From a virus, in IMG/VR virus record IMGVR_UViG_3300042691_053605, positions 64,001 to 128,000 of that record: DNA of 64,000 nucleotides, one strand, 5' to 3'. Within the stretch, counting starts at the first letter, position 1. Each line of letters begins with the position of its first letter. The position numbers were made by a program, and so were the translations under genes. The notes under the pieces are model-generated. The model ran no database searches, was not told the DNA's origin, and worked only from the letters and a program-made list of their open reading frames with translations. Below, one piece after another: positions 1 to 64,000 of this stretch.

Positions 1-1
1 A

Positions 2-247
2 AATATCAAAAAATCGTCGGGATTTTGTCTTGTAAACTATGGAGATACAAAAACCGCTGCCGAGAGAGAAGAAACTCTTAAACGCAGAGAAAAAGCCTGG
101 GCAAATAATCTGGATAAAAATTTTGGAAATCACTACGTAAAAGGGAAAGCAAAAAACTGGATCTGGGATAAAACCGAGCTTATCGATATTCGAACTACTA
201 ATTATTCATGGGTTTTGCAAAAACTTAAAGAACTGAAATCCCTTTAA
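2..247 (+). CDS. Partial CDS (3' end), unknown function
   Basis: Frame open from base 2 (NIKKSSGF...LKELKSL) to TAA 245-247, which overlaps the SET ATG (TAATG coupling); not in ORF track. Confidence 0.65.
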   Translation, partial: NIKKSSGFCLVNYGDTKTAAEREETLKRREKAWANNLDKNFGNHYVKGKAKNWIWDKTELIDIRTTNYSWVLQKLKELKSL

Positions 248-663
248 TGAAAATAGGTCAACACCAAAAGATCCGCGTAGACCGTTCCTCTATACATGGT
301 TGGGGCGTTTACGCGGATGAAGATATACAGTTAGGAGTACTTATAGAATCCGCTCCTGGAATATCTGTCCCATTTGAAATACTCAAGCTATGCTATTACA
401 TTTTAACATCAGATGGAATCCCACCAGAAGAATTGGTGCTGGATCAATACGGAATAGGTTGGCCAGGAGAACGGGTTCTCTTTCCGCTAGGATGGGTAGG
501 CCTATACAACCATTCAGATTGCCCATCTGCGGAATTTGTGTTTCTGCCCGAACCCAATACCGTTGGAATACGGTCTCTAAGAGAAATCGCCGCAGGCGAA
601 GAGATTACTGTTAACTATGGAGAGGAGTGGTGGGAGCGGAAGAGCTACCTCCAGAAATCTTGA
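247..663 (+). CDS. SET-domain protein-lysine methyltransferase-like
   Basis: SSIHGWGVYA, YNHSDCPS and GEEITVNYG motifs of SET domains. Confidence 0.85.
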   Translation: MKIGQHQKIRVDRSSIHGWGVYADEDIQLGVLIESAPGISVPFEILKLCYYILTSDGIPPEELVLDQYGIGWPGERVLFPLGWVGLYNHSDCPSAEFVFLPEPNTVGIRSLREIAAGEEITVNYGEEWWERKSYLQKS

Positions 664-1372
664 GTTCGTATTCGTCAAAGGCGTCCTCGATTTCAATGAT
701 GATGCTATTTCTTACAATATCCTCTTTTACAAAACTCATTACGCCAAATCGCGATTTTTCCTTAAATAAGTCCATCACCACTTCAAGAGATGACAACTTC
801 TTATTTTTAAGATCAATCTGTTTGGTATCTCCAATAATAACCATTTTGCTGTCTTCACCGATACGGGTCATGGCAGTTCTCATGTTTTTTAAGGAAACAT
901 TTTGAGCCTCATCTAAAATGATAATTGTATTATCAATGGATCTTCCGCGAATATAGGCTAATGGAAGTATCTGAATTACTTCTTTCTCCATTAACTTATT
1001 AGTAAGCTCTTTTCCAATGATCTTATGAAAGTTATCTAAAAAGGACTCCATCACTGGTTCCATTTTATCTTTCAATGTTCCTTTTAGAAATCCTACATCT
1101 TCTCCTTCGGTTACGGTAACGCTTTTTGCAATAATAATCTTTTTGTAAAAATTATTGTTGTCTGCTAAGAGTTTAAGAGACTCTGCGCAGGCTACATAGG
1201 TTTTACCGGTTCCGGCTGGTCCTCCACAAATTACGATATCCTTTTTGTGAATGAGTCTGCTTAGCAGCCTTTGGTTTTCAGTTTTTGCAAGGAAATTTAC
1301 CTTGACTGTTGCTGGCTGTTCGTACTGAACTGCCTCAGGCTTAGTAGCCTGCTTTGTTTTTCTTGCTGCCAT
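611..1372 (-). CDS. phoH: PhoH-family ATPase
   Basis: GPAGTGKT, GFLKG, LAYIRGRS, ILDEAQN, TRIG, GDTKQID, DIVRN motifs. Confidence 0.95.
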   Translation of the reverse strand: MAARKTKQATKPEAVQYEQPATVKVNFLAKTENQRLLSRLIHKKDIVICGGPAGTGKTYVACAESLKLLADNNNFYKKIIIAKSVTVTEGEDVGFLKGTLKDKMEPVMESFLDNFHKIIGKELTNKLMEKEVIQILPLAYIRGRSIDNTIIILDEAQNVSLKNMRTAMTRIGEDSKMVIIGDTKQIDLKNKKLSSLEVVMDLFKEKSRFGVMSFVKEDIVRNSIIIEIEDAFDEYELKISGGSSSAPTTPLHS

Positions 1373-1927
1373 CTATACTTTTACTGTTTCCACTTTAACA
1401 TCAGACTCTTTCTCGAGTTCCTTTGCGTGGTCTAGGTTTTCTTGGTTATCGTCAAAAAAGATAAAATCGTGGTAGCCATCGGTTATCAGTCCACGAAGTG
1501 CCTCAGATTTTCTCTGAGCAATGCTGCCTTTGAATCCGTATTTAGGATCATTAACTGCAATAACTAGGTCCGGGTGAATATCAATACCATTTTCCAGGAA
1601 AAAAGTTCTAATCATACTCGAAGAAGACCGTGCTGTAAGTATACAAACATGTACGCCTTTTTTGTAATAGTCTTTCAATTTTTCCATTACATGCGTAATA
1701 AATTCTGCTTCACGGAGTACATCAATACTTTCAAAATCACTAAAAGAAAGCGAATGCTTTTTAGGATCCATCTTAAAGAAATTAAATTCCGCGGGAGTTA
1801 GCGATTTGATAACCGCGCCTTTACGATTAAGAACTTGAATTTTTGCAGAAGATATGATTAAGGTGTCATCCAAATCGAAAACGGCAAGTTTTCCTGCTTT
1901 GGTACCTTTGATATTGGCCTCGTTCAT
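1373..1927 (-). CDS. HAD-superfamily phosphatase (PNKP 3'-phosphatase-like)
   Basis: FDLDDT motif I, ILTARS motif II, K, FFDD motif IV. Confidence 0.75.
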   Translation of the reverse strand: MNEANIKGTKAGKLAVFDLDDTLIISSAKIQVLNRKGAVIKSLTPAEFNFFKMDPKKHSLSFSDFESIDVLREAEFITHVMEKLKDYYKKGVHVCILTARSSSSMIRTFFLENGIDIHPDLVIAVNDPKYGFKGSIAQRKSEALRGLITDGYHDFIFFDDNQENLDHAKELEKESDVKVETVKV

Positions 1928-1937
1928 AATTTTGTTT

Positions 1938-1945
1938 TATTTATC
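1938..1945 (-). promoter_or_regulatory. Late-type promoter GATAAATA
   Basis: GATAAATA just upstream of HAD ATG; motif class recurs before other genes. Confidence 0.45.
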
Positions 1946-4900
1946 TCAGTTTGCTAGGTAAACTTCTAGATAGTTTGGATTGTACTTAGTCTGAGTATTT
2001 CCATTACTATCGGTAATACTTAATTCTAAATCATACAAACCAGTTTCCATAAATGTCCAAAGGAATGACGGATCAATTACAGAACATACTTTAGTGCCAT
2101 CATGGTATAAATTCCATCGATAAGAAGTTTTGCCTGCAATATCCGACGCGTCAGAAGTAAAGAGCACCGAAGCGCCAGCAGGAATTTTCTTTTCCGCTAC
2201 ACCAATAGTGGAATCTTCCCATGTAAACGCAGAATTAATAGAATCTTCATACAAAAGTCTCATTGACTGCCATTGTTTAGTTCTGCTCCAAATTTTTGAA
2301 TTTGTAGGCTGAAACTTAAATGGAAGACTTAAAGGAACATACGCATAAAAAGTAGAACTGCTACCGGAACCGGCAATTTGAGGGCCGTTTGTATACAAAA
2401 TGTTATCATTTACAGAATTTATTGCGGTTCGGCTATTTTCAAAAAAGGTAGTTGTGCTGGTATTTCCAAGATACATTCCCTCATATAGGGTTCCACCTGA
2501 AGTTTGAACTACCACATTTGTCAACTCATATTTATTATAGTCATAAATTAATGCGGGATCTTCTGAGTAATCTGCGCTAAAATATACAGCGGTCTTTCCA
2601 AGTATTCCACGAGTTTTGTCCACTAAAACGCATTCAAAACTTTGGCTTTCTCCATCGCCATCGGTATCGGCAATATAAATTTTAAGATAATCTCCAGATG
2701 ATACTGCGGGAACCGTTGTTGTTAATGGAGTAATGAAACAAAAATCATCATACTCGGTAATTGTAATATCGGCAGACGGGCTGAAAAGTACTTCAACTCC
2801 TGCAGAATTGTATACCTTAACCAGGGCTTTAGGCCTAAACGTTTCAAAATTGTAAGAATTCCAGGAATTTCTTGCGTAAAAGCCGTAGTAGTCCTCGTCA
2901 TTTGTATAGTTTTCAAAAGACGGATTATACGGCTGACCGGATTCCTGTAAGAAAACCTGTGGAGCGCGATAAGGTGCAGCAAATTGTAGTAGACTACTAT
3001 CCAGGCTGCCGCCATAAAAACTATTCCAGTCTTTTACCCAGTTAAAGAAATTTCCTAACGGCAGAGTGTTACCACCATTGCTGTATTTGTTTTGTGTAAT
3101 AAATGCGTAGTTTTGATAGAAACTCATATCAATATTTGGAAGACCTAAATTGGTATATCCTAATAAATCTGTTCCTGGAGTTTTCCCCTGTACTGTAACA
3201 TAATAATTTGCATTAACAAGACCGCTATCACGTACAATTTTTACCAATGAACTTCTGTATGGATAAACCTCAAGACACATATAATTACTTGTTACGCCTG
3301 CTACTTGATCCAGAGTAATACTTTTAACAAATCCGTTTTCTCGTACAATCTGTCCAATGTTTGGCCCAAATTCGCCTATTACGCTGGAAGTATTTGGATC
3401 GTAAATATACCCTCCAAGAGGTAAACTGTCTCTATAACCTACAATATTAGTAATAACTCTGCTATTGGATTCAAGATTTCCGTGTATTACGCATGCCGGG
3501 ATCCATGGTCTAGATCCTACGGCGGCAGAGGTTGCTCCTATCAATATACTTGTAGGCGAACTATTAAAAACGTACCACCCAGGTTGAATGCCTTCTGCTT
3601 GTATTGAGCTTCCTTGTAATAAGCCTGTGAGTGAAGAAGTATCTCCAAACATAATATTGTTTGCAGGATTCCCCCAAGAAAACACACCGTAATATATGTG
3701 TTGGCCGTCTCGCTCTTCTACATTGTAATAAAATTTGGAAAGACCTGGGTTTTCATTTCTTTTTATGGTTCCGGTGGGATCATAAAAATTATTGTTTAAC
3801 AGGTCTGACATATATGTTGTTACGACAGAAGCGTCGGGCGGACACCCTGACAAATCAATTTCATACGGAATATCTTCATTAAATTGAATAGTCTGGCCTG
3901 CATAATTTGAATCATCATCTACCGCGATACGCGTGCTTGCAGGAAGCGTATAGTTCCAGTCAAGCGTGGTCCAGGTTTGTGAACATGAGTTTTCCCAATT
4001 CAGAGTAACTGCTTCATCCCAAGCAGTCTTTGTACCTAAATGTGTTTCTGCGTAGTCTTCATCAAAATCAGTAGCAGATTCTTCAAAAGTAGAGTCACAA
4101 CGATAAAGTTCTTGATCATCATCATTTAATGTTAATATGCTCCAACCGGTATTTCCTAATTGTCCTACATTTTCCACTCTTAAAGAAAAATCGCCTTCTG
4201 AAATTCCATGATCGTAATACCAGCCTTCCCCGGTTGAAGTATCTGCAGGGAATTGAGTTGAACTTTCAAATGCAGGATATATTGGATGCGTATTGAAATC
4301 CATTGTAATCTCTAAGTTACTCAAAGAATTTGCCGAAGAAAATGTTCTTGTTGGAAACACATCATATTTGTATTCAATCCAAGTTTTATATCCATTGCTT
4401 AAATAATCCTGCAAAAGGCCTTCTAGCTCATTCATTTCTTTCCCATCAATAGTTGCGGCTTCAATTGCCACAACACTTGAAGGAGAATCTGACCAAATAT
4501 CCCATGGATGCCCTTGGTTGCTGGTAACTTCGTACATATTAATTGTACGGAAATGTTGTTCGTATACTACACTTGTAGGAACAAATTCCGTAGAATTGGA
4601 AATTTCAATTACGCTTCTTTCACCTGTTGAAGATTTTACAGCTGCAGCATACACATTGCTTCCACAATAGGTTAAATCAGTTATCGGCATACCTGGAGAA
4701 ATTGTTGAAGGCTCATACTGTACAGGCGCAATTGGCGTTTGACCGGAAGAAGTGCTTGAAAGAGGAAATACTTCTATTTCACCGGTATTTTCATAAGAAA
4801 CATATAAAGAATTTGTATTTGCATTATACGCTAATTTTTTAGGAATTGGCCTATTTAATAAAGTAGTATTGATTGTCGCAGTTGACCATGCCAAATTCGG

Positions 4901-7900
4901 TCTTTTTGAAAGCCTCATTTGCATGGATGAATTGGCGGCCAAAAACCAAAAATTAACGGTAGACTCCGCGTAATCTTTTAATGTGCCTGGCCCGTATAAA
5001 GGAAAGCTCGCTGAAGACACGTTAGAAACGTTTGAGGTCGTTGGATCCAAGTTAATCGCATAATAGCCTGGCAAAACGTTATTACCTATGATTAATCTAG
5101 AAGCGCTTAGATTTGCGGTACCAAAAAAGTTTACGTAATTTGTAGCATTGTAAAAAGGTCCTGTTGCGGTTCCAGTGTAAGTCCTTTCATATGTTTGTAA
5201 ATTTGTTGATGGATTAATTACGGACAAACCAGCAATACCAGGTCCAGACGTAAATGCAGGATCAAAATAAAACACATATATTTTATTTACCGTTCCACCA
5301 ATATAACTAACATTTCTAATCATAAGAGGATTAGCTCCGGTACTTGCCGGTTGGGCATTGGAGATTACCACCAGGCTGATAGCTAAACTTGCACAGTTAA
5401 TCCGTGTTAGCCTATTTGACCCAAATTCCCAGCAATACATACAATCAGCACCTGGAACGTACACCATACCATCAATAGTGCCAGGTCCAGCCACCGTAAA
5501 ACTAGTGGTTGTCATAGTAACGGTATTGACAATATCCACGGTTACCCCATTTCCGTAAACCCAAAGTTCTTTATTTGAAGGAGTATCACGAGCTACCATT
5601 TTTGCCTCTTGCGTACTATTGCTTAGAGATGCTGAACGAAGCTCTGTATAGTATTCATTAGCCTCGCCCACAATTAGAGAAATTTCAGTAAACCCTGGAC
5701 GAATTTCAGTTAACGGATCTGCTGTTGTAACATAGGTTCCGCTTCCAGATGTATTAATGTAAAACATTGCCCGGTTACCCCAGTTAAATTCTGTAGGGCT
5801 TTCTAACTTTTCTAGAGTTACCGCTGTAGTTACTGCGGAATTTGTAGGCCATGGAGTTACTAACAAATTTCCGTTAGGCCCGGTCAAATTTCGATATTTG
5901 TAAATTTGGCCGTTTACCCATTCTCTACCTACAAAAGAGTCATTTGCAAAATTAAGTAGTTCTATTCCCGAGTCATCTCCAGAAATTGGATCTGCAATTT
6001 TACTATTAATTGGAATTCCCCATTTGTACGGAGGCTGAGACTTAAGAGTTCTGCTGTTATTTAGAGGAGTATCATTGTTTCCTTGTAATCTTACATATTG
6101 TCCAGGAGTTAAAGTTTTTCCATTGTCTGGTGTATAGAGATCATCCTTAATAATCACAGTATTTCCAATTTCACGAAGGCATTCCCAAGAAGTTGGACTC
6201 ACCTCAAAATTCTGTGGCCATGTAAATCCAGAGTCTAAAACAATTGTAATGTTGGTTCCGGTAATAGAAGAGCTAACAACCTCTCCTTGAAAAGTATTTC
6301 CGTCTCTTCTAAAGAAAATCCATTCGCCTGCTTGTGGAAGAGGCCGTGCTTGTTCATCCGTTAAAGCAATTATTACCGAAGGCGTTGCAGAATTAAATGA
6401 AGAAACATTTCCTATTTTATTATCATACGCACTTACGCGATACACTTCCTTTAGAGGATTCACTGGAAAATTCCAATTGTTTTCTCGTGAAAGCGGAGAA
6501 ACATATAGGCTGTCCCAGAGTATATCACAGTCATCCCATGCGGTCCAGGTTTTGATAGGGTTTACCCATCTTCCCCAGAATTCATCCCACATAAAAATTC
6601 CTTCATCCCAAGTATCAACGCAATTTTGTTCCAGCTGCAATATATTTGAATCCGAACCCGCGTTTCCATCTTTGTGTGGAAGACCTGGTTTGTATGATGG
6701 ACCTATAAATCTGGTGGCATAAGAAGAAATTGCCTCGGGCATATAAACCTCAATGTAGTTTCTTTTTATCTCATTAACCCAGTTATTATCGGTGTCATAT
6801 ACTATAAGTTCTACACGGTAAAACCCTTTGTACGGAAGAGCAACCCTATGATTTAAGTGGTTATCAATACTGCTTCTGCCTGAAGTATATGTAAATGTAG
6901 GAGTTCCGTATTCGGAATCCACTTTCCATTCCATTTCGTAAAAATTACCACGGCCAATTTCATCCCATGTATACAAAACAGAAGTGTGCCCGCCGTAAAT
7001 TTTTGCTCCCGGAGAGTACAAATACCCGTTTCCGCCAGCGGTTAATCTAGCACCTTCATGCACATATATTGTTTGAGGACTTGGATTTGAAAAATTTGTG
7101 GTAAAAGAAGTAACATCAATGTAGGCTCCTACAGGATCTACATTCGTAATAACAGTTGGCTTTGGAATACCATCACCTACTACCATTGAACCCACATTGT
7201 ACGGCTGTGTTTGTGGAGCAACGTTAAATGTAGTAAAAATTCTTGAAGTTGTAGGACTAAGCACGCTGATGCTTGTAGCAGTTGCCTCTATTATTTGTAA
7301 TTTACCGTTTTCTAATTTAGTTACCGCGGTGGCTCCTATACCATCACCTCCTACAAATTCAATTGAAGGCGTTAATGAATAGCCGCTTCCTTGCGATACA
7401 ATTTCCACCGCAAGCACTGCCCCTGAAGTTATAGGATCATCATCAATGTATACATTTAGGCTGCCATCTTCCGCGCTCCATAAATCGTTCCAGCTAAACG
7501 CCATTTCATCCCAGGTAACCTCAAATCCTAAAGCAGTCAGATCCACAAATGCCGCAACCGGTGCTCCACTTTCATTGGTATTTCCTGTTTCTGGAACGCC
7601 ATCAAAATAGCCAACCTTTGGTCCTGGTACCAGTGTTTTTGCAATGTCATATGTTATTGCAGGTGTAGCAGAGGTTACCGGATCTATTGCAGTTAGTGTA
7701 TAATTTGAAAGAACTGGATATCCTTTACCAATGGTAGTAGTTTTTACGCCTTCCAAGGAATAATTAATATCATCATATGCAAGCTTAAACCCGGTTCCAG
7801 AACCTGATACATAAGCAGCATTTCCGTATAGCGTTGTATATGTTAAGCTACTTAACTGTGAAAATGCTTGAGGTAATTGCAAATATCGGCTATCCTGATT

Positions 7901-10339
7901 AAGATTATTTAGCACCGTAACTGATGTAACGCTTCCTCCGGTAACCGCAGCAACTCTAAGTCGAATAGGATTTGAAAATACTCCACCATTTAATACGATA
8001 ATGTCATTTACCGCATAACCAGATCCTCCTACTGAATTTCCACTTAAAGTATACGTACCGGGAAACGCTGTAACGTACGCAGATCCTTGCCATATCTGTG
8101 AAGGACTTGCTGAGGTAGAAGATGAAAGTATTATGTTTGGTATACGATCAAATGCAGCGGATGAATTTATAGTAATTCCTGTGATGTTGTATGTAGAATA
8201 AAAGCTACCAATTGTGTTTTGCCCAGGAACCATTACCTTTGCTGACGCCGTAGAATCGTATTCCCGCGCATCAATAAGTTTTACTCGATCTTCATCAGCA
8301 GTAAAATCTACGTTTCGTGTAGCAATAAATTCAAAACCCTGTACTCGGTCATTCCAGGTATTAGCAGCATATCTTTCATAATATACGCCTTCTCCTACAA
8401 TATCTACAATTCTTGCGCTTAGAGGCAAAAAGTTATTTGACAAATACTGCTTAAGAGCAAAGAGCTTAATTAAAACTTCTTCATTGCTGTACTGAAACGC
8501 ATCAATTGTAAGAGGAACTCCGTTTTCATCAAGTACTCCGTTTTCTTTATTTAGATCATAAAAAAGACCAAATTTATTTGTCTTTTTGTAAACCTTGTTA
8601 GGCAGCATTCCAATACTTGAATACGGAACACCTCTTTCCTGTAGTTGAAACGGGATTTGTATCTGTTTGTATTTTCCATAGTAAACATCATCTTTGTTTA
8701 CATTTAGCCAATACTCTTTAATTCGCAAATCATAATAGCCAAACCAGTTAACAATGTTTACGATACCTTTATACGAACCCATGTAAGGCCATATTTCATC
8801 GCCTTGCAAAAGCATTTCCTTTCTCTTCTTATTCAATAAAGAATAGTCGGGAAGATCTTCATACACATTACTGTCACGCATAATTAATTCTTGCGTTTCA
8901 GTAACATCCCTTCCAAAATTTTGTAGCAGTCTTCCAAGCCTTGCGTCTTCTCCTTCTGCCTCGCCTATCATAAATACCTGTGCAAGCAAAATCGGATTGT
9001 ACGGAAAGGTTACATCCTGCAAAACAAAAAGTTTATTGTATACTCCTTCGGTTCCTGCAGAAAAACCAAAATGATATTGCATCATTTTCTCCTCCACATT
9101 CATTGCAGCAATACGATACTGCAATTCATTATCATTAACCGGAGAACCGCTTGAACCTAAAGTATAAAAATCTGCTATTTGATTGGTAAAGTTTACATCA
9201 TAATCTCCATCCACTGGTGGAATCATTAGTGATTCCGACTTTGTTATGTACGGATAATCTTCTCCATAAGTGACTGTAAAAAGAAAAATTTCAGGTTCAA
9301 CGCCAAGAACAGATCCTTTCCATTGCGGAACCGCTCTAAAATAAGTTTCCTCGGTGGCAAAAATTGTATTAGCAATAATACCAATATCAGAATTTGTTTG
9401 AAAAAATACCGATGTGTCTGACACCTGAGTTACATCAAATACGCCATTAATTGCAATAGGATTTGTGTCATTTGCAATACGTATTTTCATTCCTGCAACA
9501 AACCCGTGCTTTTTATACGCTTGAAGAGAAGCTATCGGTCCGTTTGCGGTAAATGTATGTGAAGTTCTTATTGTGGTTGAATTGATAATTTCTAAAATTG
9601 TAGTACCTGCTGGAACATTTGTTCCTTCAAGAACCATACCCACTTCTAGAGTAATTACAGGAGAAGTTACAGATACTGCATAAATTTTATCATCGCCCGC
9701 AGAGGAATTAGCAGTAAAAGAATACTTCATTACTGTAACTCTTCCTGAGTAAGAATCTGAATTGTTAGGAATTACATTGTTACGAGTACTGCTAAAAGAA
9801 CCTACCCAATTTTTTGGTCCTTCGTCTGCTCTAGGATACGAATACAGAGGAGCACCTGTGGATTCTCCTATTAGAGGAATCATTTTCTCGGTAATGAAAA
9901 TTGATTGGTTTTCGACCAATCCTGTAGATACTCTATCAAAATAAGTTTCGCCTTTCCAAGAAGTTGCAGGATATTGAAACCCGGAATTACCAGTTTTCCA
10001 ATCAGAAAACCCGGTGTAGGTTAAACCATCAAATCCGGTAATTGTACCCGTAGCCAAATCAATACTTAAATCTGCAGGATCACTATCCCATACATAACCA
10101 TTAATGTTTGTAAATCGCAAAAAGGTTTGGCCACTTGGATCATAATTAAAACCGCCGCTCTGTATTTCAAGTGCTGCAATATGGCCTTCTCTATTAGTAA
10201 AAACTTCAAAGCTTGCGCCATACCCATTTGTTGCTGCTGTTGCAGGTTCTACAACAGTAACTGTTACCGCTAAATCCGGTTGTAAATTTAGCTCGTTTCC
10301 TTTTTTGTCAAAGAAATTTAGTCTGGAAGTAAGTATCAT
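1946..10339 (-). CDS. Giant (2797 aa) baseplate/virion structural protein with PKD-like domains
   Basis: Next to baseplate wedge genes; beta-rich, repeated GxGY motifs, PKD-like segments (GFYRVELIVYD; GLYDLELSITDSNG). Confidence 0.7.
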   Translation of the reverse strand: MILTSRLNFFDKKGNELNLQPDLAVTVTVVEPATAATNGYGASFEVFTNREGHIAALEIQSGGFNYDPSGQTFLRFTNINGYVWDSDPADLSIDLATGTITGFDGLTYTGFSDWKTGNSGFQYPATSWKGETYFDRVSTGLVENQSIFITEKMIPLIGESTGAPLYSYPRADEGPKNWVGSFSSTRNNVIPNNSDSYSGRVTVMKYSFTANSSAGDDKIYAVSVTSPVITLEVGMVLEGTNVPAGTTILEIINSTTIRTSHTFTANGPIASLQAYKKHGFVAGMKIRIANDTNPIAINGVFDVTQVSDTSVFFQTNSDIGIIANTIFATEETYFRAVPQWKGSVLGVEPEIFLFTVTYGEDYPYITKSESLMIPPVDGDYDVNFTNQIADFYTLGSSGSPVNDNELQYRIAAMNVEEKMMQYHFGFSAGTEGVYNKLFVLQDVTFPYNPILLAQVFMIGEAEGEDARLGRLLQNFGRDVTETQELIMRDSNVYEDLPDYSLLNKKRKEMLLQGDEIWPYMGSYKGIVNIVNWFGYYDLRIKEYWLNVNKDDVYYGKYKQIQIPFQLQERGVPYSSIGMLPNKVYKKTNKFGLFYDLNKENGVLDENGVPLTIDAFQYSNEEVLIKLFALKQYLSNNFLPLSARIVDIVGEGVYYERYAANTWNDRVQGFEFIATRNVDFTADEDRVKLIDAREYDSTASAKVMVPGQNTIGSFYSTYNITGITINSSAAFDRIPNIILSSSTSASPSQIWQGSAYVTAFPGTYTLSGNSVGGSGYAVNDIIVLNGGVFSNPIRLRVAAVTGGSVTSVTVLNNLNQDSRYLQLPQAFSQLSSLTYTTLYGNAAYVSGSGTGFKLAYDDINYSLEGVKTTTIGKGYPVLSNYTLTAIDPVTSATPAITYDIAKTLVPGPKVGYFDGVPETGNTNESGAPVAAFVDLTALGFEVTWDEMAFSWNDLWSAEDGSLNVYIDDDPITSGAVLAVEIVSQGSGYSLTPSIEFVGGDGIGATAVTKLENGKLQIIEATATSISVLSPTTSRIFTTFNVAPQTQPYNVGSMVVGDGIPKPTVITNVDPVGAYIDVTSFTTNFSNPSPQTIYVHEGARLTAGGNGYLYSPGAKIYGGHTSVLYTWDEIGRGNFYEMEWKVDSEYGTPTFTYTSGRSSIDNHLNHRVALPYKGFYRVELIVYDTDNNWVNEIKRNYIEVYMPEAISSYATRFIGPSYKPGLPHKDGNAGSDSNILQLEQNCVDTWDEGIFMWDEFWGRWVNPIKTWTAWDDCDILWDSLYVSPLSRENNWNFPVNPLKEVYRVSAYDNKIGNVSSFNSATPSVIIALTDEQARPLPQAGEWIFFRRDGNTFQGEVVSSSITGTNITIVLDSGFTWPQNFEVSPTSWECLREIGNTVIIKDDLYTPDNGKTLTPGQYVRLQGNNDTPLNNSRTLKSQPPYKWGIPINSKIADPISGDDSGIELLNFANDSFVGREWVNGQIYKYRNLTGPNGNLLVTPWPTNSAVTTAVTLEKLESPTEFNWGNRAMFYINTSGSGTYVTTADPLTEIRPGFTEISLIVGEANEYYTELRSASLSNSTQEAKMVARDTPSNKELWVYGNGVTVDIVNTVTMTTTSFTVAGPGTIDGMVYVPGADCMYCWEFGSNRLTRINCASLAISLVVISNAQPASTGANPLMIRNVSYIGGTVNKIYVFYFDPAFTSGPGIAGLSVINPSTNLQTYERTYTGTATGPFYNATNYVNFFGTANLSASRLIIGNNVLPGYYAINLDPTTSNVSNVSSASFPLYGPGTLKDYAESTVNFWFLAANSSMQMRLSKRPNLAWSTATINTTLLNRPIPKKLAYNANTNSLYVSYENTGEIEVFPLSSTSSGQTPIAPVQYEPSTISPGMPITDLTYCGSNVYAAAVKSSTGERSVIEISNSTEFVPTSVVYEQHFRTINMYEVTSNQGHPWDIWSDSPSSVVAIEAATIDGKEMNELEGLLQDYLSNGYKTWIEYKYDVFPTRTFSSANSLSNLEITMDFNTHPIYPAFESSTQFPADTSTGEGWYYDHGISEGDFSLRVENVGQLGNTGWSILTLNDDDQELYRCDSTFEESATDFDEDYAETHLGTKTAWDEAVTLNWENSCSQTWTTLDWNYTLPASTRIAVDDDSNYAGQTIQFNEDIPYEIDLSGCPPDASVVTTYMSDLLNNNFYDPTGTIKRNENPGLSKFYYNVEERDGQHIYYGVFSWGNPANNIMFGDTSSLTGLLQGSSIQAEGIQPGWYVFNSSPTSILIGATSAAVGSRPWIPACVIHGNLESNSRVITNIVGYRDSLPLGGYIYDPNTSSVIGEFGPNIGQIVRENGFVKSITLDQVAGVTSNYMCLEVYPYRSSLVKIVRDSGLVNANYYVTVQGKTPGTDLLGYTNLGLPNIDMSFYQNYAFITQNKYSNGGNTLPLGNFFNWVKDWNSFYGGSLDSSLLQFAAPYRAPQVFLQESGQPYNPSFENYTNDEDYYGFYARNSWNSYNFETFRPKALVKVYNSAGVEVLFSPSADITITEYDDFCFITPLTTTVPAVSSGDYLKIYIADTDGDGESQSFECVLVDKTRGILGKTAVYFSADYSEDPALIYDYNKYELTNVVVQTSGGTLYEGMYLGNTSTTTFFENSRTAINSVNDNILYTNGPQIAGSGSSSTFYAYVPLSLPFKFQPTNSKIWSRTKQWQSMRLLYEDSINSAFTWEDSTIGVAEKKIPAGASVLFTSDASDIAGKTSYRWNLYHDGTKVCSVIDPSFLWTFMETGLYDLELSITDSNGNTQTKYNPNYLEVYLAN

Positions 10340-10617
10340 TAGGTACGCATTCTATGGTTTTTTGGCACTGTATAATTAAACGCCTTTTTAATGCTTCCAA
10401 CAGCATCAATAAGATAAACTAAAAGAGTCTGAAACCGTAAAAAAGTGTATTCTTTACGCGGATCAACTAACATATATTTTGAAATTATCTTTCCCATTAA
10501 ACGATTTTCATAGTCAAATCCTTGGTTTTTTAGCGAGTCCTGCTGATGTATCATCCAATTGTAATAGCTTGGACGATCTAAATGAGGACCGGATTTAGGA
10601 GTTTCTTCTATAATCAT
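10339..10617 (-). CDS. Hypothetical protein, baseplate module
   Basis: Translationally coupled on both sides. Confidence 0.6.
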   Translation of the reverse strand: MIIEETPKSGPHLDRPSYYNWMIHQQDSLKNQGFDYENRLMGKIISKYMLVDPRKEYTFLRFQTLLVYLIDAVGSIKKAFNYTVPKNHRMRT

Positions 10618-12314
10618 AAGTTCTTCTTAATGTTAGTTACCTCAGATCTATGAAATTCCATATTAAGATTTCTTGGAGTATCTTTTTTGGAAAATGTAAT
10701 GTTTAGAGTACTGTATTTGCCTGCTTCAATTCCCGGTGAAAAGTATGAGCCAAAACGATTTGCCCAGCCACCTCTAACAATTGCAATTTCACCTTTGCCT
10801 ATAATGATGTCACCAAAATCGTCAAGACCAATATCTGGCTTATTTGAATTGTCAGGGTTCTTTTTGAACTCTTCATTTTTTTCCGACACAAAATATACGT
10901 TTACCGAATCAACGCCTTCTACCGATTCAATTACGGAAATAAGATCCGATTTTGGTATACGATCTCTTCTTCTGCTAGCTAAAAAATAGTCAGAAGTTTT
11001 TGTTATGATTTGCTGCCTAATAACATCTTTATTAAAGCCTTCGTATGCCGTGATATTTGTAAACATTACGTATCTACTAAATATAGGATCAATAATTTTG
11101 TTAACTACAGTCATAAGTTTTTGACCGCTTTTTTCGATCAAATCATATATCTTTGTTTTTTCAATATTGCTGAGCTTAAACAAATCCAGAGGAATGGTGT
11201 AATAATCATCGGAAGATTTTTTTCGCTTGTTTACGTCAGGAATTAAGAAGAGATACACCACATTGTCATCAGTAATATCATCATCATTTAGTGTGGTAAA
11301 CGCATCTATAACTGAAAAGAAATTAAACTTTTGCAAAAAGTAAACATAATTATCAACATTTGCTAAAATGTAGGCTTTACTTGTTTTTGGCGCCAACAGC
11401 TTTGTTAAGAAAATAGGTTCTGCATCAGTTCCAAAATTAATTGGAACCTCCATTTGGATATTTAACGCTTTATTAAGATCTACTTCAGATCCTGCAATAT
11501 CAAACCCTTCATCTAAAAATTTGAAACTTGGAGAGTCGTCCACAATAATGTTTCCAGAGTTTCCGGAGGTAGTTAAGTATTCCACCCGTATTACGGCTCC
11601 TAACGGAGGATTTTTCCCAAAGTAGCCGTTTCCAAAGTAAACGTCGATTCCGGAGTCTATTCCGGTTTTGATGATAACGCCAGGTGTTTCGTACACCATA
11701 TCGTACAGGGACTCGTATTTTGGCCATTCCTCGTTATTTACATATACTTTTACAAAATTGTTGTCAATATTGAAATTCTTTTTTGGCAGTGTTGTAAATG
11801 ATTGCAAAGCCTCACCAGTTCCAGTATACGACTGCGCTTCAATAACGCCTTGTATTACTGATACCTCTATGGAGTTTTTGCCAGATAACTCAAGAGTAAC
11901 TACGTCCTGATCTAAAACTACTGTATAGGTTAAACCGTTTGTTTTACATTGCAACGAAGTATAATTAGGTATGATAACCGAATTACCGTACATATCAAGT
12001 TTTGCTCCACTGTAAGTTAACTTTAATGTACCAGACGCTCCAATAGGTCGGGTAGGATTGTGACCAGCAATACGTGCAAGTCCTCGGATAGAATTGGGAC
12101 GCTGCGCGGTATAAATGTTTAACTCATTTATGCTGTCTTCTATATAGTAAAAAAGAAGTCTTCCAAGATCTAGAATTACTTGTAAAAGCTGACCGTAAGG
12201 ACTTGCAGTGCTGAATACCTGATCTGCTTGTTCATACTTTGCCTGTAAAAAAGTTCTAGCGTCCTGATAGAGTTGCTCAAACGTTATTCTCGTAAGCTTA
12301 AAAATCTCTAACAT
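10614..12314 (-). CDS. Baseplate wedge subunit (T4 gp6 / baseplate J-like)
   Basis: TAQRPNSIRGLARIAGHNP, VYFGNGYFGK, IRVEYLTTSG motifs typical of gp6. Confidence 0.85.
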   Translation of the reverse strand: MLEIFKLTRITFEQLYQDARTFLQAKYEQADQVFSTASPYGQLLQVILDLGRLLFYYIEDSINELNIYTAQRPNSIRGLARIAGHNPTRPIGASGTLKLTYSGAKLDMYGNSVIIPNYTSLQCKTNGLTYTVVLDQDVVTLELSGKNSIEVSVIQGVIEAQSYTGTGEALQSFTTLPKKNFNIDNNFVKVYVNNEEWPKYESLYDMVYETPGVIIKTGIDSGIDVYFGNGYFGKNPPLGAVIRVEYLTTSGNSGNIIVDDSPSFKFLDEGFDIAGSEVDLNKALNIQMEVPINFGTDAEPIFLTKLLAPKTSKAYILANVDNYVYFLQKFNFFSVIDAFTTLNDDDITDDNVVYLFLIPDVNKRKKSSDDYYTIPLDLFKLSNIEKTKIYDLIEKSGQKLMTVVNKIIDPIFSRYVMFTNITAYEGFNKDVIRQQIITKTSDYFLASRRRDRIPKSDLISVIESVEGVDSVNVYFVSEKNEEFKKNPDNSNKPDIGLDDFGDIIIGKGEIAIVRGGWANRFGSYFSPGIEAGKYSTLNITFSKKDTPRNLNMEFHRSEVTNIKKNL

Positions 12315-12328
12315 TGATAGTGTTTATG

Positions 12329-12691
12329 TTATTTTGCAACCAGGCCAAAGGCCTTGGATCCATTAACATATATATCAATGTAGGCTAAATCCCTGACAGT
12401 TCCCGGGACAAAATTTACTTCAATCTTTAAGTCAAAATAACCCGCCTCTGTGACATAAGCGGCTACTTGTTCATCAAATTTTCTCTTTAACTCATTTGCG
12501 CTAAACCCAAATTCAAAAAGCAAGTCCTCTAAACTTAAACCAAAATTAGGATCACCTAAAATATCCCCTTTTCTGGTAAAGAGAATCATTTTAATTTTTT
12601 GCAAAAGAGTTTTAACCGAATCGCGCTCATCAATTTTATTCGGTTCATAACCAGGTTCAAGCTGGTTAATTATGTAGAGTTCTTTAAGCAT
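12329..12691 (-). CDS. Baseplate protein gp25-like
   Basis: ILFTRKGDILGDPNFGLSLEDLLFE motif; 120 aa. Confidence 0.85.
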   Translation of the reverse strand: MLKELYIINQLEPGYEPNKIDERDSVKTLLQKIKMILFTRKGDILGDPNFGLSLEDLLFEFGFSANELKRKFDEQVAAYVTEAGYFDLKIEVNFVPGTVRDLAYIDIYVNGSKAFGLVAK

Positions 12692-13422
12692 TAATGGAAT
12701 ATGTAGAACCAGTCTGGGCTGTTTTCGTCATCAATCTTTTGTTTGATTTCTTCTAGTTCCTCTTTACCTTCTTCTTTTATGGTATCAGCATTTACCTGTA
12801 CTCCTCCTGGAAGATTATATGTAAAAAAGCCTAAAATTCTACCCAAAGATATCTTTGCTTGCGCGGTTACCCAACGTTGAAAAAACCAGTCATCATAAAG
12901 TTTGTTTTCTTCAATCTTGGCATAGGTTTGCACAGAACAATTTCGTTTTGGATTTCTACCAATAATTTTTAGCCTTTTGGTATTGCGATTAAAGTCATAA
13001 GATACACGTTCAAGAATAAAGGCTTGCGTAAGATCCCAATATGAATACTGTGCTGCTCTGAGAACTAAATCATCAGAGGCAAATGGAGACAAAAACAATT
13101 CAGCGGCAAGCAGACGATTATCATAAAAGTCAGCATCTATGGTTCCTAAACGGCCAGCTCCTTGTATTTCACGGATTTCAAAAACAGAAACTACGCAATC
13201 TGGCATAAGAATTGAACGGGTTGCCTTAAATTCTGGAGTTTGAAACCAGTCCTTTGTTATTACATAATACTGTGTTTCTACCGCCGGCCCGTAATTAACA
13301 TAAAACCAATTTAGAGCCTGGTCTATAATACGGTTCATCTCACGCTCAGGCACAGAATACGGCAAAGAACAAGATCCTGTGATCTCGTTATTTACAATTT
13401 CTATTAGTTCGCCTCTAGTCAT
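12691..13422 (-). CDS. Neck protein (T4 gp13-like)
   Basis: IIDQALNWF and LPGGVQVN...I.EEG motifs. Confidence 0.75.
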   Translation of the reverse strand: MTRGELIEIVNNEITGSCSLPYSVPEREMNRIIDQALNWFYVNYGPAVETQYYVITKDWFQTPEFKATRSILMPDCVVSVFEIREIQGAGRLGTIDADFYDNRLLAAELFLSPFASDDLVLRAAQYSYWDLTQAFILERVSYDFNRNTKRLKIIGRNPKRNCSVQTYAKIEENKLYDDWFFQRWVTAQAKISLGRILGFFTYNLPGGVQVNADTIKEEGKEELEEIKQKIDDENSPDWFYIFH

Positions 13423-13436
13423 TTATTAAACTTTTT

Positions 13437-13775
13437 TTATAGCTCGGGAATAAACCCAAGACTATTCATGCAATCCTGGTCAAAATAGTTTTTCTGACTT
13501 CTTGGATATTTATGACTCCACAAAACAGTTTCGTTTTCTACAATTTCAATATAAAAAAACCCTCCGCCTTCTCCTACAGTAATAACCCATTCCGATCCAG
13601 CGCGTTTGTCATTTCCAACATAAACCTCAGCAAAATCAAAACGATTATCAGTATTTTCTTCTGTGCGTTCTTCATCAAGTTCAAAAGTTATTCCATTAAG
13701 CCTAAGCTTTTTTTCAATATCAAATGGAAGAGACGCCTCATTTAAGAAGGACTCAAATGTTTTAACGTGTTTCAT
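13437..13775 (-). CDS. Putative internal head protein (capsid-targeting N-terminus)
   Basis: Starts MKHVKTFESFLNE. Confidence 0.6.
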   Translation of the reverse strand: MKHVKTFESFLNEASLPFDIEKKLRLNGITFELDEERTEENTDNRFDFAEVYVGNDKRAGSEWVITVGEGGGFFYIEIVENETVLWSHKYPRSQKNYFDQDCMNSLGFIPEL

Positions 13776-13881
13776 TTTTCAAAGCTTTCAAAATTTCAAG
13801 ATTTGCCTGCATTTGCTTTCTTTTTTTAGATGCATTTGCACGATTTCTCCATTTAGGATGCGCCTTATGAGACTTAGCCAT
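13762..13881 (-). CDS. Small basic protein (39 aa), not in ORF track
   Basis: MAKSHKAHPKWRNRANASKKRKQMQANLEILKALKNETR; TAATG-coupled to amidoligase stop and fills the gap to the next gene. Confidence 0.55.
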   Translation of the reverse strand: MAKSHKAHPKWRNRANASKKRKQMQANLEILKALKNETR

Positions 13882-15302
13882 TATTTCTTTTCTTTCTTTT
13901 TATCCTCCTTGTCGGATTCTTTAGCACCTTTTTCAGCATTTTTATAGCTTCCAGATGCTTCGGTTGGTTCAATTTGTTCAACAATAAGAGTTTCTTTTGA
14001 TACCTTTGCAAGCTTTCCAACTTCTCCGTTACGAATAACACCACGGTTAACTTCACAATTGATAATGTTTGTTTTGTTTTCAATAAAACAATCATTTAGA
14101 ACATTTCCTACGTGTAACGGGCATTCTGCAACTTTTGAAAAGTTAACGGTATTTCCTTTTGAAAATGTACAAAAGGTTAGTCGGCTATTTTTTATTTCGC
14201 AGTTGTAAAAAGTTCCTCTTTCAACTACACCTTCAATTTCACAGTTAACAAATTCCATGTCAATTAAACGGCAATTTCTAAGTTTGCTATCTTTTAACTG
14301 AAATGTACCAATTTCAGAATCATAATTAAATTCGCCTTTTTCCATTCCGCCGGTCATAATAACCTCAAAGAGTTTATCTCTTAAATTTGCCCAAACACTT
14401 TCAATGACTTCATTATCATCATTCATATCAAGTGTTACCTTAATCTTTGGGAACGCTTGTTTGAAATGGCAGTACTTTACAAACCCTTCAGCAATTTTAT
14501 TTTGCTTCTTTACCAGTTTTTCCAATTCACGTTTTTCACCGCTAGTATATTCTACAAAATTAAGAGTAGCGTGCATATGCTGAATAAAATACTCAATCAA
14601 ATCCAAAATTTTCTTGGTTTTCTTTTCATAGTCAGCGCCTCCCATATAACGGTATTCCAAATAGCCTTTTTCTAATTTGGTAAAGTTAACACCGTAATAC
14701 TTTTCGGCAGGGGTTGCAAATGTTTGTTTGCTGTAAACTGAGCTGTTAGGTGAAACAAAGAAATTTGCTTTATTGGCACGAATTTCACGAATACTTCTTG
14801 CATATACAGAGTCTTTTCTTTTTGGAAAAACACTGTATACACGGTCCTCGTCAAATGAAAGTATAAATTTTAGAACATTTGTATCTTTAATGTCAAATAA
14901 TGTAGGTAATTTAACCGGATCAATAGAAACATTGGCATGTATTGAGCATCTCTCGTTTGTATAACCATTGTTACTTATCCATTCAAACATTTTTATGATA
15001 ATGTTACGGGCTTCCGTATATTTCATAGGACCGGTTACCAACTCACACATGGTAAGTCCACCGGAATAATCTGGCTCCAATTTGAAAACGCTATCAGTTG
15101 GCTGGATTGGCGAATGATAAAGAGGCTTTGGCTTATTAATATCACCAAGCGCGTACGGTACAACTACGCGTTTTCCAATAAACTTGGAAATTGAACGTGC
15201 AGTTTCCTGTACATCTTTAAAGTTTGAATAGAATTCAAATTCAATTCCAACTTTACCGGCTTCCAGAACCTCTTCTGGGCGATAGCTTTTCTTAATCTTC
15301 AT
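13881..15302 (-). CDS. Putative amidoligase (COOH-NH2 ligase) with C-terminal beta-helix-like repeats
   Basis: GIEFEF, EPDYSGG, ELVT, CSIHANV, KYYGVNF, LEYR motifs; C-terminal NCEI/NSRL-type repeats. Confidence 0.75.
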   Translation of the reverse strand: MKIKKSYRPEEVLEAGKVGIEFEFYSNFKDVQETARSISKFIGKRVVVPYALGDINKPKPLYHSPIQPTDSVFKLEPDYSGGLTMCELVTGPMKYTEARNIIIKMFEWISNNGYTNERCSIHANVSIDPVKLPTLFDIKDTNVLKFILSFDEDRVYSVFPKRKDSVYARSIREIRANKANFFVSPNSSVYSKQTFATPAEKYYGVNFTKLEKGYLEYRYMGGADYEKKTKKILDLIEYFIQHMHATLNFVEYTSGEKRELEKLVKKQNKIAEGFVKYCHFKQAFPKIKVTLDMNDDNEVIESVWANLRDKLFEVIMTGGMEKGEFNYDSEIGTFQLKDSKLRNCRLIDMEFVNCEIEGVVERGTFYNCEIKNSRLTFCTFSKGNTVNFSKVAECPLHVGNVLNDCFIENKTNIINCEVNRGVIRNGEVGKLAKVSKETLIVEQIEPTEASGSYKNAEKGAKESDKEDKKKEKK

Positions 15303-16506
15303 TTGGGATGGTCAAGAAAATTTTATCGTTGTGTACTCTGTCTACAGTTACCATAACCTTCTCACCTACAACGTATTTTTTCTTTTTATTTTTTGTTTCT
15401 TTTTGTGAAATAAGTCCTACAATATCTTTTTGAAGTTTTACCAATGTACCGAACGGCTGAATTGATACAACTTCACCACCTGTAATTACTCCAAGATTCT
15501 TTTCTTTGAAATCCTCAATTTCTTTCATGCGAATACTGGGATCTTCATCGGTAAGTATAATCTTTTTGTCAGCAGTAATTTCTTTAATCCAGAAAGAGAT
15601 TTCTTCGCCGGCTTTGAATTTGCCTTCTTTGAATTCTTCACGCATTGCGGGTGTCATCTTACTTGTATGAATCAATCCTGTGAAGATTTCGCTAAATTCA
15701 ACAAAAATACCAAACTTAGCAGTTCCAGTAATAGTACCTACATATTTTTCAGTAGTACTAAGGCTTTCAATTTTTGAAGGTAAAATGTAGTTCAAATACT
15801 TTTTATGGCTAAATACAAAGGCACCTAAATCTTTTAGGTAATCTTCTACCATTACAGCAACTTCTTTGCCTAACATGGAATCAAAATCCCTAACTACGTT
15901 GGCAGCAGCAAGCGAACCTGGTAAGAACCCTTCTACGCCATTTACGTTTACAAGGAATCCACCTCCGTTTCTGCTAATTATTTTTGCATAATAAGCATTT
16001 GTAGGTTTTGCAATTTGTTCAAAGAATTCTCTGCGAATACCATCAGCATATCCTTTACTTAAGGAGGCAATAGTAAACGGCTTAATAGTTTCAATTGTAG
16101 CTTTTCTGTTAGCGTTTGCTACAAAAGCGTCGCGTGAACCTTCCTGTTGCATCCATTCGTAAAAAGAATGCTGGTCCATTTCGATATTTCTGAAAAATGG
16201 CTTTTCCTTTTCTAATTGAATAACCGCTTCCACCATTCCTGAGAGGGTAACTACCATCTCTTTTTCATTGATACTTACAACAGATACAATGGATCTGCAT
16301 TCACCAATTTGAGGTTCTTTTGCGTTTTGCGGTAAGGCTTTTTCGTACGCTAAAAACGCGTCCTCCGCGCCAGCGTCGTGTCTCCATACACTAGCACTGT
16401 ATTTTGCTAGTATATCTTTGTTTGGAACTCTCTTCATTCGAAGATCCTCAGCAACTGCCAGGTCCCAATCAAAGTCTACAATTTCTGTGTTATTTTTTAT
16501 TTGCAT
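15292..16506 (-). CDS. rpsA: Ribosomal protein S1-like (multiple S1 domains)
   Basis: GGFLVNVNGVEGFLPGS, KFGIFVEF...GLIHTS and PFGTLVKL...GLIS S1 repeats. Confidence 0.8.
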   Translation of the reverse strand: MQIKNNTEIVDFDWDLAVAEDLRMKRVPNKDILAKYSASVWRHDAGAEDAFLAYEKALPQNAKEPQIGECRSIVSVVSINEKEMVVTLSGMVEAVIQLEKEKPFFRNIEMDQHSFYEWMQQEGSRDAFVANANRKATIETIKPFTIASLSKGYADGIRREFFEQIAKPTNAYYAKIISRNGGGFLVNVNGVEGFLPGSLAAANVVRDFDSMLGKEVAVMVEDYLKDLGAFVFSHKKYLNYILPSKIESLSTTEKYVGTITGTAKFGIFVEFSEIFTGLIHTSKMTPAMREEFKEGKFKAGEEISFWIKEITADKKIILTDEDPSIRMKEIEDFKEKNLGVITGGEVVSIQPFGTLVKLQKDIVGLISQKETKNKKKKYVVGEKVMVTVDRVHNDKIFLTIPNED

Positions 16507-16525
16507 ATTGATTTGTGTTTCTAAG

Positions 16526-16534
16526 CTATATATC
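16526..16534 (-). promoter_or_regulatory. Late-type promoter GATATATAG
   Basis: Upstream of S1 gene; 17-bp stretch 16518-16534 identical to 38224-38240. Confidence 0.6.
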
Positions 16535-16538
16535 CATT

Positions 16539-17108
16539 CTACTTAATGCCACCAATAAATACTACTGGTATTTTTGCGGCAGCAATCGCATCGGGAACGG
16601 AAAACGTAGGTGAAAGCGTAAGTTCAATAGGAACCGGATTTAGAATAGCGGAAGCTCCGACTCCAACTGTAAGAGTTCCCGGTGGTATCGTTACCACTAA
16701 ATCCGCGCGTTTTATATTTGTAACTATAATATCGGCTAATAGAGGTGAAAGCTGCGCAACCAGTGCTTTTACAATATCAGAAGAAATATGTGCGGATAGG
16801 CAATCTGCCCACTCGGCAGCAACAACAGTCCACAGCTGATTCTTAAAGTCTACACGTTTTTGGACAGTGTCAAGATTTCCCGGTGCATTTTCAATTGCCC
16901 ACTTATCAATGGCTTCTTGCACCGAAAACACGCTGTTTTTTGTATTTTCTACAACTCCGCCTAAACGTTCGTCTTCGTCAACGCCTAATGCGGTATGTAA
17001 AGGTAGCGGATCTGCAAAGTGTGCAAGAAGAGAAGCCTTTATTGTTGGCTCCAGTGACTGAAACGCTGCTGCTAATTCAGTAGCTAACAGAGGTGTGTTT
17101 AATGGCAT
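16539..17108 (-). CDS. Hypothetical virion protein downstream of gp5
   Basis: 189-aa ORF in the tail operon. Confidence 0.6.
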   Translation of the reverse strand: MPLNTPLLATELAAAFQSLEPTIKASLLAHFADPLPLHTALGVDEDERLGGVVENTKNSVFSVQEAIDKWAIENAPGNLDTVQKRVDFKNQLWTVVAAEWADCLSAHISSDIVKALVAQLSPLLADIIVTNIKRADLVVTIPPGTLTVGVGASAILNPVPIELTLSPTFSVPDAIAAAKIPVVFIGGIK

Positions 17109-17118
17109 ATTTTATTTT

Positions 17119-17859
17119 TTAGATTGTTTTAACTACAGGCAAACCAGTTTTGCCACTTAAATGTTGTACAGGAGTCATGGGTATAACTGGTGGAGACGTG
17201 GGAGCTCCCATATTTCCAATATGTGTATGAGAATTAAAAAGAGCCAGAAATGAATCCCCTAATACCACTCTTTCAATTGCTCCTGCACCTAATTCGACGG
17301 TATTTGTATGATCAATTATTACGTTTTTTGTAGTAACATTAACAGAGTCTTCTGCATATATGTTAATTCGCGGCCCGATTAACTCAATTACGCTTTTACT
17401 CTCTTTGTGTTCAATTGTAATACTGCTATCTGGGTTAACTATAATTTGCGATTCCTTATGAAATAAATTAAGACCTTTTCCTGGAGTGTAAAAGATTTTT
17501 ACCTGCTCATCCTCATCATAGAGCAATACATGGCTTCCTAAATAACTATCAGAAATTTCTGATTGCATTGCTCGATTAATTGTTTGAATGCCATAATACT
17601 CGGGAGAGTATAAATTTCCTTCTGAAAATTGTATTCTTACAATTGCTCCTATTTTAGGAATCGATAGTGATCCAAATCCGCCTTCGCCTCCTGCAAATAC
17701 GGTATTTGTGACAGGAAAAGCCCACGGAATTGCATCATTTTCAAGCTCATCAAATAAACTAAATACTTTTATTCGGCATCTACCAAGCTGTTCAGGATCG
17801 TTGTTTTCTACAACTTCGCCTAACCAAATTCGATCTCTTAGTTCTTGTGTTGATGGCAT
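17119..17859 (-). CDS. Baseplate hub/spike gp5-like (OB-fold, no lysozyme domain)
   Basis: GEVVENNDPEQLGRCRIKV, IPWA, IPKIG, FNSHTH...G.PT motifs. Confidence 0.85.
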   Translation of the reverse strand: MPSTQELRDRIWLGEVVENNDPEQLGRCRIKVFSLFDELENDAIPWAFPVTNTVFAGGEGGFGSLSIPKIGAIVRIQFSEGNLYSPEYYGIQTINRAMQSEISDSYLGSHVLLYDEDEQVKIFYTPGKGLNLFHKESQIIVNPDSSITIEHKESKSVIELIGPRINIYAEDSVNVTTKNVIIDHTNTVELGAGAIERVVLGDSFLALFNSHTHIGNMGAPTSPPVIPMTPVQHLSGKTGLPVVKTI

Positions 17860-17860
17860 A

Positions 17861-20371
17861 TTATTCTAAATCTACGTTTCCTAAATTTGCTTTAACTTCG
17901 TCGGTTGGCGGTGCGGTTAAATCTACAGATCCTTCGGAAGCCTTTGGTTTAATCGGTCCTGTTAGAGGAACTTCTACCGATGATATTTTTTCTGGCGCGG
18001 GAGGCGCAACCAATTTAACTGGTGCTAACGGCTTTTTACTTGTTTCAGGGCTTTCAAAATTAACTTCACCTAATTTTGGGTTTGCTGGATTTGACGCCTC
18101 CAAATCAGTACGGCCAGGATCTTTATCACTTGGCTGATAACCGGCTAAAACAGTTTTTCCAGGCGTTACTGCTGCTGGGCCAGCTCCTTCAAGATTTGTA
18201 GATCCTGGTTTAGCCGAAGAAATTCCTGCACTTTGAAACTCGGTGGACCCAGGATTAATTGCAGATACTGAAGCTCCTGACAAGTTAACAACCATTGGTT
18301 TATCCGAAGAAACTGTTGGTTCTACCAATTCAACTTTTGTAGAACCTGACTGGCCAGGCGCTGCTCCTTCTAAATCTGAACTTCCAAGAGTTGCATCTTT
18401 CTTTGGCGCAGAATTCAAATCAACCGTAGTACCAGAGATATTACCTGGGTTTGCTCCGGTTAATTGAACACTAGTTGCAGAAGAATTTCCTGTTGGTGGA
18501 GCACTTAAATCAACCTTTGTACCTGATACTGATACCAAATTTGGTGCGGATAATTCTACACCAGAAAGAGCTCTTGGAGCAATTGCCGGTCCGGAGAGTT
18601 CAACAGCCGATGGGCTGCTAGGCGGAGTATTATCAGGACCAAAATCAACTTTAGAAGACGAAGCAGCGCCTACAGGAGGCGATTGCAAATTTACAGTGGA
18701 AGACTGCGCTGGAGATACGGTAGGTCCACTCAATTGAACTTTTCCACCACCGCCTGACGGTGCAGCTGCACCTTCTAACTGAACTGCAGAAGAACTTGCC
18801 GCATTTATAGTAGGGGCGGACAGAGTAACTGGTGAAACATTTGATGAATTTTCTGGTGGAGCCTGAAGTTCTACGCTTGAAGATGAAGCGGAACCTATAT
18901 TAGGACCACTTAATTCCGTATTTGTAGGACTTACCACAGAAGAAATTGCGCTCTGAACCGAGGTTAATTCAACTTGTGCAAGCGATTGAGTAAGTATTTC
19001 AGGCGCTTGTAAAACTACTTGTTTTGCAATGTTTTGTGAAACCTTTGGCTCAAATGCGTTTGAAAATACTCTTCCAATAACCCGTGCTGCTAAATCGGCT
19101 GCTAAATTGTTTGCTGCGCCAACTGCTATATTTTCAGCCTGTTCTGCAAGTCTACCCAATAAGCTAGAATTTCTTTCATTTTCTGCTTTTAACAAATCCT
19201 GATGTTTTGTTTGATCACGCAAATTGTTAAAAGAAGAATTCTTAATTCCTAAGAGATAACCAATTTCACTTGAAGGAATTCCTGCGTCATTTGCATCATT
19301 ACCAGTCTTTTTCCAAAACAGCGAATCCACTTTTGAATCATTTCTTTCTGACGCAGTTGGCGTATCTTGTAATATTGCTCCAAGAAGGCCATACGTATTT
19401 GATTCCCGGATAATCGGAGTTGTAATTGTAATTTTGTTGGTCGCCTCTTTTTCCGGAGTTTTTGCAATTGAGTCAAAATAACTCGGTGAATCCTCTTCTA
19501 TTGAAAACTGACATCCTGAAAAAGAAAACACCATAAAAGTAGCCAATGAATCAAAATTTTGCATTAACGTAGGGAACGACGAAAACTTTCCAGGGTCTCT
19601 TTGTAAAGCATCGGTTAATGTATTACTTAGAGCAGTTGTTGCCTGACTTGTTGGTAGCACCGCGTTAACTGCTGCCTGAATTCCTTGTTCAGCCAGCCCA
19701 GGTATGTTTATATTACCAAATAGACCAGTATCAAGAGGATTCTTATATGAATTCATCGACTGCGCAATATTTCGGTCATTCGTAGGAACCACTAGATCTG
19801 CAGGTCTTTGCATACTCCTAATTTCGGTAATTACAAGATCCATATCAAACCACCTTAAGTTTTCTGGCAAAATCCATCGCATATGAACAGAATCAAAGGT
19901 TGCCTTTCGGTATAAATCCATCAAATATGTAATCTTTAAGTCAATGGATTCAAGGGTTTCAAATGAAAGCTTTTTATCTTTACCGCGAAAGCTATTTCCT
20001 GGAGCAATTTTCCAAATTTCAGCAAGACCACTTACCTTTGTAAAAAACCAAGGAGTTTTTTCAGAAATATCTTTTAGCCCGGCAATAAATTCCCTAACCA
20101 TCTGTGCTCGAGTGTATTCGCCAATTCTTTTCAAATAACTAATAGCAGAATCAGGATGATCTTCAGAATATAAAAGTCCTCCTGGCCAGGTATCAAGACT
20201 TGGCTGTCCGGTAGGTAATTCGTTAAACCCATAAAATTTTAGGTAGAACCCAATATATGTAGGATCTTCATAATCCGCAAATTTTGAAGGGCGCTGTGTT
20301 GCATACGCGGATCGCCATGCTGGTGATGACTGCTCTAAAAATGACCGTGTAAGTGAATCAGCAAATTTCAT
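17861..20371 (-). CDS. Tail/baseplate-module protein with long C-terminal 15-aa repeat array
   Basis: Globular N-terminal half (possibly tube-like), then about 24 periodic units. Confidence 0.6.
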   Translation of the reverse strand: MKFADSLTRSFLEQSSPAWRSAYATQRPSKFADYEDPTYIGFYLKFYGFNELPTGQPSLDTWPGGLLYSEDHPDSAISYLKRIGEYTRAQMVREFIAGLKDISEKTPWFFTKVSGLAEIWKIAPGNSFRGKDKKLSFETLESIDLKITYLMDLYRKATFDSVHMRWILPENLRWFDMDLVITEIRSMQRPADLVVPTNDRNIAQSMNSYKNPLDTGLFGNINIPGLAEQGIQAAVNAVLPTSQATTALSNTLTDALQRDPGKFSSFPTLMQNFDSLATFMVFSFSGCQFSIEEDSPSYFDSIAKTPEKEATNKITITTPIIRESNTYGLLGAILQDTPTASERNDSKVDSLFWKKTGNDANDAGIPSSEIGYLLGIKNSSFNNLRDQTKHQDLLKAENERNSSLLGRLAEQAENIAVGAANNLAADLAARVIGRVFSNAFEPKVSQNIAKQVVLQAPEILTQSLAQVELTSVQSAISSVVSPTNTELSGPNIGSASSSSVELQAPPENSSNVSPVTLSAPTINAASSSAVQLEGAAAPSGGGGKVQLSGPTVSPAQSSTVNLQSPPVGAASSSKVDFGPDNTPPSSPSAVELSGPAIAPRALSGVELSAPNLVSVSGTKVDLSAPPTGNSSATSVQLTGANPGNISGTTVDLNSAPKKDATLGSSDLEGAAPGQSGSTKVELVEPTVSSDKPMVVNLSGASVSAINPGSTEFQSAGISSAKPGSTNLEGAGPAAVTPGKTVLAGYQPSDKDPGRTDLEASNPANPKLGEVNFESPETSKKPLAPVKLVAPPAPEKISSVEVPLTGPIKPKASEGSVDLTAPPTDEVKANLGNVDLE
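17864..18919 (-). repeat. Degenerate 45-bp (15-aa) coding tandem repeat, about 24 units
   Basis: Units begin [VT]x[LF]x[GAS][PA] every 15 residues from TELSGP to VKLVAP, then slightly longer terminal units. Confidence 0.85.
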
Positions 20372-20386
20372 GTAATCTATATATTT

Positions 20387-21910
20387 TTATACCGGTGTCG
20401 GCCATTCTCTACGTGTTAAGTAAACCTTATGTATAAAACCTGGCGGATTTCTTGGATTTTCTTCTGTAGGCATACCCATTGATGAAATAGGACTATCTTG
20501 CGAATATGAAAACGACATTCCAGCTATCATATAATAGCCACTGTAGAATCTATCCAATATCATGCTAGGGTACATTGCATCAGGTTGTTCCTGTTCAGGC
20601 GAATTAAGTATTGTTTGGTGACGAATGTCATTCATTACAAATAATATCAATGGAATACGTTCACCCCGGTAGAGATTAAAATTGCCTCTTTCAAGATCAA
20701 TATTAATTGTAATTTTTTCCAATTCTACATTATTTCGATCATTCCAAAGCTTTGCATAATTGTATTTTTCATGTGCATTGCCTTCGGGCGCGGTATATTG
20801 AATTCCCATCCACACATGACGAGCCTGTGTTTTCCAATAGTCTTCAGACGGCGTTCCGGGTTTTGTAGTACGGCCTTTTAGAATAATTTTGTTCCCACCA
20901 GCGCCTTCAGTATTTAGAGGATCCACATAGATTGACCAGTATTGTTCAGAGTTTTGCTCAAAAAACTGTGTGTATGTTTTATACCCATAAGCCTGACTTA
21001 CCTGGTTACTCTTATTACTTACGTTGTACCGGTGTATAAACCCAGGAGTTCCTTTATAGTCGGGCCAGTTTGTTAAAATTTTGGAAGTTTGTCCCGTAAG
21101 TTCGGTTAGCTGTTTTTCTGTAGTTTCGCCTCCCATTGTATCGGTAATTCTTAAATTGGTTAAAAGCGCCAAATCTACATTAGTGTCTTCGCTAAATTGA
21201 TTATTGATATTTACAAAATTTAGATTGTAATACACATCAATAAATACGTCAAAGAAGCTTTGCTCGTCCTTCCAGGCATGATCCGCAATAGATAATATGT
21301 ACTCACGGTAATCTGTTCTTGGACTTATCCAGGTTTGCTCATCCGCTGTTGCAGTATCGTTGGAGGCAAAACCTAATTTAAGTTCTCTAGCAATTTCTTT
21401 TAGAACATTATAGCTGGTTCCTTTATAGGAAACTACAACCTCATCATATAAATGAGGAACAAACAATTCACCGTTAATTGTATAAGCTCCGTACATACCT
21501 TCGGAATCTGCGCCTTTACTCGTTACGCTTGTAATTCGATAATCATTTCGTATTGGCTTAAAGGTGTCATTTAATGCACGAATAAAAACAGAGGCAAGAT
21601 CACCATCTTTGGGAATTGCTCCAGACGGAAAAGTTTTCCCTTTTACAAATACCTTAAAACTTACTTTTGGCAAAAACCCAGTATAATCAATGCTGAAATT
21701 CAAAATTTCATCCTGATTAAAGACATAGTTATTAATTTCAATATACGGAAAGTTGGTACCTACGTTCTTTGTCTCTTTGTAATCCCGCGGTTCCCCTTCC
21801 ATTGAGGAATTCTTATTTGTACCATAGTCAGCATCGTATATTTCAATACTGTCCAACGGTATTGCTGGATCCATCAAAGACCGTATAATTGCCTTTTCGT
21901 TTTGTGGCAT
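20387..21910 (-). CDS. Putative baseplate hub protein (gp27/gpD-like)
   Basis: Position upstream of gp5; C-terminal DRFYSGYYMIAGMSF motif. Confidence 0.55.
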   Translation of the reverse strand: MPQNEKAIIRSLMDPAIPLDSIEIYDADYGTNKNSSMEGEPRDYKETKNVGTNFPYIEINNYVFNQDEILNFSIDYTGFLPKVSFKVFVKGKTFPSGAIPKDGDLASVFIRALNDTFKPIRNDYRITSVTSKGADSEGMYGAYTINGELFVPHLYDEVVVSYKGTSYNVLKEIARELKLGFASNDTATADEQTWISPRTDYREYILSIADHAWKDEQSFFDVFIDVYYNLNFVNINNQFSEDTNVDLALLTNLRITDTMGGETTEKQLTELTGQTSKILTNWPDYKGTPGFIHRYNVSNKSNQVSQAYGYKTYTQFFEQNSEQYWSIYVDPLNTEGAGGNKIILKGRTTKPGTPSEDYWKTQARHVWMGIQYTAPEGNAHEKYNYAKLWNDRNNVELEKITINIDLERGNFNLYRGERIPLILFVMNDIRHQTILNSPEQEQPDAMYPSMILDRFYSGYYMIAGMSFSYSQDSPISSMGMPTEENPRNPPGFIHKVYLTRREWPTPV

Positions 21911-22527
21911 TAAGAATTAGATTTTTGATTGTTCTTTAAGAGCTTTGATAAAAATTCAGTTTTTGATAGAGGAGCATTTACCTCATTTGAATTTTTACTT
22001 ACCGCACTTCCAAAATAAATTTTGCCTCCTTTGATTTCAATTTCCTTATCACCAAAATTAGCAAAGTTTGGTGGTAACGGAGGCGTGGTTTTACTGGGAT
22101 CTGCTTTTTTAGGCTTATTACGATTATCAAATTTACCTAGCGTTGGATCCAGTTTTGAAATTTTCTCAGGATCAATATACTGGTTACGGATATCAAATTT
22201 TTGCTTTTCTGCGGCAGTACCAAACTTCATATTTATGTTTGCGTAAATTGGATCCGGCACAAACAGCAAATCACCCGTGTCAATTGTAAACGGATTGCTT
22301 ATATCGTTAAACTTTAGCATCTTTTCAGTTTGTGCGGTGGATCCCATTGAAATTTTAGTAATGGAATCAATACGCATAGCCAAATCTTCTGTTACTAGCA
22401 CATAATTGATCATTGGTTGATCCACCGTAATGTTCATTGATTGTTGTGTCAAATCTACAATCTGATCACCGTTTTCTAGCTGAATAATCGGCTTATTGTC
22501 AATTGTTGCAGGAAATTCTATTGGCAT
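21910..22527 (-). CDS. Baseplate wedge gp53 / LysM-like protein
   Basis: MRIDSI...LKFNDISNPFTIDTGDLLFVP. Confidence 0.65.
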   Translation of the reverse strand: MPIEFPATIDNKPIIQLENGDQIVDLTQQSMNITVDQPMINYVLVTEDLAMRIDSITKISMGSTAQTEKMLKFNDISNPFTIDTGDLLFVPDPIYANINMKFGTAAEKQKFDIRNQYIDPEKISKLDPTLGKFDNRNKPKKADPSKTTPPLPPNFANFGDKEIEIKGGKIYFGSAVSKNSNEVNAPLSKTEFLSKLLKNNQKSNS

Positions 22528-22531
22528 TTAA

Positions 22532-24571
22532 TTAGGCTTTTTTGTTATATCCAAGTCCCCATTTAGCAGCAGTACTGCTATATGTCTTGGTTGCGGTTTG
22601 CGTTACTGTATTAATTGCATTATCCACAGCAGCAGGATCTCCAAGTAGCGCAGATCTTCTATAAAATTTACCTCCAGGTTTGCGAGTTCCAGTATTGCCT
22701 TCTCCACCGCTTCCTTTGTTTTTTCCGGTATACGCATCCACTTTTGTCATACTTGCTGACGAAATGTTTTGCTCATACCCAGGAGGCAAAGAATATAAAC
22801 GGCCGCCACCTGCGTTAAACATGGATTCAATTGCATCGCGATCTCGTGGTCTTCCATGTGCCAATGTTATTGTTGCTTTGATTTCTGTAGGAAAATCATC
22901 AGGCCCAAGCTCATCATTAAATTCAATTTTTGCATTTTCACAAATAAGATTGCCGATCATCATCATTGGATTAAACGGATTGCCTACCATTAAATGCCAT
23001 TCACCAACAGGTTCTCCAGTTAAAATTGCTTTAATTCCGGTTACAAATCCTGGTTGTGAAGTCACGGTTGATTTCATATAGTTGCTTCCCATTCCAGCAG
23101 CAAGAGACTTAATTGCGTCAATAGGATTTTGAACCGCGGAAAACAAAAAATCACTTACCGCGCTTGCTGCCTTTGAAAATTGTGAAGCTACTGAATTCAT
23201 AAAGGCCCCGGGATCACCTCGTAACCAGGCAGCACGTCCCGCTTTCCCTCCAAGAAACGGAGCAGCATTTCCAGGCGCTCCTGGCCTAAAACGGTTAGCC
23301 CCGCCCCAGAATGTTGCGGACGCAGAAGTCAATAAGAGTAAATTTGACATAATATCAAGCATTGCTGCTTTAGCGTTTATACCTCCAATACTTCGAGCAG
23401 AATACTCAAAAACCAGGGTAATTTTATGATCAAATTTAAGTCCGCGCTCTCTCATTTTTACCGAGTCAATAACATTTATTGGCCCGATAATTTTATTTTG
23501 CCAAGGCCCATCGGTATACGGATCAGGGGGCGCACCTCTTTGAGCCTGTTGTTCATCTCCACCACGATAATCTCCCGAAATAAGTCCTAACCACTTTGCA
23601 ACTCCAGGAACTGGACCAGCGCCTGCATCACCAGGCTCTGCAGGTGATACCACATTCATTTCTGATTTGAGGTCTTTCCAATTTAATCCTGTTTCAATAG
23701 GACCAAGAATGGTAGATATTTTATTTCCAGTATCTTCTCCAAGCCAGGTAACAGCGGTAGCCACTGGACGAAGCTTTGTAGTATCAAAAGGATTGTCTCC
23801 CTTTGGATTTTTTTCGCCATCGGCCTCTAAATTATCTGCAGTAGGAAACGGATATCTTCTAAGAGTTACTAAATAATTGTTAGGAATTAATTGCCACCAT
23901 TTGCAATAAGCAAAATCCTGAAACCTATAAGGCATTCTATCACGATTCTTTTCTTCCTGGCTCCACTCTACTAATTGAGTTACTGTAGGCGATTTGTACC
24001 TATGTCCTCTTTCAGCGTTATATTGATCAACTTCGTACCACCTTGGCTGGTTTTCCTGATCCATTAAAAGTGACATGGCATTTGCATCCTTGGTAGCAGT
24101 AAATTGCTGAAAACTTATATACGCATTAGGGTTCATAATTGACGGAACCCCGCCAAATTCTTTTAACTCTGAATACGCCGACAGATCTTTTATGTTTTGC
24201 GCGGACACCTTTTGCGAATCGCTTTGATTAGGATCCTCGGGAAGAACAAAGCCTTCAACAAGAGGCTCAACGGCTTCTGCGCTAAAGCTTAAAAGTGTTG
24301 AATTTTTTGAATCCGAAATAAAAATAAGTCTTGGATCATGCGGCCCCATCATTAAAGGTGGTTGCCCAGGAGTTGCTTCTTGCGTTACCGACGTATTGTT
24401 TTGTGGTTCCAGCGGTTTTGGAACATACAATGCTACGTTATCAATAAGAAAATCTACATTTGAATCCTCTATCACAAATTGATCAGGTACTCCGACTCTT
24501 TGAAGCGGATCCAGATAATTGTAATAAACAAACGGGTCTTCTCTCTTAATAAAAATGTAAACTAATGCCAT
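22532..24571 (-). CDS. Putative tail/baseplate protein (tube-initiator-like)
   Basis: WHLMVGNPFNP, DELGPDDFPTE, HGRPRD; start moved to 24571 because a promoter motif overlaps the tracked start. Confidence 0.55.
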   Translation of the reverse strand: MALVYIFIKREDPFVYYNYLDPLQRVGVPDQFVIEDSNVDFLIDNVALYVPKPLEPQNNTSVTQEATPGQPPLMMGPHDPRLIFISDSKNSTLLSFSAEAVEPLVEGFVLPEDPNQSDSQKVSAQNIKDLSAYSELKEFGGVPSIMNPNAYISFQQFTATKDANAMSLLMDQENQPRWYEVDQYNAERGHRYKSPTVTQLVEWSQEEKNRDRMPYRFQDFAYCKWWQLIPNNYLVTLRRYPFPTADNLEADGEKNPKGDNPFDTTKLRPVATAVTWLGEDTGNKISTILGPIETGLNWKDLKSEMNVVSPAEPGDAGAGPVPGVAKWLGLISGDYRGGDEQQAQRGAPPDPYTDGPWQNKIIGPINVIDSVKMRERGLKFDHKITLVFEYSARSIGGINAKAAMLDIMSNLLLLTSASATFWGGANRFRPGAPGNAAPFLGGKAGRAAWLRGDPGAFMNSVASQFSKAASAVSDFLFSAVQNPIDAIKSLAAGMGSNYMKSTVTSQPGFVTGIKAILTGEPVGEWHLMVGNPFNPMMMIGNLICENAKIEFNDELGPDDFPTEIKATITLAHGRPRDRDAIESMFNAGGGRLYSLPPGYEQNISSASMTKVDAYTGKNKGSGGEGNTGTRKPGGKFYRRSALLGDPAAVDNAINTVTQTATKTYSSTAAKWGLGYNKKA

Positions 24572-24587
24572 GCAAACATTTATTTTA

Positions 24588-24596
24588 CTATATATC
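24588..24596 (-). promoter_or_regulatory. Late-type promoter GATATATAG (divergent pair, leftward)
   Basis: Heads the tail operon; 15-bp context identical to 38952-38966. Confidence 0.6.
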
Positions 24597-24623
24597 AAAG
24601 GTTATCCCAAAATGATTCTCTTA

Positions 24624-24632
24624 GATATATAG
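24624..24632 (+). promoter_or_regulatory. Late-type promoter GATATATAG (divergent pair, rightward)
   Basis: Same 9-mer in + orientation 17 bp before the + strand gene at 24650. Confidence 0.6.
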
Positions 24633-24649
24633 AAGAAAATACATTAAGT

Positions 24650-24919
24650 ATGTCTATAGCATCATTTGGCGAATTCAAAAAGACTCTTAACGAAGAAGAG
24701 GAAGGAAAAATGTACTTGCAGGATTTGCAAGAAATTGCTACTTTAGCCACTAAACTTCGTGAAATGATAGATCCTAAAGAAGATCTTGAAGCCTGGATCC
24801 AGGACAAAATAACCATTGCTCATCACAATATGGAAGCAATTCATGGTTATTACAAATCCGAAGAAAAAGGTGGAACCAATTCCACTGCAACTGGCGACGT
24901 CTCAACAACTAGTTTGTAA
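24650..24919 (+). CDS. Putative internal head protein
   Basis: MSIASFGEFKKTLNEE N-terminus; DLEAWIQDKIT motif. Confidence 0.6.
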   Translation: MSIASFGEFKKTLNEEEEGKMYLQDLQEIATLATKLREMIDPKEDLEAWIQDKITIAHHNMEAIHGYYKSEEKGGTNSTATGDVSTTSL

Positions 24920-24920
24920 T

Positions 24921-25079
24921 ATGAAACGGGTTTTGCGTTTTGGCAGAGATATGATGCCTTCTGTAAAAAAGGAAAAAACAACCTTTTCAAAGAAGCCACG
25001 GCTGTTTAGACGGCTGAAAAAAATTGCAATAAAAATGGAAACTTTAAGAATGCAAAAAGATCTTGAAGACGGTGCTTAA
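24921..25079 (+). CDS. Small basic protein (52 aa)
   Basis: ATG immediately after previous stop; MKRVLRFG... Confidence 0.45.
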   Translation: MKRVLRFGRDMMPSVKKEKTTFSKKPRLFRRLKKIAIKMETLRMQKDLEDGA

Positions 25080-25525
25080 TCCTCAAGCGGTATATTATGA
25101 ATCCACTTAAACAGGGAACTCTCTAGCATTCTACACTCTACAATATGAATTTTTTTTACAACAGGGAATATTGCAACGCCATTAAATAATTCATAGTAAT
25201 CCTCATCTGCTCCTTCCTCTGTTAAAAATAAGACATCTTGAATGTCTGTATTTTCATTTACGTAAAACACAATAAATCGAATGATATCCTCATTTAGATC
25301 CGGGTTAGAATAGATTATTGAATGCGCGCGATTTGCTTTCGATACGGTTTTAATCTGCTTCTTTATTTCCTCATTTATTAGGAAGCTGGAATACTCGTCA
25401 AGTTCTGACGGGTTATACCCAAGAGATTGTATAATTTCGCTAACTGAAATTACATGTTGCTTCCTCATATTTAAGAAAGCCTTCTTTAACTTATCGCGTT
25501 CTTCCCGAGTGATGTAGAGATTCAT
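25076..25525 (-). CDS. Hypothetical protein
   Basis: 149-aa ORF in gene run. Confidence 0.6.
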   Translation of the reverse strand: MNLYITREERDKLKKAFLNMRKQHVISVSEIIQSLGYNPSELDEYSSFLINEEIKKQIKTVSKANRAHSIIYSNPDLNEDIIRFIVFYVNENTDIQDVLFLTEEGADEDYYELFNGVAIFPVVKKIHIVECRMLESSLFKWIHNIPLED

Positions 25526-25546
25526 CCTATTGTTTTCTTAATATAT

Positions 25547-25867
25547 TCACGCTTTTCTGCGTGCCTCTCTTTTAGCGAGTTTTTCTGCTCGGGCCTCTTC
25601 TATTTGTTTGTTCTTTTGCAAAATCTCTTCGGCCTGTTCACGAGTGTGCCCAGATTCCATTAAGCTTGCTAATTGTTTTGACCAATTTTCTGCCTCATCA
25701 TTAATTCTTTGATTTTCGGCTTCCTGGATATTTTGCAAATATGTTTGTTTAACATATTCTTTTTTGCGGGCTTTGATAGCCTCGCGTTGTTCAAAAGTCA
25801 TTTGTTTTTCAATTTTGTGAAAACCAAATTGTTTTTCCATCTGACGACGTTCTCTTCTATTTTGCAT
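25547..25867 (-). CDS. Hypothetical coiled-coil protein
   Basis: NRRERR start, charged helical. Confidence 0.6.
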   Translation of the reverse strand: MQNRRERRQMEKQFGFHKIEKQMTFEQREAIKARKKEYVKQTYLQNIQEAENQRINDEAENWSKQLASLMESGHTREQAEEILQKNKQIEEARAEKLAKREARRKA

Positions 25868-26393
25868 TGTTAAAGGATTTTTGATACATAACGTTAAACA
25901 ATCTTAAAAAGGCTCCTAATAGTAGAGTTTCCGAAGACTGTAAAGCCTCCGATACATCTACCATAGTAAGTTCTGAATTGGCCTCTTGATGAGATCCATC
26001 AGGTTGATTATTGCCTTTTTGAATTCCAGTTACATCAACCGCAAAAGCAGGATATTGACGGTCACTATCTTTGCTATCGTGAAAATTTCCAAGGAACACC
26101 CAACGATTTGTATCCGCGGGATCCAATTTGTATCCGCCTTCCTCGTAGAGTTCTCTTACCGCAGCCTCATAGGCATCCGCATCGGAATTATCAATAGTTC
26201 CGGTAATTAGCGTATCTGCGTAATTGGTTTCTCTAAGTGGATTCCACTCTTTCAAAACTCCAATTTTTTCAATAATTCCGCCTTTGCTTACGGTAAACGG
26301 AAGAACTGCAACCGATACCGTTTTTGTGTGTACTCCGTACTTACCGTTTACTTCTACAATATCGAAGTACGGCGTTTCAAATAATTTATTCAT
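25857..26393 (-). CDS. Nudix hydrolase
   Basis: GTID...AAVRELYEEGG Nudix box; likely start MNKLFE. Confidence 0.8.
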   Translation of the reverse strand: MNKLFETPYFDIVEVNGKYGVHTKTVSVAVLPFTVSKGGIIEKIGVLKEWNPLRETNYADTLITGTIDNSDADAYEAAVRELYEEGGYKLDPADTNRWVFLGNFHDSKDSDRQYPAFAVDVTGIQKGNNQPDGSHQEANSELTMVDVSEALQSSETLLLGAFLRLFNVMYQKSFNNAK

Positions 26394-26901
26394 TTTTTCC
26401 TCTTTTTTTCTTGGTGACTGCATCCACTTTTTGTTTAACTATTAATCTGATTTGATCCATTACGGAATCATTGTTTACCGAGCGTACCAAATAATTTGCG
26501 ATATGAGTGTCGCCTCCATTATATGAATCCACAATAACTTTTATGAGTTCGTCAGATGGCATATCTAAATCCAGAGTAATCTGCATTTTGGTCTTCTTTT
26601 TCTTACTCATTTCCAATAAGTCATATACCGGATTGAGTTCAGCTGGCGGCTGTGTTTTTGCTTCTTTCTTTACCACTTCTTCCTGACGAGGAGCTTTAAC
26701 GGGTTCAGGTTCCGGCAGATACGGTGCTTCCGCTGGATTACTAATAGGAAGAATCCATTCTCCTACTAATTGAGTATTACATTGGCTGCCATCTTCAAAT
26801 ACAAAAAACTCCATGTTATCATCGTTAATTGTAGTCACGGCTGTAACAATTTTCCCCATTTGGTCGCCGCGAACCCATTGGAACATTTGTGGTTTATCCA
26901 T
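26386..26901 (-). CDS. Hypothetical protein
   Basis: Likely start MDKPQMFQWVRG; the longer tracked ORF overlaps the upstream gene. Confidence 0.55.
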   Translation of the reverse strand: MDKPQMFQWVRGDQMGKIVTAVTTINDDNMEFFVFEDGSQCNTQLVGEWILPISNPAEAPYLPEPEPVKAPRQEEVVKKEAKTQPPAELNPVYDLLEMSKKKKTKMQITLDLDMPSDELIKVIVDSYNGGDTHIANYLVRSVNNDSVMDQIRLIVKQKVDAVTKKKRGKNE

Positions 26902-26905
26902 CTTA

Positions 26906-27232
26906 TTATAGTTTAACATAACTGTTGTATTCTTTCGTGTACTCATATACCCATTCAGCCGTAATGCCTTGCACAGTCCAACCCAGCATTTCTTCGCGAA
27001 AGTTTTCCAAAAACTCTCTGAAATACTTTCCTGGATCGCCGTTTGACTGATAGGTAAATTGGGAAACTGGGAGCTTAAAGGTGTGCCTGGTGCCTTTAAC
27101 CCGCCAGAATAGGTACTGAGCATTTCCAATGTTTTCATACCCAAATTCGATTGTGAGTGGTTCCCATCCATCGGGTTCAACATGGTATTCTCCTGTGTAA
27201 TCAAGTTCATCAAAATTCTTATGAAACGGCAT
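26906..27232 (-). CDS. Hypothetical protein
   Basis: Likely start MPFHKN; fills the gap between neighbours. Confidence 0.55.
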   Translation of the reverse strand: MPFHKNFDELDYTGEYHVEPDGWEPLTIEFGYENIGNAQYLFWRVKGTRHTFKLPVSQFTYQSNGDPGKYFREFLENFREEMLGWTVQGITAEWVYEYTKEYNSYVKL

Positions 27233-27491
27233 TTTCTTCTGAAGATTTCTTAACGTGTTCTTCCTCAAGTGCTTTTAGCATCATTTCCATAATATCACCG
27301 ATTCCTGAATTGTGGTTTTCTGCCATTGCCTCGATATCCTGTCTCATCATTCGGATGTTTGCAAGACCTTTTTCTCCGTGATTAATTTGAATAATCACAC
27401 TATCCCAATCGGAATACGCTTTGTTTTTAAGTGCTTCTTGTTTAAGATCAAACTCAGCCTTTTCCTCTTCGAATGTTTTCTTTTTAGCCAT
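27219..27491 (-). CDS. Hypothetical protein
   Basis: Start MAKKK lies downstream of promoter at 27512-27537. Confidence 0.55.
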   Translation of the reverse strand: MAKKKTFEEEKAEFDLKQEALKNKAYSDWDSVIIQINHGEKGLANIRMMRQDIEAMAENHNSGIGDIMEMMLKALEEEHVKKSSEENAVS

Positions 27492-27511
27492 AGTAGTATG
27501 TTTACTATATT

Positions 27512-27537
27512 TATATTCGCTCATAGAAAAAAGTTTC
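27512..27537 (-). promoter_or_regulatory. ECF-like promoter GAAAC-N14-GAATATA
   Basis: One of 7 equally spaced copies. Confidence 0.65.
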
Positions 27538-27544
27538 AGGGCAT

Positions 27545-27579
27545 AAAAAAGCCTTGAACACTGGTAAAAGTTCAAGGCT
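27545..27579 (-). terminator. Intrinsic terminator
   Basis: AGCCTTGAAC/GTTCAAGGCT stem followed by T-run on minus strand. Confidence 0.75.
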
Positions 27580-27599
27580 AAGATTAGTGACCTTAGTTT

Positions 27600-28427
27600 T
27601 TATAGCTTTACTTCTGGCTTAATAACCCCACTTGTATATGCGCCAATAAAAATTTCATTTTTTTGCACATTTTTAATTGCAATAATTTCGCCATCTTTAG
27701 CAGGCTGTTGGTTATTTCGTATGAATATAATCGGATGATTTTTGAAGTAGTTTTCGTATGCGACTTCTTGAAACTTTGCTTCAAGATTAGACCATCCTTG
27801 AGGATCATTTCTTTTAATAACATCAATATCGCCTTTATTAAATTCTTTGGTCTTTTTAATACCGTTTTTGTCAAGTAGATCTGCAAATTCTTGAATAATT
27901 GGCATCACCTTATCGGGAAATGTTCCGCCCATCTTAAAATTTGAAGCAACATTAGCGGAAGAAACATATACCGCTTTCAGCTCATAAGTAGTACCGCCTG
28001 ATGAAATATCAGCGCCTGCACTACTGCCACCGCCGATAACAGCATCATTAACCAAAAAGTAAATTAAAACTTCGCCAGGACCAATTCCACCAACTTTATA
28101 TTTGAAAAGATTTGTAAATCCTTGCGCGTTCTCAGATCTCAATTCCCCGATTAATTTATTTATGCCAGCCATATCTACTGATCCCAATGTTGTACTTAAA
28201 TCAAACTTTGGAAAAAAGTACTTTTTGAAAAGATACTGAATTGCTTTTTTGTAAGTAACAGTTTTGAAGTCTGCCTCTGTAAGATTAAATCCAGAAACTT
28301 TTTCTGCTCGCGCTAAAAATTTCATATCCTCTTCACCAAGTTCAAGATTTTCAAGAATACCGCGAAAGTACTCTTCACGATTTGCTTCTTCGGTAATAAT
28401 GAAATTTTTGTAATCAAGTAAGCTCAT
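27600..28427 (-). CDS. Putative PD-(D/E)xK nuclease-like protein with capsid-targeting N-terminus
   Basis: GPGE...GADI...YELK motif; MSLLDYKNFIITEE start. Confidence 0.45.
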   Translation of the reverse strand: MSLLDYKNFIITEEANREEYFRGILENLELGEEDMKFLARAEKVSGFNLTEADFKTVTYKKAIQYLFKKYFFPKFDLSTTLGSVDMAGINKLIGELRSENAQGFTNLFKYKVGGIGPGEVLIYFLVNDAVIGGGSSAGADISSGGTTYELKAVYVSSANVASNFKMGGTFPDKVMPIIQEFADLLDKNGIKKTKEFNKGDIDVIKRNDPQGWSNLEAKFQEVAYENYFKNHPIIFIRNNQQPAKDGEIIAIKNVQKNEIFIGAYTSGVIKPEVKL

Positions 28428-28490
28428 TCTGCGGTTGTCTTTTTTTCTTTTTATATTATCCTTAACACAAATAAAGAGTGATCACTACGA

Positions 28491-28709
28491 TCACTCTATA
28501 ACTATCTCGGGTCCACCGATGTACTCTACAATACCGCTTTTTGAAACGGATCTAATTTCATAATCAAAGGTGGTTCCTCTAAATTTTTCTCGTACTTTTG
28601 CCTGAGACTCTTCAATTGTCTCTGCATTTACAAGATAAGTTTCTGTAATGGTACGAACTTTACCATCATCATCGTAACTTGTTTTTACTCTTACTGTCCA
28701 GTGAGCCAT
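28491..28709 (-). CDS. DUF4494-like protein
   Basis: W.V.VK...DGKV...TETYLVNA...E..A pattern resembling the Bacteroidota DUF4494 family. Confidence 0.55.
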   Translation of the reverse strand: MAHWTVRVKTSYDDDGKVRTITETYLVNAETIEESQAKVREKFRGTTFDYEIRSVSKSGIVEYIGGPEIVIE

Positions 28710-28736
28710 ATTATTGTGTTTTAAGGGTTGTCTGTT

Positions 28737-28744
28737 TATTTATC
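28737..28744 (-). promoter_or_regulatory. Late-type promoter GATAAATA
   Basis: Upstream of 28709 start, but overlaps the PAP2 stop codon. Confidence 0.35.
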
Positions 28745-29609
28745 CTTGCAAGAGATTGTTTTCAAAAATGATATTGCAAATTTCTCGTGATATCTGTGTA
28801 TCGGAAGGATAATGAATTCCGGTAACTTCTCGGCTGCGTGCTACTCTTTCTCCCAAATCTTTTAATTCCTTTTTAATCTTGGGATATTTTCTTGAGTAAT
28901 ACTCACTCATTACAAATCCGGTTAGCGCATGACCGCTGGGATACGCCGCAGTCATTGCATCTGTTCTGATTAGCGGATAAAGAGGATAGTTGCAACATTT
29001 TGCTAATTGATAAGGCCTTGGGCGATTGATTATGTCTTTTAGAAAATAGAGAATTCCATCTGGCTGAGAGTCAATTCGGAAATACCCACCCATATCTTCC
29101 TCATAGCCGTTTTCTTTTAAGAGATCAATAAAAGACTGCGCTAAATTACTCACATCATCTACATATCTTGCAAAAGTTATCTCCTCAGCGGTGGCTTCTG
29201 CTGTAAGTTTAACCAGGGTTTCTAAATCCTTTTTTGTGGTTTCACTATCATTGGCAGGAGCGGTTGCACGCATTCTTTCGCAAATACCTTTTTCAATAAA
29301 CCAGTTCTTAATCGGATCGTCAGCCTTTTGTGAAATTTCAAAAAGTTCCATTGGAGGATTTCCGTATTGCACAGAATTAACATCGATACCCTCATCAGTA
29401 ACTCCCATTTGAGCCTCATAGAGATCGGTTTTCTTCTTCTTGCCTTTATCCGGCCCACCCTCATGCGGAATCATACCTTGTGCAATTAGAGAAGTTCTAA
29501 CGCCAAACGGTATTTCCTTTCCGTCCTCGTATTCTTTTTTGTACTTTTGTAAAGTTTCATCTGAATACGGAGATTCTTTCTCTGTTATGAATTCTTTGTA
29601 GTTTTTCAT
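28740..29609 (-). CDS. PAP2-superfamily phosphatase with capsid-targeting N-terminus
   Basis: KDIINRPRP, YPSGH, SREVTGIHYPSD; starts MKNYKEFITE. Confidence 0.85.
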   Translation of the reverse strand: MKNYKEFITEKESPYSDETLQKYKKEYEDGKEIPFGVRTSLIAQGMIPHEGGPDKGKKKKTDLYEAQMGVTDEGIDVNSVQYGNPPMELFEISQKADDPIKNWFIEKGICERMRATAPANDSETTKKDLETLVKLTAEATAEEITFARYVDDVSNLAQSFIDLLKENGYEEDMGGYFRIDSQPDGILYFLKDIINRPRPYQLAKCCNYPLYPLIRTDAMTAAYPSGHALTGFVMSEYYSRKYPKIKKELKDLGERVARSREVTGIHYPSDTQISREICNIIFENNLLQG

Positions 29610-29902
29610 TTATCAAGTAGGTCTTCTCTACCAAGTTGTTTGTAAACCTCTTGGCGGGTTTTTTCCATTTTTTCTGCGTACTCGGGATCGGATTTGCGGT
29701 TAAACACAATTTGTTGTGTAAGACTTCCGCTAATCTTTTTTAAGTCTTTTTTGCGTGTTTTAATCAGCCAGGCTGCAAGATCTTTAATACTTAAATCACG
29801 AAAACGGCCTTCTGCATCCGGAGCATCACTGTCTTTCCAATCTGGAGCGTTAGCAGGTTTTTTCTCTGCTAACCAACTTTCATATAGTTTTACGTACATC
29901 AT
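29606..29902 (-). CDS. Putative internal head protein
   Basis: MYVKLYESWLAE N-terminus. Confidence 0.55.
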   Translation of the reverse strand: MMYVKLYESWLAEKKPANAPDWKDSDAPDAEGRFRDLSIKDLAAWLIKTRKKDLKKISGSLTQQIVFNRKSDPEYAEKMEKTRQEVYKQLGREDLLDK

Positions 29903-30444
29903 TTAGGTATTCCGATAAGAACTTTTGTTTTCATTGGACCGCCGGTGAGTTTTCTGTCGTAACTGCCATCAGGATTCATTTTGATATCCTTGTTTAGCAC
30001 TTTACGAATTTCTTTCTCATCTTTGATATGGGTCAACCCAAATTTTTGTGCAAGATCTGGATCAACCTCGGCGTAAAAGCCTCTGGTTTTCATCAGTTCA
30101 ATCATTTTTAGTACTGCATCCTTCTTTGCCTGTGTACCACCGTCCTGACCCATTACAGTCATTTTTACTCCATGCGGTGTTGGTTTACCACCAAGTACTA
30201 CATCCGCGTCAGGATCGGTATCAACATCTTTTGCAATCCAATAAGTAACATCAGAACCTTTAAGATCTGAACCTTTTTTGAATTCCACGTTTCCGCCTTT
30301 ACCTGCATACGCCTTATTAATAAGATCCACAATTTCATCAGCGTAATCCAGCAGCTCTGATTGCGGTATATCCACAAATATTTGTTTAGGATGTGCATCC
30401 GCAAAACTTTCAGCTAGCCAAGAGGCATAATTTAGAATTTTCAT
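29899..30444 (-). CDS. Putative internal head protein (possibly GNAT-like fold)
   Basis: MKILNYASWLAE N-terminus; DLINKAY.GKGG motif. Confidence 0.5.
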   Translation of the reverse strand: MKILNYASWLAESFADAHPKQIFVDIPQSELLDYADEIVDLINKAYAGKGGNVEFKKGSDLKGSDVTYWIAKDVDTDPDADVVLGGKPTPHGVKMTVMGQDGGTQAKKDAVLKMIELMKTRGFYAEVDPDLAQKFGLTHIKDEKEIRKVLNKDIKMNPDGSYDRKLTGGPMKTKVLIGIPK

Positions 30445-30451
30445 ACCTTAT

Positions 30452-31060
30452 TTATCTTGGAGTAGTAATGTCCTTAGACTCTAGCAGAGTATATGTAAAT
30501 GAGTTGCCCCACAGATTTTTTGCGGATCTGCAAATTTCCATAAAGGTGTAAAAGTCTTTTTTCCTCTTAAACACTTGGCAGCCTTCTGACCAGTTTTCTA
30601 CATAGGTTGAATCTTCACCAGCATGATGGATATTAATTCCAAACCCGGTTCCTTCGTCATATAAAGTGCCATCAAATACCATATCGCGGTCAGAATCCCG
30701 GTAAACTTTAAGAAGACCTTTTTGACGCAGGGCTTCATAGTTTTTATGTGGACCTATCATATGAGAGCCAGGGTACTGACCCGGAATTAACCGGGCCACA
30801 CCTTGACGATTTCCATATTCCATGACACCTTTTTTCCCAGGATCTGTGGTAATAATCCACTCATGGTATTTCCACACTTCATTAATTTTGTACACAAGAC
30901 ACATTCTGTCGTCAAACAAATTCGTTACCGCATTTCCTACATCACTATTCCGAACTCCTACTATATTAAGATTGTAATTTCCTTCGTCAAACCAACGGTA
31001 GCCTTTTGACTTTACCGTGGCCTCAATTTGCCCGTGTGTCCAATTCATTGAAGTTTCCAT
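30452..31060 (-). CDS. YkuD / L,D-transpeptidase-like peptidoglycan enzyme
   Basis: GINIHHAG...WSEGCQV (H...SxGC) motif; coupled to endolysin. Confidence 0.6.
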   Translation of the reverse strand: METSMNWTHGQIEATVKSKGYRWFDEGNYNLNIVGVRNSDVGNAVTNLFDDRMCLVYKINEVWKYHEWIITTDPGKKGVMEYGNRQGVARLIPGQYPGSHMIGPHKNYEALRQKGLLKVYRDSDRDMVFDGTLYDEGTGFGINIHHAGEDSTYVENWSEGCQVFKRKKDFYTFMEICRSAKNLWGNSFTYTLLESKDITTPR

Positions 31061-31896
31061 TATTTTAGAAGCGCGTAATACTCTTTGAAATGCTTAATGC
31101 GGTCAGCCAATCCAATGGTTCCACCGTTAACTCTTTTAGTTACCGCTGTTACTGTTGCGTCATCCGCGCCTTTATCACAAATACTCCACAATTTGTTGGA
31201 ATCAAAGAAAAAAGCAGCAGAAGCCAGCGCATATTTAGAAGCAACTAAATCAGGAGCGGCTACGCAGTCTTCTCCAATAAACTTAGTAAAGGCAGTATAG
31301 TTACTTTTACCAGTCAATTGGATATATCCACGACCGCGGTAGTTCCAACCATCTTTGGAAGCCTCGTCTCCGTTACCCATACGGCTTGCGTATACTCGAG
31401 CGGCAATTTTTTCCGGTTGACGAGCATAAGAGGCGGAAAGATCTCCAGGAAAGTATTTTCCAAAAATCTTCTTTAGCCCATCTGCACTGTAATTAAGATT
31501 TTCAGCAACCGCCTTAAATCCTCCACTTTCATGTCCACACTGGGCTAAGAAATGTGCAAGTCTAAGACTGTTAGTGATATTAAATTTTGCAGCAGTGTCA
31601 GGAATTTGAGCAAGTACAGCGTCAGGAATATGTCCTTTTAATTTGTCTAACTTAAATCCGGAAGCTGATGGAGCAGCCGCAACTGGAGCCGCTGTTTCAG
31701 CAACATGAACTGCGCCAAGACCCATACGTTCCCATGTGGCGTTACCAACAATACCGTCAGCAGACAATCCGTGTTTTTCTTGCCATATCTTTACAGCAGC
31801 CTCGGTGCCAGGACCGAAAGCTCCATCATCAGCAAGTCCTAAAAATCTTTGAAGAGACTTTACCTCTTCGCCAGATGATCCTTTTTTCAATAACAT
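31060..31896 (-). CDS. Endolysin: PG-binding domain + glycoside hydrolase family 19
   Basis: DGAFGPGTEAAV...DGIVG; AHFLAQCGHESGG, ENLNYS, YRGRGYIQLTGK, VTKRVNGG. Confidence 0.92.
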   Translation of the reverse strand: MLLKKGSSGEEVKSLQRFLGLADDGAFGPGTEAAVKIWQEKHGLSADGIVGNATWERMGLGAVHVAETAAPVAAAPSASGFKLDKLKGHIPDAVLAQIPDTAAKFNITNSLRLAHFLAQCGHESGGFKAVAENLNYSADGLKKIFGKYFPGDLSASYARQPEKIAARVYASRMGNGDEASKDGWNYRGRGYIQLTGKSNYTAFTKFIGEDCVAAPDLVASKYALASAAFFFDSNKLWSICDKGADDATVTAVTKRVNGGTIGLADRIKHFKEYYALLK

Positions 31897-31911
31897 ATTT
31901 GATTGTTTATT

Positions 31912-32280
31912 TTAGCATTCACAAGGTTCTTGACCACAATTAGGGCAAGTAGAATCAACAGAAACCACTTCAGCAGCCTCCTCCTTTTTTACCGGTGTGG
32001 TGGCCTGATTAATATCCTTTTTTGCAGCAGTAAACTTATCAACAGATGACAATCCAAGAGTTGCAAATGCCAATAGAGCAACTGCATCTACAAGGTATTG
32101 CGCAGGAGCAATATCTACAGTTGAAAAACTGTTGTGATACATGGTAACGCAAAGTGTAGCAGCACACATAACGCCAACTAGTCTTTTTGATGATGGTACT
32201 CCTTTTTCATCTTTGAAAAGTCCGCCTGACCATTTTTTCAAGTCTTCAAACCATTTTTTGATGTTTTCAAATAGTTTCAT
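31912..32280 (-). CDS. Holin-like membrane protein
   Basis: SSKR motif followed by two hydrophobic segments, directly upstream of endolysin. Confidence 0.6.
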   Translation of the reverse strand: MKLFENIKKWFEDLKKWSGGLFKDEKGVPSSKRLVGVMCAATLCVTMYHNSFSTVDIAPAQYLVDAVALLAFATLGLSSVDKFTAAKKDINQATTPVKKEEAAEVVSVDSTCPNCGQEPCEC

Positions 32281-32297
32281 TGTTTTGTTTTGTTATT

Positions 32298-32870
32298 TTA
32301 TTCCTTCGTCTCACTGGCGTATTTAACACCCATTATCGTTCCCACTATTGAAAAAGCATTTGTAAGAAGTATTCCAAACATATTGCTCCAGGTACTTCCT
32401 ATAATTTGTGTATCTTTATCTGTAATCATAGCAACCGCGTACATTCCTGTGGTAATTACTCCCACGCTTCCAATTACAATCAGTGCAACTTTTACAATTA
32501 AACCCATAAGCTCAAATTGCGATTTTTTCTGTGCAACTTCTAAATCATTTAAAGCTGCATCTTTTGCAGCTTCTGCTTTTTTCTTTGCATCTTCCGCATC
32601 TGATAACGCACTTTTGAGTTCTTCATTTATTCTAACAATCTCTTCTTCGGTTTCCTGTAGCTCACGATTTCTCTCTTGTACCTGTTTAGTAATTTCAAGT
32701 CTTCGTTTGCGTGTTTCCTTATCTTTATCTGTAGATTCTTTTATGTAGGTTGCAAATTCAGTATCGCCAGCATCCGCTTCCAACAACTTAAGAATATTGC
32801 CTTCCAGCGTTATTCTTTTTGTACGTTGTACCTCTAATAGCCAATCTCTTACTGTTTTATCAACTTTCAT
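32298..32870 (-). CDS. Coiled-coil membrane protein (two C-terminal TM segments)
   Basis: Long heptad helix (ELKSALSDAEDAKKKAEAAK) then two hydrophobic segments; coupled to the receiver gene. Confidence 0.65.
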   Translation of the reverse strand: MKVDKTVRDWLLEVQRTKRITLEGNILKLLEADAGDTEFATYIKESTDKDKETRKRRLEITKQVQERNRELQETEEEIVRINEELKSALSDAEDAKKKAEAAKDAALNDLEVAQKKSQFELMGLIVKVALIVIGSVGVITTGMYAVAMITDKDTQIIGSTWSNMFGILLTNAFSIVGTIMGVKYASETKE

Positions 32871-33301
32871 TATTTGTATATCTTAAAGGGAGCAGACTTA
32901 CTTTTGTAACTGTCAAAATCTTTTTTGAAATCTTCTAAACGAGGCTCAATATCATCACTCTTAATAATCCAGAACTGTGCACCGGCTTTTTGCGCCTTTG
33001 TTTGCTCCTCGGGTTCATTAGAAGAGGAAATAATGCCAATTACCACGCCATCTCCGTATTCAAAATTTATTTTACGGATAAGTTCAATGCCATCATAAGA
33101 AGATCCAATAATGTTTAGATCTACAAATACGCATTCGGGTTTTCCCGCAGAGTCTTGCTGCCATGCAGCAAATAAACGCGCTGCTTGATCCGCGCTATCA
33201 ATACATTCCAACGTTAGAGAGATATCTAACAAACTGCATGCATCTTCAAAAACAAGATGGAAGAGGCTTTCATCGTCAACCAACAAGATTGATTCAATCA
33301 T
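32870..33301 (-). CDS. Single-domain response regulator (receiver only)
   Basis: ILLVDD, VFVDLN (phospho-Asp), DGIEL, ISSS, IIK; no output domain. Confidence 0.9.
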   Translation of the reverse strand: MIESILLVDDESLFHLVFEDACSLLDISLTLECIDSADQAARLFAAWQQDSAGKPECVFVDLNIIGSSYDGIELIRKINFEYGDGVVIGIISSSNEPEEQTKAQKAGAQFWIIKSDDIEPRLEDFKKDFDSYKSKSAPFKIYK

Positions 33302-34631
33302 TTTGTATGCTTATTTTCATTTTAGTGCCTTTTGGCAATTTTTCACAATCCAAGCGATAACCGTGTTCCACAAAAATTGCGTTTGTGATGTTAAGACCCA
33401 AACCTTCTCCGCCATCTACCGCATTTTGAGTATCAATTTTATGCTCCAAAACTTTTTGAAACTCCTTTGGTGATAAGCCTCGTCCGTTATCCTCTACACA
33501 TATAATGTTATCAGTTCTATATATCTTTACAGCCTTTTCTGCGCTGTCATTGTACTTTAATCCGTTACGTACTAAATTATCAATACCACTGCAAAAAAGT
33601 ATCGGATTAACGTTTTCAGTGCCAAGATCTTCCACTGTTACCTGGGATCCATAAGATGTATTTGAAAAGTATTTCAGCAGTTCATCTTTTAGGTTTACTT
33701 CTTTTTTCTCAAGAACTACATTTTCTTTTACCAGATTTGTAAATTCGTACACATTTTTATACACCTTTTGTGTATGCGCAAGCCCTTCTTTAATCATTTT
33801 TATTGCACCGTCAATCTTAAGCTCTTTCATTTTTTCTTCATCTACGCGCCTTTCCAGCGATGTTATTCCACGGGGCATATAGGTATTAATACCGCTGTGC
33901 ATATCGTGACGTATTAAACGCGCGGCATGGTCAAGATATGTGTTTTTCTTATTAATGTCTCTTATTTGTTCCTCGATCTCAACATCCTGTACCTGTATTT
34001 TTTTCCTTTGTAAAACCACTGCGGTAACCAGACCAAGGGCAGTAATTATACCAAAAGCAATATAGAGATATCTCTTTAACTTATTTTGTTCTACCTTTAG
34101 TTCATCATTTTGGCCTACCAGATTTCCGTTTTCATCTTTTAATTCACCTTCGGTTAACGTTAAATTAATGATGCTCTTTTCTTTTTCCAACACAGTCAAA
34201 GTTCCTTGTTTTGACTTAATAAGTTCCTGTTTTGCTCTCTCTTTAATTAACTTATCAATTTCCTGTTTTAATTGTGCAATCTTATTGTCAATTTGTATTA
34301 AGACAGTTTTCAAATTTTCTTTAGGCAGTTCCTCATAAGAAGGCGGAAGATCTGCCATAAATTTAACGTCCTCCTCTAAAAGTTTAACGTCCTCTTGCGT
34401 TAGTTCCTCTTTTGGCTCCTCAAAGATTTTTTCTGGCTTAACCCAGTTTGGGACAATTTTGTCAATCATATCCGTAATAATGTTTGACTCTAAAACGGTG
34501 TCCTTTTTTAACACATCAAGTTTCTTTTCCGGGTTTACCCAACTTGGATTAATTCTTACGTCATCCAGCGTATCTTGCGAAAACGCACCAATTGAAATGA
34601 CAAATAATGGTATCAATAATAATGTTTTCAT
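33294..34631 (-). CDS. Membrane sensor histidine kinase (signal peptide, extracytoplasmic coiled coil, one TM)
   Basis: H-box RHDMHSGIN, N-box NLVRNGLKY, EDNGRG, GEGLGL. Confidence 0.9.
   Translation of the reverse strand: MKTLLLIPLFVISIGAFSQDTLDDVRINPSWVNPEKKLDVLKKDTVLESNIITDMIDKIVPNWVKPEKIFEEPKEELTQEDVKLLEEDVKFMADLPPSYEELPKENLKTVLIQIDNKIAQLKQEIDKLIKERAKQELIKSKQGTLTVLEKEKSIINLTLTEGELKDENGNLVGQNDELKVEQNKLKRYLYIAFGIITALGLVTAVVLQRKKIQVQDVEIEEQIRDINKKNTYLDHAARLIRHDMHSGINTYMPRGITSLERRVDEEKMKELKIDGAIKMIKEGLAHTQKVYKNVYEFTNLVKENVVLEKKEVNLKDELLKYFSNTSYGSQVTVEDLGTENVNPILFCSGIDNLVRNGLKYNDSAEKAVKIYRTDNIICVEDNGRGLSPKEFQKVLEHKIDTQNAVDGGEGLGLNITNAIFVEHGYRLDCEKLPKGTKMKISIQND
33874..33911. repeat. 38-bp exact repeat, copy 1 (H-box of kinase 1)
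   Basis: ggcatataggtattaataccgctgtgcatatcgtgacg, identical to 35872-35909. Confidence 0.9.
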
Positions 34632-35293
34632 TGTTTTGCCTCCTTATCAAGACGGTTCCATTTAGTACGGTATTTCCAAACTTTTCTTTTTGTGGATTCT
34701 TCGCTACCTAAACGTTGGATTTTTATTTTGCTTCTGAATTCAAACCAGGCGGCCTGATTGACGCCATAAGTTTCTACAAATTTCTTATATTTTTTATACT
34801 CTTTCTTTGACATTTTTTGAAGGGAATACCCAAAGTCATAATTTATTAAGTAGTACTCCGATAAATCCATTATGTATATAGTAGTGTCGTCGGGATACTG
34901 GGTATACACTAGTGAAGGGCCAAGCGCCCAGCTCCATAGGCTGTCCAGGACATACTGGTTTTTTGTTTCTCCGCTGCCATTTATTTTAGCTATTGAGTCT
35001 ATTATGTTTTTTTGTATTCCATTTAGCTGTTTTAGCACTCGGTTTTCTTCTAACAAAATTTGATTAATTTGACTTAGGCTATCAATAAAAAGTTTGTTTT
35101 TAGAATCTTTTTTCCGGTATTCCTTAGTCTCCGCAACTTTTTTATCAATCATTTGATTAATTTTTTCAGATTGCTCAATGGTTAATATGATAACCGAATC
35201 GCCTTTGAAGATTGTTTTGATAGGGTACTGGTTTTGTGATAAACCAACTACCACTGAAAAAAAGATTGCAGTGGTAAGCAGAAAATTTTTCAT
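34628..35293 (-). CDS. Secreted/periplasmic coiled-coil protein between the two kinases
   Basis: N-terminal signal peptide MKNFLLTTAIFFSVVVGLSQ. Confidence 0.65.
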   Translation of the reverse strand: MKNFLLTTAIFFSVVVGLSQNQYPIKTIFKGDSVIILTIEQSEKINQMIDKKVAETKEYRKKDSKNKLFIDSLSQINQILLEENRVLKQLNGIQKNIIDSIAKINGSGETKNQYVLDSLWSWALGPSLVYTQYPDDTTIYIMDLSEYYLINYDFGYSLQKMSKKEYKKYKKFVETYGVNQAAWFEFRSKIKIQRLGSEESTKRKVWKYRTKWNRLDKEAKQ

Positions 35294-35294
35294 C

Positions 35295-36557
35295 TTAATG
35301 TAGACTTATTTTCATTTGTGTGCCACCTTGCGGCAGCTTATTGCAATCTACCGAAAAATTGTGTTCTTCTAAAATTGCAATACAGATGTTTAGGCCTAAA
35401 CCGGTACCGGTTTCTTTTTGGCCTTCCTTTCGAGTATACGGCTGTGACAAGTGCTTAAAGTCTTCTTGACTCATTCCACGTCCATTATCTTCTATAAAAA
35501 TATCATTGTCAATACGATAAATCTTTACCTTTTTGCAATCGCTATCATTATACTTTAGTCCGTTTCTTATTAGGTTATCAACCGCGGTACAAAAAAGAGC
35601 TTCATTAACTTCGGAGGTTCCCAGATCTTCAATTTCAACTTGTGGACGATACGCGGTAGCAGAGAGATAGTCCTCTAAAATTTCTTTAAGATTGCAACTT
35701 TCTGTATTTAGCACCGCATCTTTTTTGACAAGATTTGTAAATTCGTAAACGCCTTTGTAAACTTTTTGAGTATGACGAAGACCTTCTTTAATCATTTTTA
35801 GCGGAGCATCAATCTTTAATTCCTTTTGTTTATCTTCAGGCATTCTTCGCTCAAATGAGGAAAGGCCACGCGGCATATAGGTATTAATACCGCTGTGCAT
35901 ATCGTGACGAATAATTTTTGCGGCATGTTCTAAATAAGTGTTTTTCTTTTCAAGCTCCTTTGAAGATTTTACAATATCTGTAATGTCTTGCCGAATAGAG
36001 GAAAAGCCTTCAAGCTCTCCATTTCGATCAAATCGGGCACGAATGTAGGTATCTACATAATAAAGTTCTCCACTTTTTGTTCGGTTGGTTACTACGTCGT
36101 TCCAAATGCCACCAGCTAGTACAGTTTTATACATTTCTCCCCAATATCCATCTGGTTGAACTCCGGAATTTACGATACTGTGATCCTTTCCAATTACTTC
36201 TTCTAGTTTCCAACCTGACACCTCTTCAAATTTCTTATTTACATAAGTAATTTTGCCGTATCGATCTGCAAGCGAAATAATTGAAGACGCATCAATAAAG
36301 CCGTCGGTGCCAGCAATTCGCCTTTGCATATCATCAATATGTTCTTTTTGAATTTTCTTAATAGCGCCAATTGTACTTCTAACCAAATAGGTAAACAGCG
36401 GAATAAATGAAAGAAAGCAAATGTATTCAATACTTCGCGTAAGACTGGTTGATTCGCAAACCTCAATAAATACTAAGGTTTTTACTATTGAAAAGATTAC
36501 GATATCTACACAAGTTAGTGCAAATATAGCTTTTGTTAAGAAGGAATAGATTTTCAC
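35295..36557 (-). CDS. PAS-domain sensor histidine kinase (two N-terminal TMs)
   Basis: PAS/PAC (DRYGKITYVN...NRTKSGELYYV), H-box RHDMHSGIN, NLIRNGLKY, EDNGRG, GTGLGL. Confidence 0.92.
   Translation of the reverse strand: MKIYSFLTKAIFALTCVDIVIFSIVKTLVFIEVCESTSLTRSIEYICFLSFIPLFTYLVRSTIGAIKKIQKEHIDDMQRRIAGTDGFIDASSIISLADRYGKITYVNKKFEEVSGWKLEEVIGKDHSIVNSGVQPDGYWGEMYKTVLAGGIWNDVVTNRTKSGELYYVDTYIRARFDRNGELEGFSSIRQDITDIVKSSKELEKKNTYLEHAAKIIRHDMHSGINTYMPRGLSSFERRMPEDKQKELKIDAPLKMIKEGLRHTQKVYKGVYEFTNLVKKDAVLNTESCNLKEILEDYLSATAYRPQVEIEDLGTSEVNEALFCTAVDNLIRNGLKYNDSDCKKVKIYRIDNDIFIEDNGRGMSQEDFKHLSQPYTRKEGQKETGTGLGLNICIAILEEHNFSVDCNKLPQGGTQMKISLH
35872..35909. repeat. 38-bp exact repeat, copy 2 (H-box of kinase 2)
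   Basis: Identical to 33874-33911. Confidence 0.9.
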
Positions 36558-37621
36558 AGCATGGATTTGACTTTTTGAACGTACTCGTCCACAAAAGCCC
36601 GGAGTTTATCCGCTGCGGCCTGGGCGGCTGGAGTCGTTATTTTATCCAATTTAGATGAGTTTGCAGCGGTATACATTTTATCAATATACCGGTTTCTAAC
36701 CGCATCTAAAAGTTCCGCTCCTGATTTGTACTTAATGACCGTACCGAATTCACCTAATTGCTCAAGTGTATCTGCAACTGCGCGGATTCCATCGCATAAG
36801 TCTTCAAATCTTGGATTGGACGGATCAATACCTTTCCAGCTTTTTAATGACTGGGAAGGGTTAAACTCTTTTTCCGTACCCGACTCTTGCCAAAAGAACT
36901 TGGCAATATCCACCATAAATGTATTAATGTCTTTTGTTATTAACCGGTCTTCAACACCGGCTCTTTTACTGTATGAAACCATTTGAGTGCCCCCAAATTT
37001 AGCACGGATTCCGCGAGGCTGTATACTTATTTCCAGAACCTCTCCAAAAGACGAATAGAGGTTTCCAAGTACAAATCCTTTTACATTTCTGATTGGCGTC
37101 ATTCTAAAAATTGCCCAGTCTTTATACCCAGTATGAGTAACCACCATGTCCACCTGAATCCAGCCATCGCCTTCTGGAGTGGCCACCTTCATAATCAGTT
37201 TTACCGATGACGGATCTGAAATTTTCCGTGATTCCTCAATGTCAATAAATGAATATGACTTCTTGGAAAGGAAGTCAAGTAACTCATTATTGTAAAGTTT
37301 TACTGTAGCAATTTCGTTGGATCTTTCATCCTTGCCAGTTAAATCAAGCGTAGGATAAGCAACCATAAAGTCTATGTCGCCATAGACTTTATCAGGCTGC
37401 GAAATAATATCGTCTTCATACCAGGTTCCGCTTCCAATAGGTTTGGAAAAATCAAGTGGAGGCAGCTCAATGGTTTTACAGTGAGCTGCAAATTCGGAAC
37501 CAATGATCTGAAGTTTTTTAACGCCGTCTGCTATAATTTTTGGCTTAATGAGAGTGGACTGGGTCTTTACAGATGCCCAGCCGCCCTCGGCTAACCAGTT
37601 TTCATACAGACGTACATACAT
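36554..37621 (-). CDS. Pol-beta-superfamily nucleotidyltransferase-like protein with capsid-targeting N-terminus
   Basis: IGSG...YGDIDFMV and IQVDMV catalytic Asp pattern; MYVRLYENWLAE start. Confidence 0.6.
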   Translation of the reverse strand: MYVRLYENWLAEGGWASVKTQSTLIKPKIIADGVKKLQIIGSEFAAHCKTIELPPLDFSKPIGSGTWYEDDIISQPDKVYGDIDFMVAYPTLDLTGKDERSNEIATVKLYNNELLDFLSKKSYSFIDIEESRKISDPSSVKLIMKVATPEGDGWIQVDMVVTHTGYKDWAIFRMTPIRNVKGFVLGNLYSSFGEVLEISIQPRGIRAKFGGTQMVSYSKRAGVEDRLITKDINTFMVDIAKFFWQESGTEKEFNPSQSLKSWKGIDPSNPRFEDLCDGIRAVADTLEQLGEFGTVIKYKSGAELLDAVRNRYIDKMYTAANSSKLDKITTPAAQAAADKLRAFVDEYVQKVKSML

Positions 37622-38211
37622 TATTGTTCGGTTGTTTCGTTACCAGGAAGAACTTGATCAACTACGTTTTCCTTTCCATAAACTGCCAAGTTAACTTGGT
37701 GAGTAATTGGAACATTACGTAAAACTTCTGAACCAATCATATTGTTATAGCTAGGATAGGTTTGGAAATTTTCAGCAAGAAAACTTTCAAAATCTGCTAC
37801 CGCATTGGCAGAAACACCTTCTTTAATTTTGTAAGTTTTACCTTCAAATTCAAATTCAGTCTTTCCTTCCTCTTTTGCTTTTGCAACGGCACCAGAAAAT
37901 TTGTTTCCTTCATCAACCTCAGTGTCGTCTTCTACTTCAGCATTTACATCATCGGCGGCGTCAGAAGCAGGAGTTTCGGTATCATCACCTTTTGGATCTT
38001 CAGCAGGCTCTTCGTCAGGACGCTCTGTATTAGAAGGTTCTGTGCCTTTTGCATCCGGAGTTTCTTCAGGCTTTTCTGCTGTTGGAACTTCATCTTTTGG
38101 AGCTTCGGCATTGGCGGTAGTTTCCGCATCGCCTGTTTCAGGCTTTTTCTTAGGATCCGTATTAGGATTTTCATCCTGCAGGAACTCGTCAAATTTCTTT
38201 ACGTGTTTCAT
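37621..38211 (-). CDS. Acidic low-complexity putative internal head protein
   Basis: MKHVKKFDEFLQDE start, internal DFESFLAE, KTEFEFEGKTY motif. Confidence 0.6.
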   Translation of the reverse strand: MKHVKKFDEFLQDENPNTDPKKKPETGDAETTANAEAPKDEVPTAEKPEETPDAKGTEPSNTERPDEEPAEDPKGDDTETPASDAADDVNAEVEDDTEVDEGNKFSGAVAKAKEEGKTEFEFEGKTYKIKEGVSANAVADFESFLAENFQTYPSYNNMIGSEVLRNVPITHQVNLAVYGKENVVDQVLPGNETTEQ

Positions 38212-38231
38212 ATTTTGCTTTATTTTCTAAG

Positions 38232-38240
38232 CTATATATC
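38232..38240 (-). promoter_or_regulatory. Late-type promoter GATATATAG
   Basis: Heads the 38211-to-30452 run containing the two-component and lysis genes. Confidence 0.6.
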
Positions 38241-38246
38241 ACAGAA

Positions 38247-38942
38247 TTATTCTGATACTCCGTACGATTCTAGCAAAGAGTTGATTAGTGTTTCTATTTG
38301 TAGGTAGAGATTAAACTGTAAAGTGTTTTCCATTGTGACAGAAACGTCCTTCATAGGAATGACTGTGTTGTCACGAAATGAAATAAGTCTTTCAACCGTG
38401 CCATCAGTGTTTCTTAATGTGGTAGGAAAGTTAGGGTCTGTAAAGGTATCAAAAGAAATATCCGGTGAATACTTTATGAATGACGAAAGAGTTTCAATAT
38501 TAGGTATAATCTTTGTTTCTTCTTTTACAACTATTTCATCACGATTAACACTTAAATCATCAGAGTAGATTTTAACATCACTAAAGCTTGCAGGGACTGT
38601 CGCATCTATGAGTGCTGCGCTAATCTCCCCAACCCAAGAACCTACTGCATCCCAGTTATATGTTACTTCAGCAGATTTAAGCACCGGTAAAAAGAGATCC
38701 TTTACGCCGTATAACTGAACACTGGTAAGAAGAACTTCCTTGTCTAAGTCTTTTCCACTATAATCAATATTTACTGTAAAGGTTGATCCGTATCCACCAG
38801 ATATAGTGGTAACATTTGCAATTTCACCGCTATAAGCAGTGCCATCTATTTTAACTGATGCAGTTCCTACGGTGGTTGGCTCATTAAATTCTATACCTTT
38901 TGAAGATGCGTATAGAGTAACGTTAATTTGTATTGCTGCCAT
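38247..38942 (-). CDS. Hypothetical beta-rich virion protein
   Basis: 231-aa ORF behind a late-type promoter. Confidence 0.55.
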   Translation of the reverse strand: MAAIQINVTLYASSKGIEFNEPTTVGTASVKIDGTAYSGEIANVTTISGGYGSTFTVNIDYSGKDLDKEVLLTSVQLYGVKDLFLPVLKSAEVTYNWDAVGSWVGEISAALIDATVPASFSDVKIYSDDLSVNRDEIVVKEETKIIPNIETLSSFIKYSPDISFDTFTDPNFPTTLRNTDGTVERLISFRDNTVIPMKDVSVTMENTLQFNLYLQIETLINSLLESYGVSE

Positions 38943-38956
38943 GCTTATTGGTTTTA

Positions 38957-38965
38957 CTATATATC
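38957..38965 (-). promoter_or_regulatory. Late-type promoter GATATATAG
   Basis: Directly after terminator, before 38942 start. Confidence 0.6.
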
Positions 38966-38967
38966 AC

Positions 38968-38995
38968 AAAAAAAGCCAGACCGTAGTCTGGCTTT
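38968..38995 (-). terminator. Intrinsic terminator with C(UACG)G tetraloop
   Basis: GCCAGAC-TACG-GTCTGGC-T7 on minus strand. Confidence 0.85.
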
Positions 38996-39014
38996 GAGCA
39001 TGGATGAACCTTAA

Positions 39015-40148
39015 TTAGTTCATCGTAATCAAACGTTTGTAATCAACCTGTACCGGAGTTGCCACGTCTTCCAAATCCAATTCCTTTTTGAACAAAAGAT
39101 TAGAGGCCTGAATTTGCAATTTCAAACGATCATCTTGATCCATTAAGATTTCTTGCGGATGGGAAGCCAAGTAGGTCAAGTGATTAAAGAAGTCATAACC
39201 ATTAATTCCACTGTTAGCAGTGGTTTTCCATTTGTTAGACTTTGCCTTAATGTCAGTACCGTAGGCCTGAAAGAACGGCTTGTCATCAAAGTAGAGAGCC
39301 AAAATACGGTCGTACTTTCCGTTGGTATTACGGCTTTCAAAGAAGTTCTTGTAGGAATAGAATTCCGCCAAAGAAACATTATTTTCTTTTAAGTGCTTAA
39401 CCGCGTCAGACAGCAAGATTGGAATATCATTGTTACGCTGAGTAATGGCTTGACGAATTGACGCCTCAATTTTTGAGTTGTTGTATCGTTGTTTACTGAT
39501 GTCAGCTTTTCTTCCGTATTGACGAGCAATATTACCATTAGAGCAAACCAATCTTTCAAAGAACGGAGCATAATTGTAATACAATCCCGAGAAGGTAAAT
39601 TGCTGACCGCTTTTCCACAAGTCCAATCCAGTGCCAAATACATCCAACTCATGATCGTGTTCCAACAGTGTGATATTGAAAGCATCTTTCCTATCGTTGT
39701 AGTTAAAATTCTTTAAGCCATATTCCTTTTCAGATTGGCCTAAGCTATCAGTCAACCAACGGAAGTAGTTTTCGTAATTGACTTGGTCATCAGAACGCTT
39801 TTTGTTTTCGTTAACATCATAAACATTTACAATCTCACGCTCATCGCCTTTTCCAATAATCGCGCCATGCATACGGATTTCTCCTTCGGCCTGCTTTAAT
39901 TTGTAGGAAACCGCGGACCAGTCCTCTGGAGACATTTTGTGTACCATATCGGTAAAGTTCTTCTTTACACGAAGAGATCCTAACACCTTAGTAGCGGCTG
40001 CTCCACGAACTGGAATACCGCGTAGGGTTAAGCCATTGTCAAAATCAAGTTCTTTTAGAGAAAACTCAGTAAAAGCCCTGTCGTTCATAGAAGACAAAAC
40101 CTCTTGAGATTTTTCTTCAATTTGTTCAATAACTAATTTGTTGTTCAT
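39015..40148 (-). CDS. DUF932-like protein
   Basis: ERLVCSNG motif. Confidence 0.6.
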   Translation of the reverse strand: MNNKLVIEQIEEKSQEVLSSMNDRAFTEFSLKELDFDNGLTLRGIPVRGAAATKVLGSLRVKKNFTDMVHKMSPEDWSAVSYKLKQAEGEIRMHGAIIGKGDEREIVNVYDVNENKKRSDDQVNYENYFRWLTDSLGQSEKEYGLKNFNYNDRKDAFNITLLEHDHELDVFGTGLDLWKSGQQFTFSGLYYNYAPFFERLVCSNGNIARQYGRKADISKQRYNNSKIEASIRQAITQRNNDIPILLSDAVKHLKENNVSLAEFYSYKNFFESRNTNGKYDRILALYFDDKPFFQAYGTDIKAKSNKWKTTANSGINGYDFFNHLTYLASHPQEILMDQDDRLKLQIQASNLLFKKELDLEDVATPVQVDYKRLITMN

Positions 40149-40173
40149 TTGATGAATTATTTTATTTAGTGCT

Positions 40174-40199
40174 TATATACCCAAGTGGTTAAGAGTTTT
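40174..40199 (-). promoter_or_regulatory. ECF-like promoter AAAAC-N14-GTATATA
   Basis: One mismatch in -10 element, same spacing as other copies. Confidence 0.5.
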
Positions 40200-40593
40200 T
40201 ACGTTTTACCGAAAAGTTATTATCATCATCCGTATTAACTACATAAAAGTCGTCCCAAGAGTTTCCAATTTTTACGGAGTCCTTGGTGATTTCTGCAATG
40301 TACTGATTGATTAACGGATTTTCTTCATTTTCAAATCTGCCGTCCATTTCAGTTATTACAAATACCGGTTTTTCTATCGCGTCAGATAGTTTTCTCAGCT
40401 TTTGACAGTCCTTTGTAAGATCCAAATCTCCGTGCCAGATTTTTTCAACGGTTCCTCCAAATGCACCAGTTTTAACAACTACATTTGAATTAAAGATCGG
40501 AACATTTTCAGGATACGCACTGTAATAACCGCTTTTTGATCCTGCAATTAAACGGCCAGCGTGGCCAAGTTTTTCTTCAGCAATTTTTTTCAT
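40189..40593 (-). CDS. Hypothetical protein
   Basis: SKSGY...FNSNV...IWHGDLDL...DGRF pattern; 134 aa. Confidence 0.6.
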   Translation of the reverse strand: MKKIAEEKLGHAGRLIAGSKSGYYSAYPENVPIFNSNVVVKTGAFGGTVEKIWHGDLDLTKDCQKLRKLSDAIEKPVFVITEMDGRFENEENPLINQYIAEITKDSVKIGNSWDDFYVVNTDDDNNFSVKRKNS

Positions 40594-40596
40594 GGT

Positions 40597-41121
40597 TTAA
40601 GGTTTTAATTGATATGAATGTACTCTTTCAGCGTATTCATTTACGCAAGGTCTTCCAGTATTGTAACAGCCAAAAACAGTTTTCCAGTCACCGTAACGAT
40701 CATATAGGTATCGTAAAAGTTTCATGCTTGTCTTTGCATTGAATTCAATATTCGTTCGAAGTTCCTCTTTATCTATTTCCCATTTTGGCCACATCATTTT
40801 TGCCGTGGTAGGCATAATTTGCATAGGACCAACTGCACCAACTGATGAGGTTTGAGCAGGATTGTAACTCCAGTGAAACGGGCCGCGATAACCGGTTTCA
40901 ACGTGTGCAACTCCGTACGCGTATGCTTTAGGAATGTTATATTCTTCTGCATATTTGTCAATGTAATAGTACAACTGAATACACGGAGGAGTGTTTTCAT
41001 TAACAGGGACAGCCCCCAAGTCAATCAGATTGATTGACTTGGAAATAGGACTGCTGTAGGCAGCATACGCCAAAACAAATAGAACGGCTGCCAAAACGAT
41101 AAAAATTTCCAGCCTTTTCAT
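40597..41121 (-). CDS. Lytic transglycosylase (SLT) with N-terminal signal/anchor
   Basis: AHVETGY catalytic Glu, GAVGPMQIMPTTA, YNTG. Confidence 0.85.
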   Translation of the reverse strand: MKRLEIFIVLAAVLFVLAYAAYSSPISKSINLIDLGAVPVNENTPPCIQLYYYIDKYAEEYNIPKAYAYGVAHVETGYRGPFHWSYNPAQTSSVGAVGPMQIMPTTAKMMWPKWEIDKEELRTNIEFNAKTSMKLLRYLYDRYGDWKTVFGCYNTGRPCVNEYAERVHSYQLKP

Positions 41122-41122
41122 A

Positions 41123-41443
41123 TTATTTTGAATTGATGTTAGTATACATTTGATTTGCGTATGTGTTAAATACCGCGTCGCCTACCTCTTTGGAATAAAT
41201 TGAATATCTTCCAGTTTCACGGTCAATTAATAAGAATTCACCGCGTTCATTAACCGCAACCGAGGTTTGGCTTAAGGTTTGCGTAACCGGCAATTTGGCA
41301 GTTTTGTTTCTATAATCACGGTAAATACCGTAAGAAAAATGTGCGCCTGCGCCAATTACAAAAGCAGCAGCTATTACAATAACACGGTTAAAACTGTTAA
41401 CTAAGGCTTTTGCCTTTTCTTTCATGGTTTCTTGATTAAACAT
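41123..41443 (-). CDS. Membrane-anchored hypothetical protein
   Basis: One hydrophobic segment; adjacent to SLT gene. Confidence 0.55.
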   Translation of the reverse strand: MFNQETMKEKAKALVNSFNRVIVIAAAFVIGAGAHFSYGIYRDYRNKTAKLPVTQTLSQTSVAVNERGEFLLIDRETGRYSIYSKEVGDAVFNTYANQMYTNINSK

Positions 41444-41462
41444 AATATGTGGTTTTAAGGGT

Positions 41463-41828
41463 TTACTTTTGAGTTGAACGTTTACGTGCTTCTACTAACA
41501 AATCGGAAATGTTGGCAGTCATTACCTCATGGCCGCCAAAAATAATATCCTGATAGTCCGCTTCGTAAACAGCCTGGAACTCAGGATACTTTTCGTAAAT
41601 CTGTTTAAGATCCAGCAATTGATGATCCACTTGTTCAAAATCTCCGTATTCCGTAAGAACATGAAACATTCCGGTCCAGCCCGATGACATAATTTTTACA
41701 GCAATTGGTTCCTCATCAGAAGGACACAAATTATAGCAAATTTGACTGCGGCCTTTTTCCAATGGAATATCCATTACAATGGATTCAGAAGTTCCATCCT
41801 GGTGTCTAGTTGTTTGGGTTACTTTCAT
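41463..41828 (-). CDS. Hypothetical protein
   Basis: Likely start MKVTQT. Confidence 0.5.
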   Translation of the reverse strand: MKVTQTTRHQDGTSESIVMDIPLEKGRSQICYNLCPSDEEPIAVKIMSSGWTGMFHVLTEYGDFEQVDHQLLDLKQIYEKYPEFQAVYEADYQDIIFGGHEVMTANISDLLVEARKRSTQK

Positions 41829-41832
41829 AATT

Positions 41833-42099
41833 TTACTTTGTTTCAATAATTGTATAAGTTCCTTCGATAACTCCCCAGCTTGATTTTTCAGAAAAGTTAT
41901 ATGTATCGTATGACGTATCGGCGGTGGTACGAGTTTTAGTAAGAACCCAGAGTTCATCGTTTTTCCATGTAACATTAACCAACTTTTGGTCAGATTGCAG
42001 ATTCAAAACAGCGGTTCCACCAAAGTTTTTTACCCTTGTGTTATCGGTGCAGGAACTGAAAGCAGCGAGTACCAAGGCACTTAAGAATACTTTTTTCAT
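41833..42099 (-). CDS. Putative lipoprotein
   Basis: MKKVFLSALVLAAFSSC lipobox; KLVNVTWK...LWVLT motif. Confidence 0.65.
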   Translation of the reverse strand: MKKVFLSALVLAAFSSCTDNTRVKNFGGTAVLNLQSDQKLVNVTWKNDELWVLTKTRTTADTSYDTYNFSEKSSWGVIEGTYTIIETK

Positions 42100-42136
42100 A
42101 TTGTTTATTATTAATTTGATAAGATAAAAATAATAC

Positions 42137-42164
42137 AAAAAACCCAAAGAAAAAAATCTTTGGG
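42137..42164 (-). terminator. Intrinsic terminator
   Basis: CCCAAAGA/TCTTTGGG stem plus T6 after GT4 stop. Confidence 0.75.
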
Positions 42165-42174
42165 CAATTAGTTA

Positions 42175-43323
42175 TTAACAATTTTTACAGCATTCCGACG
42201 GATACTTTCGAACCATCCAGTCGAGCTCTGTTCTTTCCGGATATTCCTCATACCAGCCTTTTGGCTGTTTTGCCAAGGTTACTGTATGAAAAAACTCCTC
42301 GTACATTGGTGCAATCGCATCAAGAGAATAGTTATTCATTGCCCATTCACGGCATGCTTTTGGACTAATCTTATCAATGTTTTTGGTAGCCCAAACAAAC
42401 TGTTCCATAGTACGGCAACGATAACCTGTAACGCCATGAAGATTATTTTCTGCAAATGTTGCCCAGTCCGTTGAAATTACCGGGGTTCCTGAGAAAAACG
42501 CTTCAATCATTACACCACCAAAAGGCTCAGGATAATATGTTGGAACAAAAACCGCTTTGGCACCAGCCATAAGTTTTTTTCTCTTTTCAACATCAGCGTA
42601 TCCTGCAAGTTCCACATGATCGGGTTTTTTGCCAAAAGTTTTTTCAAAATCTCCTTGGCCTGCAATTACCAATTTAACGCCGGCTCTTTCTGTTGCTTGA
42701 ATTGCAATATCAATTCCTTTAACTGTGACCAGTCTTCCGATATAGAGAAAGTAATCATCCTTTTCTTCTCGGTATTCAAAATCTTCTGGCTCAAAATAGT
42801 TTGGAATAACTGCATCATACCAACCAGGGTTACCCCATTTCATTCGTTCATACGCAATACCTAAAACGCTATATGATTCAAAAACTCTGTAAGGAGCAAA
42901 TAGCCCTGAATGATAACCAATTCCAGGTTCAACTGGAATTAGATCAGGATGCGCGTTTGCAACAGGCTGATGACCATAACCCCAGAAGCAGAGGAGAAAA
43001 TCTCCTGGCTGCTTTCTGGAAGTGATTTCATTTATTGCATTTTGATTAAATGTGGTTTGAGCCAAATCAGAAACATTATGGACAAATTGATTGCTTTTCC
43101 AATCGTATTCACCGTATGTTTCTATTAACACTTTGTCATTTGTAACCGGTATCAATTCATCGCAAATTGCATCAGAACGATCGTGTGCATAGAGATAAAT
43201 TGTGTGTCCTCGCTCTTTCATCATCTTACAGAATTTTACCACCTTCTGAGTATACGCACAAGATACGTATTCTTTAGATGCTACTGTATGTGCAAGAGCG
43301 AGAACGTGAAACCGGTACTTCAT
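42175..43323 (-). CDS. Glycosyltransferase family 4 (GT-B)
   Basis: LYIGRL...KG, EPFGGVMIEA, GTPVI motifs. Confidence 0.85.
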   Translation of the reverse strand: MKYRFHVLALAHTVASKEYVSCAYTQKVVKFCKMMKERGHTIYLYAHDRSDAICDELIPVTNDKVLIETYGEYDWKSNQFVHNVSDLAQTTFNQNAINEITSRKQPGDFLLCFWGYGHQPVANAHPDLIPVEPGIGYHSGLFAPYRVFESYSVLGIAYERMKWGNPGWYDAVIPNYFEPEDFEYREEKDDYFLYIGRLVTVKGIDIAIQATERAGVKLVIAGQGDFEKTFGKKPDHVELAGYADVEKRKKLMAGAKAVFVPTYYPEPFGGVMIEAFFSGTPVISTDWATFAENNLHGVTGYRCRTMEQFVWATKNIDKISPKACREWAMNNYSLDAIAPMYEEFFHTVTLAKQPKGWYEEYPERTELDWMVRKYPSECCKNC

Positions 43324-43763
43324 TATGCTTCAGTTGTAGGAGTTGCTGTTGTAGCCGCGGTTGTAGTTTTCTTAGGCGCGCGTGGTTTACGTGGCTTATT
43401 TGCCTTTTTTGCAGTTTCGCCAGCAGGCTTATCTGCCTTTGGCTTAGCCGCCTTAGGAGTTTTAGCAGGTTTTGCTGCCGACATTTTTGCAGTTTCATCA
43501 ACCAATTTTTCTGGACGATACACATAACTTAAATGGTAAAAGTCAGAATTTCTCAAGTAAATTGGAAACACTTGATCTGCCAAATTTCCGCCAGTCAAAA
43601 TAGCCCATGCCATTTTGAATCTTTGGCCAAAAGTCATATTTTGGCTTTCCATGTCAACCGCGCTTACTTTTGTTAAGCTGGTTTTCATATCTTTATCGAA
43701 TGATAAAGTATACGATTTGTTTGTTGCCTTCATTCCGAAGGTCTTGTTTGGATCAATACTCAT
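43323..43763 (-). CDS. Hypothetical protein with K/A/P-rich histone H1-like tail
   Basis: AAKPAKTPKAAKPKADKP...KPRKPRAPKK. Confidence 0.55.
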   Translation of the reverse strand: MSIDPNKTFGMKATNKSYTLSFDKDMKTSLTKVSAVDMESQNMTFGQRFKMAWAILTGGNLADQVFPIYLRNSDFYHLSYVYRPEKLVDETAKMSAAKPAKTPKAAKPKADKPAGETAKKANKPRKPRAPKKTTTAATTATPTTEA

Positions 43764-44035
43764 ATATTTGATTTTTGTTTGTTGATTTCTTCGTATTCGT
43801 CTAGCGTGTACCATCTCACTTCTTGCGCTACCGGATCAAAATTTTCTCCTTCTGGATAGGCAACATAGATTTGGCCTGCTTTGTCTTTTCCAATTGCTGA
43901 TAACCCACAACCTTCACAGAGTACAACTTCATAGGTATCAAGTTGTAACTCTTCAGAAATGCGATAAACATCAATATCCGCTGTTAGCTGCGTGCCAAAA
44001 AGATGCGCGGAGCACTTATTACAAAAGTCTGCCAT
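43760..44035 (-). CDS. Small Zn-binding-type protein
   Basis: FCNKC and CEGCG motifs. Confidence 0.55.
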   Translation of the reverse strand: MADFCNKCSAHLFGTQLTADIDVYRISEELQLDTYEVVLCEGCGLSAIGKDKAGQIYVAYPEGENFDPVAQEVRWYTLDEYEEINKQKSNI

Positions 44036-44037
44036 AA

Positions 44038-44256
44038 TTATAGAAAATCGTCTTGAAAATGTTCGATAGAATAAATTTTGTGCTTGGAAATATCATTATA
44101 GCAATCCCAGGTTCCGCGAATTGTTAAATGCATAATGTTATCGCCTTCGGAAACGGTTTGTATCAGTGAGCATCCACTGTATTTACTAACTGTGCCTGCA
44201 ATAATTGCCACCTCATTAAGATGAGCAGAGACATAAAATTCAATAATTTCTTTCAT
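44038..44256 (-). CDS. Hypothetical protein
   Basis: Directly downstream of promoter motif. Confidence 0.5.
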   Translation of the reverse strand: MKEIIEFYVSAHLNEVAIIAGTVSKYSGCSLIQTVSEGDNIMHLTIRGTWDCYNDISKHKIYSIEHFQDDFL

Positions 44257-44262
44257 ATGTTT

Positions 44263-44288
44263 TATATTCAGAAAGAGAAAAAAGTTTT
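44263..44288 (-). promoter_or_regulatory. ECF-like promoter AAAAC-N14-GAATATA
   Basis: One of 7 equally spaced copies. Confidence 0.65.
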
Positions 44289-44499
44289 AGTTAGGAGTTT
44301 TCTCATCGATTATTTGTTGCATTACGCCAAAGGTCATTGATCGGGACTCCAAGTCCTCAATAATTACTTTAATTGCATAAAACCTCTCAAGCGGAGGAAG
44401 ATCTTTAATGGCCTCTGCTATTAAAACAGAGATTTCCGAAATTTTTGTATTGAGTTCATCTGTGTATTCGACCTCAAGATTCTTGTTGACTGTTACCAT
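44287..44499 (-). CDS. Hypothetical protein
   Basis: 70-aa ORF in gene run. Confidence 0.45.
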   Translation of the reverse strand: MVTVNKNLEVEYTDELNTKISEISVLIAEAIKDLPPLERFYAIKVIIEDLESRSMTFGVMQQIIDEKTPN

Positions 44500-44917
44500 T
44501 TGTATTATTTTGTATATCTATTTGTGGTATGAGAAGGGTTATTCTGTGCTTTCCTTTTTCTCCGATTGGAATAGGATTTCCTTCCTCATCAATATGTACA
44601 AATTTAATGTGGGTTCTCAAGACAATAATTTGTCTTCCTGTGTACACATTATGGGCTCGGGCTTCCATATACAGAGTTATTGAGGAATTACCTACCTCAG
44701 AAGGACAACCGTAAATTTTTACCAGCTGTCCTTCCCGAGCAGGTTTTTCAAAATAACATTTGTCAATACTGACAGTTACCATTCTGGGAGAATCGCATAA
44801 TTGCATTGCGTATCCCGCGGCAGCGGCATCAATCCATGCCAAAAGCTTGCCGCCAAAAAGATTTCCGTGAAAGCCTAAATCGCTTTTCTTAATTGGGTGT
44901 GTGTTTAGTAATTCCAT
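44474..44917 (-). CDS. Acyl-CoA thioesterase (hotdog fold)
   Basis: DLGFHGNLFGGKLLAWID, MVTVSID, VGNSS, FVHIDEEG.P. Confidence 0.85.
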   Translation of the reverse strand: MELLNTHPIKKSDLGFHGNLFGGKLLAWIDAAAAGYAMQLCDSPRMVTVSIDKCYFEKPAREGQLVKIYGCPSEVGNSSITLYMEARAHNVYTGRQIIVLRTHIKFVHIDEEGNPIPIGEKGKHRITLLIPQIDIQNNTNGNSQQES

Positions 44918-45594
44918 TACCATTCTGCTCCTTTATGTGAATCTACATAAGCAATTTCCTTTTTGCTCATAATTTCAGAAATTTCGTCAAAGGAGTACGG
45001 ACGAAATTCTGGGTGTGTATCTACTCCTACATCCATTGTTTTCCCGTTTGCACAGCGAGTTGGATGCGTTCCGCTTGCTAAGGCGTACAAATCATCATAT
45101 CTCTTTGTGTTTAGGAGTTCCATAATTACGTGTGCAGAAACCGATGGCTCTAGTGTTCCGTGACTGTGTCCGTGTAACATCCAGGATCCTTCATGGGATC
45201 TATTCCATACCCGATGAGCATAATGGCTCATAATAATTTTTTGGCCATTAATAGTTGCCTCCCGGTAAAAATCTACAGATGAAAACAGCGACTGCAATTC
45301 TCCATCATTGCGGATAATCCGTTCGTCATGATTTCCGTAAATCAAATGAATGTTTTGGCAATTAATGCGGGAACGAAATTCACGGTAGTACTTTATGTCG
45401 TTAAAACAGTAGTCGCCTAATAGGAAGAGCACGTCATTTGTATCTACTGTGCTATTGATATTATTTGCCAAGGCGTCATCCATGTCCTGTAAAAGTTCAA
45501 AGTCTCGACATCGGCTTTTATCCGTCCAGCTTGAACTGCCGCGGCAGATATTTTTATGATGATAGTGTGTATCACTAGTAAAGAAAACATTCAT
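44917..45594 (-). CDS. Calcineurin-like metallophosphoesterase
   Basis: FTSDTH, LGD, GNHD, HGHSH, DVGVD. Confidence 0.9.
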   Translation of the reverse strand: MNVFFTSDTHYHHKNICRGSSSWTDKSRCRDFELLQDMDDALANNINSTVDTNDVLFLLGDYCFNDIKYYREFRSRINCQNIHLIYGNHDERIIRNDGELQSLFSSVDFYREATINGQKIIMSHYAHRVWNRSHEGSWMLHGHSHGTLEPSVSAHVIMELLNTKRYDDLYALASGTHPTRCANGKTMDVGVDTHPEFRPYSFDEISEIMSKKEIAYVDSHKGAEW

Positions 45595-45598
45595 AAGA

Positions 45599-45883
45599 TT
45601 AAATTTTTGCGGATTCGTGTAACGGATCTTCTACTTGCTCAAGAACCCATCCCGCTAATTGGTAGTTTCCTATCAGCCGTGGAACATCTTTTGCAATAAA
45701 GATACTTCTATTTTTTACCTTTGAGGTCTTACTCTCAAGCGTGTACTCATAAATAAACCAAGGATCTTCCGGATCTTCCGTAAATGTCATAACTGATTTA
45801 GCACGCGGCTTTTTCATTTTGTATATGATTCTGCCTGTTACCACGGTTGACGTAGGATCCGGTTCACGTTGCCATTTACTCAT
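45599..45883 (-). CDS. Hypothetical protein
   Basis: ORF in tightly packed run. Confidence 0.5.
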   Translation of the reverse strand: MSKWQREPDPTSTVVTGRIIYKMKKPRAKSVMTFTEDPEDPWFIYEYTLESKTSKVKNRSIFIAKDVPRLIGNYQLAGWVLEQVEDPLHESAKI

Positions 45884-46070
45884 TGTCCGCTATTTTGATG
45901 TAGTTATCATAACTTAACTGTACGCCAACTAAATGGTATTCCTTTGGCGTATTGAGATCCAAGTGCCAATGGCGACGAATAATCGTGCCATTGGTCTCTT
46001 CATCAATTCCCTGAATAAACTGATAAAAGCTATCCAGGACTTTCTTTTCAACATATACAGTTATTGTCAT
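45876..46070 (-). CDS. Hypothetical protein
   Basis: Overlap-coupled ORF. Confidence 0.45.
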   Translation of the reverse strand: MTITVYVEKKVLDSFYQFIQGIDEETNGTIIRRHWHLDLNTPKEYHLVGVQLSYDNYIKIADNE

Positions 46071-46519
46071 ACCTTATCGGCCATTTGTGCGTATACTACA
46101 GGTTCTTGCAATTTTTGAATAGTTTGGTTAACCATTCTTTCGTAAGCAGTGCCTTCCCAGGTAGCTCCAATTTCTAGTGAAGATCTACGAAATACCGGAT
46201 AAATTACTGCTTCATTTTTAAGTGGTGAAATTTCTTGCACCTTAAATACCGAAAGAGCATATCCGTTTTTATCCTCAAACGCCTTTGAAATAAAATCCCC
46301 TGGAGCAATAGGTACTAGCGCCTGTTTTTCCGAATCTTTCTTCATATACACCGCAGACTTATGCGTAGTATCAGAATTAAAAACTACGGTTGCTCTGCGC
46401 AAGTCTGAAAAGTCAGTTGAACTTTCCCATAAACAAGGAACACCAGTACGAGTTCTTGCAATTTTGATTGTTTTGGTGGCCACTCCTTCTGGTGCCATTT
46501 CCATCTTTGTTGTTTCCAT
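46067..46519 (-). CDS. Hypothetical protein
   Basis: RTRTGVPCLWE motif, 150 aa. Confidence 0.55.
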   Translation of the reverse strand: METTKMEMAPEGVATKTIKIARTRTGVPCLWESSTDFSDLRRATVVFNSDTTHKSAVYMKKDSEKQALVPIAPGDFISKAFEDKNGYALSVFKVQEISPLKNEAVIYPVFRRSSLEIGATWEGTAYERMVNQTIQKLQEPVVYAQMADKV

Positions 46520-46520
46520 C

Positions 46521-47426
46521 TTATTGAATTAAAAATATATGTGATAAAGCATGTTTACATTTTTCGTGTGTGATTTCACCGGAAGCCACGATTTCTTCCA
46601 TTTCTTTTTGAAATTCTAGAGTTTCTTTTGTTAACTCGTGTTTGTCGCTTTTAATCTTAAATAGCGGTGATTTTGCGTAAAAGAAAATTGGTACATTATT
46701 TTGTGAACGTTCTTCTAGCATTTTATCGCCAAGTTCAAAATGTCTTTCATAATAATGAATGTTATCTGCGCAATGGTAGTACTTTCCAAGTTTAAGGTCT
46801 GGATAGTGTTCGCGTAAATTATGCCACATGGTTTGCATTACTGCGGCAAAAAACGGAACATCATAGCTGTAACCGTAAAACAAATCATTGGAACGCATTT
46901 GAACTTTCATATGTAGTTCGTCTTGGCGAATCCAAAAATTAAGATAAAAAGTGCATACAAAATCCTTGTTACCTTCATACTGAAACTCAGGACGATTAAC
47001 AAAAGAGATTGCCTGACGGCTTTCTTTATCTTTTACCAAGGAATCGTATGCCCAAATTAGCTGTTTGCTGTAGAACAAGAGATTTCCATAATTGGAATTG
47101 ATATTGCCATCCTCGTCTGCAATACGGTTCCAAAAAGAGGAAAAGTTCTTGATGTACTCAATGTTCCTATCGCCATTTAGATACCAGTACATTTCACCTG
47201 CAAAGTATTTCCAATTAAACGGACGTGATTGGAAATCCGGAATTGGAAACTGCGGAGAAATTGGAATAGTTTCAAGGACAAGCTCGCGGACTTTTTGTCC
47301 TCGAGGCGCGGTTTCTAGCCCGCTTTCTTTTAATTTGTTTAGGGTATCAAGAAACGCATCAGAGGCAGACGAAACTCCTGATTTGATTAGATAACTCTTC
47401 AAAACTTCGATATTGGTCACCTTCAT
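46521..47426 (-). CDS. dCMP hydroxymethylase-like enzyme (thymidylate synthase fold, T4 gp42-like)
   Basis: INSNYG, SRQA, DFVCT, MRSNDLFYGYSYD: Asp rather than Asn at the pyrimidine-specificity position. Confidence 0.75.
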   Translation of the reverse strand: MKVTNIEVLKSYLIKSGVSSASDAFLDTLNKLKESGLETAPRGQKVRELVLETIPISPQFPIPDFQSRPFNWKYFAGEMYWYLNGDRNIEYIKNFSSFWNRIADEDGNINSNYGNLLFYSKQLIWAYDSLVKDKESRQAISFVNRPEFQYEGNKDFVCTFYLNFWIRQDELHMKVQMRSNDLFYGYSYDVPFFAAVMQTMWHNLREHYPDLKLGKYYHCADNIHYYERHFELGDKMLEERSQNNVPIFFYAKSPLFKIKSDKHELTKETLEFQKEMEEIVASGEITHEKCKHALSHIFLIQ

Positions 47427-47916
47427 TTACTTTAATTATTAGTTTGTTCTTTATTTTGCTGTTTTCAACTGCTCGGTCAAACGCTTCAATCTCTGATCTT
47501 TTCTTTTCTACATCAGCAGAATACGAATTGCCATCATCCTGTGTTACAATAAACTCAGGATCTGCTTTTAGGTATATGAGAAATACCTCATTATCATGGT
47601 CAATACCAAATTTTGGTTCCATACGGAGAACCCATTCCTGCGGATCACTGTTTCGATAGAGCGAACCCCAGACAAGTTCGCCAAGGTGAGCACGATTCCA
47701 AAAGAGTACCTGATTAGGCATTCTTTCCCGTAAAAAAATGTAATGGGAAAACTCTTCAAAGAAAGACTGTTTTTGATAACTGGTCTTTTCTTCATTGGTA
47801 TCGCCTTTTGGAAAGGACCAATGGCGAACGGAATAATTGCGAAGGTTTTTAGTTAGTTCCGCAATATGACTGTCTTTGCCACAGCGGTCCAGGCCTTCAA
47901 AAATGATTAACTTCAT
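47359..47916 (-). CDS. dNMP (thymidylate-like) kinase
   Basis: IIFEGLDRCGKDS P-loop, WNRAH, LIYLKAD. Confidence 0.8.
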   Translation of the reverse strand: MKLIIFEGLDRCGKDSHIAELTKNLRNYSVRHWSFPKGDTNEEKTSYQKQSFFEEFSHYIFLRERMPNQVLFWNRAHLGELVWGSLYRNSDPQEWVLRMEPKFGIDHDNEVFLIYLKADPEFIVTQDDGNSYSADVEKKRSEIEAFDRAVENSKIKNKLIIKVNEGDQYRSFEELSNQIRSFVCL

Positions 47917-47935
47917 AAAATAATTTGTTTATGAT

Positions 47936-47961
47936 TATATTCTCAGTTTACAAAAGGTTTT
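47936..47961 (-). promoter_or_regulatory. ECF-like promoter AAAAC-N14-GAATATA
   Basis: Upstream of kinase/hydroxymethylase pair. Confidence 0.65.
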
Positions 47962-47964
47962 AGA

Positions 47965-48720
47965 TTAAATTCCAACAGAATCTTTTATGTGTTGAGGAAT
48001 TTCAATTATTGGCTGATTATGCGTTGCAAAATACCATTTTTCAATTTCTTCTTTAGATTGTTTTCTATAATGCCAATTATAGTTGTTTTTAACAGTATTG
48101 CTGGACCACTTTAATTTTGAATACCTAATGTGTCTTTCTGTACATATATTAAAATCAAAACGATGTAAATGCAGCAAAAGCAAATCTTTTTCGAGAGGTA
48201 TTTTAGTTTGGCTTTTTATTTCATCCATATTTTCATGCAATCCAATACACCAATTAATAGGTTTGTTTGTTATCAAAGTTTTATTATAGTAGTTGCTTCT
48301 AACCCAAAAATTTCTTTGCGAAAAAATTGGTTTCGAACCATCAAACTCAGGTTCTTTATTAGGCAAATGAATTATTTCATACCCAGTGCATTTAACAAAA
48401 TCTTTATCCAATTTATGAATATAGTTATCTAGGCCTTCTGGATGATAAATTATTTCATCTACGTCAGTTGGAATTACATATTCATACTCTTCCAACAGTT
48501 TTTTATGAAATTCTTTTATTGCCTCAAAAAGTTCTACCGCATCAAGGATATTCCTTTCAGTATGTACAACACGGCAGCCCGTTGGCTTTATTTCAGAATT
48601 AAAGTCTAAAAAATAGATATCTTCCACCGATAAAAACCTGGAATAATAGGCTAACCAGACAGGAGAAAACGTAGTTTCGTCTTTTACGGGACAAAATACT
48701 GCAAATTTTTTCTTTTTCAT
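47965..48720 (-). CDS. Glycosyltransferase, GT-A (family 2-like)
   Basis: VKDE...WLAYY, TDVDE DxD motif, GLH, LLHLH. Confidence 0.75.
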   Translation of the reverse strand: MKKKKFAVFCPVKDETTFSPVWLAYYSRFLSVEDIYFLDFNSEIKPTGCRVVHTERNILDAVELFEAIKEFHKKLLEEYEYVIPTDVDEIIYHPEGLDNYIHKLDKDFVKCTGYEIIHLPNKEPEFDGSKPIFSQRNFWVRSNYYNKTLITNKPINWCIGLHENMDEIKSQTKIPLEKDLLLLHLHRFDFNICTERHIRYSKLKWSSNTVKNNYNWHYRKQSKEEIEKWYFATHNQPIIEIPQHIKDSVGI

Positions 48721-49400
48721 TTTGCTTGTAATTCAAATGTAGTAAGTATTGGAAAATGATCCGAAAGCTCGGAAGGCATAACCTCTTGTTTAATAGGAAC
48801 TGCTCGGCCACGGCCTACACAATAATCGATTCTTCCAAATTCCGTAGTTCGGTCTTCGCCAATATCCATGCATTCGGAAAGAAAAACTTGTGCCTCTGGT
48901 GTATTCGGTAAAACATTCATGTCTCCACCAAGTATAAGATCTTCGGGAAACTTTATGGCATGCAAATTTTCCCAGGATCTGTCAGTGTGTACAATTCCAG
49001 TGTAACCATCATACGGCATATGTACATTTACTACCGAAATTAGTCCATCAATTTCAACAATAATTTCTTGCGCGTAACAGGCCTCTCGATTAAGATCTGA
49101 AAGCAAATAGCTTTTCTTTTCAAAAATTGGAAACCGTGAAAGTATACATATTCCATATTCGCCGGCTCCTCTGAAATTTAGACGTTTTGTCCAATAGGAT
49201 TCCCAGCCTTCACCAAATCCTTTGCGGAATTCTTCTACCTGATCTCCAGCGCCTGAACGATTTGCAAATCGGTCAACCTCTTGTAGCAGAATAATATCGG
49301 GTTCAAACGATACCGCCTCCTCTACAAATGCGGGTATATCTATGTAGCCTTCGTTTGTTAGTCCGTGACGTATGTTCCAAGTGAGTACTTTTATGTTCAT
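48717..49400 (-). CDS. Endonuclease/exonuclease/phosphatase (EEP) family protein
   Basis: TWNI, LQEVD, GGDMN, RIDY, SDHFP. Confidence 0.9.
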   Translation of the reverse strand: MNIKVLTWNIRHGLTNEGYIDIPAFVEEAVSFEPDIILLQEVDRFANRSGAGDQVEEFRKGFGEGWESYWTKRLNFRGAGEYGICILSRFPIFEKKSYLLSDLNREACYAQEIIVEIDGLISVVNVHMPYDGYTGIVHTDRSWENLHAIKFPEDLILGGDMNVLPNTPEAQVFLSECMDIGEDRTTEFGRIDYCVGRGRAVPIKQEVMPSELSDHFPILTTFELQAK

Positions 49401-50206
49401 TCAATATATTTAGATGCAATCCAGGAGAAAGAACATGTATTAGGTTTTTCTCTTAATCTTTGTTCGTTCCATTTTTCAATTTTGTTATGATTAACTGAAG
49501 TGTCATATAAATGTACACTATAAGAAACCGGCAGGATAAGTTCTGGAAGAAACTTATCATACAGTTTCTCAGACTCCGTATAGCGGTACGGATAAAAAGC
49601 TTCCCACTGCAGAGTTTTGAAATGACCTTGTAAACTTTCACGAGCAACAAGTGTGCTGTGCATTTTTACGCTGTGCTCATCCCAGTATTTGTCCTTTCCT
49701 TTACTCCGAAACCAGGTGTATTCTGCGTACCATTCCTCAAGGTATTTTGAATTAGGCGGGCTTACAAGTACACCGTTTCCGTATTTCCAATCGCGCGATC
49801 CCAGTTTACCTACAATAAACTTTTCTTCTGCAATAAGATCATCAAATGACTTAATAGTAATAGTATCAAAATCAGAATACACTCCGCCTTGCTCCATAAG
49901 CAATTTTATTCTGAATACATCAGAGGTGTGTGCGGGATGCACCAACGGGTTTCCAAAAACTTCGGTTGGCGGTTCTACAATATGTAAATTAACAAATGAT
50001 GAAACCTTTTCCCAGTATTCACCGGTAGGCTGCGCGTTTGTATAAAAGTTAATAGAGTAATCCGGATTATGCTGATGAAATGACTTAACTGCCAAGTATC
50101 TCATCAAATCCCATTGCGCTTCCCGTTTACTTTTATCGTTGTAGAAATAAATGTAGTGAGCCTTCTTATACTCCGGGTTAGCCGTTTTTGTTTCAAACAG
50201 AGACAT
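49397..50206 (-). CDS. Glycosyltransferase with DxD sugar-binding region (GT32/OCH1-like)
   Basis: SDVFR...GGVYSDFD motif. Confidence 0.8.
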   Translation of the reverse strand: MSLFETKTANPEYKKAHYIYFYNDKSKREAQWDLMRYLAVKSFHQHNPDYSINFYTNAQPTGEYWEKVSSFVNLHIVEPPTEVFGNPLVHPAHTSDVFRIKLLMEQGGVYSDFDTITIKSFDDLIAEEKFIVGKLGSRDWKYGNGVLVSPPNSKYLEEWYAEYTWFRSKGKDKYWDEHSVKMHSTLVARESLQGHFKTLQWEAFYPYRYTESEKLYDKFLPELILPVSYSVHLYDTSVNHNKIEKWNEQRLREKPNTCSFSWIASKYIE

Positions 50207-51402
50207 TAAAATAGTGATTTAGAGGTTTGATCGGTTTTACTATCTATCCGCTTCGCAAGATTGTCCTGTCTGAAATAATCTGTACCGCTATCCGCAAGTT
50301 CGCCGTTCATCCACTTAAGAACCTGCAGTGTCCAATCTGCTGCTGTATTAACTGGAACATTTTGAGAGATTTGTGAATACCCTTCATGTGATAACTCAAA
50401 GTTTTCATCCATGCCCATCAGCCACATAATCTCTTGAATGTTCATCCAACGATTTTCGGTAGGATGCACTGATTGTTGAAGAGTTCGCCCAACCACCGCA
50501 GGTATATCAACCGCATTAATATGAGGAGTGCTGTCCCATACCCTCTTTTGCATTGCACGTTCAAAAAGTTTTAAGTACTTTTCAGATTTTGCATCTGTAC
50601 GGCCTTTCAGATAATCAATAACACTCTCAGCTCGAGTCTGCTCACGAAATGCGTATATCAGAATTGAACGGTTGCCTTCAAGTGCAGCCTCGTGTGGAGT
50701 TTTCTTTTCCACATCAGTTAACCACTGAAATAGCGGATCTTCTAAAAGATTGTCTTTTAGGAAAAACTTATCGGTGTATTTTCCTTGTGGAACACGACTT
50801 AAATACTCCTCAAGTGTTTCCTTTGGTTTTTCAATCCATTCCAGTATCGGAGCAGTTTCTGACTTCCAAAAGAAGTAAAAAGATCTTACGCGATTCTGCG
50901 GAATACCGTGCATTGCAGTGCTAGTCTTTATTACGCTAAAAGAGTAACCGTGACGTTTTCCAATTTCGTATAGCGTATCTGCCACTTTTTTACCCAGTGC
51001 GGTATACAAGCCCGGAGCGTTTTCTCCCCAGAGTACTCTGGGTTTTACATTTTCCAACACATATTCCGAGGACTTGTACATCCATTCGTTTTGAACTGCA
51101 TCAGCGCCTCGTGCCTTTGCACTGCCTTCTTTATTAGAAGAATTTAAGGCAGATAGCCCAGCACATGGACAGAGGCTTACCACCATATCCACCCCTTCAA
51201 TATTTTCTGTAAAGGTACGGTCCCAGGCTATTCCGTCTTCACCAATAGTTCCATACGGAACTTCAGGAAAGTTTAGTCGGCAATGACTATCATTACTCTG
51301 AAATTGTTCATAAGATAACATAAATTGAGGATCTTGACCTGTGGCCTTTTTTGCTCCTAATACCATTCCGCCAATCAGCGGTACAATTGCTCCGTACTTC
51401 AT
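50206..51402 (-). CDS. Atypical DNA cytosine-C5 methyltransferase-like protein (paralogue 1)
   Basis: CPCAGLS (IV), GENAPGL (VI), GIPQNRVR (VIII); motif I reads IVPLIGG. Confidence 0.75.
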   Translation of the reverse strand: MKYGAIVPLIGGMVLGAKKATGQDPQFMLSYEQFQSNDSHCRLNFPEVPYGTIGEDGIAWDRTFTENIEGVDMVVSLCPCAGLSALNSSNKEGSAKARGADAVQNEWMYKSSEYVLENVKPRVLWGENAPGLYTALGKKVADTLYEIGKRHGYSFSVIKTSTAMHGIPQNRVRSFYFFWKSETAPILEWIEKPKETLEEYLSRVPQGKYTDKFFLKDNLLEDPLFQWLTDVEKKTPHEAALEGNRSILIYAFREQTRAESVIDYLKGRTDAKSEKYLKLFERAMQKRVWDSTPHINAVDIPAVVGRTLQQSVHPTENRWMNIQEIMWLMGMDENFELSHEGYSQISQNVPVNTAADWTLQVLKWMNGELADSGTDYFRQDNLAKRIDSKTDQTSKSLF

Positions 51403-52622
51403 TAAAATAAACAGGTTGAGTTGCAGGGTTCCTCCACTTCTTTAGGAGCTCCTGATAAATTATTTTGTTTGAAAAACTTTTGTCCAGAGGACGGTAGTTC
51501 TCCTTTTATGTATTTGATAACTTCAAGCGTCCAATCGCGTGCTGTTGCGGTAGGAACATTTTGTGCAATATGATTCCACTGGTTTTTGTTCAACAATTGA
51601 AAATCATGCGGTAGACCCATTAAATGCATATACTCGCGGATACTGATAAATCTCTTCTCTTCGGGATGGGAACCGCAAATCATATTTTTGGAAATAACTG
51701 CCTTAAAAGTATCAACACCTAATCTTGGTGAAACATCCCAGAATCCTTTTCCTTCTGCCAGCTTTTTCTTTATATGATGCAGCGAACGTGAATCCACCGA
51801 GTCTGGAAGAACTTTATCCGTGTACGCAATGCATTCATCCAACCAACCTTTTTTAATTAAGAGGTAGTTCATAGTACCCGAGTCTTCTGACATAATTTCT
51901 TTCCAGGTCATACCTTTTTCCTCCTCCATAAACTTGATGATAGGCAGTCCTTCAAGCTTCCAGGTATTAAAAGTTTCTTGCAGAGTTGCATCAGCAGGAA
52001 CCTCTTTTAAGTATTCACCAAGAGTTTTTCTTTCCCGATTGTAGAAATTCATAATCGGCGCGTATTCACTGTCCCAGAAGAAGTAAAATGTTCTTGGTCG
52101 TTCCTGTGGAATTCCATGTTTACTTGTAGTAGTTTTCATCAAACTCATACTGTAACCATGTTTTTGACCAATTTCAAACAGTTTTTCTGCTACGCCTTTT
52201 CCGATTGCTCCAAAAAGCCCAGGTGCGTTTTCTCCAAAGAAAACTCTGGGTTTAAGAGTTCCCAGAACAAATTCAGCAGATCGGTACATCCACTCATTCT
52301 GAGCGGCATCTGAACCTCTAGATTTGCCTCCACCATTCTTGGAATAGTTTAACATAGACAATCCTGCGCATGGGCATGTAGTGCTTACAAAGTCCAAACG
52401 ATCTACCACTTCTTCGGTTTCATCAAGATTAATGTACGGAACATCCGGCCAGTATTCGCGTAAATGGCTTTCATTTTCCTGAAACCCTGTATATGTGTAG
52501 AGAGCCTTTGGCTTATTACCCGTTGCCATGGAATTACCAATAGCGAATCCTCCAATAAGAGGTACAATTGCTGCCCAGCTTAATCCACTATCTTCAGTGC
52601 TTGTTTTACTGTTGTTTTCCAT
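51402..52622 (-). CDS. Atypical DNA cytosine-C5 methyltransferase-like protein (paralogue 2)
   Basis: CPCAGLS, GENAPGL, GIPQERPR, SIREYMHLMGLP. Confidence 0.8.
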   Translation of the reverse strand: MENNSKTSTEDSGLSWAAIVPLIGGFAIGNSMATGNKPKALYTYTGFQENESHLREYWPDVPYINLDETEEVVDRLDFVSTTCPCAGLSMLNYSKNGGGKSRGSDAAQNEWMYRSAEFVLGTLKPRVFFGENAPGLFGAIGKGVAEKLFEIGQKHGYSMSLMKTTTSKHGIPQERPRTFYFFWDSEYAPIMNFYNRERKTLGEYLKEVPADATLQETFNTWKLEGLPIIKFMEEEKGMTWKEIMSEDSGTMNYLLIKKGWLDECIAYTDKVLPDSVDSRSLHHIKKKLAEGKGFWDVSPRLGVDTFKAVISKNMICGSHPEEKRFISIREYMHLMGLPHDFQLLNKNQWNHIAQNVPTATARDWTLEVIKYIKGELPSSGQKFFKQNNLSGAPKEVEEPCNSTCLF

Positions 52623-54070
52623 TCTTCTAAAAAATTGTAATAGTTAAAGTGTTCTTTTAATTCGTGCATTACTTGTGCCTTTTCCTCGGGATGGCTGTCG
52701 TAATATGCAATTCTTTCCAGGATTTCTTCATGATCGTGAACCACAATCTTTTTCTGTAGCCACTCGGGTATTCCCAAAAATTCCGGGTCATACCGATAAT
52801 CAAGAAGAGGAAAAACGTCCAGTGAAAGATAAAGGGCAGGCCTCCAGTTGATGATATCGTAGTGCGCAATATTCTTTGCAACCAAGGAGTATTCGTATTT
52901 GGCAAGTGTTCCATTTAGTTCTTGTGTATCAATATATCCTCGGTAGTTTGGATGCGTAGAAACCGATTCCCAGAGTTCTGAAATAATTGGATCCTCTTCA
53001 ATTCTCTTTTGAAAACGGGAAACACTGCGGTTTTCTTTCTTTCTTTCCGAAATATGTCCGTCTACTTTAGGCGGCACATAGATATCAATTCCATCTCCGC
53101 GAAGATTTCTTAGGTATGTATTCCAAACATCTCTGCGTGTATTTTTACTCAAGAATACTGTTCCGTAAAAGCAAAACTTATGTTTCTTGGTTTTGTCGGT
53201 TTCCCAAGGTTTGTCATAGAGAAAATGTTGCATTTCTGCCACTGGAAAGGCTTCAAAATCTCGGGTTCCACGATAATCACGAGCAAGCGCAAAATTGGTA
53301 TGTGCAGGCGAAATGCTATCAAATAGTCTATAATAGGATCCTGGATCTACAACATAATAATAAGACCTCTTAAAATTTCCATTAGCAACCGCGTTATCAA
53401 TACACCATTTGCCAAGATTAAACGCCAAGTTTTTCATCCAATAGGTAAAAGTAAGAATACCCACATGGTAATCATACTTGGCAGAAATCTTTTTGCAGTT
53501 CTTATGGATAAAGTCAATTATTTCCGGGTCGTTTCCAATGTAGTCATGAAATTCATTACCTTTGTTTACCGCGGAGGAAGTTCGGATCTTTTCTGAAACA
53601 TCTCGTTTTGCCCAGTAATCTTTAAGCGGAAGGAACGCCCAGCGTTCATCCAACCACATAACATATTCAGGTGTGTACTTAGGCATTTCAGCATTGAAAT
53701 GATGTATTACAACATCGCGATTATGTTCCCACGAAAGATTATCATCATCTTCGGAAACTTCAGCCGCGCGCTTAAACTTCTTGGCTTTGATTTCCTCAAA
53801 ATCATTATGGTGTATAGAATATATGTTGCTAAACCCCATGTCAACCAATCGGCTAGGATCATTATCAACTCCTAACCATATAAGATTAAAACGTGGCTCA
53901 AGAACCTCTTTTACCATTTGACGGTACCAACCAATAATATGATCCTGTTCTTTAGAAAACACAAGCCTTGAAAAGATCAAGGCCATGGTTTCTTTGTTAG
54001 GATCCAGCGGCTTAACGTTGTATGAACGTATAAGCTTAAGAGTTTTTTCGGGTGCGTCAAATAATGCCAT
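52580..54070 (-). CDS. T4 beta-glucosyltransferase-like DNA glycosyltransferase
   Basis: C-terminal half aligns by eye with T4 BGT (DFEAFP, TKK...YG, INWR, LLDYRYD, EEILERI, EWK..VK.AL). Confidence 0.55.
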   Translation of the reverse strand: MALFDAPEKTLKLIRSYNVKPLDPNKETMALIFSRLVFSKEQDHIIGWYRQMVKEVLEPRFNLIWLGVDNDPSRLVDMGFSNIYSIHHNDFEEIKAKKFKRAAEVSEDDDNLSWEHNRDVVIHHFNAEMPKYTPEYVMWLDERWAFLPLKDYWAKRDVSEKIRTSSAVNKGNEFHDYIGNDPEIIDFIHKNCKKISAKYDYHVGILTFTYWMKNLAFNLGKWCIDNAVANGNFKRSYYYVVDPGSYYRLFDSISPAHTNFALARDYRGTRDFEAFPVAEMQHFLYDKPWETDKTKKHKFCFYGTVFLSKNTRRDVWNTYLRNLRGDGIDIYVPPKVDGHISERKKENRSVSRFQKRIEEDPIISELWESVSTHPNYRGYIDTQELNGTLAKYEYSLVAKNIAHYDIINWRPALYLSLDVFPLLDYRYDPEFLGIPEWLQKKIVVHDHEEILERIAYYDSHPEEKAQVMHELKEHFNYYNFLEEWKTTVKQALKIVD

Positions 54071-55491
54071 TAGAATAATTTTGTAGAGTTTGTTACTGGC
54101 GCGGGTTTAGGCGCGTTCCATTTTACAAATACCTGCTTTGCTCCATCAAGGTAACTTAATTGTTTTCCCATAACTTCTTGAATTCCAAGAGCCGGAATCT
54201 TTCCTTCTTCCTCAAATTTTGCAATTTCTTCGGCGTATACCGAACCGCAAAGATTTGTTAAGAGTTCGCGCTCGTCAGAGTATTTTCCAGTGTCTTTACC
54301 CATTGAAAAGATATGTTCCAAGGTTTCTGGAATAACACGGTCCGCATTAAACTCCTCGTATGCAACTTCAAAAGAAGTTTGTTGATATCTTTTCATGGTT
54401 GGAATATCATGACTCATTTCCACAATTTGTGCAGCCACGGCTTCCACATCAGTTCCGTCAGAAAGAATACAGAAGTTTGGAATATCCGCATACAAGGTTC
54501 CATCACTGATGCGATTATGTTCTGCCCAGTGACGATCAAAAAGAGGAACTGCGCCAGTACCAATAATTTCAATCTGTGTATATTCCATACGGTCACCGTA
54601 ATTTTGCGCCTGTTTTGGTAAGGAATAGAATGCAGAACCAAACATATGTGTTGCAAAATGGTTTAGTGCAAAATCACGAGTACATGGTTCCCATGCTTTT
54701 ACTGGGCCATCGCCGTAAACGCGGTTTTCGATATTTTTATTGATTTTTGTATAGGTGGTCCATGGATGATCAATAATCTGGAATTTAGCGCCTACCGATG
54801 CCTCAATACCGTGAATTTCCGTAACAAATGTGGGATCAATTTGGTGGGCATGATAACCAACTTCTACCGTACGATCAATGTTTTTAAGAGTAGACCAACG
54901 ACCAACATAGGTTAAACCACGTTTGCGTGTTTCAATTGGATATTTTTCTTTGTACATTAAAAGTTCCTCAAAGTTCATCCACATTTTGAAACGGCACATA
55001 CGTTCATTTGCCTTTTTGGACGGCATCATTGTAATTACCTGTTGAGCCATCCAGGTATCAGTACCAAAGTGATAAACCAGGTCTGCCTCATTTAACATGG
55101 GAACGAGATAAGTAATCTTATCAACATTTGCCTTTGAGATCTCGTGAACAAACATTACCTTCAAGGCTTGCAAAGGTTTGAAAAGATTATGGTAGAACTT
55201 ACGAATTACATTGTGTTCGTACTTATTGTTTGGATAAGAATTGAAGATCACCAAGTCATACTTTTCCAATCGGTTCTTAATTTCATCAATGTTACCTACA
55301 TTAAATGAAACATAATTTAATTTGTGTGATCCTCGACGAGTATAAAACTTCTCATCGTAAGAATAGGTGTCAAGTTGACAGCCTACTTTTTTGGACCAGA
55401 GTTCAAGTTCTGCTCCTACTCGGGTTACTCCACAGCCTTCAATTCCTTGGCCATAGACTACCGCGATCTTTTTGTCTTTCCAGTTAGTCAT
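54070..55491 (-). CDS. agt: T4 alpha-glucosyltransferase-like DNA glycosyltransferase
   Basis: GIEGCGVT, TRRGSH, NSYP, GRWSTLK, EYTQIE...G.VPLF match T4 AGT motifs. Confidence 0.8.
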   Translation of the reverse strand: MTNWKDKKIAVVYGQGIEGCGVTRVGAELELWSKKVGCQLDTYSYDEKFYTRRGSHKLNYVSFNVGNIDEIKNRLEKYDLVIFNSYPNNKYEHNVIRKFYHNLFKPLQALKVMFVHEISKANVDKITYLVPMLNEADLVYHFGTDTWMAQQVITMMPSKKANERMCRFKMWMNFEELLMYKEKYPIETRKRGLTYVGRWSTLKNIDRTVEVGYHAHQIDPTFVTEIHGIEASVGAKFQIIDHPWTTYTKINKNIENRVYGDGPVKAWEPCTRDFALNHFATHMFGSAFYSLPKQAQNYGDRMEYTQIEIIGTGAVPLFDRHWAEHNRISDGTLYADIPNFCILSDGTDVEAVAAQIVEMSHDIPTMKRYQQTSFEVAYEEFNADRVIPETLEHIFSMGKDTGKYSDERELLTNLCGSVYAEEIAKFEEEGKIPALGIQEVMGKQLSYLDGAKQVFVKWNAPKPAPVTNSTKLF

Positions 55492-55492
55492 A

Positions 55493-57082
55493 TTAGTTAT
55501 TTGAGTTATTTATCGTGATTAAATTAATGAGTTGTCTTCCGCGTGCAAACATGGCTTTTTGACGATCCGGATTATCCGCATGAAACGGAATTGCCGTAAT
55601 CAGCAACAATATTGCCAGTCTTTTTAAGAGATCTACATCATAACCGTGGCCTTGTAATTCGCTTTCCAAAAATGTGGAAAGACTTTCTGTTCCAGGAACC
55701 CAGTCAATTGTAACGTCTTCACCGTCCCATGAATATCGATTTGCTACAATCATTGCGTATCCGCAGTAGAAATCCTGTAGCAGTTTTCCCATATCATATC
55801 GTAAATCTCCTTGAGTCCACATTTGGCCAAAGATGCCACGAGGATCTACAAATTTAATGCTTCCACTGTGTGGATCATAAATGATATTTCCAAGATGGCT
55901 ATCACCGTGCATTACCTGAGACCAGGTAGGAGACGCTGAAAGCTCCAATGCAGTATCAAGTAGGAATCGTGTTTGGTTTTTGCGAAGAGGAACATATTTT
56001 GAAATATCATCCAGGCGATTACGTGTTTTGATAAAATAGTGATCAAAACAATATTTAGCTGCTTCATCACGGTTAACTGTTTGAATCGTGGATGAATAAA
56101 AAACATCATGATGCACTTGCAAAATTTTGCGGATAATTTCGTGCCAAATGTCAGTACGCAAATTATCGTAAACCAGGACTTCATTTAATGCAGTTCCAGG
56201 TTCAAGACTCATTTTTAGAGTACCGCCAGGACTTTCCAATATCCGCGGACAAAACAGAGACTGCGCCTCATTTAAGTTTTTGAACCAGTTTTTCTCAGCT
56301 TCAATTTTTTCGGCCTTTCCTAAATCAGAGGAACTCTTGGTTACGGTTCCGTAAAAAGTATCAACATCAATATGATTAAAGGAACGGGCTGTCATACTCA
56401 GTAATTTTGCCTTTGATTCATAATAGGTATTAAGTTCTCCACAGTCATACCAATTATGAACCTCTGATAAATTCATTGGGCCTCTTTTCATATAGGATTC
56501 CAATAGAGCAGCAATTTGATATTCACCTTTATGCGTTGGCTTTTTCATACCCGCGGTTAGAGCTTTATCAAATTTTTCGCGGCTAACAAAATTGTAAACG
56601 CCGATTAGAGCCTTATCAGTTGGAACCTCGTTGTCAGGTTTGTCATATAAAATACCATCTTCATCAACCAAACACCAACGGTGTGGATCCGGAACCGCGT
56701 GAACTGCCAAGAAGTCATAGCTGTAATTAAAATCATCCAGGCAAATGGTATCGCCTAACCACACAGTAATGGCAGTGTCCTCAAATTCCAGAGCAGTATA
56801 ACCAACATTAATTGCGTGAAGCGGACCCAGCTTCTCGGCTTGCACTACGCATTTGATATTTTTGTCGGGATATACTCGGCTCGTAAACTCCGATATGTCC
56901 CCAATCTCGTTTTCCACTATTACTATCTCGGAAACGTTCGTATCTTCTAAGATTTTTTCTACGACGTACGAGATCAAGGGCCTCCCATTCACTGGGATCA
57001 TTGCCTTGCTGACCCCGCGAGACAGAGGTTTCATTCGGGTTGCTAGACCCGCCGCTGGAATAATTACGCTTCTCTTCTTCAT
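55493..57082 (-). CDS. Sugar-phosphate nucleotidyltransferase fused to APH/choline-kinase-like domain
   Basis: IPAAGLATRMKPLS...K, WLGD, WYDCG; C-terminal HGDSHLGN, FVDPRG, GDLRYD. Confidence 0.85.
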   Translation of the reverse strand: MKKRSVIIPAAGLATRMKPLSRGVSKAMIPVNGRPLISYVVEKILEDTNVSEIVIVENEIGDISEFTSRVYPDKNIKCVVQAEKLGPLHAINVGYTALEFEDTAITVWLGDTICLDDFNYSYDFLAVHAVPDPHRWCLVDEDGILYDKPDNEVPTDKALIGVYNFVSREKFDKALTAGMKKPTHKGEYQIAALLESYMKRGPMNLSEVHNWYDCGELNTYYESKAKLLSMTARSFNHIDVDTFYGTVTKSSSDLGKAEKIEAEKNWFKNLNEAQSLFCPRILESPGGTLKMSLEPGTALNEVLVYDNLRTDIWHEIIRKILQVHHDVFYSSTIQTVNRDEAAKYCFDHYFIKTRNRLDDISKYVPLRKNQTRFLLDTALELSASPTWSQVMHGDSHLGNIIYDPHSGSIKFVDPRGIFGQMWTQGDLRYDMGKLLQDFYCGYAMIVANRYSWDGEDVTIDWVPGTESLSTFLESELQGHGYDVDLLKRLAILLLITAIPFHADNPDRQKAMFARGRQLINLITINNSNN

Positions 57083-57483
57083 GGTTTAACAAATCTTCTG
57101 ATTGTGATTGATTCATAATTTTCAATTGGTTGATAGGCAAAATCGGATGGCGAAAGGGCTTTATCGTCTACATAGTAAACATTAGGACCCCAAGGCTTTC
57201 CCATAACAAGCGTGTCATACGGAACCTCATGTTCCTTAAGCCAGTCCTCAAGAACTGGACGAACATTTGCCTCAATTGCTGCAACATCGCCTTTGTAAGT
57301 TTTCATACCACGAGCCGTATGCAAAATAACCGTGTGCCCTTCAGCTTTAAGCTTCTGTAATTGTTTAATCACAGGTTTAATAGGCACGGCGTTTGCATAG
57401 TCAAACGGGCTGGTTTCATCTGGGTATCTGCTAGCTACGCAAATAGTTCCATCGATGTCCATTACAAATGTTGATTTTACCAT
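57079..57483 (-). CDS. HAD phosphatase (capsule-biosynthesis EcbF/BcbF-like)
   Basis: DIDGT, HTARGM, VPYD...GKPW, YVDDK. Confidence 0.85.
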   Translation of the reverse strand: MVKSTFVMDIDGTICVASRYPDETSPFDYANAVPIKPVIKQLQKLKAEGHTVILHTARGMKTYKGDVAAIEANVRPVLEDWLKEHEVPYDTLVMGKPWGPNVYYVDDKALSPSDFAYQPIENYESITIRRFVKP

Positions 57484-57505
57484 AAATTATTGATGTTGTT
57501 ATAGT

Positions 57506-57531
57506 TATATTCTTGGCCTTAAAAAAGTTCT
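57506..57531 (-). promoter_or_regulatory. ECF-like promoter AGAAC-N14-GAATATA
   Basis: Heads the modification operon. Confidence 0.65.
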
Positions 57532-57614
57532 TTCAGAATTGCAATAAAGTTATCAAATCTGAATTCATCTGGTGTAATCTGGGATCTTTCTTTATTTGTG
57601 TAAAGGTAAACCAT
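57519..57614 (-). CDS. Possible 31-aa small protein
   Basis: MVYLYTNKERSQITPDEFRFDNFIAILKELF; not in ORF track. Confidence 0.3.
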   Translation of the reverse strand: MVYLYTNKERSQITPDEFRFDNFIAILKELF

Positions 57615-57624
57615 TTAACACTAC

Positions 57625-57647
57625 AAAAGAGTCATTAGAATGACTCT
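57625..57647 (-). terminator. Weak hairpin/terminator
   Basis: AGAGTCATT/AATGACTCT inverted repeat with short T-run. Confidence 0.45.
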
Positions 57648-57669
57648 CTTAAACCGCTTTTGGAAACCT

Positions 57670-57780
57670 TTATTGCGGAACTTCTACCTTGTCGTAGGCA
57701 GCGCATTTTGGATGCTTAGAAACACAGCTTGACGCAAATATTGCAGCAAGGATGATGAGTACGGTGATTTTAGTTTTCAT
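57670..57780 (-). CDS. Small lipoprotein (36 aa), not in ORF track
   Basis: MKTKITVLIILAAIFASSC lipobox then VSKHPKCAAY. Confidence 0.6.
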   Translation of the reverse strand: MKTKITVLIILAAIFASSCVSKHPKCAAYDKVEVPQ

Positions 57781-57919
57781 ATTCTTTGATGTATTTGATT
57801 GATTCAGATGATCCTATAAGCATATCAGCTTTTTGGTAATACTGAAGTGCTTTTGGATTTGTCTCAAGTTCTTTTTTCAGTGTATGTATCTCGGGTACAA
57901 ACTTCTTATTAAAGCTCAT
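57770..57919 (-). CDS. Small protein (49 aa), not in ORF track
   Basis: MSFNKKFVPE...; ATGA-coupled to upstream gene. Confidence 0.55.
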   Translation of the reverse strand: MSFNKKFVPEIHTLKKELETNPKALQYYQKADMLIGSSESIKYIKEYEN

Positions 57920-58119
57920 CTTTTAAAGTGTAGATAATAGGTTGAGTCTTTATCAAATTGGTAGCCTCCATTTTTTGTAATTACAATTCCCAGCTTTTTT
58001 ATAGCTGCTACAAAAGAGGTTTCTTTCATAATACCTGCATCGACCATTTTTTTGTAGGCAACAATGAAGTCTACTAGTTCAGGCTCAGATACAATGCCGT
58101 TTTCTATTACTTTAATCAT
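57916..58119 (-). CDS. Hypothetical protein
   Basis: Coupled ORF. Confidence 0.55.
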   Translation of the reverse strand: MIKVIENGIVSEPELVDFIVAYKKMVDAGIMKETSFVAAIKKLGIVITKNGGYQFDKDSTYYLHFKR

Positions 58120-58378
58120 TTTCTTTTATTTTTTGTGGTACTTTAAATGTGTGAACAGTATTGGTTGTGGCCACCTCTATCAGTGAAGGATTCGGCCATT
58201 GATTAAATCTCACATTTAAGATAGTGATCTTTTTAAGATCCGCGCAATAGGCTTTTACCAAATCCAGTGAAGCCTCCACTTCGTTCTGTTCAATAATTTC
58301 CTTAATTTTTGCCTTTTGAATTTTGTTAAGCATTTCGTACTTTGGTACGATGTCATTAACGGAATACGCTCTTGCCAT
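58112..58378 (-). CDS. Hypothetical protein downstream of sigma factor
   Basis: TAATG-coupled to sigma gene. Confidence 0.55.
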   Translation of the reverse strand: MARAYSVNDIVPKYEMLNKIQKAKIKEIIEQNEVEASLDLVKAYCADLKKITILNVRFNQWPNPSLIEVATTNTVHTFKVPQKIKEND

Positions 58379-58986
58379 TAGAATAGTTTATTTTGATTAG
58401 ATAGTTTCTTTAAGAGTTCTTTGCCTTTTTTCAATTTATACCATACAATATTTATATCACAACCAATTTCCTGAGCAATCTCTTCATGAGAATACCCTTT
58501 GAAATACTTTAGTGAAATCGCTTTTGAAATGTCTTCTGGTAGTTTTGCCACAAGCAGTCTTACAAGTTTTACCACCTGTTCACGATCAATGTTTTGCAAA
58601 ATATCCGTATTGTCCGCTTCAAAAAATTGTGAGGAATCTGCGCCAACTCCGTACGGCTGTGTTTGCACAGTCTTTTTCTTCTTGGGAATGCAGTTAACAT
58701 AGTTATGAAGACACGCAATCATCCAAGTAAAAAACTTGGATTTTTCTGGATCATATTGACGAATCTTTACAAAGGAGTTTCCCATAACCGCCATTACAAT
58801 ATCCTCCAAGTCTTCTTCATCGGCTTGTGGAAGCCTGCGTTTTGCGGCAGTGTACAAGATAGGTTTGTACTTTTGGGCTAATTTGTTATAGGCTTTTTCA
58901 TCGCCATCAATTGCTTCTAAAACCAAGGCCTTATCCTCTTCGTGGGTTAAGTATTTAACGGGCTTATAGCCTTTTCGGATCCTCAT
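58378..58986 (-). CDS. ECF-like sigma-70 family sigma factor
   Basis: Region 2 (GDEKAYNKL...EDIV...FFTWM) and region 4 (KLP...LKYFKGYSHEEIA). Confidence 0.85.
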   Translation of the reverse strand: MRIRKGYKPVKYLTHEEDKALVLEAIDGDEKAYNKLAQKYKPILYTAAKRRLPQADEEDLEDIVMAVMGNSFVKIRQYDPEKSKFFTWMIACLHNYVNCIPKKKKTVQTQPYGVGADSSQFFEADNTDILQNIDREQVVKLVRLLVAKLPEDISKAISLKYFKGYSHEEIAQEIGCDINIVWYKLKKGKELLKKLSNQNKLF

Positions 58987-58992
58987 ACAGTT

Positions 58993-59018
58993 TATATTCC
59001 GGAAGTTGAAAAAGTTTT
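58993..59018 (-). promoter_or_regulatory. ECF-like promoter AAAAC-N14-GAATATA directly upstream of the sigma gene
   Basis: -10 element ends 6 nt before the sigma ATG. Confidence 0.7.
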
Positions 59019-60639
59019 ACTTACGGCTTTCGATAGAATCCCAAGTATCAATAATTGCTTTTGCAAATACCGGTTCACGGCCGGTCCAGCCTGCAAGAAT
59101 TGCTCCGCGGTAAAGATTTTCAGGAAGCACAGAATTGTTGTAACCAGCAACCTGTACAGTAAAGACATTAACTTTTGGATTAACCTTTTTACGATAGTCG
59201 CTCACCAACGCAAGTACATCAATATATGAACCGCGTTTCTTTGGGTGAATGTACTCATTGTATTCATAAGAATTTATACCGTAAAGGTTACCGTGACCGG
59301 CCTGCATATCTGAGTAGATAAAGACGGTATCATAGTGCTTTTTATTTTTAATAGCGTCCTCCCAAAATAGCCAAATGCCGTTCTCAGTTCCGGCTCCTTG
59401 GTTTTGTCCGCGATTAGAAGTTTCCGCTAATTGCGTAAGTAAACCGTTTCTTTTTGAAACTGGCTCAAGAGAAAGACGATCTCCAAATACTCCTACATAT
59501 CCTTCATCTGCCTGTTTGGCCGTAATGAGAGAGGAAAGATTTGCAATTTCTGCAACAGTAACAGTACCGTACTCGGAATTACAGGCGCCCCAAGCAGATC
59601 CACTGTTATCACTTAAGCATGCAACTTTTCCAGCCAACTTTGGCATATTTTCTACTGCGACATCCATACATACCTCGATAGCGTCAAGCACCATTTGTTT
59701 ATTGTGGATATTCGCAGACTTTACTGCTTTATATGCGCTCCAATAACGAAACGGAAACTGTTTGCCTGAAAGAACTGTGTGCTGCAATTGATCCAGAATC
59801 TTTTTAGCGGTTTCACGGTTTTCTACTTCAGTAAAAATACCTCGTAGGTTTCGCAAAAGAGCCATGTGAGGGATTCGGATTTGCTTAATAATTTCCTCCC
59901 AAGTTTTACCAGAAGAACGAAGAGATTCCCAAGTCATTTCAGTACTTTCCACTTTTATTGTACCGGTTTTCATCAATTCGTTAATGTCCGTGCTGTTGGC
60001 ATGTGACAGGCGAACCAGGTCAATTAAAGACTTTCCTTTGTACTTATTCAATTGGTAACGGCTATACTCCGCCAAACGCTCAGCCCATGTACGCTTTAAT
60101 AAAGAAGGCAAGCCGTTTTTAGAACCGTTAACAAACATATAGTAATTCAATTGATTTGTCAAGTCATCTGGACGGCCTGCAATCGCTTTACCAATAGTTT
60201 TCATATAACCAGGATTTGCCTCGTTAAAAGCAACGCGGTTTTCATGCAAGGTTGCTCTTACATAAATAACGGCTGGATTCAAACGCATGTTATAGACTTC
60301 ACGAAGTTCTTTTGCAAAATCCAAGGTTGCCTTAAAATCTGTGCTTAGCGCTGCATCAATTGACGCGGTAAAGATATCAACCGCGGTATCAGAGCCAAAT
60401 GCCTCATTAAAAATATCGTACTCACGAGCAGATAAGTGCTTACTGATAGTTTTTTCCGTGCCTAGTCCATCACGGTAATACTGCGGCTCACCAAAAATGG
60501 AGGAGGCTGCTACAATTCGAAGAGTATCAAGTGGGTTAAGCGTGTAAGAAGTGCCACCCATGAAATTTTGCACCGAGGTTTCTGCTAACTTATTCAGTGT
60601 TGCAGTTTCTTTGTTACCGTACTGTGTTAATCTGCTCAT
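59017..60639 (-). CDS. rsr: Ro60/TROVE-domain RNA-binding protein with vWA domain
   Basis: YQLNKY, IPHMALLRNLR, KQFPFRY, vWA DNSGS, YSDMQ; 540 aa. Confidence 0.92.
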   Translation of the reverse strand: MSRLTQYGNKETATLNKLAETSVQNFMGGTSYTLNPLDTLRIVAASSIFGEPQYYRDGLGTEKTISKHLSAREYDIFNEAFGSDTAVDIFTASIDAALSTDFKATLDFAKELREVYNMRLNPAVIYVRATLHENRVAFNEANPGYMKTIGKAIAGRPDDLTNQLNYYMFVNGSKNGLPSLLKRTWAERLAEYSRYQLNKYKGKSLIDLVRLSHANSTDINELMKTGTIKVESTEMTWESLRSSGKTWEEIIKQIRIPHMALLRNLRGIFTEVENRETAKKILDQLQHTVLSGKQFPFRYWSAYKAVKSANIHNKQMVLDAIEVCMDVAVENMPKLAGKVACLSDNSGSAWGACNSEYGTVTVAEIANLSSLITAKQADEGYVGVFGDRLSLEPVSKRNGLLTQLAETSNRGQNQGAGTENGIWLFWEDAIKNKKHYDTVFIYSDMQAGHGNLYGINSYEYNEYIHPKKRGSYIDVLALVSDYRKKVNPKVNVFTVQVAGYNNSVLPENLYRGAILAGWTGREPVFAKAIIDTWDSIESRK

Positions 60640-60662
60640 ATATGTATGTTTTAATTGTTTCT

Positions 60663-60703
60663 AAAAAAGAAAACCCCGCCAAGTTGTTTACTGGCGGGGT
60701 TTC
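60663..60703 (-). terminator. Strong intrinsic terminator between the ncRNAs and the Ro60 gene
   Basis: GAAACCCCGCCA/TGGCGGGGTTTT stem followed by CTTTTTT. Confidence 0.85.
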
Positions 60704-60742
60704 AGAATAGCAAGGTTTACCAAGTAAACCTTTAATGTCTTT

Positions 60743-60814
60743 CCGAGAATATTGAAGTTGCGTGTGTTTTGTTCGAAATAGTTGAATTAGAAGTAACGCA
60801 TCTTCCCGCTTCGG
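60743..60814 (-). ncRNA. Candidate Y-RNA-like RNA, short copy (core about 72 nt)
   Basis: Ends pair (CCGA/UCGG; GAAG-UGCGU/ACGCA-CUUC); shares GAAGCGG, GUUACUUC, UAAUUCAAC, UAUUCUC with the long copy; next to Ro60 gene. Confidence 0.65.
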
Positions 60815-60827
60815 TCAGTATATAAAG

Positions 60828-61050
60828 TCCTTATTTCCTGAGAATAATCTGATGAGTGATTGACGGTTACGCCGCCGAATCGTCCCCGAATTTCTAGTCA
60901 AGAGGATAAAACCGGGCTACTTGTTGAACGCCTTCTATCGAAGGTGCCGGCTTTCTGTAGCAGTACTTGGCCTGTGTTAGATTCAGCCTCGGCTGAATCC
61001 GTTGAATTATAGTCTTGAAGTAACCCATTACAGCCGCTTCAGGATAAGGA
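60828..61050 (-). ncRNA. Candidate Y-RNA-like RNA, long copy (about 223 nt)
   Basis: Ends pair (UCCUUAU-CCUGA/UCAGG-AUAAGGA; CUG-AUGGGU/ACUCAU-CAG); internal hairpins; same motifs as short copy. Confidence 0.7.
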
Positions 61051-61094
61051 TTAGAAATTTAAGAACGTTTTGTAATTTTTTGAATTACAGATTC

Positions 61095-61120
61095 TATATT
61101 CACCAGGATTAATTAGTTTC
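61095..61120 (-). promoter_or_regulatory. ECF-like promoter GAAAC-N14-GAATATA driving the ncRNA pair
   Basis: Same motif and spacing; no tracked ORF between it and the terminator at 60663-60703. Confidence 0.65.
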
Positions 61121-61150
61121 GGTGGTTGTTAACTTTTTTTTATTTTGCAC

Positions 61151-61176
61151 AAAAAAAGACACCGTAGTGTCTTTTT
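61151..61176 (-). terminator. Intrinsic terminator with C(UACG)G tetraloop
   Basis: GACAC-TACG-GTGTC-T7 on minus strand, after 61190 stop. Confidence 0.8.
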
Positions 61177-61189
61177 CAAATAAGGTTTA

Positions 61190-61606
61190 TTAGTCGCGAG
61201 CTCCTACAAAATATGTAATTGTGGCAGAACGAATAGGATCGTTATTTCGTGCTTCAATTTTAATTCCTGCAGAATCTGCTGCGTACACCGGAAGGTATAA
61301 AACATCGCCAGGAATTAATCGTGCAAAATAAGCAGAGTCATTTGTAGTATTGTTAGTAATATACAAATCAATTGAATACCCTGCTGAATTAGCGCTTGCG
61401 GATTCGGCGTACAAATAAAGAATGCCAGAATTTCCTAACAAACTATTATTTGTAAAAAGCGTTTCAATTTCAGCAGCAGGTATTACGTTTGACTGAAATG
61501 CTCCGTATTCTCCACCAATTTGTTCTGTCGAAATTTTTGTTACATTGATCGGTGTAGGAAACAGTGTAGTGGACTCAAGTTTAACGGTAGTTTTTAGTGT
61601 TGACAT
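61190..61606 (-). CDS. Hypothetical beta-rich protein (possible virion component)
   Basis: 138 aa; FARLIPGD...LP motif. Confidence 0.55.
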   Translation of the reverse strand: MSTLKTTVKLESTTLFPTPINVTKISTEQIGGEYGAFQSNVIPAAEIETLFTNNSLLGNSGILYLYAESASANSAGYSIDLYITNNTTNDSAYFARLIPGDVLYLPVYAADSAGIKIEARNNDPIRSATITYFVGARD

Positions 61607-61627
61607 TTTTATTTACAATCTTTTTTC

Positions 61628-62038
61628 TTAGTTTTCAGCGGGAGCTTCTGTTGCAGATTCATCCTCTGATACTGGTTCTACCGTTTCAGATACGGGTTCT
61701 ACTACTGGCTCTTCCGCTTTAACCGGCTTTACAATTTCCTTGTACTCAATAACTGCAGAAAATGAAAGTCCATAATCAAGTACCGCGGAATCATCTGCTA
61801 GAATTCCGTTTTTTCCGCGTAGTTCTACCTCTTTGATTCCAGTGAAAAGGTTTAGCTTTTCTTTAATCTTTTCTTTAAGTTCGTTTGCAGTAAAAGTGGC
61901 GTCTTTTGAGCCTGCATTTACGTTAAACCCTTTTTTAGCTGAAAGCTCTTTTACATAAACAGGGGCATCCGTGCTATTTTTTGTGTTGCGGTTTGCAACT
62001 ACTTCTCTATAAATTTCTGCTGTTATTGTATAGTTCAT
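61628..62038 (-). CDS. Hypothetical protein with acidic PVxE-repeat tail
   Basis: EPVVEPVSETVEPVSE C-terminus. Confidence 0.55.
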   Translation of the reverse strand: MNYTITAEIYREVVANRNTKNSTDAPVYVKELSAKKGFNVNAGSKDATFTANELKEKIKEKLNLFTGIKEVELRGKNGILADDSAVLDYGLSFSAVIEYKEIVKPVKAEEPVVEPVSETVEPVSEDESATEAPAEN

Positions 62039-62061
62039 AATGTGTTATTTCTTTTTTGATA

Positions 62062-63999
62062 TTAGTCGTTCCACCAATCGTAATCGTTAATAACTATGTT
62101 TGGATCATTTTCACCAATAGTAATTGTTTTATGATTAAGCAAATTTGATAACATAAAACACTTATACGTATCTGCAGCAGAGTTTCTTAATAAGAAGAAC
62201 GATCTGTTATTTACCGTGTTACTTATATTAACAATTGGCAATCCCGAATCAAATGAATAGAGTTTTTTCAAATTCAAATCATATACATCATATTGCCAAT
62301 TGCTATTTTTTGTAGGGTCTGCATAGCCGAAAATAAAGTTCTTTTCAGATATTGACCAGTCAAATGATTCAGTGTACACAGAAGGAGCTATTTGTACTTC
62401 ATTGGAAATTGTTCCGCCGGAAAGAATTCTTGCTTGAATTGAAAGCGGATTGTCTATAGAAACTAAAAGCATAAATCCACTGCTTAACCCGGTTGTTGAA
62501 ACTCCCCAATTAGGTGTGTATACTCCATATTCTTTAGTGAGATTCACCCATTTGTTGGTTTTTACATTAAAATAATAGCTAGTATTAAGAGGACTCCACA
62601 ATATGCTGTTTCTTTCCCAAATAGTAAAATTTTGATTATCATCGTTTACCGTTACTGTGTCAAGAATAGCAGCTCCTTTAATAACAGAAACCGTGGAATA
62701 TGCTGGGCCGTCTCCATCATTATCTCCGGTATAAAATAAAACACGGTAGTCGCCAGCCGGAAACCATTGATGCGAATCGTTTGAATATACGTTAATTAGG
62801 TTTGCAATTACTTGAAAGGATGTAGGTTCGCCGGTTTTTGTTAGTACTAAAGAATTAAGAGCCCCGCTGGTAGAATCCTCAGACCATAAAAGCTGAGCAT
62901 CCGTATTAGTAGGATTTACTGAATTAAGAGCTACAAATAGAGTGCTGTTGGTGGTAACTGTATGAGTACGCAAATTACCGTCGTCTATGATGTAATGAAG
63001 ATCCAGGAATGTAACTTCGGTTCCGGTTAGCCAATCAAAATTGGTGTCTATTGTTTTATGAAAAGCAACAACAACAGAATCACGGTTATATTCTCTTTTG
63101 GAGATTAAACTATATGTGTTTCCTGAAATAGTAAAATTTGGATAGTTTACGCCTCTTGGATGGACCCATGTTTTGTCCTCTCCAATCATTCTTCCAGTCT
63201 TTTGATTGTAATTAAATAAAATATAGTCCTTTGTTGTATCATCGTTATTTAGTAGAACCACTTGCAATCCAGTAGATCCATAAAATTGGTATTCGAAGTC
63301 TGTTATGGAATCGGCTACATCAAGAGTAATCTTTTTAAGAAGAGATCCACTTAGATCAAAAATACTAAAAGAGAGGTACAATCCACTGTCATCATCAAAT
63401 TCTGTTACAAAGCAAAAATTGGTATAATCATATAAATAGACATCGTAAATAATAAGAGTATCGTCGTAATTTGTGTCGGCTAATAGGGTTTTTCTATCGC
63501 CTTTAATTAAATAATGTGTTTCTTGTCCAACTATTCCATCACGCTCAAATACATATAACGCAAATGTTCCGTTAGCTGCGGAATCGTCATAAGTGAATTC
63601 GGGGGAAATGCTGGTTGCGTTGTAAAATTCATGATTGTAAATTGCGTCGCCGTCAAAATGTTTCCAACGAAGATAAAGGCCATCTGTATATTTGATTCCA
63701 AATCCTTTTCCGCTAAACGTATATGTAGAATGCGTTACATTGTTTGTGTTAAATTGCTCTATTAATCTACCTTTTGCATCTACAAAATAGAAAAGATTGT
63801 ATCCAACCTCGATATTGCCAAAACGAATAATGTACCCTTTGTTTTGAACAAAGTATTCCAGATTCATGGTCCATTCGTTTATCAAAAAACCGGTGTCGTA
63901 CTCCTCAGTAGGAACACAAGAAGCAGAATCCATTATGAAGTATTTCCAAGTAGTAGAACTATCGTAAGAAAAAATAATAGCGCTTTGACCAGCAGCGTC
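62062..63999 (-). CDS. Large beta-rich protein, 5' end outside window (possible virion/beta-propeller protein)
   Basis: Frame stays open from 63933 to the window edge. Confidence 0.65.
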   Translation of the reverse strand, partial: DAAGQSAIIFSYDSSTTWKYFIMDSASCVPTEEYDTGFLINEWTMNLEYFVQNKGYIIRFGNIEVGYNLFYFVDAKGRLIEQFNTNNVTHSTYTFSGKGFGIKYTDGLYLRWKHFDGDAIYNHEFYNATSISPEFTYDDSAANGTFALYVFERDGIVGQETHYLIKGDRKTLLADTNYDDTLIIYDVYLYDYTNFCFVTEFDDDSGLYLSFSIFDLSGSLLKKITLDVADSITDFEYQFYGSTGLQVVLLNNDDTTKDYILFNYNQKTGRMIGEDKTWVHPRGVNYPNFTISGNTYSLISKREYNRDSVVVAFHKTIDTNFDWLTGTEVTFLDLHYIIDDGNLRTHTVTTNSTLFVALNSVNPTNTDAQLLWSEDSTSGALNSLVLTKTGEPTSFQVIANLINVYSNDSHQWFPAGDYRVLFYTGDNDGDGPAYSTVSVIKGAAILDTVTVNDDNQNFTIWERNSILWSPLNTSYYFNVKTNKWVNLTKEYGVYTPNWGVSTTGLSSGFMLLVSIDNPLSIQARILSGGTISNEVQIAPSVYTESFDWSISEKNFIFGYADPTKNSNWQYDVYDLNLKKLYSFDSGLPIVNISNTVNNRSFFLLRNSAADTYKCFMLSNLLNHKTITIGENDPNIVINDYDWWND

Positions 64000-64000
64000 T

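Follow-up and report, generated by a model that had tools for sequence, protein, structure and literature searches.

The time of lysis sets the burst size and fitness of a phage, and the known signal-dependent controls of lysis, T4 lysis inhibition among them, work by direct binding of an antiholin to a holin. In T4, the holin T and the antiholin RI (together with RIII) interact by direct protein binding in the periplasm (PMC11413866). In Staphylococcus and its relatives, the LytSR system is linked to the holin-/antiholin-like proteins LrgAB and CidAB (PMC6993578, PMC5717393). Signalling genes have also been described in a phage, since the Clostridium difficile phage phiCDHM1 carries agr genes, including that of the AgrC kinase (PMC4124054). 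The locus analysed here is like phiCDHM1 in that a phage has acquired a histidine kinase that derives from the signalling of bacteria. However, phiCDHM1 is reported to lack the cognate regulator and to act on the quorum sensing of its host, whereas the present module contains a complete set of kinase, receiver and output beside lysis genes. No publication describing such a module was found in the literature searched and, within that scope, the remark of the initial annotation that there was no described example holds.

The window, a stretch of 64,000 nucleotides, belongs to a 143-kb linear IMG/VR contig that is ~50% complete according to CheckV. Eight ORFs were confirmed in it, all on the minus strand, encoding in order a PAS histidine kinase (HK1), a secreted protein, a second kinase (HK2), a receiver-only response regulator, a coiled-coil protein with two transmembrane segments (the hairpin protein), a holin-like protein, an endolysin and a YkuD-fold enzyme. 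A co-oriented run with overlaps or gaps of less than 20 bp had been claimed for these genes, and their spacing indeed ranges from −8 to +17 nt: +1 nt between HK1 and the secreted protein, −4 between the latter and HK2, −8 between HK2 and the receiver, −1 between the receiver and the hairpin protein, +17 and +15 on either side of the holin-like gene, and −1 between the endolysin and the YkuD-like gene. The tight co-oriented run exceeds the eight genes, extending from 38211 to ~28491, and is bounded by two terminator-like hairpins, one upstream of the unit (38972..38995, minus strand; a 10-bp stem, then a T run) and one closing it (28475..28497, minus strand; a 10-bp stem, then a T-rich tail). 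The promoter-like motif GATATATAG lies at 38232..38240 (minus strand), 20 nt 5′ of the first gene of the run (ORF 37621-38211). It has six exact matches in the window against 0.47 expected, a number that none of 100 shuffles reached, and elsewhere in the record it likewise precedes start codons on the minus strand by ~20-25 nt. Given this overrepresentation and its recurrence before start codons, the motif is a plausible phage promoter, with a function and timing that we infer. The promoter proposed at 38232 is therefore plausible, with late-type as a putative designation.

The response regulator (32870..33301, minus strand) has 143 aa and no output domain, as the receiver-only description had it. 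Its match to Response_reg (PF00072) is modest (34.6 bits, with a cut-off of 30.2), and it went unreported in the six-frame family search of the record at E ≤ 0.01. When its profile was compared with the PDB, every natural protein that matched was a response regulator. The residue quintet of REC domains, D9, D10, D61, S92 and K114, is invariant in 45 receivers, and the acidic residues D9, D10 and D61 agree with the intact Asp claimed at the outset. Relatives of the receiver are present in at least 474 IMG/VR contigs.

HK1 (35295..36557, minus strand) is a 420-aa protein with a GTG start, predicted to be anchored in the membrane by two N-terminal hydrophobic segments (residues ~3-35 and 46-60). 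It contains PAS (E 2e-7) and HATPase_c (E 6e-15) domains according to Pfam, and has orthologues in 87 related loci. The initial annotation had likened its PAS pattern to that of redox sensors of the Aer/NifL type, and this is borne out by the nearest PDB matches of the domain, MmoS (3ewk, E 3e-24), Aer (8dik, E 2e-14) and NifL (2gj3, E 1e-8), which place it by sequence in the FAD-PAS group. Like Aer, HK1 would be membrane-anchored with a cytoplasmic PAS domain; unlike Aer, NifL and MmoS, its output is a histidine kinase core and not a chemoreceptor or a NifA-binding module. The Trp of the 'DMW' motif of Aer and MmoS has a role in flavin binding. Because the alignment places a Tyr at this position in HK1, flavin binding by its PAS domain is uncertain.

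HK2 (33294..34631, minus strand) has a signal-like N-terminus, an extracytoplasmic region of ~165 aa, a transmembrane segment at residues 187-209 and a kinase core (HATPase_c, E 1.5e-12 in Pfam) paralogous to that of HK1; this core is 55-58% identical to related cores of the HK1 type, with an identical H-box. The secreted protein encoded just upstream (34628..35293, minus strand) has 221 aa and a signal-like N-terminus, and showed no significant Pfam or PHROG match. It has matches in 27 loci and, where present in the listed loci, it lies directly 5′ of a kinase of the HK2 type, which suggests that it is an accessory partner of HK2. HK2 was found in 39 related loci; like the secreted protein, it is limited to roughly one related locus in three, and both are accessory to the module. 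The kinases contain the phospho-accepting His in an H-box (RHDMHSGINTY.PRG) and the ATP-binding N, G1 and G2 boxes (N.I.NGL.YN, DNG.G, GLGL). These motifs are at least 95% conserved across 90 unique kinases, in line with the intact catalytic His and ATP boxes first noted. Neither HK1 nor HK2 matched HisKA in Pfam, and hence the DHp of the phage kinases appears to be a divergent subtype. Judged by their conserved residues, the genes are a real and intact system of two kinases and one receiver.

The hairpin protein (32298..32870, minus strand; 190 aa) consists of a conserved N-domain (residues 1 to ~70), a putative coiled coil continuous with the first transmembrane segment (TM1), a short loop and a second one (TM2). 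An AlphaFold2 model (pLDDT 84.7) predicts a single helix from residue 37 to 150 that runs into TM1. The protein matches no Pfam family, yet has 7084 metagenomic relatives, and its Atlas clusters are 100% viral. In all 41 non-redundant pairs examined, the receiver and hairpin genes are spaced by −3 to +6 nt; by gene arrangement, the hairpin protein is the fixed, translationally coupled partner of the receiver. The N-domain shares 33% identity (E 6e-14) with the N-terminal part of a HisKA+HATPase_c kinase that is encoded, in a Bacteroidota contig, directly after a matching 143-aa receiver. Of six N-domain proteins with lengths of ~320-350 aa, five contain a kinase core, and in two further contexts a 143-aa REC-only gene abuts the gene of an N-domain kinase with zero intergenic gap, one of them (L111) having an extra kinase gene upstream of REC. 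The N-domain kinases are cytoplasmic and occur in bacterial-looking contigs.

The hairpin also occurs with other partners, being fused directly to PAS-PAS or GAF in 806 longer proteins (70-78% identity in the hairpin). Downstream of one GAF-hairpin gene come two small ORFs and then a GH19, and one PAS-hairpin gene sits among genes of nucleotide metabolism, with a holin-family gene 3 kb away as its only gene of lysis type. These domain fusions suggest that the N-domain is a receiver-responsive input and the hairpin an output. Both would be undescribed modules, the former associated with receivers and the latter a conserved membrane hairpin that recurs with a PAS, a GAF or a receiver as its input. 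Single-domain regulators that act by protein contact are well known: CheY binds FliM, and DivK works with DivJ, PleC and DivL in the control of other kinases. The receiver described here is comparable in that it has no output domain and has a candidate protein target, and in bacterial-looking relatives the domain representing this target heads a second histidine kinase. It differs in that the phage target domain, which belongs to no described family, is fused to a membrane hairpin without an enzymatic domain.

Single-domain receivers of the Spo0F and CheY types can also act as phosphate sinks or relays. The phage kinases could accordingly have as their main task the hijacking of signalling in the host, whose regulators they would phosphorylate or dephosphorylate, with the phage receiver as a sink or a relay to host proteins instead of a signal to the hairpin. 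Rare homologous kinase-receiver pairs do exist in Bacteroidota-binned contigs. However, the receiver was not found at E ≤ 1e-20 in 400 other sampled Bacteroidota genomes, the N-domain follows a matching receiver whatever output it carries, and the coupling of receiver and hairpin genes is seen in every pair; we consider a hijacking role very improbable.

Downstream of the hairpin gene lie the lysis genes of the window. The holin-like protein (31912..32280, minus strand; 122 aa) has two hydrophobic segments and a charged C-terminal region. It matched no family in Pfam or PHROGs, but its size, hydrophobic segments, charged tail and position fit a holin, with hole formation as its putative function. 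Homologues were found in 15 related loci, and in L064 one of them adjoins a Peptidase_M15_3 endolysin. The next gene (31060..31896, minus strand) encodes PG_binding_1 (E 4.5e-13) and Glyco_hydro_19 (E 5e-9) domains and matches phrog_181 (E 6e-71). It has homologues in 50 related loci, labelled endolysin or chitinase in isolated phages. Its domains, the annotation of its relatives and its position in the lysis cassette identify it as a probable GH19 phage endolysin. The last of the eight proteins (30452..31060, minus strand; 202 aa) resembles L,D-transpeptidases/carboxypeptidases, matching phrog_3000 and the C-terminal part of endolysin phrog_33083. For its AlphaFold2 model (pLDDT 82.7), the top 40 structural matches in VIA-align were all of the YkuD fold (Z 9.0-5.5; next match Z 2.4), with Pgp2 (Z 9.0), Bd1075 (8.6) and Csd6 (8.3) as the best, and H145 and the motif S158-x-G160-C161 are invariant; the YkuD-like call was thus well founded. 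Since the Pfam YkuD model gave no match, the protein seems to be a distant member of this group.

The core that is conserved, in nearly all of ~90 related viral loci, is the trio of kinase, receiver and hairpin genes in this order, although these loci are phylogenetically non-independent and counts among them overstate independence. Linkage was assessed in 20 non-redundant loci flanked on either side by 5 kb or more. The trio has a wall hydrolase within 100 bp in 8/20, within 2 kb in 12/20 and within 5 kb in 14/20. Three unrelated hydrolase families (GH19, GH24 and M15) and several holin types are found beside the trio in at least nine arrangements. Thus, a GH24 Phage_lysozyme (E 6e-43) is encoded immediately downstream of the hairpin gene in L083, and likewise in L086 according to BLAST with the L083 enzyme; Peptidase_M15_3 is beside the trio in L064 and L024, and L024 has a Phage_holin_10 (E 2e-19). 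As a control, seven of ten non-lysis neighbours in the window lacked homologues in the related loci, whereas the other three had homologues in 3-5 loci, against 50 for the endolysin. A lack of linkage between the module and lysis genes among relatives had been named beforehand as the observation that would speak against a role in lysis; for the most part, unrelated lysis families were instead found to recur beside the trio.

The linkage is not universal. In about 30% of the loci with full flanks (6/20: L001, L036, L076, L079, L087 and L095), no recognisable lysis gene lies within 5 kb. Moreover, relatives of the kinase-receiver pair are found outside lysis contexts in bacterial-looking contigs (L096, L097 and L111), and the N-domain is likewise encoded in contigs of this sort that have no lysis genes. 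Together with the PAS-hairpin gene placed among nucleotide-metabolism genes, these cases would suit a relay that serves some other membrane effector, in superinfection exclusion, adjustment of host ions or energy, or envelope remodelling, and whose proximity to lysis genes would reflect no more than a clustering of late genes acting on the envelope within a variable region. We find this explanation somewhat unlikely, given that the unrelated hydrolases and holins recur in many orientations while other flanking genes are not conserved, and that in many loci the endolysin gene is directly adjacent or overlapping.

The hairpin protein might itself be a holin or a pore-forming trigger, its N-domain gated by the phosphorylated receiver, with the small nearby proteins of two transmembrane segments as antiholins or accessory lysis factors. 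Its two transmembrane segments, with both protein ends predicted to be cytoplasmic, would be suitable for this. Its gene is directly upstream of that of the endolysin in L053, L070, L083, L085, L086, L088 and L091, with gaps of 11-24 nt where measured and a 4-nt overlap in L083, the classical order of holin and endolysin. Nevertheless, TM2 and the loop are near-invariant even though identity between the other proteins of these phages falls to 30-50%, which is unlike holins. The protein matched no holin family, the window has a separate holin-like gene, and L085, L088 and L091 also have a Phage_holin_10 homologue after the endolysin (by BLAST to the L024 holin). A hairpin that is the holin is therefore quite unlikely. 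The same near-invariance of TM2, set against holin families that vary from locus to locus, argues against specific contact with a holin, and the output to the holin foreseen in the initial annotation is not upheld.

These features distinguish the module from the systems that it most resembles. As in T4 lysis inhibition, a phage would delay or set lysis on a sensed cue, with a periplasmic component and a membrane protein of the lysis pathway. However, T4 uses no kinases, receiver or phosphorylation, and in the module a coiled coil would conduct the signal from cytoplasm to membrane. A T4-type antiholin/holin identity was rejected, since no Pfam or PHROG family of RI, RIII or T was matched among the eight proteins. 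With LytSR it shares a coupling of two-component signalling to membrane proteins of the holin-like kind and to murein hydrolase activity, the energy state of the cell being a candidate input. LytSR, though, is bacterial and transcriptional, and LytR has a LytTR DNA-binding domain, whereas the module is phage-encoded, with a receiver lacking an output domain and a membrane protein as its partner. Regulation of the LytSR type was rejected on account of this 143-aa receiver and of kinases that carry PAS or periplasmic domains and are not of the LytS type.

On balance, the sequence evidence tilts towards a phage-encoded phosphorelay with a membrane-protein output acting in host lysis. Hundreds of related phages keep the arrangement, and it therefore probably tunes the time of host lysis. 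In the scheme that follows, we infer phosphotransfer, binding of the receiver to the N-domain, the signals sensed and the effect on lysis timing. HK1, through its FAD-type PAS domain on the cytoplasmic side of the membrane, probably monitors redox or energy conditions in the infected cell, and the extracytoplasmic domain of HK2, probably aided by the secreted protein, would read an envelope or periplasmic cue, for which the superinfection proposed in the initial annotation is a hypothetical candidate. Both kinases, which have the H-box region in common, would phosphorylate Asp61 of the single receiver, and the phosphorylated receiver may then bind the small N-domain of the hairpin protein. The continuous helix from coiled coil to TM1 would pass the change to the near-invariant membrane hairpin, shifting the moment of membrane breach, when the GH19 endolysin and the YkuD-fold enzyme reach the wall. 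The hairpin may trigger or delay hole formation, or may influence the energisation of the membrane, through which any holin is fired. Tentatively, a widespread clade of uncultured large phages could time lysis in this way, by a phosphorelay of its own running from FAD-PAS and envelope-sensing kinases through the receiver and a portable receiver-docking N-domain to a hairpin that triggers or blocks the breach, whatever the holin and endolysin; the PAS- and GAF-hairpin proteins would be its one-component short form.

If this is true, phage-encoded, sensor-driven control by phosphorylation would be a new regulatory layer on lysis, making the burst depend on the redox or energy status of the infected cell and on the state of its envelope. 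Because its parts are abundant, with the receiver in at least 474 viral contigs and the hairpin family comprising ~7,000 metagenomic proteins, the mechanism would apply to a large group of uncultured environmental phages.

The window makes up the second half of a single linear IMG/VR record of 142,917 bp, about 50% complete according to CheckV; nearly all genes are on the minus strand, and baseplate and endolysin genes of phage type are present in the record. The reading frames of the module match exactly the positions claimed in the initial annotation, with intergenic spacing of -8 to +17 nt. In minus-strand order, they encode a PAS histidine kinase (HK1, 35295-36557), a 221-aa secreted protein with a signal-like N-terminus (34628-35293), a second kinase with a periplasmic domain (HK2, 33294-34631), a receiver-only regulator of 143 aa (32870-33301), a hairpin protein of 190 aa with a coiled coil and two transmembrane (TM) segments (32298-32870), a holin-like protein of 122 aa (31912-32280), an endolysin with PG_binding_1 and GH19 domains (31060-31896) and a YkuD-fold protein of 202 aa (30452-31060). 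The tight gene run extends beyond the module both ways, with a terminator-like hairpin on each side of it (38995-38972 and 28497-28475). Most flanking genes (36554-38211 and 27600-30444, minus strand) carry similar short N-terminal leaders, e.g. M.(Y/H)VK..(E/D).(W/F)L(A/Q/N)E, and these leader-bearing genes are not kept beside the module in relatives.

The best reading of the module is a putative phage phosphorelay, and its parts are intact in sequence. By Pfam, HK1 has PAS and HATPase_c domains and HK2 has HATPase_c, and among 90 unique kinase cores of relatives the H-box (RHDMHSGINTY.PRG) and the N, G1 and G2 boxes are at least 95% conserved. Since the H-box region is common to HK1 and HK2, one common receiver for both kinases fits. 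The receiver passes the Pfam cut-off modestly (34.6 bits, cut-off 30.2) and was not listed in a six-frame family scan of the record; the natural PDB matches of its profile are response regulators only, D9, D10, D61, S92 and K114 are invariant in 45 sequences, and it is the most conserved member of the module. The HK1 PAS domain resembles flavin PAS sensors, its nearest matches being those of MmoS (3ewk, E 3e-24), Aer (8dik) and NifL (2gj3), with Tyr at one aromatic position where Aer and MmoS have Trp; flavin binding is putative. A third HATPase_c match in the whole record (positions 8204-8512, outside the window) lies within a 604-aa ORF that is probably a topoisomerase or GHKL ATPase and not a kinase.

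Across some 90 fetched viral loci the core of kinase, receiver and hairpin protein is conserved; in about one locus in three, the secreted protein and HK2 form an insert. No significant similarity was found between the secreted protein and either the periplasmic domain of HK2 or the signal-peptide/C-terminal-TM protein of related lysis cassettes. An Abi_alpha identity for the secreted protein was rejected, the Pfam match being weak and below cut-off.

Alignment and an AF2 model of the hairpin protein indicate a small conserved N-domain, a coiled coil of varying length, a short loop and a near-invariant TM2, the coiled coil being modelled as a single continuous helix (residues 37-150) into TM1. 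A fold search against the PDB gave no significant match, the best rows (E > 3) being ATP-synthase c subunits and similar generic helical hairpins. None of the 7084 related proteins has a Pfam family, and their Atlas clusters are all viral. The receiver and hairpin genes are separated by -3 to +6 nt in 41/41 non-redundant pairs.

Two fusion patterns point the same way, suggesting that the hairpin protein is the output of the relay. In the first, the N-domain also heads cytoplasmic HisKA+HATPase_c kinases. In an all-library profile search, nearly every listed match has it beginning within the first few residues, and five of six N-domain proteins of 320-350 aa contain a kinase core. A Bacteroidota contig with type-IX-secretion neighbours has a PAS kinase gene followed by that of the same 143-aa receiver and an N-domain kinase gene, and in two further contexts a 143-aa REC-only gene adjoins an N-domain kinase gene with no intergenic gap. 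The order kinase, 143-aa receiver, N-domain HisKA+HATPase_c kinase on two bacterial-looking contigs (L096:8041-9090 and L111:1567-2523) looks like an undescribed receiver-controlled kinase cascade. Because N-domain kinases and the hairpin protein both adjoin that receiver, the N-domain travels with it whatever follows, as a receiver-docking input domain would be expected to do. In the second pattern, the C-terminal hairpin recurs at 70-78% identity in 806 longer proteins of the metagenome database, joined directly to PAS-PAS or GAF sensor domains. Examples are the one-component PAS-PAS-hairpin (L104:6001-7116, about 370 aa) and GAF-hairpin (L106:6001-7044, about 345 aa) proteins (P0286 and P0245), each encoded on a phage contig of about 163 kb. 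From these fusions, the hairpin appears to be an effector that is reused with different sensory inputs, whether these are fused to it or reach it by way of a phosphorelay.

The linkage to lysis genes proposed for the module was largely borne out by the gene order of relatives. Of 41 non-redundant loci, 20 extend for at least 5 kb on both flanks. In 8 of these 20 a wall hydrolase is found no more than 100 bp from the module, and the number rises to 12 at 2 kb and to 14 at 5 kb. The endolysin gene may be upstream in the same orientation, upstream and divergent, directly downstream, or downstream beyond one, three or four small membrane-protein genes; a GAF-hairpin gene is likewise followed by two small ORFs and then GH19. 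GH19 is the enzyme in most linked loci, yet a GH24 phage lysozyme directly follows the hairpin gene in L083 (Pfam E 6e-43), its BLAST relatives occupying the same place in L086 and standing a gene later in L014, and Peptidase_M15_3 occurs in L064, L024 and L016. YkuD-fold partners are also found among these lysis enzymes. The 202-aa protein of the window, judged by its AF2 model (pLDDT 82.7), is a distant YkuD-fold enzyme: the first 40 structural matches are YkuD-fold (Pgp2, Z 9.0; next Z 2.4), and its His and Ser-x-Gly-Cys residues are invariant. As a flank control, the related loci lack homologues of 7 of the 10 non-lysis window neighbours, and the remaining ones occur in 3-5 loci, compared with 50 loci for the endolysin, 15 for the holin-like protein and 12 for the YkuD-fold protein; the lysis genes alone travel with the trio. 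Gene neighbourhood thus provides good evidence for a function shared by the trio and the lysis genes, limited in that the loci are mutually related, that 6 of the 20 show no lysis gene within 5 kb and that rare bacterial-looking versions stand in non-lysis contexts.

Other envelope-related genes were observed in the region and in related loci. A 174-aa protein about 4 kb upstream of the module (40597-41121, minus strand) combines an N-terminal signal-anchor with a lytic transglycosylase domain of SLT type (phrog_669/13449), and may be a second enzyme that degrades the wall, tethered to the membrane; the related locus L013 has a homologue at a distance of about 4.5 kb from the module. Related lysis cassettes are closed by a 146-aa protein (L002:8614-9054, with homologues in L001 and L039) that combines a signal-like N-terminus with a coiled coil and a C-terminal TM, a layout like that of unimolecular spanins, without a lipobox.

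In the mechanism that we propose, the PAS domain of HK1 would take in cytoplasmic redox or energy input, and in the phage of the window HK2 and the secreted protein would add an envelope input, both meeting at Asp61 of the receiver. The receiver would then act on the N-domain of the hairpin protein, and the change would be passed to the membrane hairpin by the coiled coil continuous with TM1. The holins near the trio belong to the Phage_holin_10 family (E 2e-19) or are small 2-TM proteins of at least three other, unassigned types. Since TM2 is near-invariant whereas these holin families differ between loci, we favour an effect on the membrane, or on some conserved component of the host, over a specific contact with the holin. 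A change in membrane energisation fires holins generally, and the hairpin might, for example, bring about such a change. We keep the rival reading in which the hairpin protein acts as a holin gated by the receiver, given that its gene is often directly upstream of the endolysin, the classical position. For the phosphorelay acting through the membrane, a role as lysis timer is proposed.

A promoter at 38232 had been described as late. The motif at this position, GATATATAG, has 6 matches in the window against 0.47 expected (about 13-fold enriched), with copies at 16526, 24588, 24624(+), 38232 and 38957. It usually stands about 20-25 nt upstream of start codons, elsewhere in the record too, and often as tGATATATAGcttagaaa, so that a phage-specific promoter is plausible; the 'late' class is putative. 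The copy at 33517 falls inside HK2, in codons for the conserved residues KIYR, and is probably there by coincidence. As a late motif, GATAAATAA was rejected, with 4 matches against 1.9 expected (not significant), and a scan for sigma-70-type promoters was uninformative, matches being rarer than in shuffles.

The GenBank phage collection contains no DNA match to the module and no receiver homologue, and the kinase matches enteric phages there only in generic PAS or ATPase segments; the collection therefore offers no cultured relative. In IMG/VR, at least 474 contigs, 5-430 kb long, encode the receiver, the best 80 of these matches being 75-88% identical, and the best 120 kinase matches in metagenomes each exceed 600 bits. 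Clear bacterial contexts of the relay numbered only two among GTDB species genomes and none in 400 other sampled Bacteroidota genomes, too few to establish a Bacteroidota host origin. The same trio occurs on L095, a high-GC contig binned into a Gemmatimonadota MAG, among many proteins sharing an N-terminal MTPTHLTLAAVAALAAAG leader. This contig probably comes from a phage that infects a high-GC host, and its trio indicates that the set crosses host groups.

Phage-borne kinases are already known, such as the agr genes of phiCDHM1 (PMC4124054), and a comparative review of jumbo phages mentions only a different receiver variant, not linked to a kinase (PMC7824862). A full-text literature search found no description of a phage-encoded set of kinase, receiver and membrane output beside lysis genes. 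T4 lysis inhibition (PMC11413866) is similar in purpose but has no components in common with the module. LytSR-LrgAB (PMC6993578, PMC5717393) likewise ties two-component signalling to holin-like proteins, although it is bacterial and transcriptional, with a LytTR regulator. The closest models for individual steps are single-domain receivers that signal through contact with other proteins, and flavin PAS sensors, of which Aer is an example. Taken as a whole, the module is two-component signalling with a new output and in a new setting.

What the first reader, a model, noticed from the sequence alone, without database searches (positions are those of the whole stretch)
59017..61120. Phage Ro60 with a dedicated transcript of two related, non-tRNA-like Y-RNA candidates
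Seen: the 550 bp upstream of the Ro60 gene has no tracked ORF and reads promoter (61095-61120), long RNA (60828-61050), short RNA (60743-60814), terminator. Both RNAs close with the same architecture: terminal helix, internal loop AGCGG opposite UAUUC, second helix, then UUACUUC and UAAUUCAAC. Helices differ compensatorily (GAAG/CUUC versus CUG/CAG; CCGA/UCGG versus CCUGA/UCAGG) while loops are conserved. Known: bacterial Ro60 genes are flanked by Y RNAs whose paired ends bind Ro60 and whose other domain (tRNA-like in YrlA) recruits effectors. Neither RNA here shows a D/T-arm module. Inference: a distinct Y-RNA class with a minimal and an elaborated member, forming phage Ro RNPs for RNA surveillance or counter-defence.
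Basis: partly seen in the sequence, partly recalled or inferred. Interest (0 to 1): 0.85.

Follow-up and report, generated by a model that had tools for sequence, protein, structure and literature searches.

The report
Phage Ro60 with tRNA-less Y RNAs
Just upstream of its Ro60 gene, this uncultured phage encodes two real, folded small RNAs that carry the Ro60-docking stem of bacterial Y RNAs but no tRNA look-alike; they belong to a large uncatalogued family, so this is a new variant of a known protein-RNA partnership and not a new kind of system.

Summary
On the minus strand, between a conserved promoter-like site and a strong terminator, lie a long RNA (61050-60828) and a short RNA (60814-60743). 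Both share one "handle": helix H1 ending in GA, a 5' loop AGCGG, helix H2, the motif UUACUUC, and a 3' loop AUUAUUC or AAUAUUC.

The same handle occurs upstream of related Ro60 (TROVE) genes in more than 100 phage and metagenome loci, always on the gene's strand. All 16 handle base pairs show compensatory changes. In whole phage genomes of 113-497 kb, every strong match clusters around the Ro60 gene.

The handle has the same architecture as the basal stem of Rfam YrlA, and one Bacillus phage G copy joins it to a tRNA-like domain. The window's RNAs have no such domain and match no Rfam family. The long RNA instead carries a conserved ~150-nt domain with a covarying pseudoknot.

tRNA-less Y RNAs are already published (YrlB, Yrn2), as is a phage Ro60 that binds two upstream Y-like RNAs (Thermus phage phiLo, 2025). 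"Distinct class" is therefore overstated. Ro60 binding here is inferred, not shown. This scan has reported the same kind of locus on other DNA before.

The parts
61091..61121 (-). Promoter-like element: -35-like CGAAACT (61121-61115), 16-nt spacer, -10-like TATAGAAT (61098-61091)
   Evidence: The same (T/C)GAAACT-N16-TATAnnAT lies upstream of the long RNA in most related loci. The generic sigma-70 scan did not call it because the -35 is weak. Function is inferred.
61058..61068 (-). Conserved leader motif ACGUUCUUAAA between the promoter and the long RNA
   Evidence: ACGTTCTTTAA is kept 10-20 nt before H1 in nearly all related loci, including those where a tRNA-like RNA directly precedes it. 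Role unknown.
60828..61050 (-). Long Y-like RNA. The handle is H1 61044-61039/60841-60836, 5' loop AGCGG 61038-61034, H2 61033-61024/60856-60849, UUACUUC 61023-61017, 3' loop AUUAUUC 60848-60842, plus an outer extension UCCUUA/UAAGGA. It encloses a ~150-nt domain.
   Evidence: 32 homologues aligned (A3). The model has 35 pairs in 7 helices: 88.7% of cells paired against 74.8% in shuffles, and 28 pairs changed on both sides. No Rfam match. No conserved ORF.
60862..60999 (-). Inner domain of the long RNA: hairpin A 60999-60980; short stem 60972-60970/60951-60949, whose loop GCUAC (60961-60957) pairs with GUAGC (60920-60916) to form a pseudoknot; hairpin 60944-60931; hairpin 60913-60896; hairpin 60876-60862
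   Evidence: RNAalifold and pair counts that include the crossing helix (helices 4-7 are 73-90% paired, and 4-5 pairs in each show changes on both sides). A window-specific 8-bp alternative (60954-60947 with 60915-60908) is not kept in relatives.
60743..60814 (-). Short Y-like RNA: H1 CCGA 60814-60811 / UCGG 60746-60743; 5' loop AGCGG 60810-60806; H2 60805-60797 / 60762-60754; UUACUUC 60796-60790; A-rich apical loop; 3' loop AAUAUUC 60753-60747
   Evidence: The MFE fold gives this structure. The covariance model R1 scores 64.5 bits at 60817-60740, though this sequence was in the training set.
60660..60732 (-). Small hairpin (60732-60712) followed by an intrinsic terminator (stem 60703-60670, then a U run)
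   Evidence: Terminator scan. Weak Rfam matches here are terminator look-alikes only. An equivalent terminator follows the last short RNA in most relatives.
59017..60639 (-). Ro60 (TROVE + vWA) gene, 540 aa
   Evidence: Pfam TROVE E 3.5e-13. Best solved relative is phiLo phage Ro60, 9KOP/9L5Y, E 1.6e-7. AF2 model pLDDT 78; the 13 best Foldseek matches are all Ro60. The MIDAS residues D344, S346 and S348 are invariant in 26 homologues.

Best explanation
The locus encodes two Y RNA-like partner RNAs of the phage's own Ro60 protein. They are transcribed from a conserved promoter-like site, and transcription mostly stops at the terminator just before the Ro60 gene.

Each RNA closes with a YrlA-type docking stem, the "handle". 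This handle is H1 ending in an invariant GA, an asymmetric internal loop (NGCGG opposite AAUAUUC), a 9-bp H2, and the invariant UUACUUC. It is the inferred Ro60-binding site.

What the handle displays differs between the two RNAs. The short RNA carries an A-rich loop of about 35 nt. The long RNA carries a conserved, pseudoknotted domain of about 150 nt in the place where YrlA has its tRNA mimic.

By analogy with Deinococcus, Salmonella and Thermus phage phiLo, the displayed part would tether Ro60 to another factor, such as the host exonuclease PNPase, or would gate access to the Ro60 cavity. That would give the phage two differently specialised Ro60 particles during infection.

Shown here: the RNAs are real, structured, non-coding, strand-specific, and exclusively linked to Ro60 genes. 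Inferred: expression, Ro60 binding, and the identity of any partner.
For: 1. Family and covariation.
- 59 unique short units aligned by sequence alone: 87.2% paired against 66.6% in shuffles; 15 of 16 pairs changed on both sides; sliding the partner by 1-3 columns drops pairing to 41-52%.
- 121 distinct model matches: all 16 pairs compensatory; covariation score 0.647 against at most 0.21 when slid.
- G.U outnumbers A.C 127 to 56 in the paired cells.

2. Link to Ro60.
- All 135 matches at E<=1e-3 lie on the TROVE strand.
- All 63 dereplicated loci that were searched and had >=700 nt upstream carry a match. In 61 it ends within 1 kb upstream; the median gap is 149 nt.
- In whole genomes, matches with E<0.02 in phage G (497 kb) lie only at 405,194-407,290, just upstream of gp540, and at 412,775. 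Arthrobacter phage Atuin (194 kb) has exactly two, flanking its Ro gene. Streptomyces phage pSt2308 has two, directly upstream.
- 24 more matches, all upstream and on the same strand, occur in 44 MAG/genome loci, and also beside a 36%-identical TROVE gene.

3. Handle equals the YrlA stem.
- The Rfam YrlA consensus has the same order of elements.
- The phage G copy at L001:724-878 has this handle around a T-arm/D-arm core that matches YrlA positions 23-86 at 36 bits.
- Chen et al. 2014 (PMC4201824) name GNCGAAN0-1G and YUAY as the conserved YrlA 5' motifs. Here they correspond to YGA-N-GCGG and UUAC.

4. The protein is a Ro60.

5. Precedent: phiLo Ro60 binds two upstream phage-encoded Y-like RNAs and host PNPase in vitro (PMC12135203).
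Against: - There are no expression or binding data for this uncultured phage.
- The handle model finds nothing significant in the phiLo locus, the only phage case with experimental binding, so the link to that experiment is by analogy only.
- The published motif GNCGAAN0-1G is not matched letter for letter: the short RNA reads GACCGAAG and the long RNA CCUGAAG.
- Rfam YrlA does not reach its threshold anywhere in this clade.
- The partner of the displayed domains is unknown. The held half of the genome has no RtcB or RNA ligase gene that would point to an RNA-repair context.
Confidence: 0.8

Rival explanations
1. The elements are mainly cis-acting parts of the Ro60 mRNA leader. Ro60 would bind its own leader, or the leader's fold would control the terminator, to set Ro60 expression. 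They would not be free-standing RNAs.
For: Only about 30 nt lie between the terminator's U run and the Ro60 start codon, and I saw no promoter match there. The same tight spacing is kept in relatives. In L034, L140 and phage G there is no terminator, so the RNAs must be co-transcribed with Ro60.
Against: - In L003 the pair lies 2 kb upstream, with five ORFs in between.
- Atuin has one copy downstream of its Ro gene, and phage G has one 3.7 kb downstream among tRNA genes.
- Copy number ranges from 1 to 7.
- Co-transcription followed by processing is already known for true Y RNAs in M. smegmatis (PMC4201824). Read-through therefore does not argue against free RNAs, and the two roles are not exclusive.
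Confidence: 0.1
2. The RNAs are real but work with a partner other than Ro60, for example a host tRNA- or RNA-processing enzyme, and merely travel with the Ro60 gene.
For: Binding is untested. In several relatives the RNAs sit inside or beside tRNA gene arrays.
Against: Across hosts from Actinobacteria to Bacillota and in freshwater phages, the only constant neighbour is the TROVE gene; the other flanking genes differ. Genome-wide, matches occur almost nowhere else. The handle has the architecture of the YrlA stem that is thought to bind Ro60.
Confidence: 0.07
3. The repeats act at the DNA level, as protein-binding inverted repeats or recombination sites, or they are chance similarity.
For: Both helices are inverted repeats in the DNA.
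Against: The strand bias is complete, with 135 of 135 matches on one strand. G.U pairs exceed A.C pairs. The helix sequences change freely while pairing is kept and the unpaired loops stay invariant. A promoter-like site and a terminator bracket the units.
Confidence: 0.02

Closest known systems
YrlA (Y RNA-like A; Rfam RF02553; Chen et al. 2014, PMC4201824)
   Same: - Encoded close to Ro60 on the same strand.
- The 5' and 3' ends pair.
- H1 ends in (C)GA, followed by a 5-nt 5' loop and a second helix, then YUAY directly after it, with a 7-8-nt loop on the 3' side (one search compared).
- One phage G member joins this handle to a YrlA-like tRNA mimic.
   Different: - The window's RNAs have no T arm, D arm or acceptor-like stem and give no YrlA match even at E<=10.
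- The loop reads AGCGG, not AUGCU.
- H2 is 9 bp, not 7.
- The motif after H2 is the longer, invariant UUACUUC.
YrlB (Salmonella, M. smegmatis) and Yrn2 (D. radiodurans): second, tRNA-less Y RNAs
   Same: They are additional Ro60-associated RNAs encoded beside a first one, and they carry the 5' motif without a full tRNA-like module. The paper says such RNAs escape bioinformatic searches (PMC4201824).
   Different: [quoted passage not shown] Here the short RNA has an A-rich loop of about 35 nt and the long RNA a ~150-nt pseudoknotted domain. No sequence comparison was possible because their sequences are not in the tools.
Thermus phage phiLo Ro60 with Yrl1 and Yrl2 (NAR 2025, PMC12135203; PDB 9KOP, 9L5Y)
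   Same: A phage Ro60 gene with two Y-like RNAs in the upstream non-coding region. Binding was shown by gel shift and cryo-EM, along with a complex with host PNPase. It is the closest solved relative of the window's protein.
   Different: Protein identity is only about 20-26%. The handle model finds no significant match in the phiLo locus. Those RNAs were picked by a CGAA motif and single-sequence folding, without comparative support.
Metazoan Y RNAs (Rfam RF00019)
   Same: The terminal stem formed by the 5' and 3' ends holds the Ro60 site. The 5' strand, GGUCCGA, resembles the (U)CCGA at the end of H1 here, as PMC4201824 notes for YrlA. A variable effector loop sits above the stem.
   Different: Metazoan Y RNAs have a bulged-C helix, not the AGCGG/AAUAUUC internal loop. 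They are made by RNA polymerase III and bind La. There was no match in the Rfam scan.

Membership tests
Bacterial/phage Y RNA (Ro60-associated ncRNA, as used by Chen et al. 2014) | Encoded within a few kb of the Ro60 gene, on the same strand | tested here: met
   Both RNAs lie 100-410 nt upstream of the Ro60 start on the same strand. The same holds in 63 of 63 dereplicated related loci and in whole phage genomes.
Bacterial/phage Y RNA (Ro60-associated ncRNA, as used by Chen et al. 2014) | 5' and 3' ends pair into a stem interrupted by an internal loop | tested here: met
   H1, internal loop and H2, with compensatory changes at all 16 pairs.
Bacterial/phage Y RNA (Ro60-associated ncRNA, as used by Chen et al. 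2014) | 5' motif GNCGAAN0-1G | tested here: inconclusive
   The short RNA reads GACCGAAG and the long RNA CCUGAAG. The family consensus is YGA-N-GCGG with G and A invariant. This resembles the published motif but does not match it exactly.
Bacterial/phage Y RNA (Ro60-associated ncRNA, as used by Chen et al. 2014) | Physically bound by Ro60 in cells or in vitro | not testable with these tools
   Needs co-immunoprecipitation or gel shift.
YrlA (Rfam RF02553) | Scores at or above the family's gathering threshold (69 bits) | tested here: not met
   No match in the window at gathering or at E<=10 in the intergenic region. The best match in the whole 143-kb record is 13.8 bits, elsewhere.
YrlA (Rfam RF02553) | tRNA-like domain (T arm, D arm, acceptor-like stem) | tested here: not met
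   ARAGORN finds nothing in the window. No tRNA-clan or YrlA match in the region. The consensus fold of the long RNA shows no such arms.
YrlA (Rfam RF02553) | Basal stem, 5-nt loop, second helix, YUAY, and a 7-8-nt opposite loop | tested here: met
   The Rfam consensus line compared with the family consensus here.
tRNA-less Y RNAs (YrlB / Yrn2 / phiLo Yrl1-2) | Ro60-type handle without a complete tRNA-like module, encoded beside Ro60 | tested here: met
tRNA-less Y RNAs (YrlB / Yrn2 / phiLo Yrl1-2) | [quoted passage not shown] | tested here: not met
   The short RNA's apical loop is about 35 nt and A-rich. The long RNA has a multi-helix domain.
Ro60 / TROVE protein | TROVE domain; ring of helical repeats plus a vWA domain with a MIDAS DxSxS motif | tested here: met
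   Pfam TROVE. The 13 best Foldseek matches of the model are all Ro60 structures. D344, S346 and S348 are invariant.

The most novel reading that the evidence does not exclude
The conserved, pseudoknotted ~150-nt domain of the long RNA is a new effector module that replaces the tRNA mimic of YrlA. It would recruit phage Ro60 to a partner or substrate that neither tRNA-recognising enzymes nor the minimal short RNA can reach. The phage would then run two functionally different Ro60 particles from one transcript. Separately, the invariant handle motifs GA/GCGG/UUACUUC/AUUC would define a general Ro60-docking code for phage Y RNAs, usable to find such RNAs in any phage.
Probability: 0.3. Interest if true: 0.65.

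Novelty: new variant of a known kind. Interest (0 to 1): 0.5.

Why it matters
Y RNAs are poorly understood, and outside YrlA they have been hard to find by computation. Chen et al. 2014 say so explicitly.

This locus belongs to a family that now has more than 120 distinct members and a well-defined, covarying docking stem. That stem connects the tRNA-mimic YrlA type (one phage G copy) to tRNA-less forms, which shows that the handle is a constant module onto which different "cargo" domains are grafted.

The work yields three practical things:
- A search model for Y RNAs in phage genomes. It already recovers candidates beside Ro60 genes only about 25% identical, in Arthrobacter, Streptomyces, Caulobacter and Rhizobium phages.
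- A set of invariant nucleotides to mutate in binding studies.
- A new structured domain whose partner is unknown.

Two cultured phages carry the family: Bacillus phage G and Arthrobacter phage Atuin. The question of what phage Ro60 particles do during infection is therefore directly testable.

Tried and rejected
- Rfam on the window (gathering) and on the intergenic region (E<=10). Only terminator look-alikes appeared; no Y_RNA, YrlA or tRNA match.
- ARAGORN on the window: none.
- BLASTN of the intergenic region against 50,697 phage records: no match. The family was reached through the protein instead.
- The single-sequence MFE fold of the long RNA pairs GGGUUACUU with AAGUAGCCC. I rejected this in favour of the comparative H2.
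- Coding potential of the 44-aa and 50-aa ORFs inside the long RNA: no conserved ORF in 32 homologues.
Rejected as a family feature.
- Pairing of the conserved leader ACGUUCUUUAA with GAACG inside the long RNA: examined by eye only. It is compatible in some relatives and absent in others, so I did not pursue it.
- Handle model against the phiLo, Vibrio phiKT1024, csAssE-Sib and Desulfovibrio phage loci with filters off: nothing significant. The best was 15.4 bits in Rhizobium phage Y65.
- Exact-pattern scan of IMG/VR: 8 stretches, none among the loci already fetched, although those contain the pattern. One is a true locus beside a 36%-identical TROVE gene; the other seven lack a TROVE match within the fetched stretch and look like chance hits.
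- RtcB and RNA-ligase genes in the held 143-kb record: none.
- Supplementary tables of Chen et al. 2014 and the 2020 Annual Review were not available. I could not check which phage G RNAs were already listed there.
Full report
**What is at the site**

Genes in this part of the window run on the minus strand. The 540-aa ORF at 60639-59017 matches the Pfam TROVE domain at E 3.5e-13. Its closest solved relative by sequence is the Ro60 of Thermus phage phiLo (9KOP/9L5Y, E 1.6e-7). An AlphaFold2 model built on 26 homologues has pLDDT 78 and pTM 0.76. Its 13 best PDB matches are all Ro60 structures: phiLo (TM 0.76 on the target), Deinococcus Rsr, Xenopus and human Ro60. The MIDAS residues D344, S346 and S348 are invariant. 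The gene is a Ro60.

The window is part of a 142,917-bp IMG/VR virus record judged about half complete, and it encodes phage baseplate proteins.

- a long unit at 61050-60828;
- a short unit at 60814-60743;
- a small hairpin and a 13-bp intrinsic terminator at 60703-60670.

Both units read H1, AGCGG, H2, UUACUUC, variable interior, H2', A(U/A)UAUUC, H1'.

**Comparative evidence that the RNAs are real**

The intergenic DNA has no nucleotide match among phage records. The protein does have relatives: Bacillus phage G gp540 at 52% identity, 44 IMG/VR loci, 80 metagenome loci and 44 genome/MAG loci.

A simple motif, GCGG-N-YURCUUC, occurs 178 times on the Ro60 strand of these loci and 5 times on the other strand. 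A pairing search recovered 166 complete units in two size classes, about 63-90 nt and about 190-235 nt. They usually occur in the order long then short, as in the window. The 3' loop ending in UUC was not part of the search rule, yet it is conserved, which shows that the 3' partners were found correctly.

On a sequence-only MAFFT alignment of 59 unique short units:
- The H1+H2 model is 87.2% paired, against 66.6% in shuffles (0 of 500 shuffles reach it).
- 15 of 16 pairs change on both sides.
- Sliding the 3' partner by 1-3 columns drops pairing to 41-52%.

A covariance model built from this alignment (R1) found 135 matches at E<=1e-3 in 100 sources, every one on the Ro60 strand. On that alignment all 16 pairs are compensatory, and the covariation score is 0.647 against at most 0.21 when slid. 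Because the alignment was fitted to the model, this count is secondary. G.U pairs outnumber A.C 127 to 56, as expected for an RNA read from this strand.

No ORF is conserved inside the long unit.

**Link to Ro60**

- All 63 dereplicated loci that were searched and had at least 700 nt upstream carry a match. In 61 it ends within 1 kb of the Ro60 start, with a median gap of 149 nt.
- In whole genomes, phage G (497 kb) has matches with E<0.02 only at 405,194-407,290, immediately upstream of gp540, and one at 412,775.
- Arthrobacter phage Atuin (194 kb) has exactly two, flanking its Ro-like gene.
- Streptomyces phage pSt2308 (113 kb) has two, directly upstream.
- These proteins are only about 25% identical to the window's, and the other neighbouring genes differ.
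- Weaker same-strand matches lie beside the Ro60 genes of Caulobacter phage CcrPW, a 635-kb uncultured phage, crAss001 and Rhizobium phage Y65.

**What the handle is**

The Rfam YrlA consensus reads:
- a 6-bp stem ending CGA;
- a 5-nt loop, AUGCu;
- a 7-bp second helix;
- CUA;
- the tRNA-like core;
- the return strand of the second helix;
- an 8-nt loop;
- the return strand of the first stem.

The family here has the same order: H1 ending YGA, NGCGG, a 9-bp H2, UUAC(UUC), cargo, H2', AAUAUUC, H1'. Chen et al. 2014 (PMC4201824) single out GNCGAAN0-1G and YUAY as the conserved 5' motifs of YrlA and propose the first as the Ro60 contact.

In phage G, the copy at L001:724-878 has the same handle wrapped around a T-arm/D-arm core that matches YrlA positions 23-86 at 36 bits. 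A few relatives (L025, L125, L007) also have a handle-plus-T-arm unit in front of the long RNA. The handle is therefore the YrlA-type docking stem, and the family spans both tRNA-mimic and tRNA-less cargoes.

**What the window's RNAs lack and have instead**

Neither RNA matches tRNA, YrlA or any other Rfam family, and the held part of the genome has no YrlA. YrlA does not reach its threshold in any of 27 related or distant phage Ro60 loci tested.

The short RNA displays only an A-rich loop of about 35 nt, which often contains CGAAAA.

The long RNA carries a conserved domain. A model with seven helices, including a hairpin whose loop (GCUAY) pairs downstream (RUAGC) to form a pseudoknot, is 88.7% paired against 74.8% in shuffles, and 28 of 35 pairs are compensatory. 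As a negative control, an 8-bp helix that looks good in the window alone is no better than shuffles in relatives.

**Transcription**

A promoter-like (T/C)GAAACT-N16-TATAnnAT is conserved upstream of the long RNA; in the window it lies at 61121-61115 and 61098-61091.

A strong terminator follows the last short unit in most relatives, only about 25-35 nt before the Ro60 start. It is missing in L034, L140 and phage G. Ro60 is therefore probably expressed by read-through or co-transcription, as is known for M. smegmatis Y RNAs (PMC4201824). "Dedicated transcript" is only partly right.

**Comparison with what is known**

tRNA-less Y RNAs (YrlB, Yrn2) are described in PMC4201824, which also reports YrlA-like sequences in 22 phages. 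PMC12135203 shows that the Ro60 of Thermus phage phiLo binds two Y-like RNAs encoded upstream of its gene and assembles with host PNPase.

The kind of system is therefore known. What is not in Rfam, or in the papers I could search, is:
- this handle consensus with its invariant AGCGG, UUACUUC and AUUC positions;
- the size of the family;
- the long RNA's inner domain.

The handle model does not match the phiLo locus, so the experimental precedent applies by analogy only.

Earlier notes of this scan report the same kind of locus on other DNA, namely tRNA-less Y RNAs with a shared handle, one of them with a new folded domain. I reached the same reading independently from the tests above.

**Verdict**

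Binding and function are untested.

I rate it a new variant of a known kind, interest 0.5.

Noticed in passing
window 61058-61068 (-); the same motif 10-20 nt before the long RNA in L003, L005, L010-L124: A short motif, ACGUUCUUUAA, is conserved between the promoter-like site and the long RNA. It is kept even in loci where a tRNA-like RNA directly precedes it (L007, L025). It could be a processing site or part of the promoter; it is unexplained.
   Followed up: partly
window 58378-58986 (-): An ECF-type sigma factor gene (Pfam Sigma70_r2, r4_2, ECF; PHROG sigma factor) starts about 30 nt after the Ro60 stop codon. The conserved -35-like TGAAAC upstream of the RNAs in relatives resembles ECF-type -35 boxes; I did not test a link.
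   Followed up: no
L001 (Bacillus phage G, NC_023719) 405,194-407,290 and 412,775-412,839: Phage G carries seven handle-bearing RNAs around gp540. One has a tRNA-like core. Five tRNA-less ones fill the 1-kb gap upstream of the gene, a gap with no annotated feature. One lies among the downstream tRNA genes.
   Followed up: partly
L134 (phage csAssE-Sib, OR575929) 3320-3562: The two genes annotated tRNA-Tyr and tRNA-Lys directly upstream of the "Ro sixty-related protein" gene are overlapped by weak handle-model matches: GGUUACUUC before and AAUAUUUUCA after the tRNA-like part. They may be Y RNAs with tRNA-like cargo and not tRNAs.
   Followed up: no
L007, L025, L125, L153, L130, L131: In many relatives and in distant phages the Ro60 gene sits inside or beside a large tRNA gene array, whereas this window has no tRNA gene at all.
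   Followed up: no
L147 (Crocinitomicaceae MAG contig) 3831-3900; L167 (Bacillus sp. Brlt_9, 743-kb contig) 3351-3775: A 65%-identical Ro60 gene with a handle RNA lies on a contig binned with a freshwater Bacteroidota MAG, which is a possible host hint or a mis-binned phage. A 49%-identical one with three handle RNAs lies in a large Bacillus contig, possibly a prophage.
   Followed up: no
IMG/VR pattern scan: The exact-pattern scan returned only 8 stretches and none of the IMG/VR contigs already fetched, although those contain the pattern. Counts from that scan should not be read as the family's abundance.
   Followed up: no
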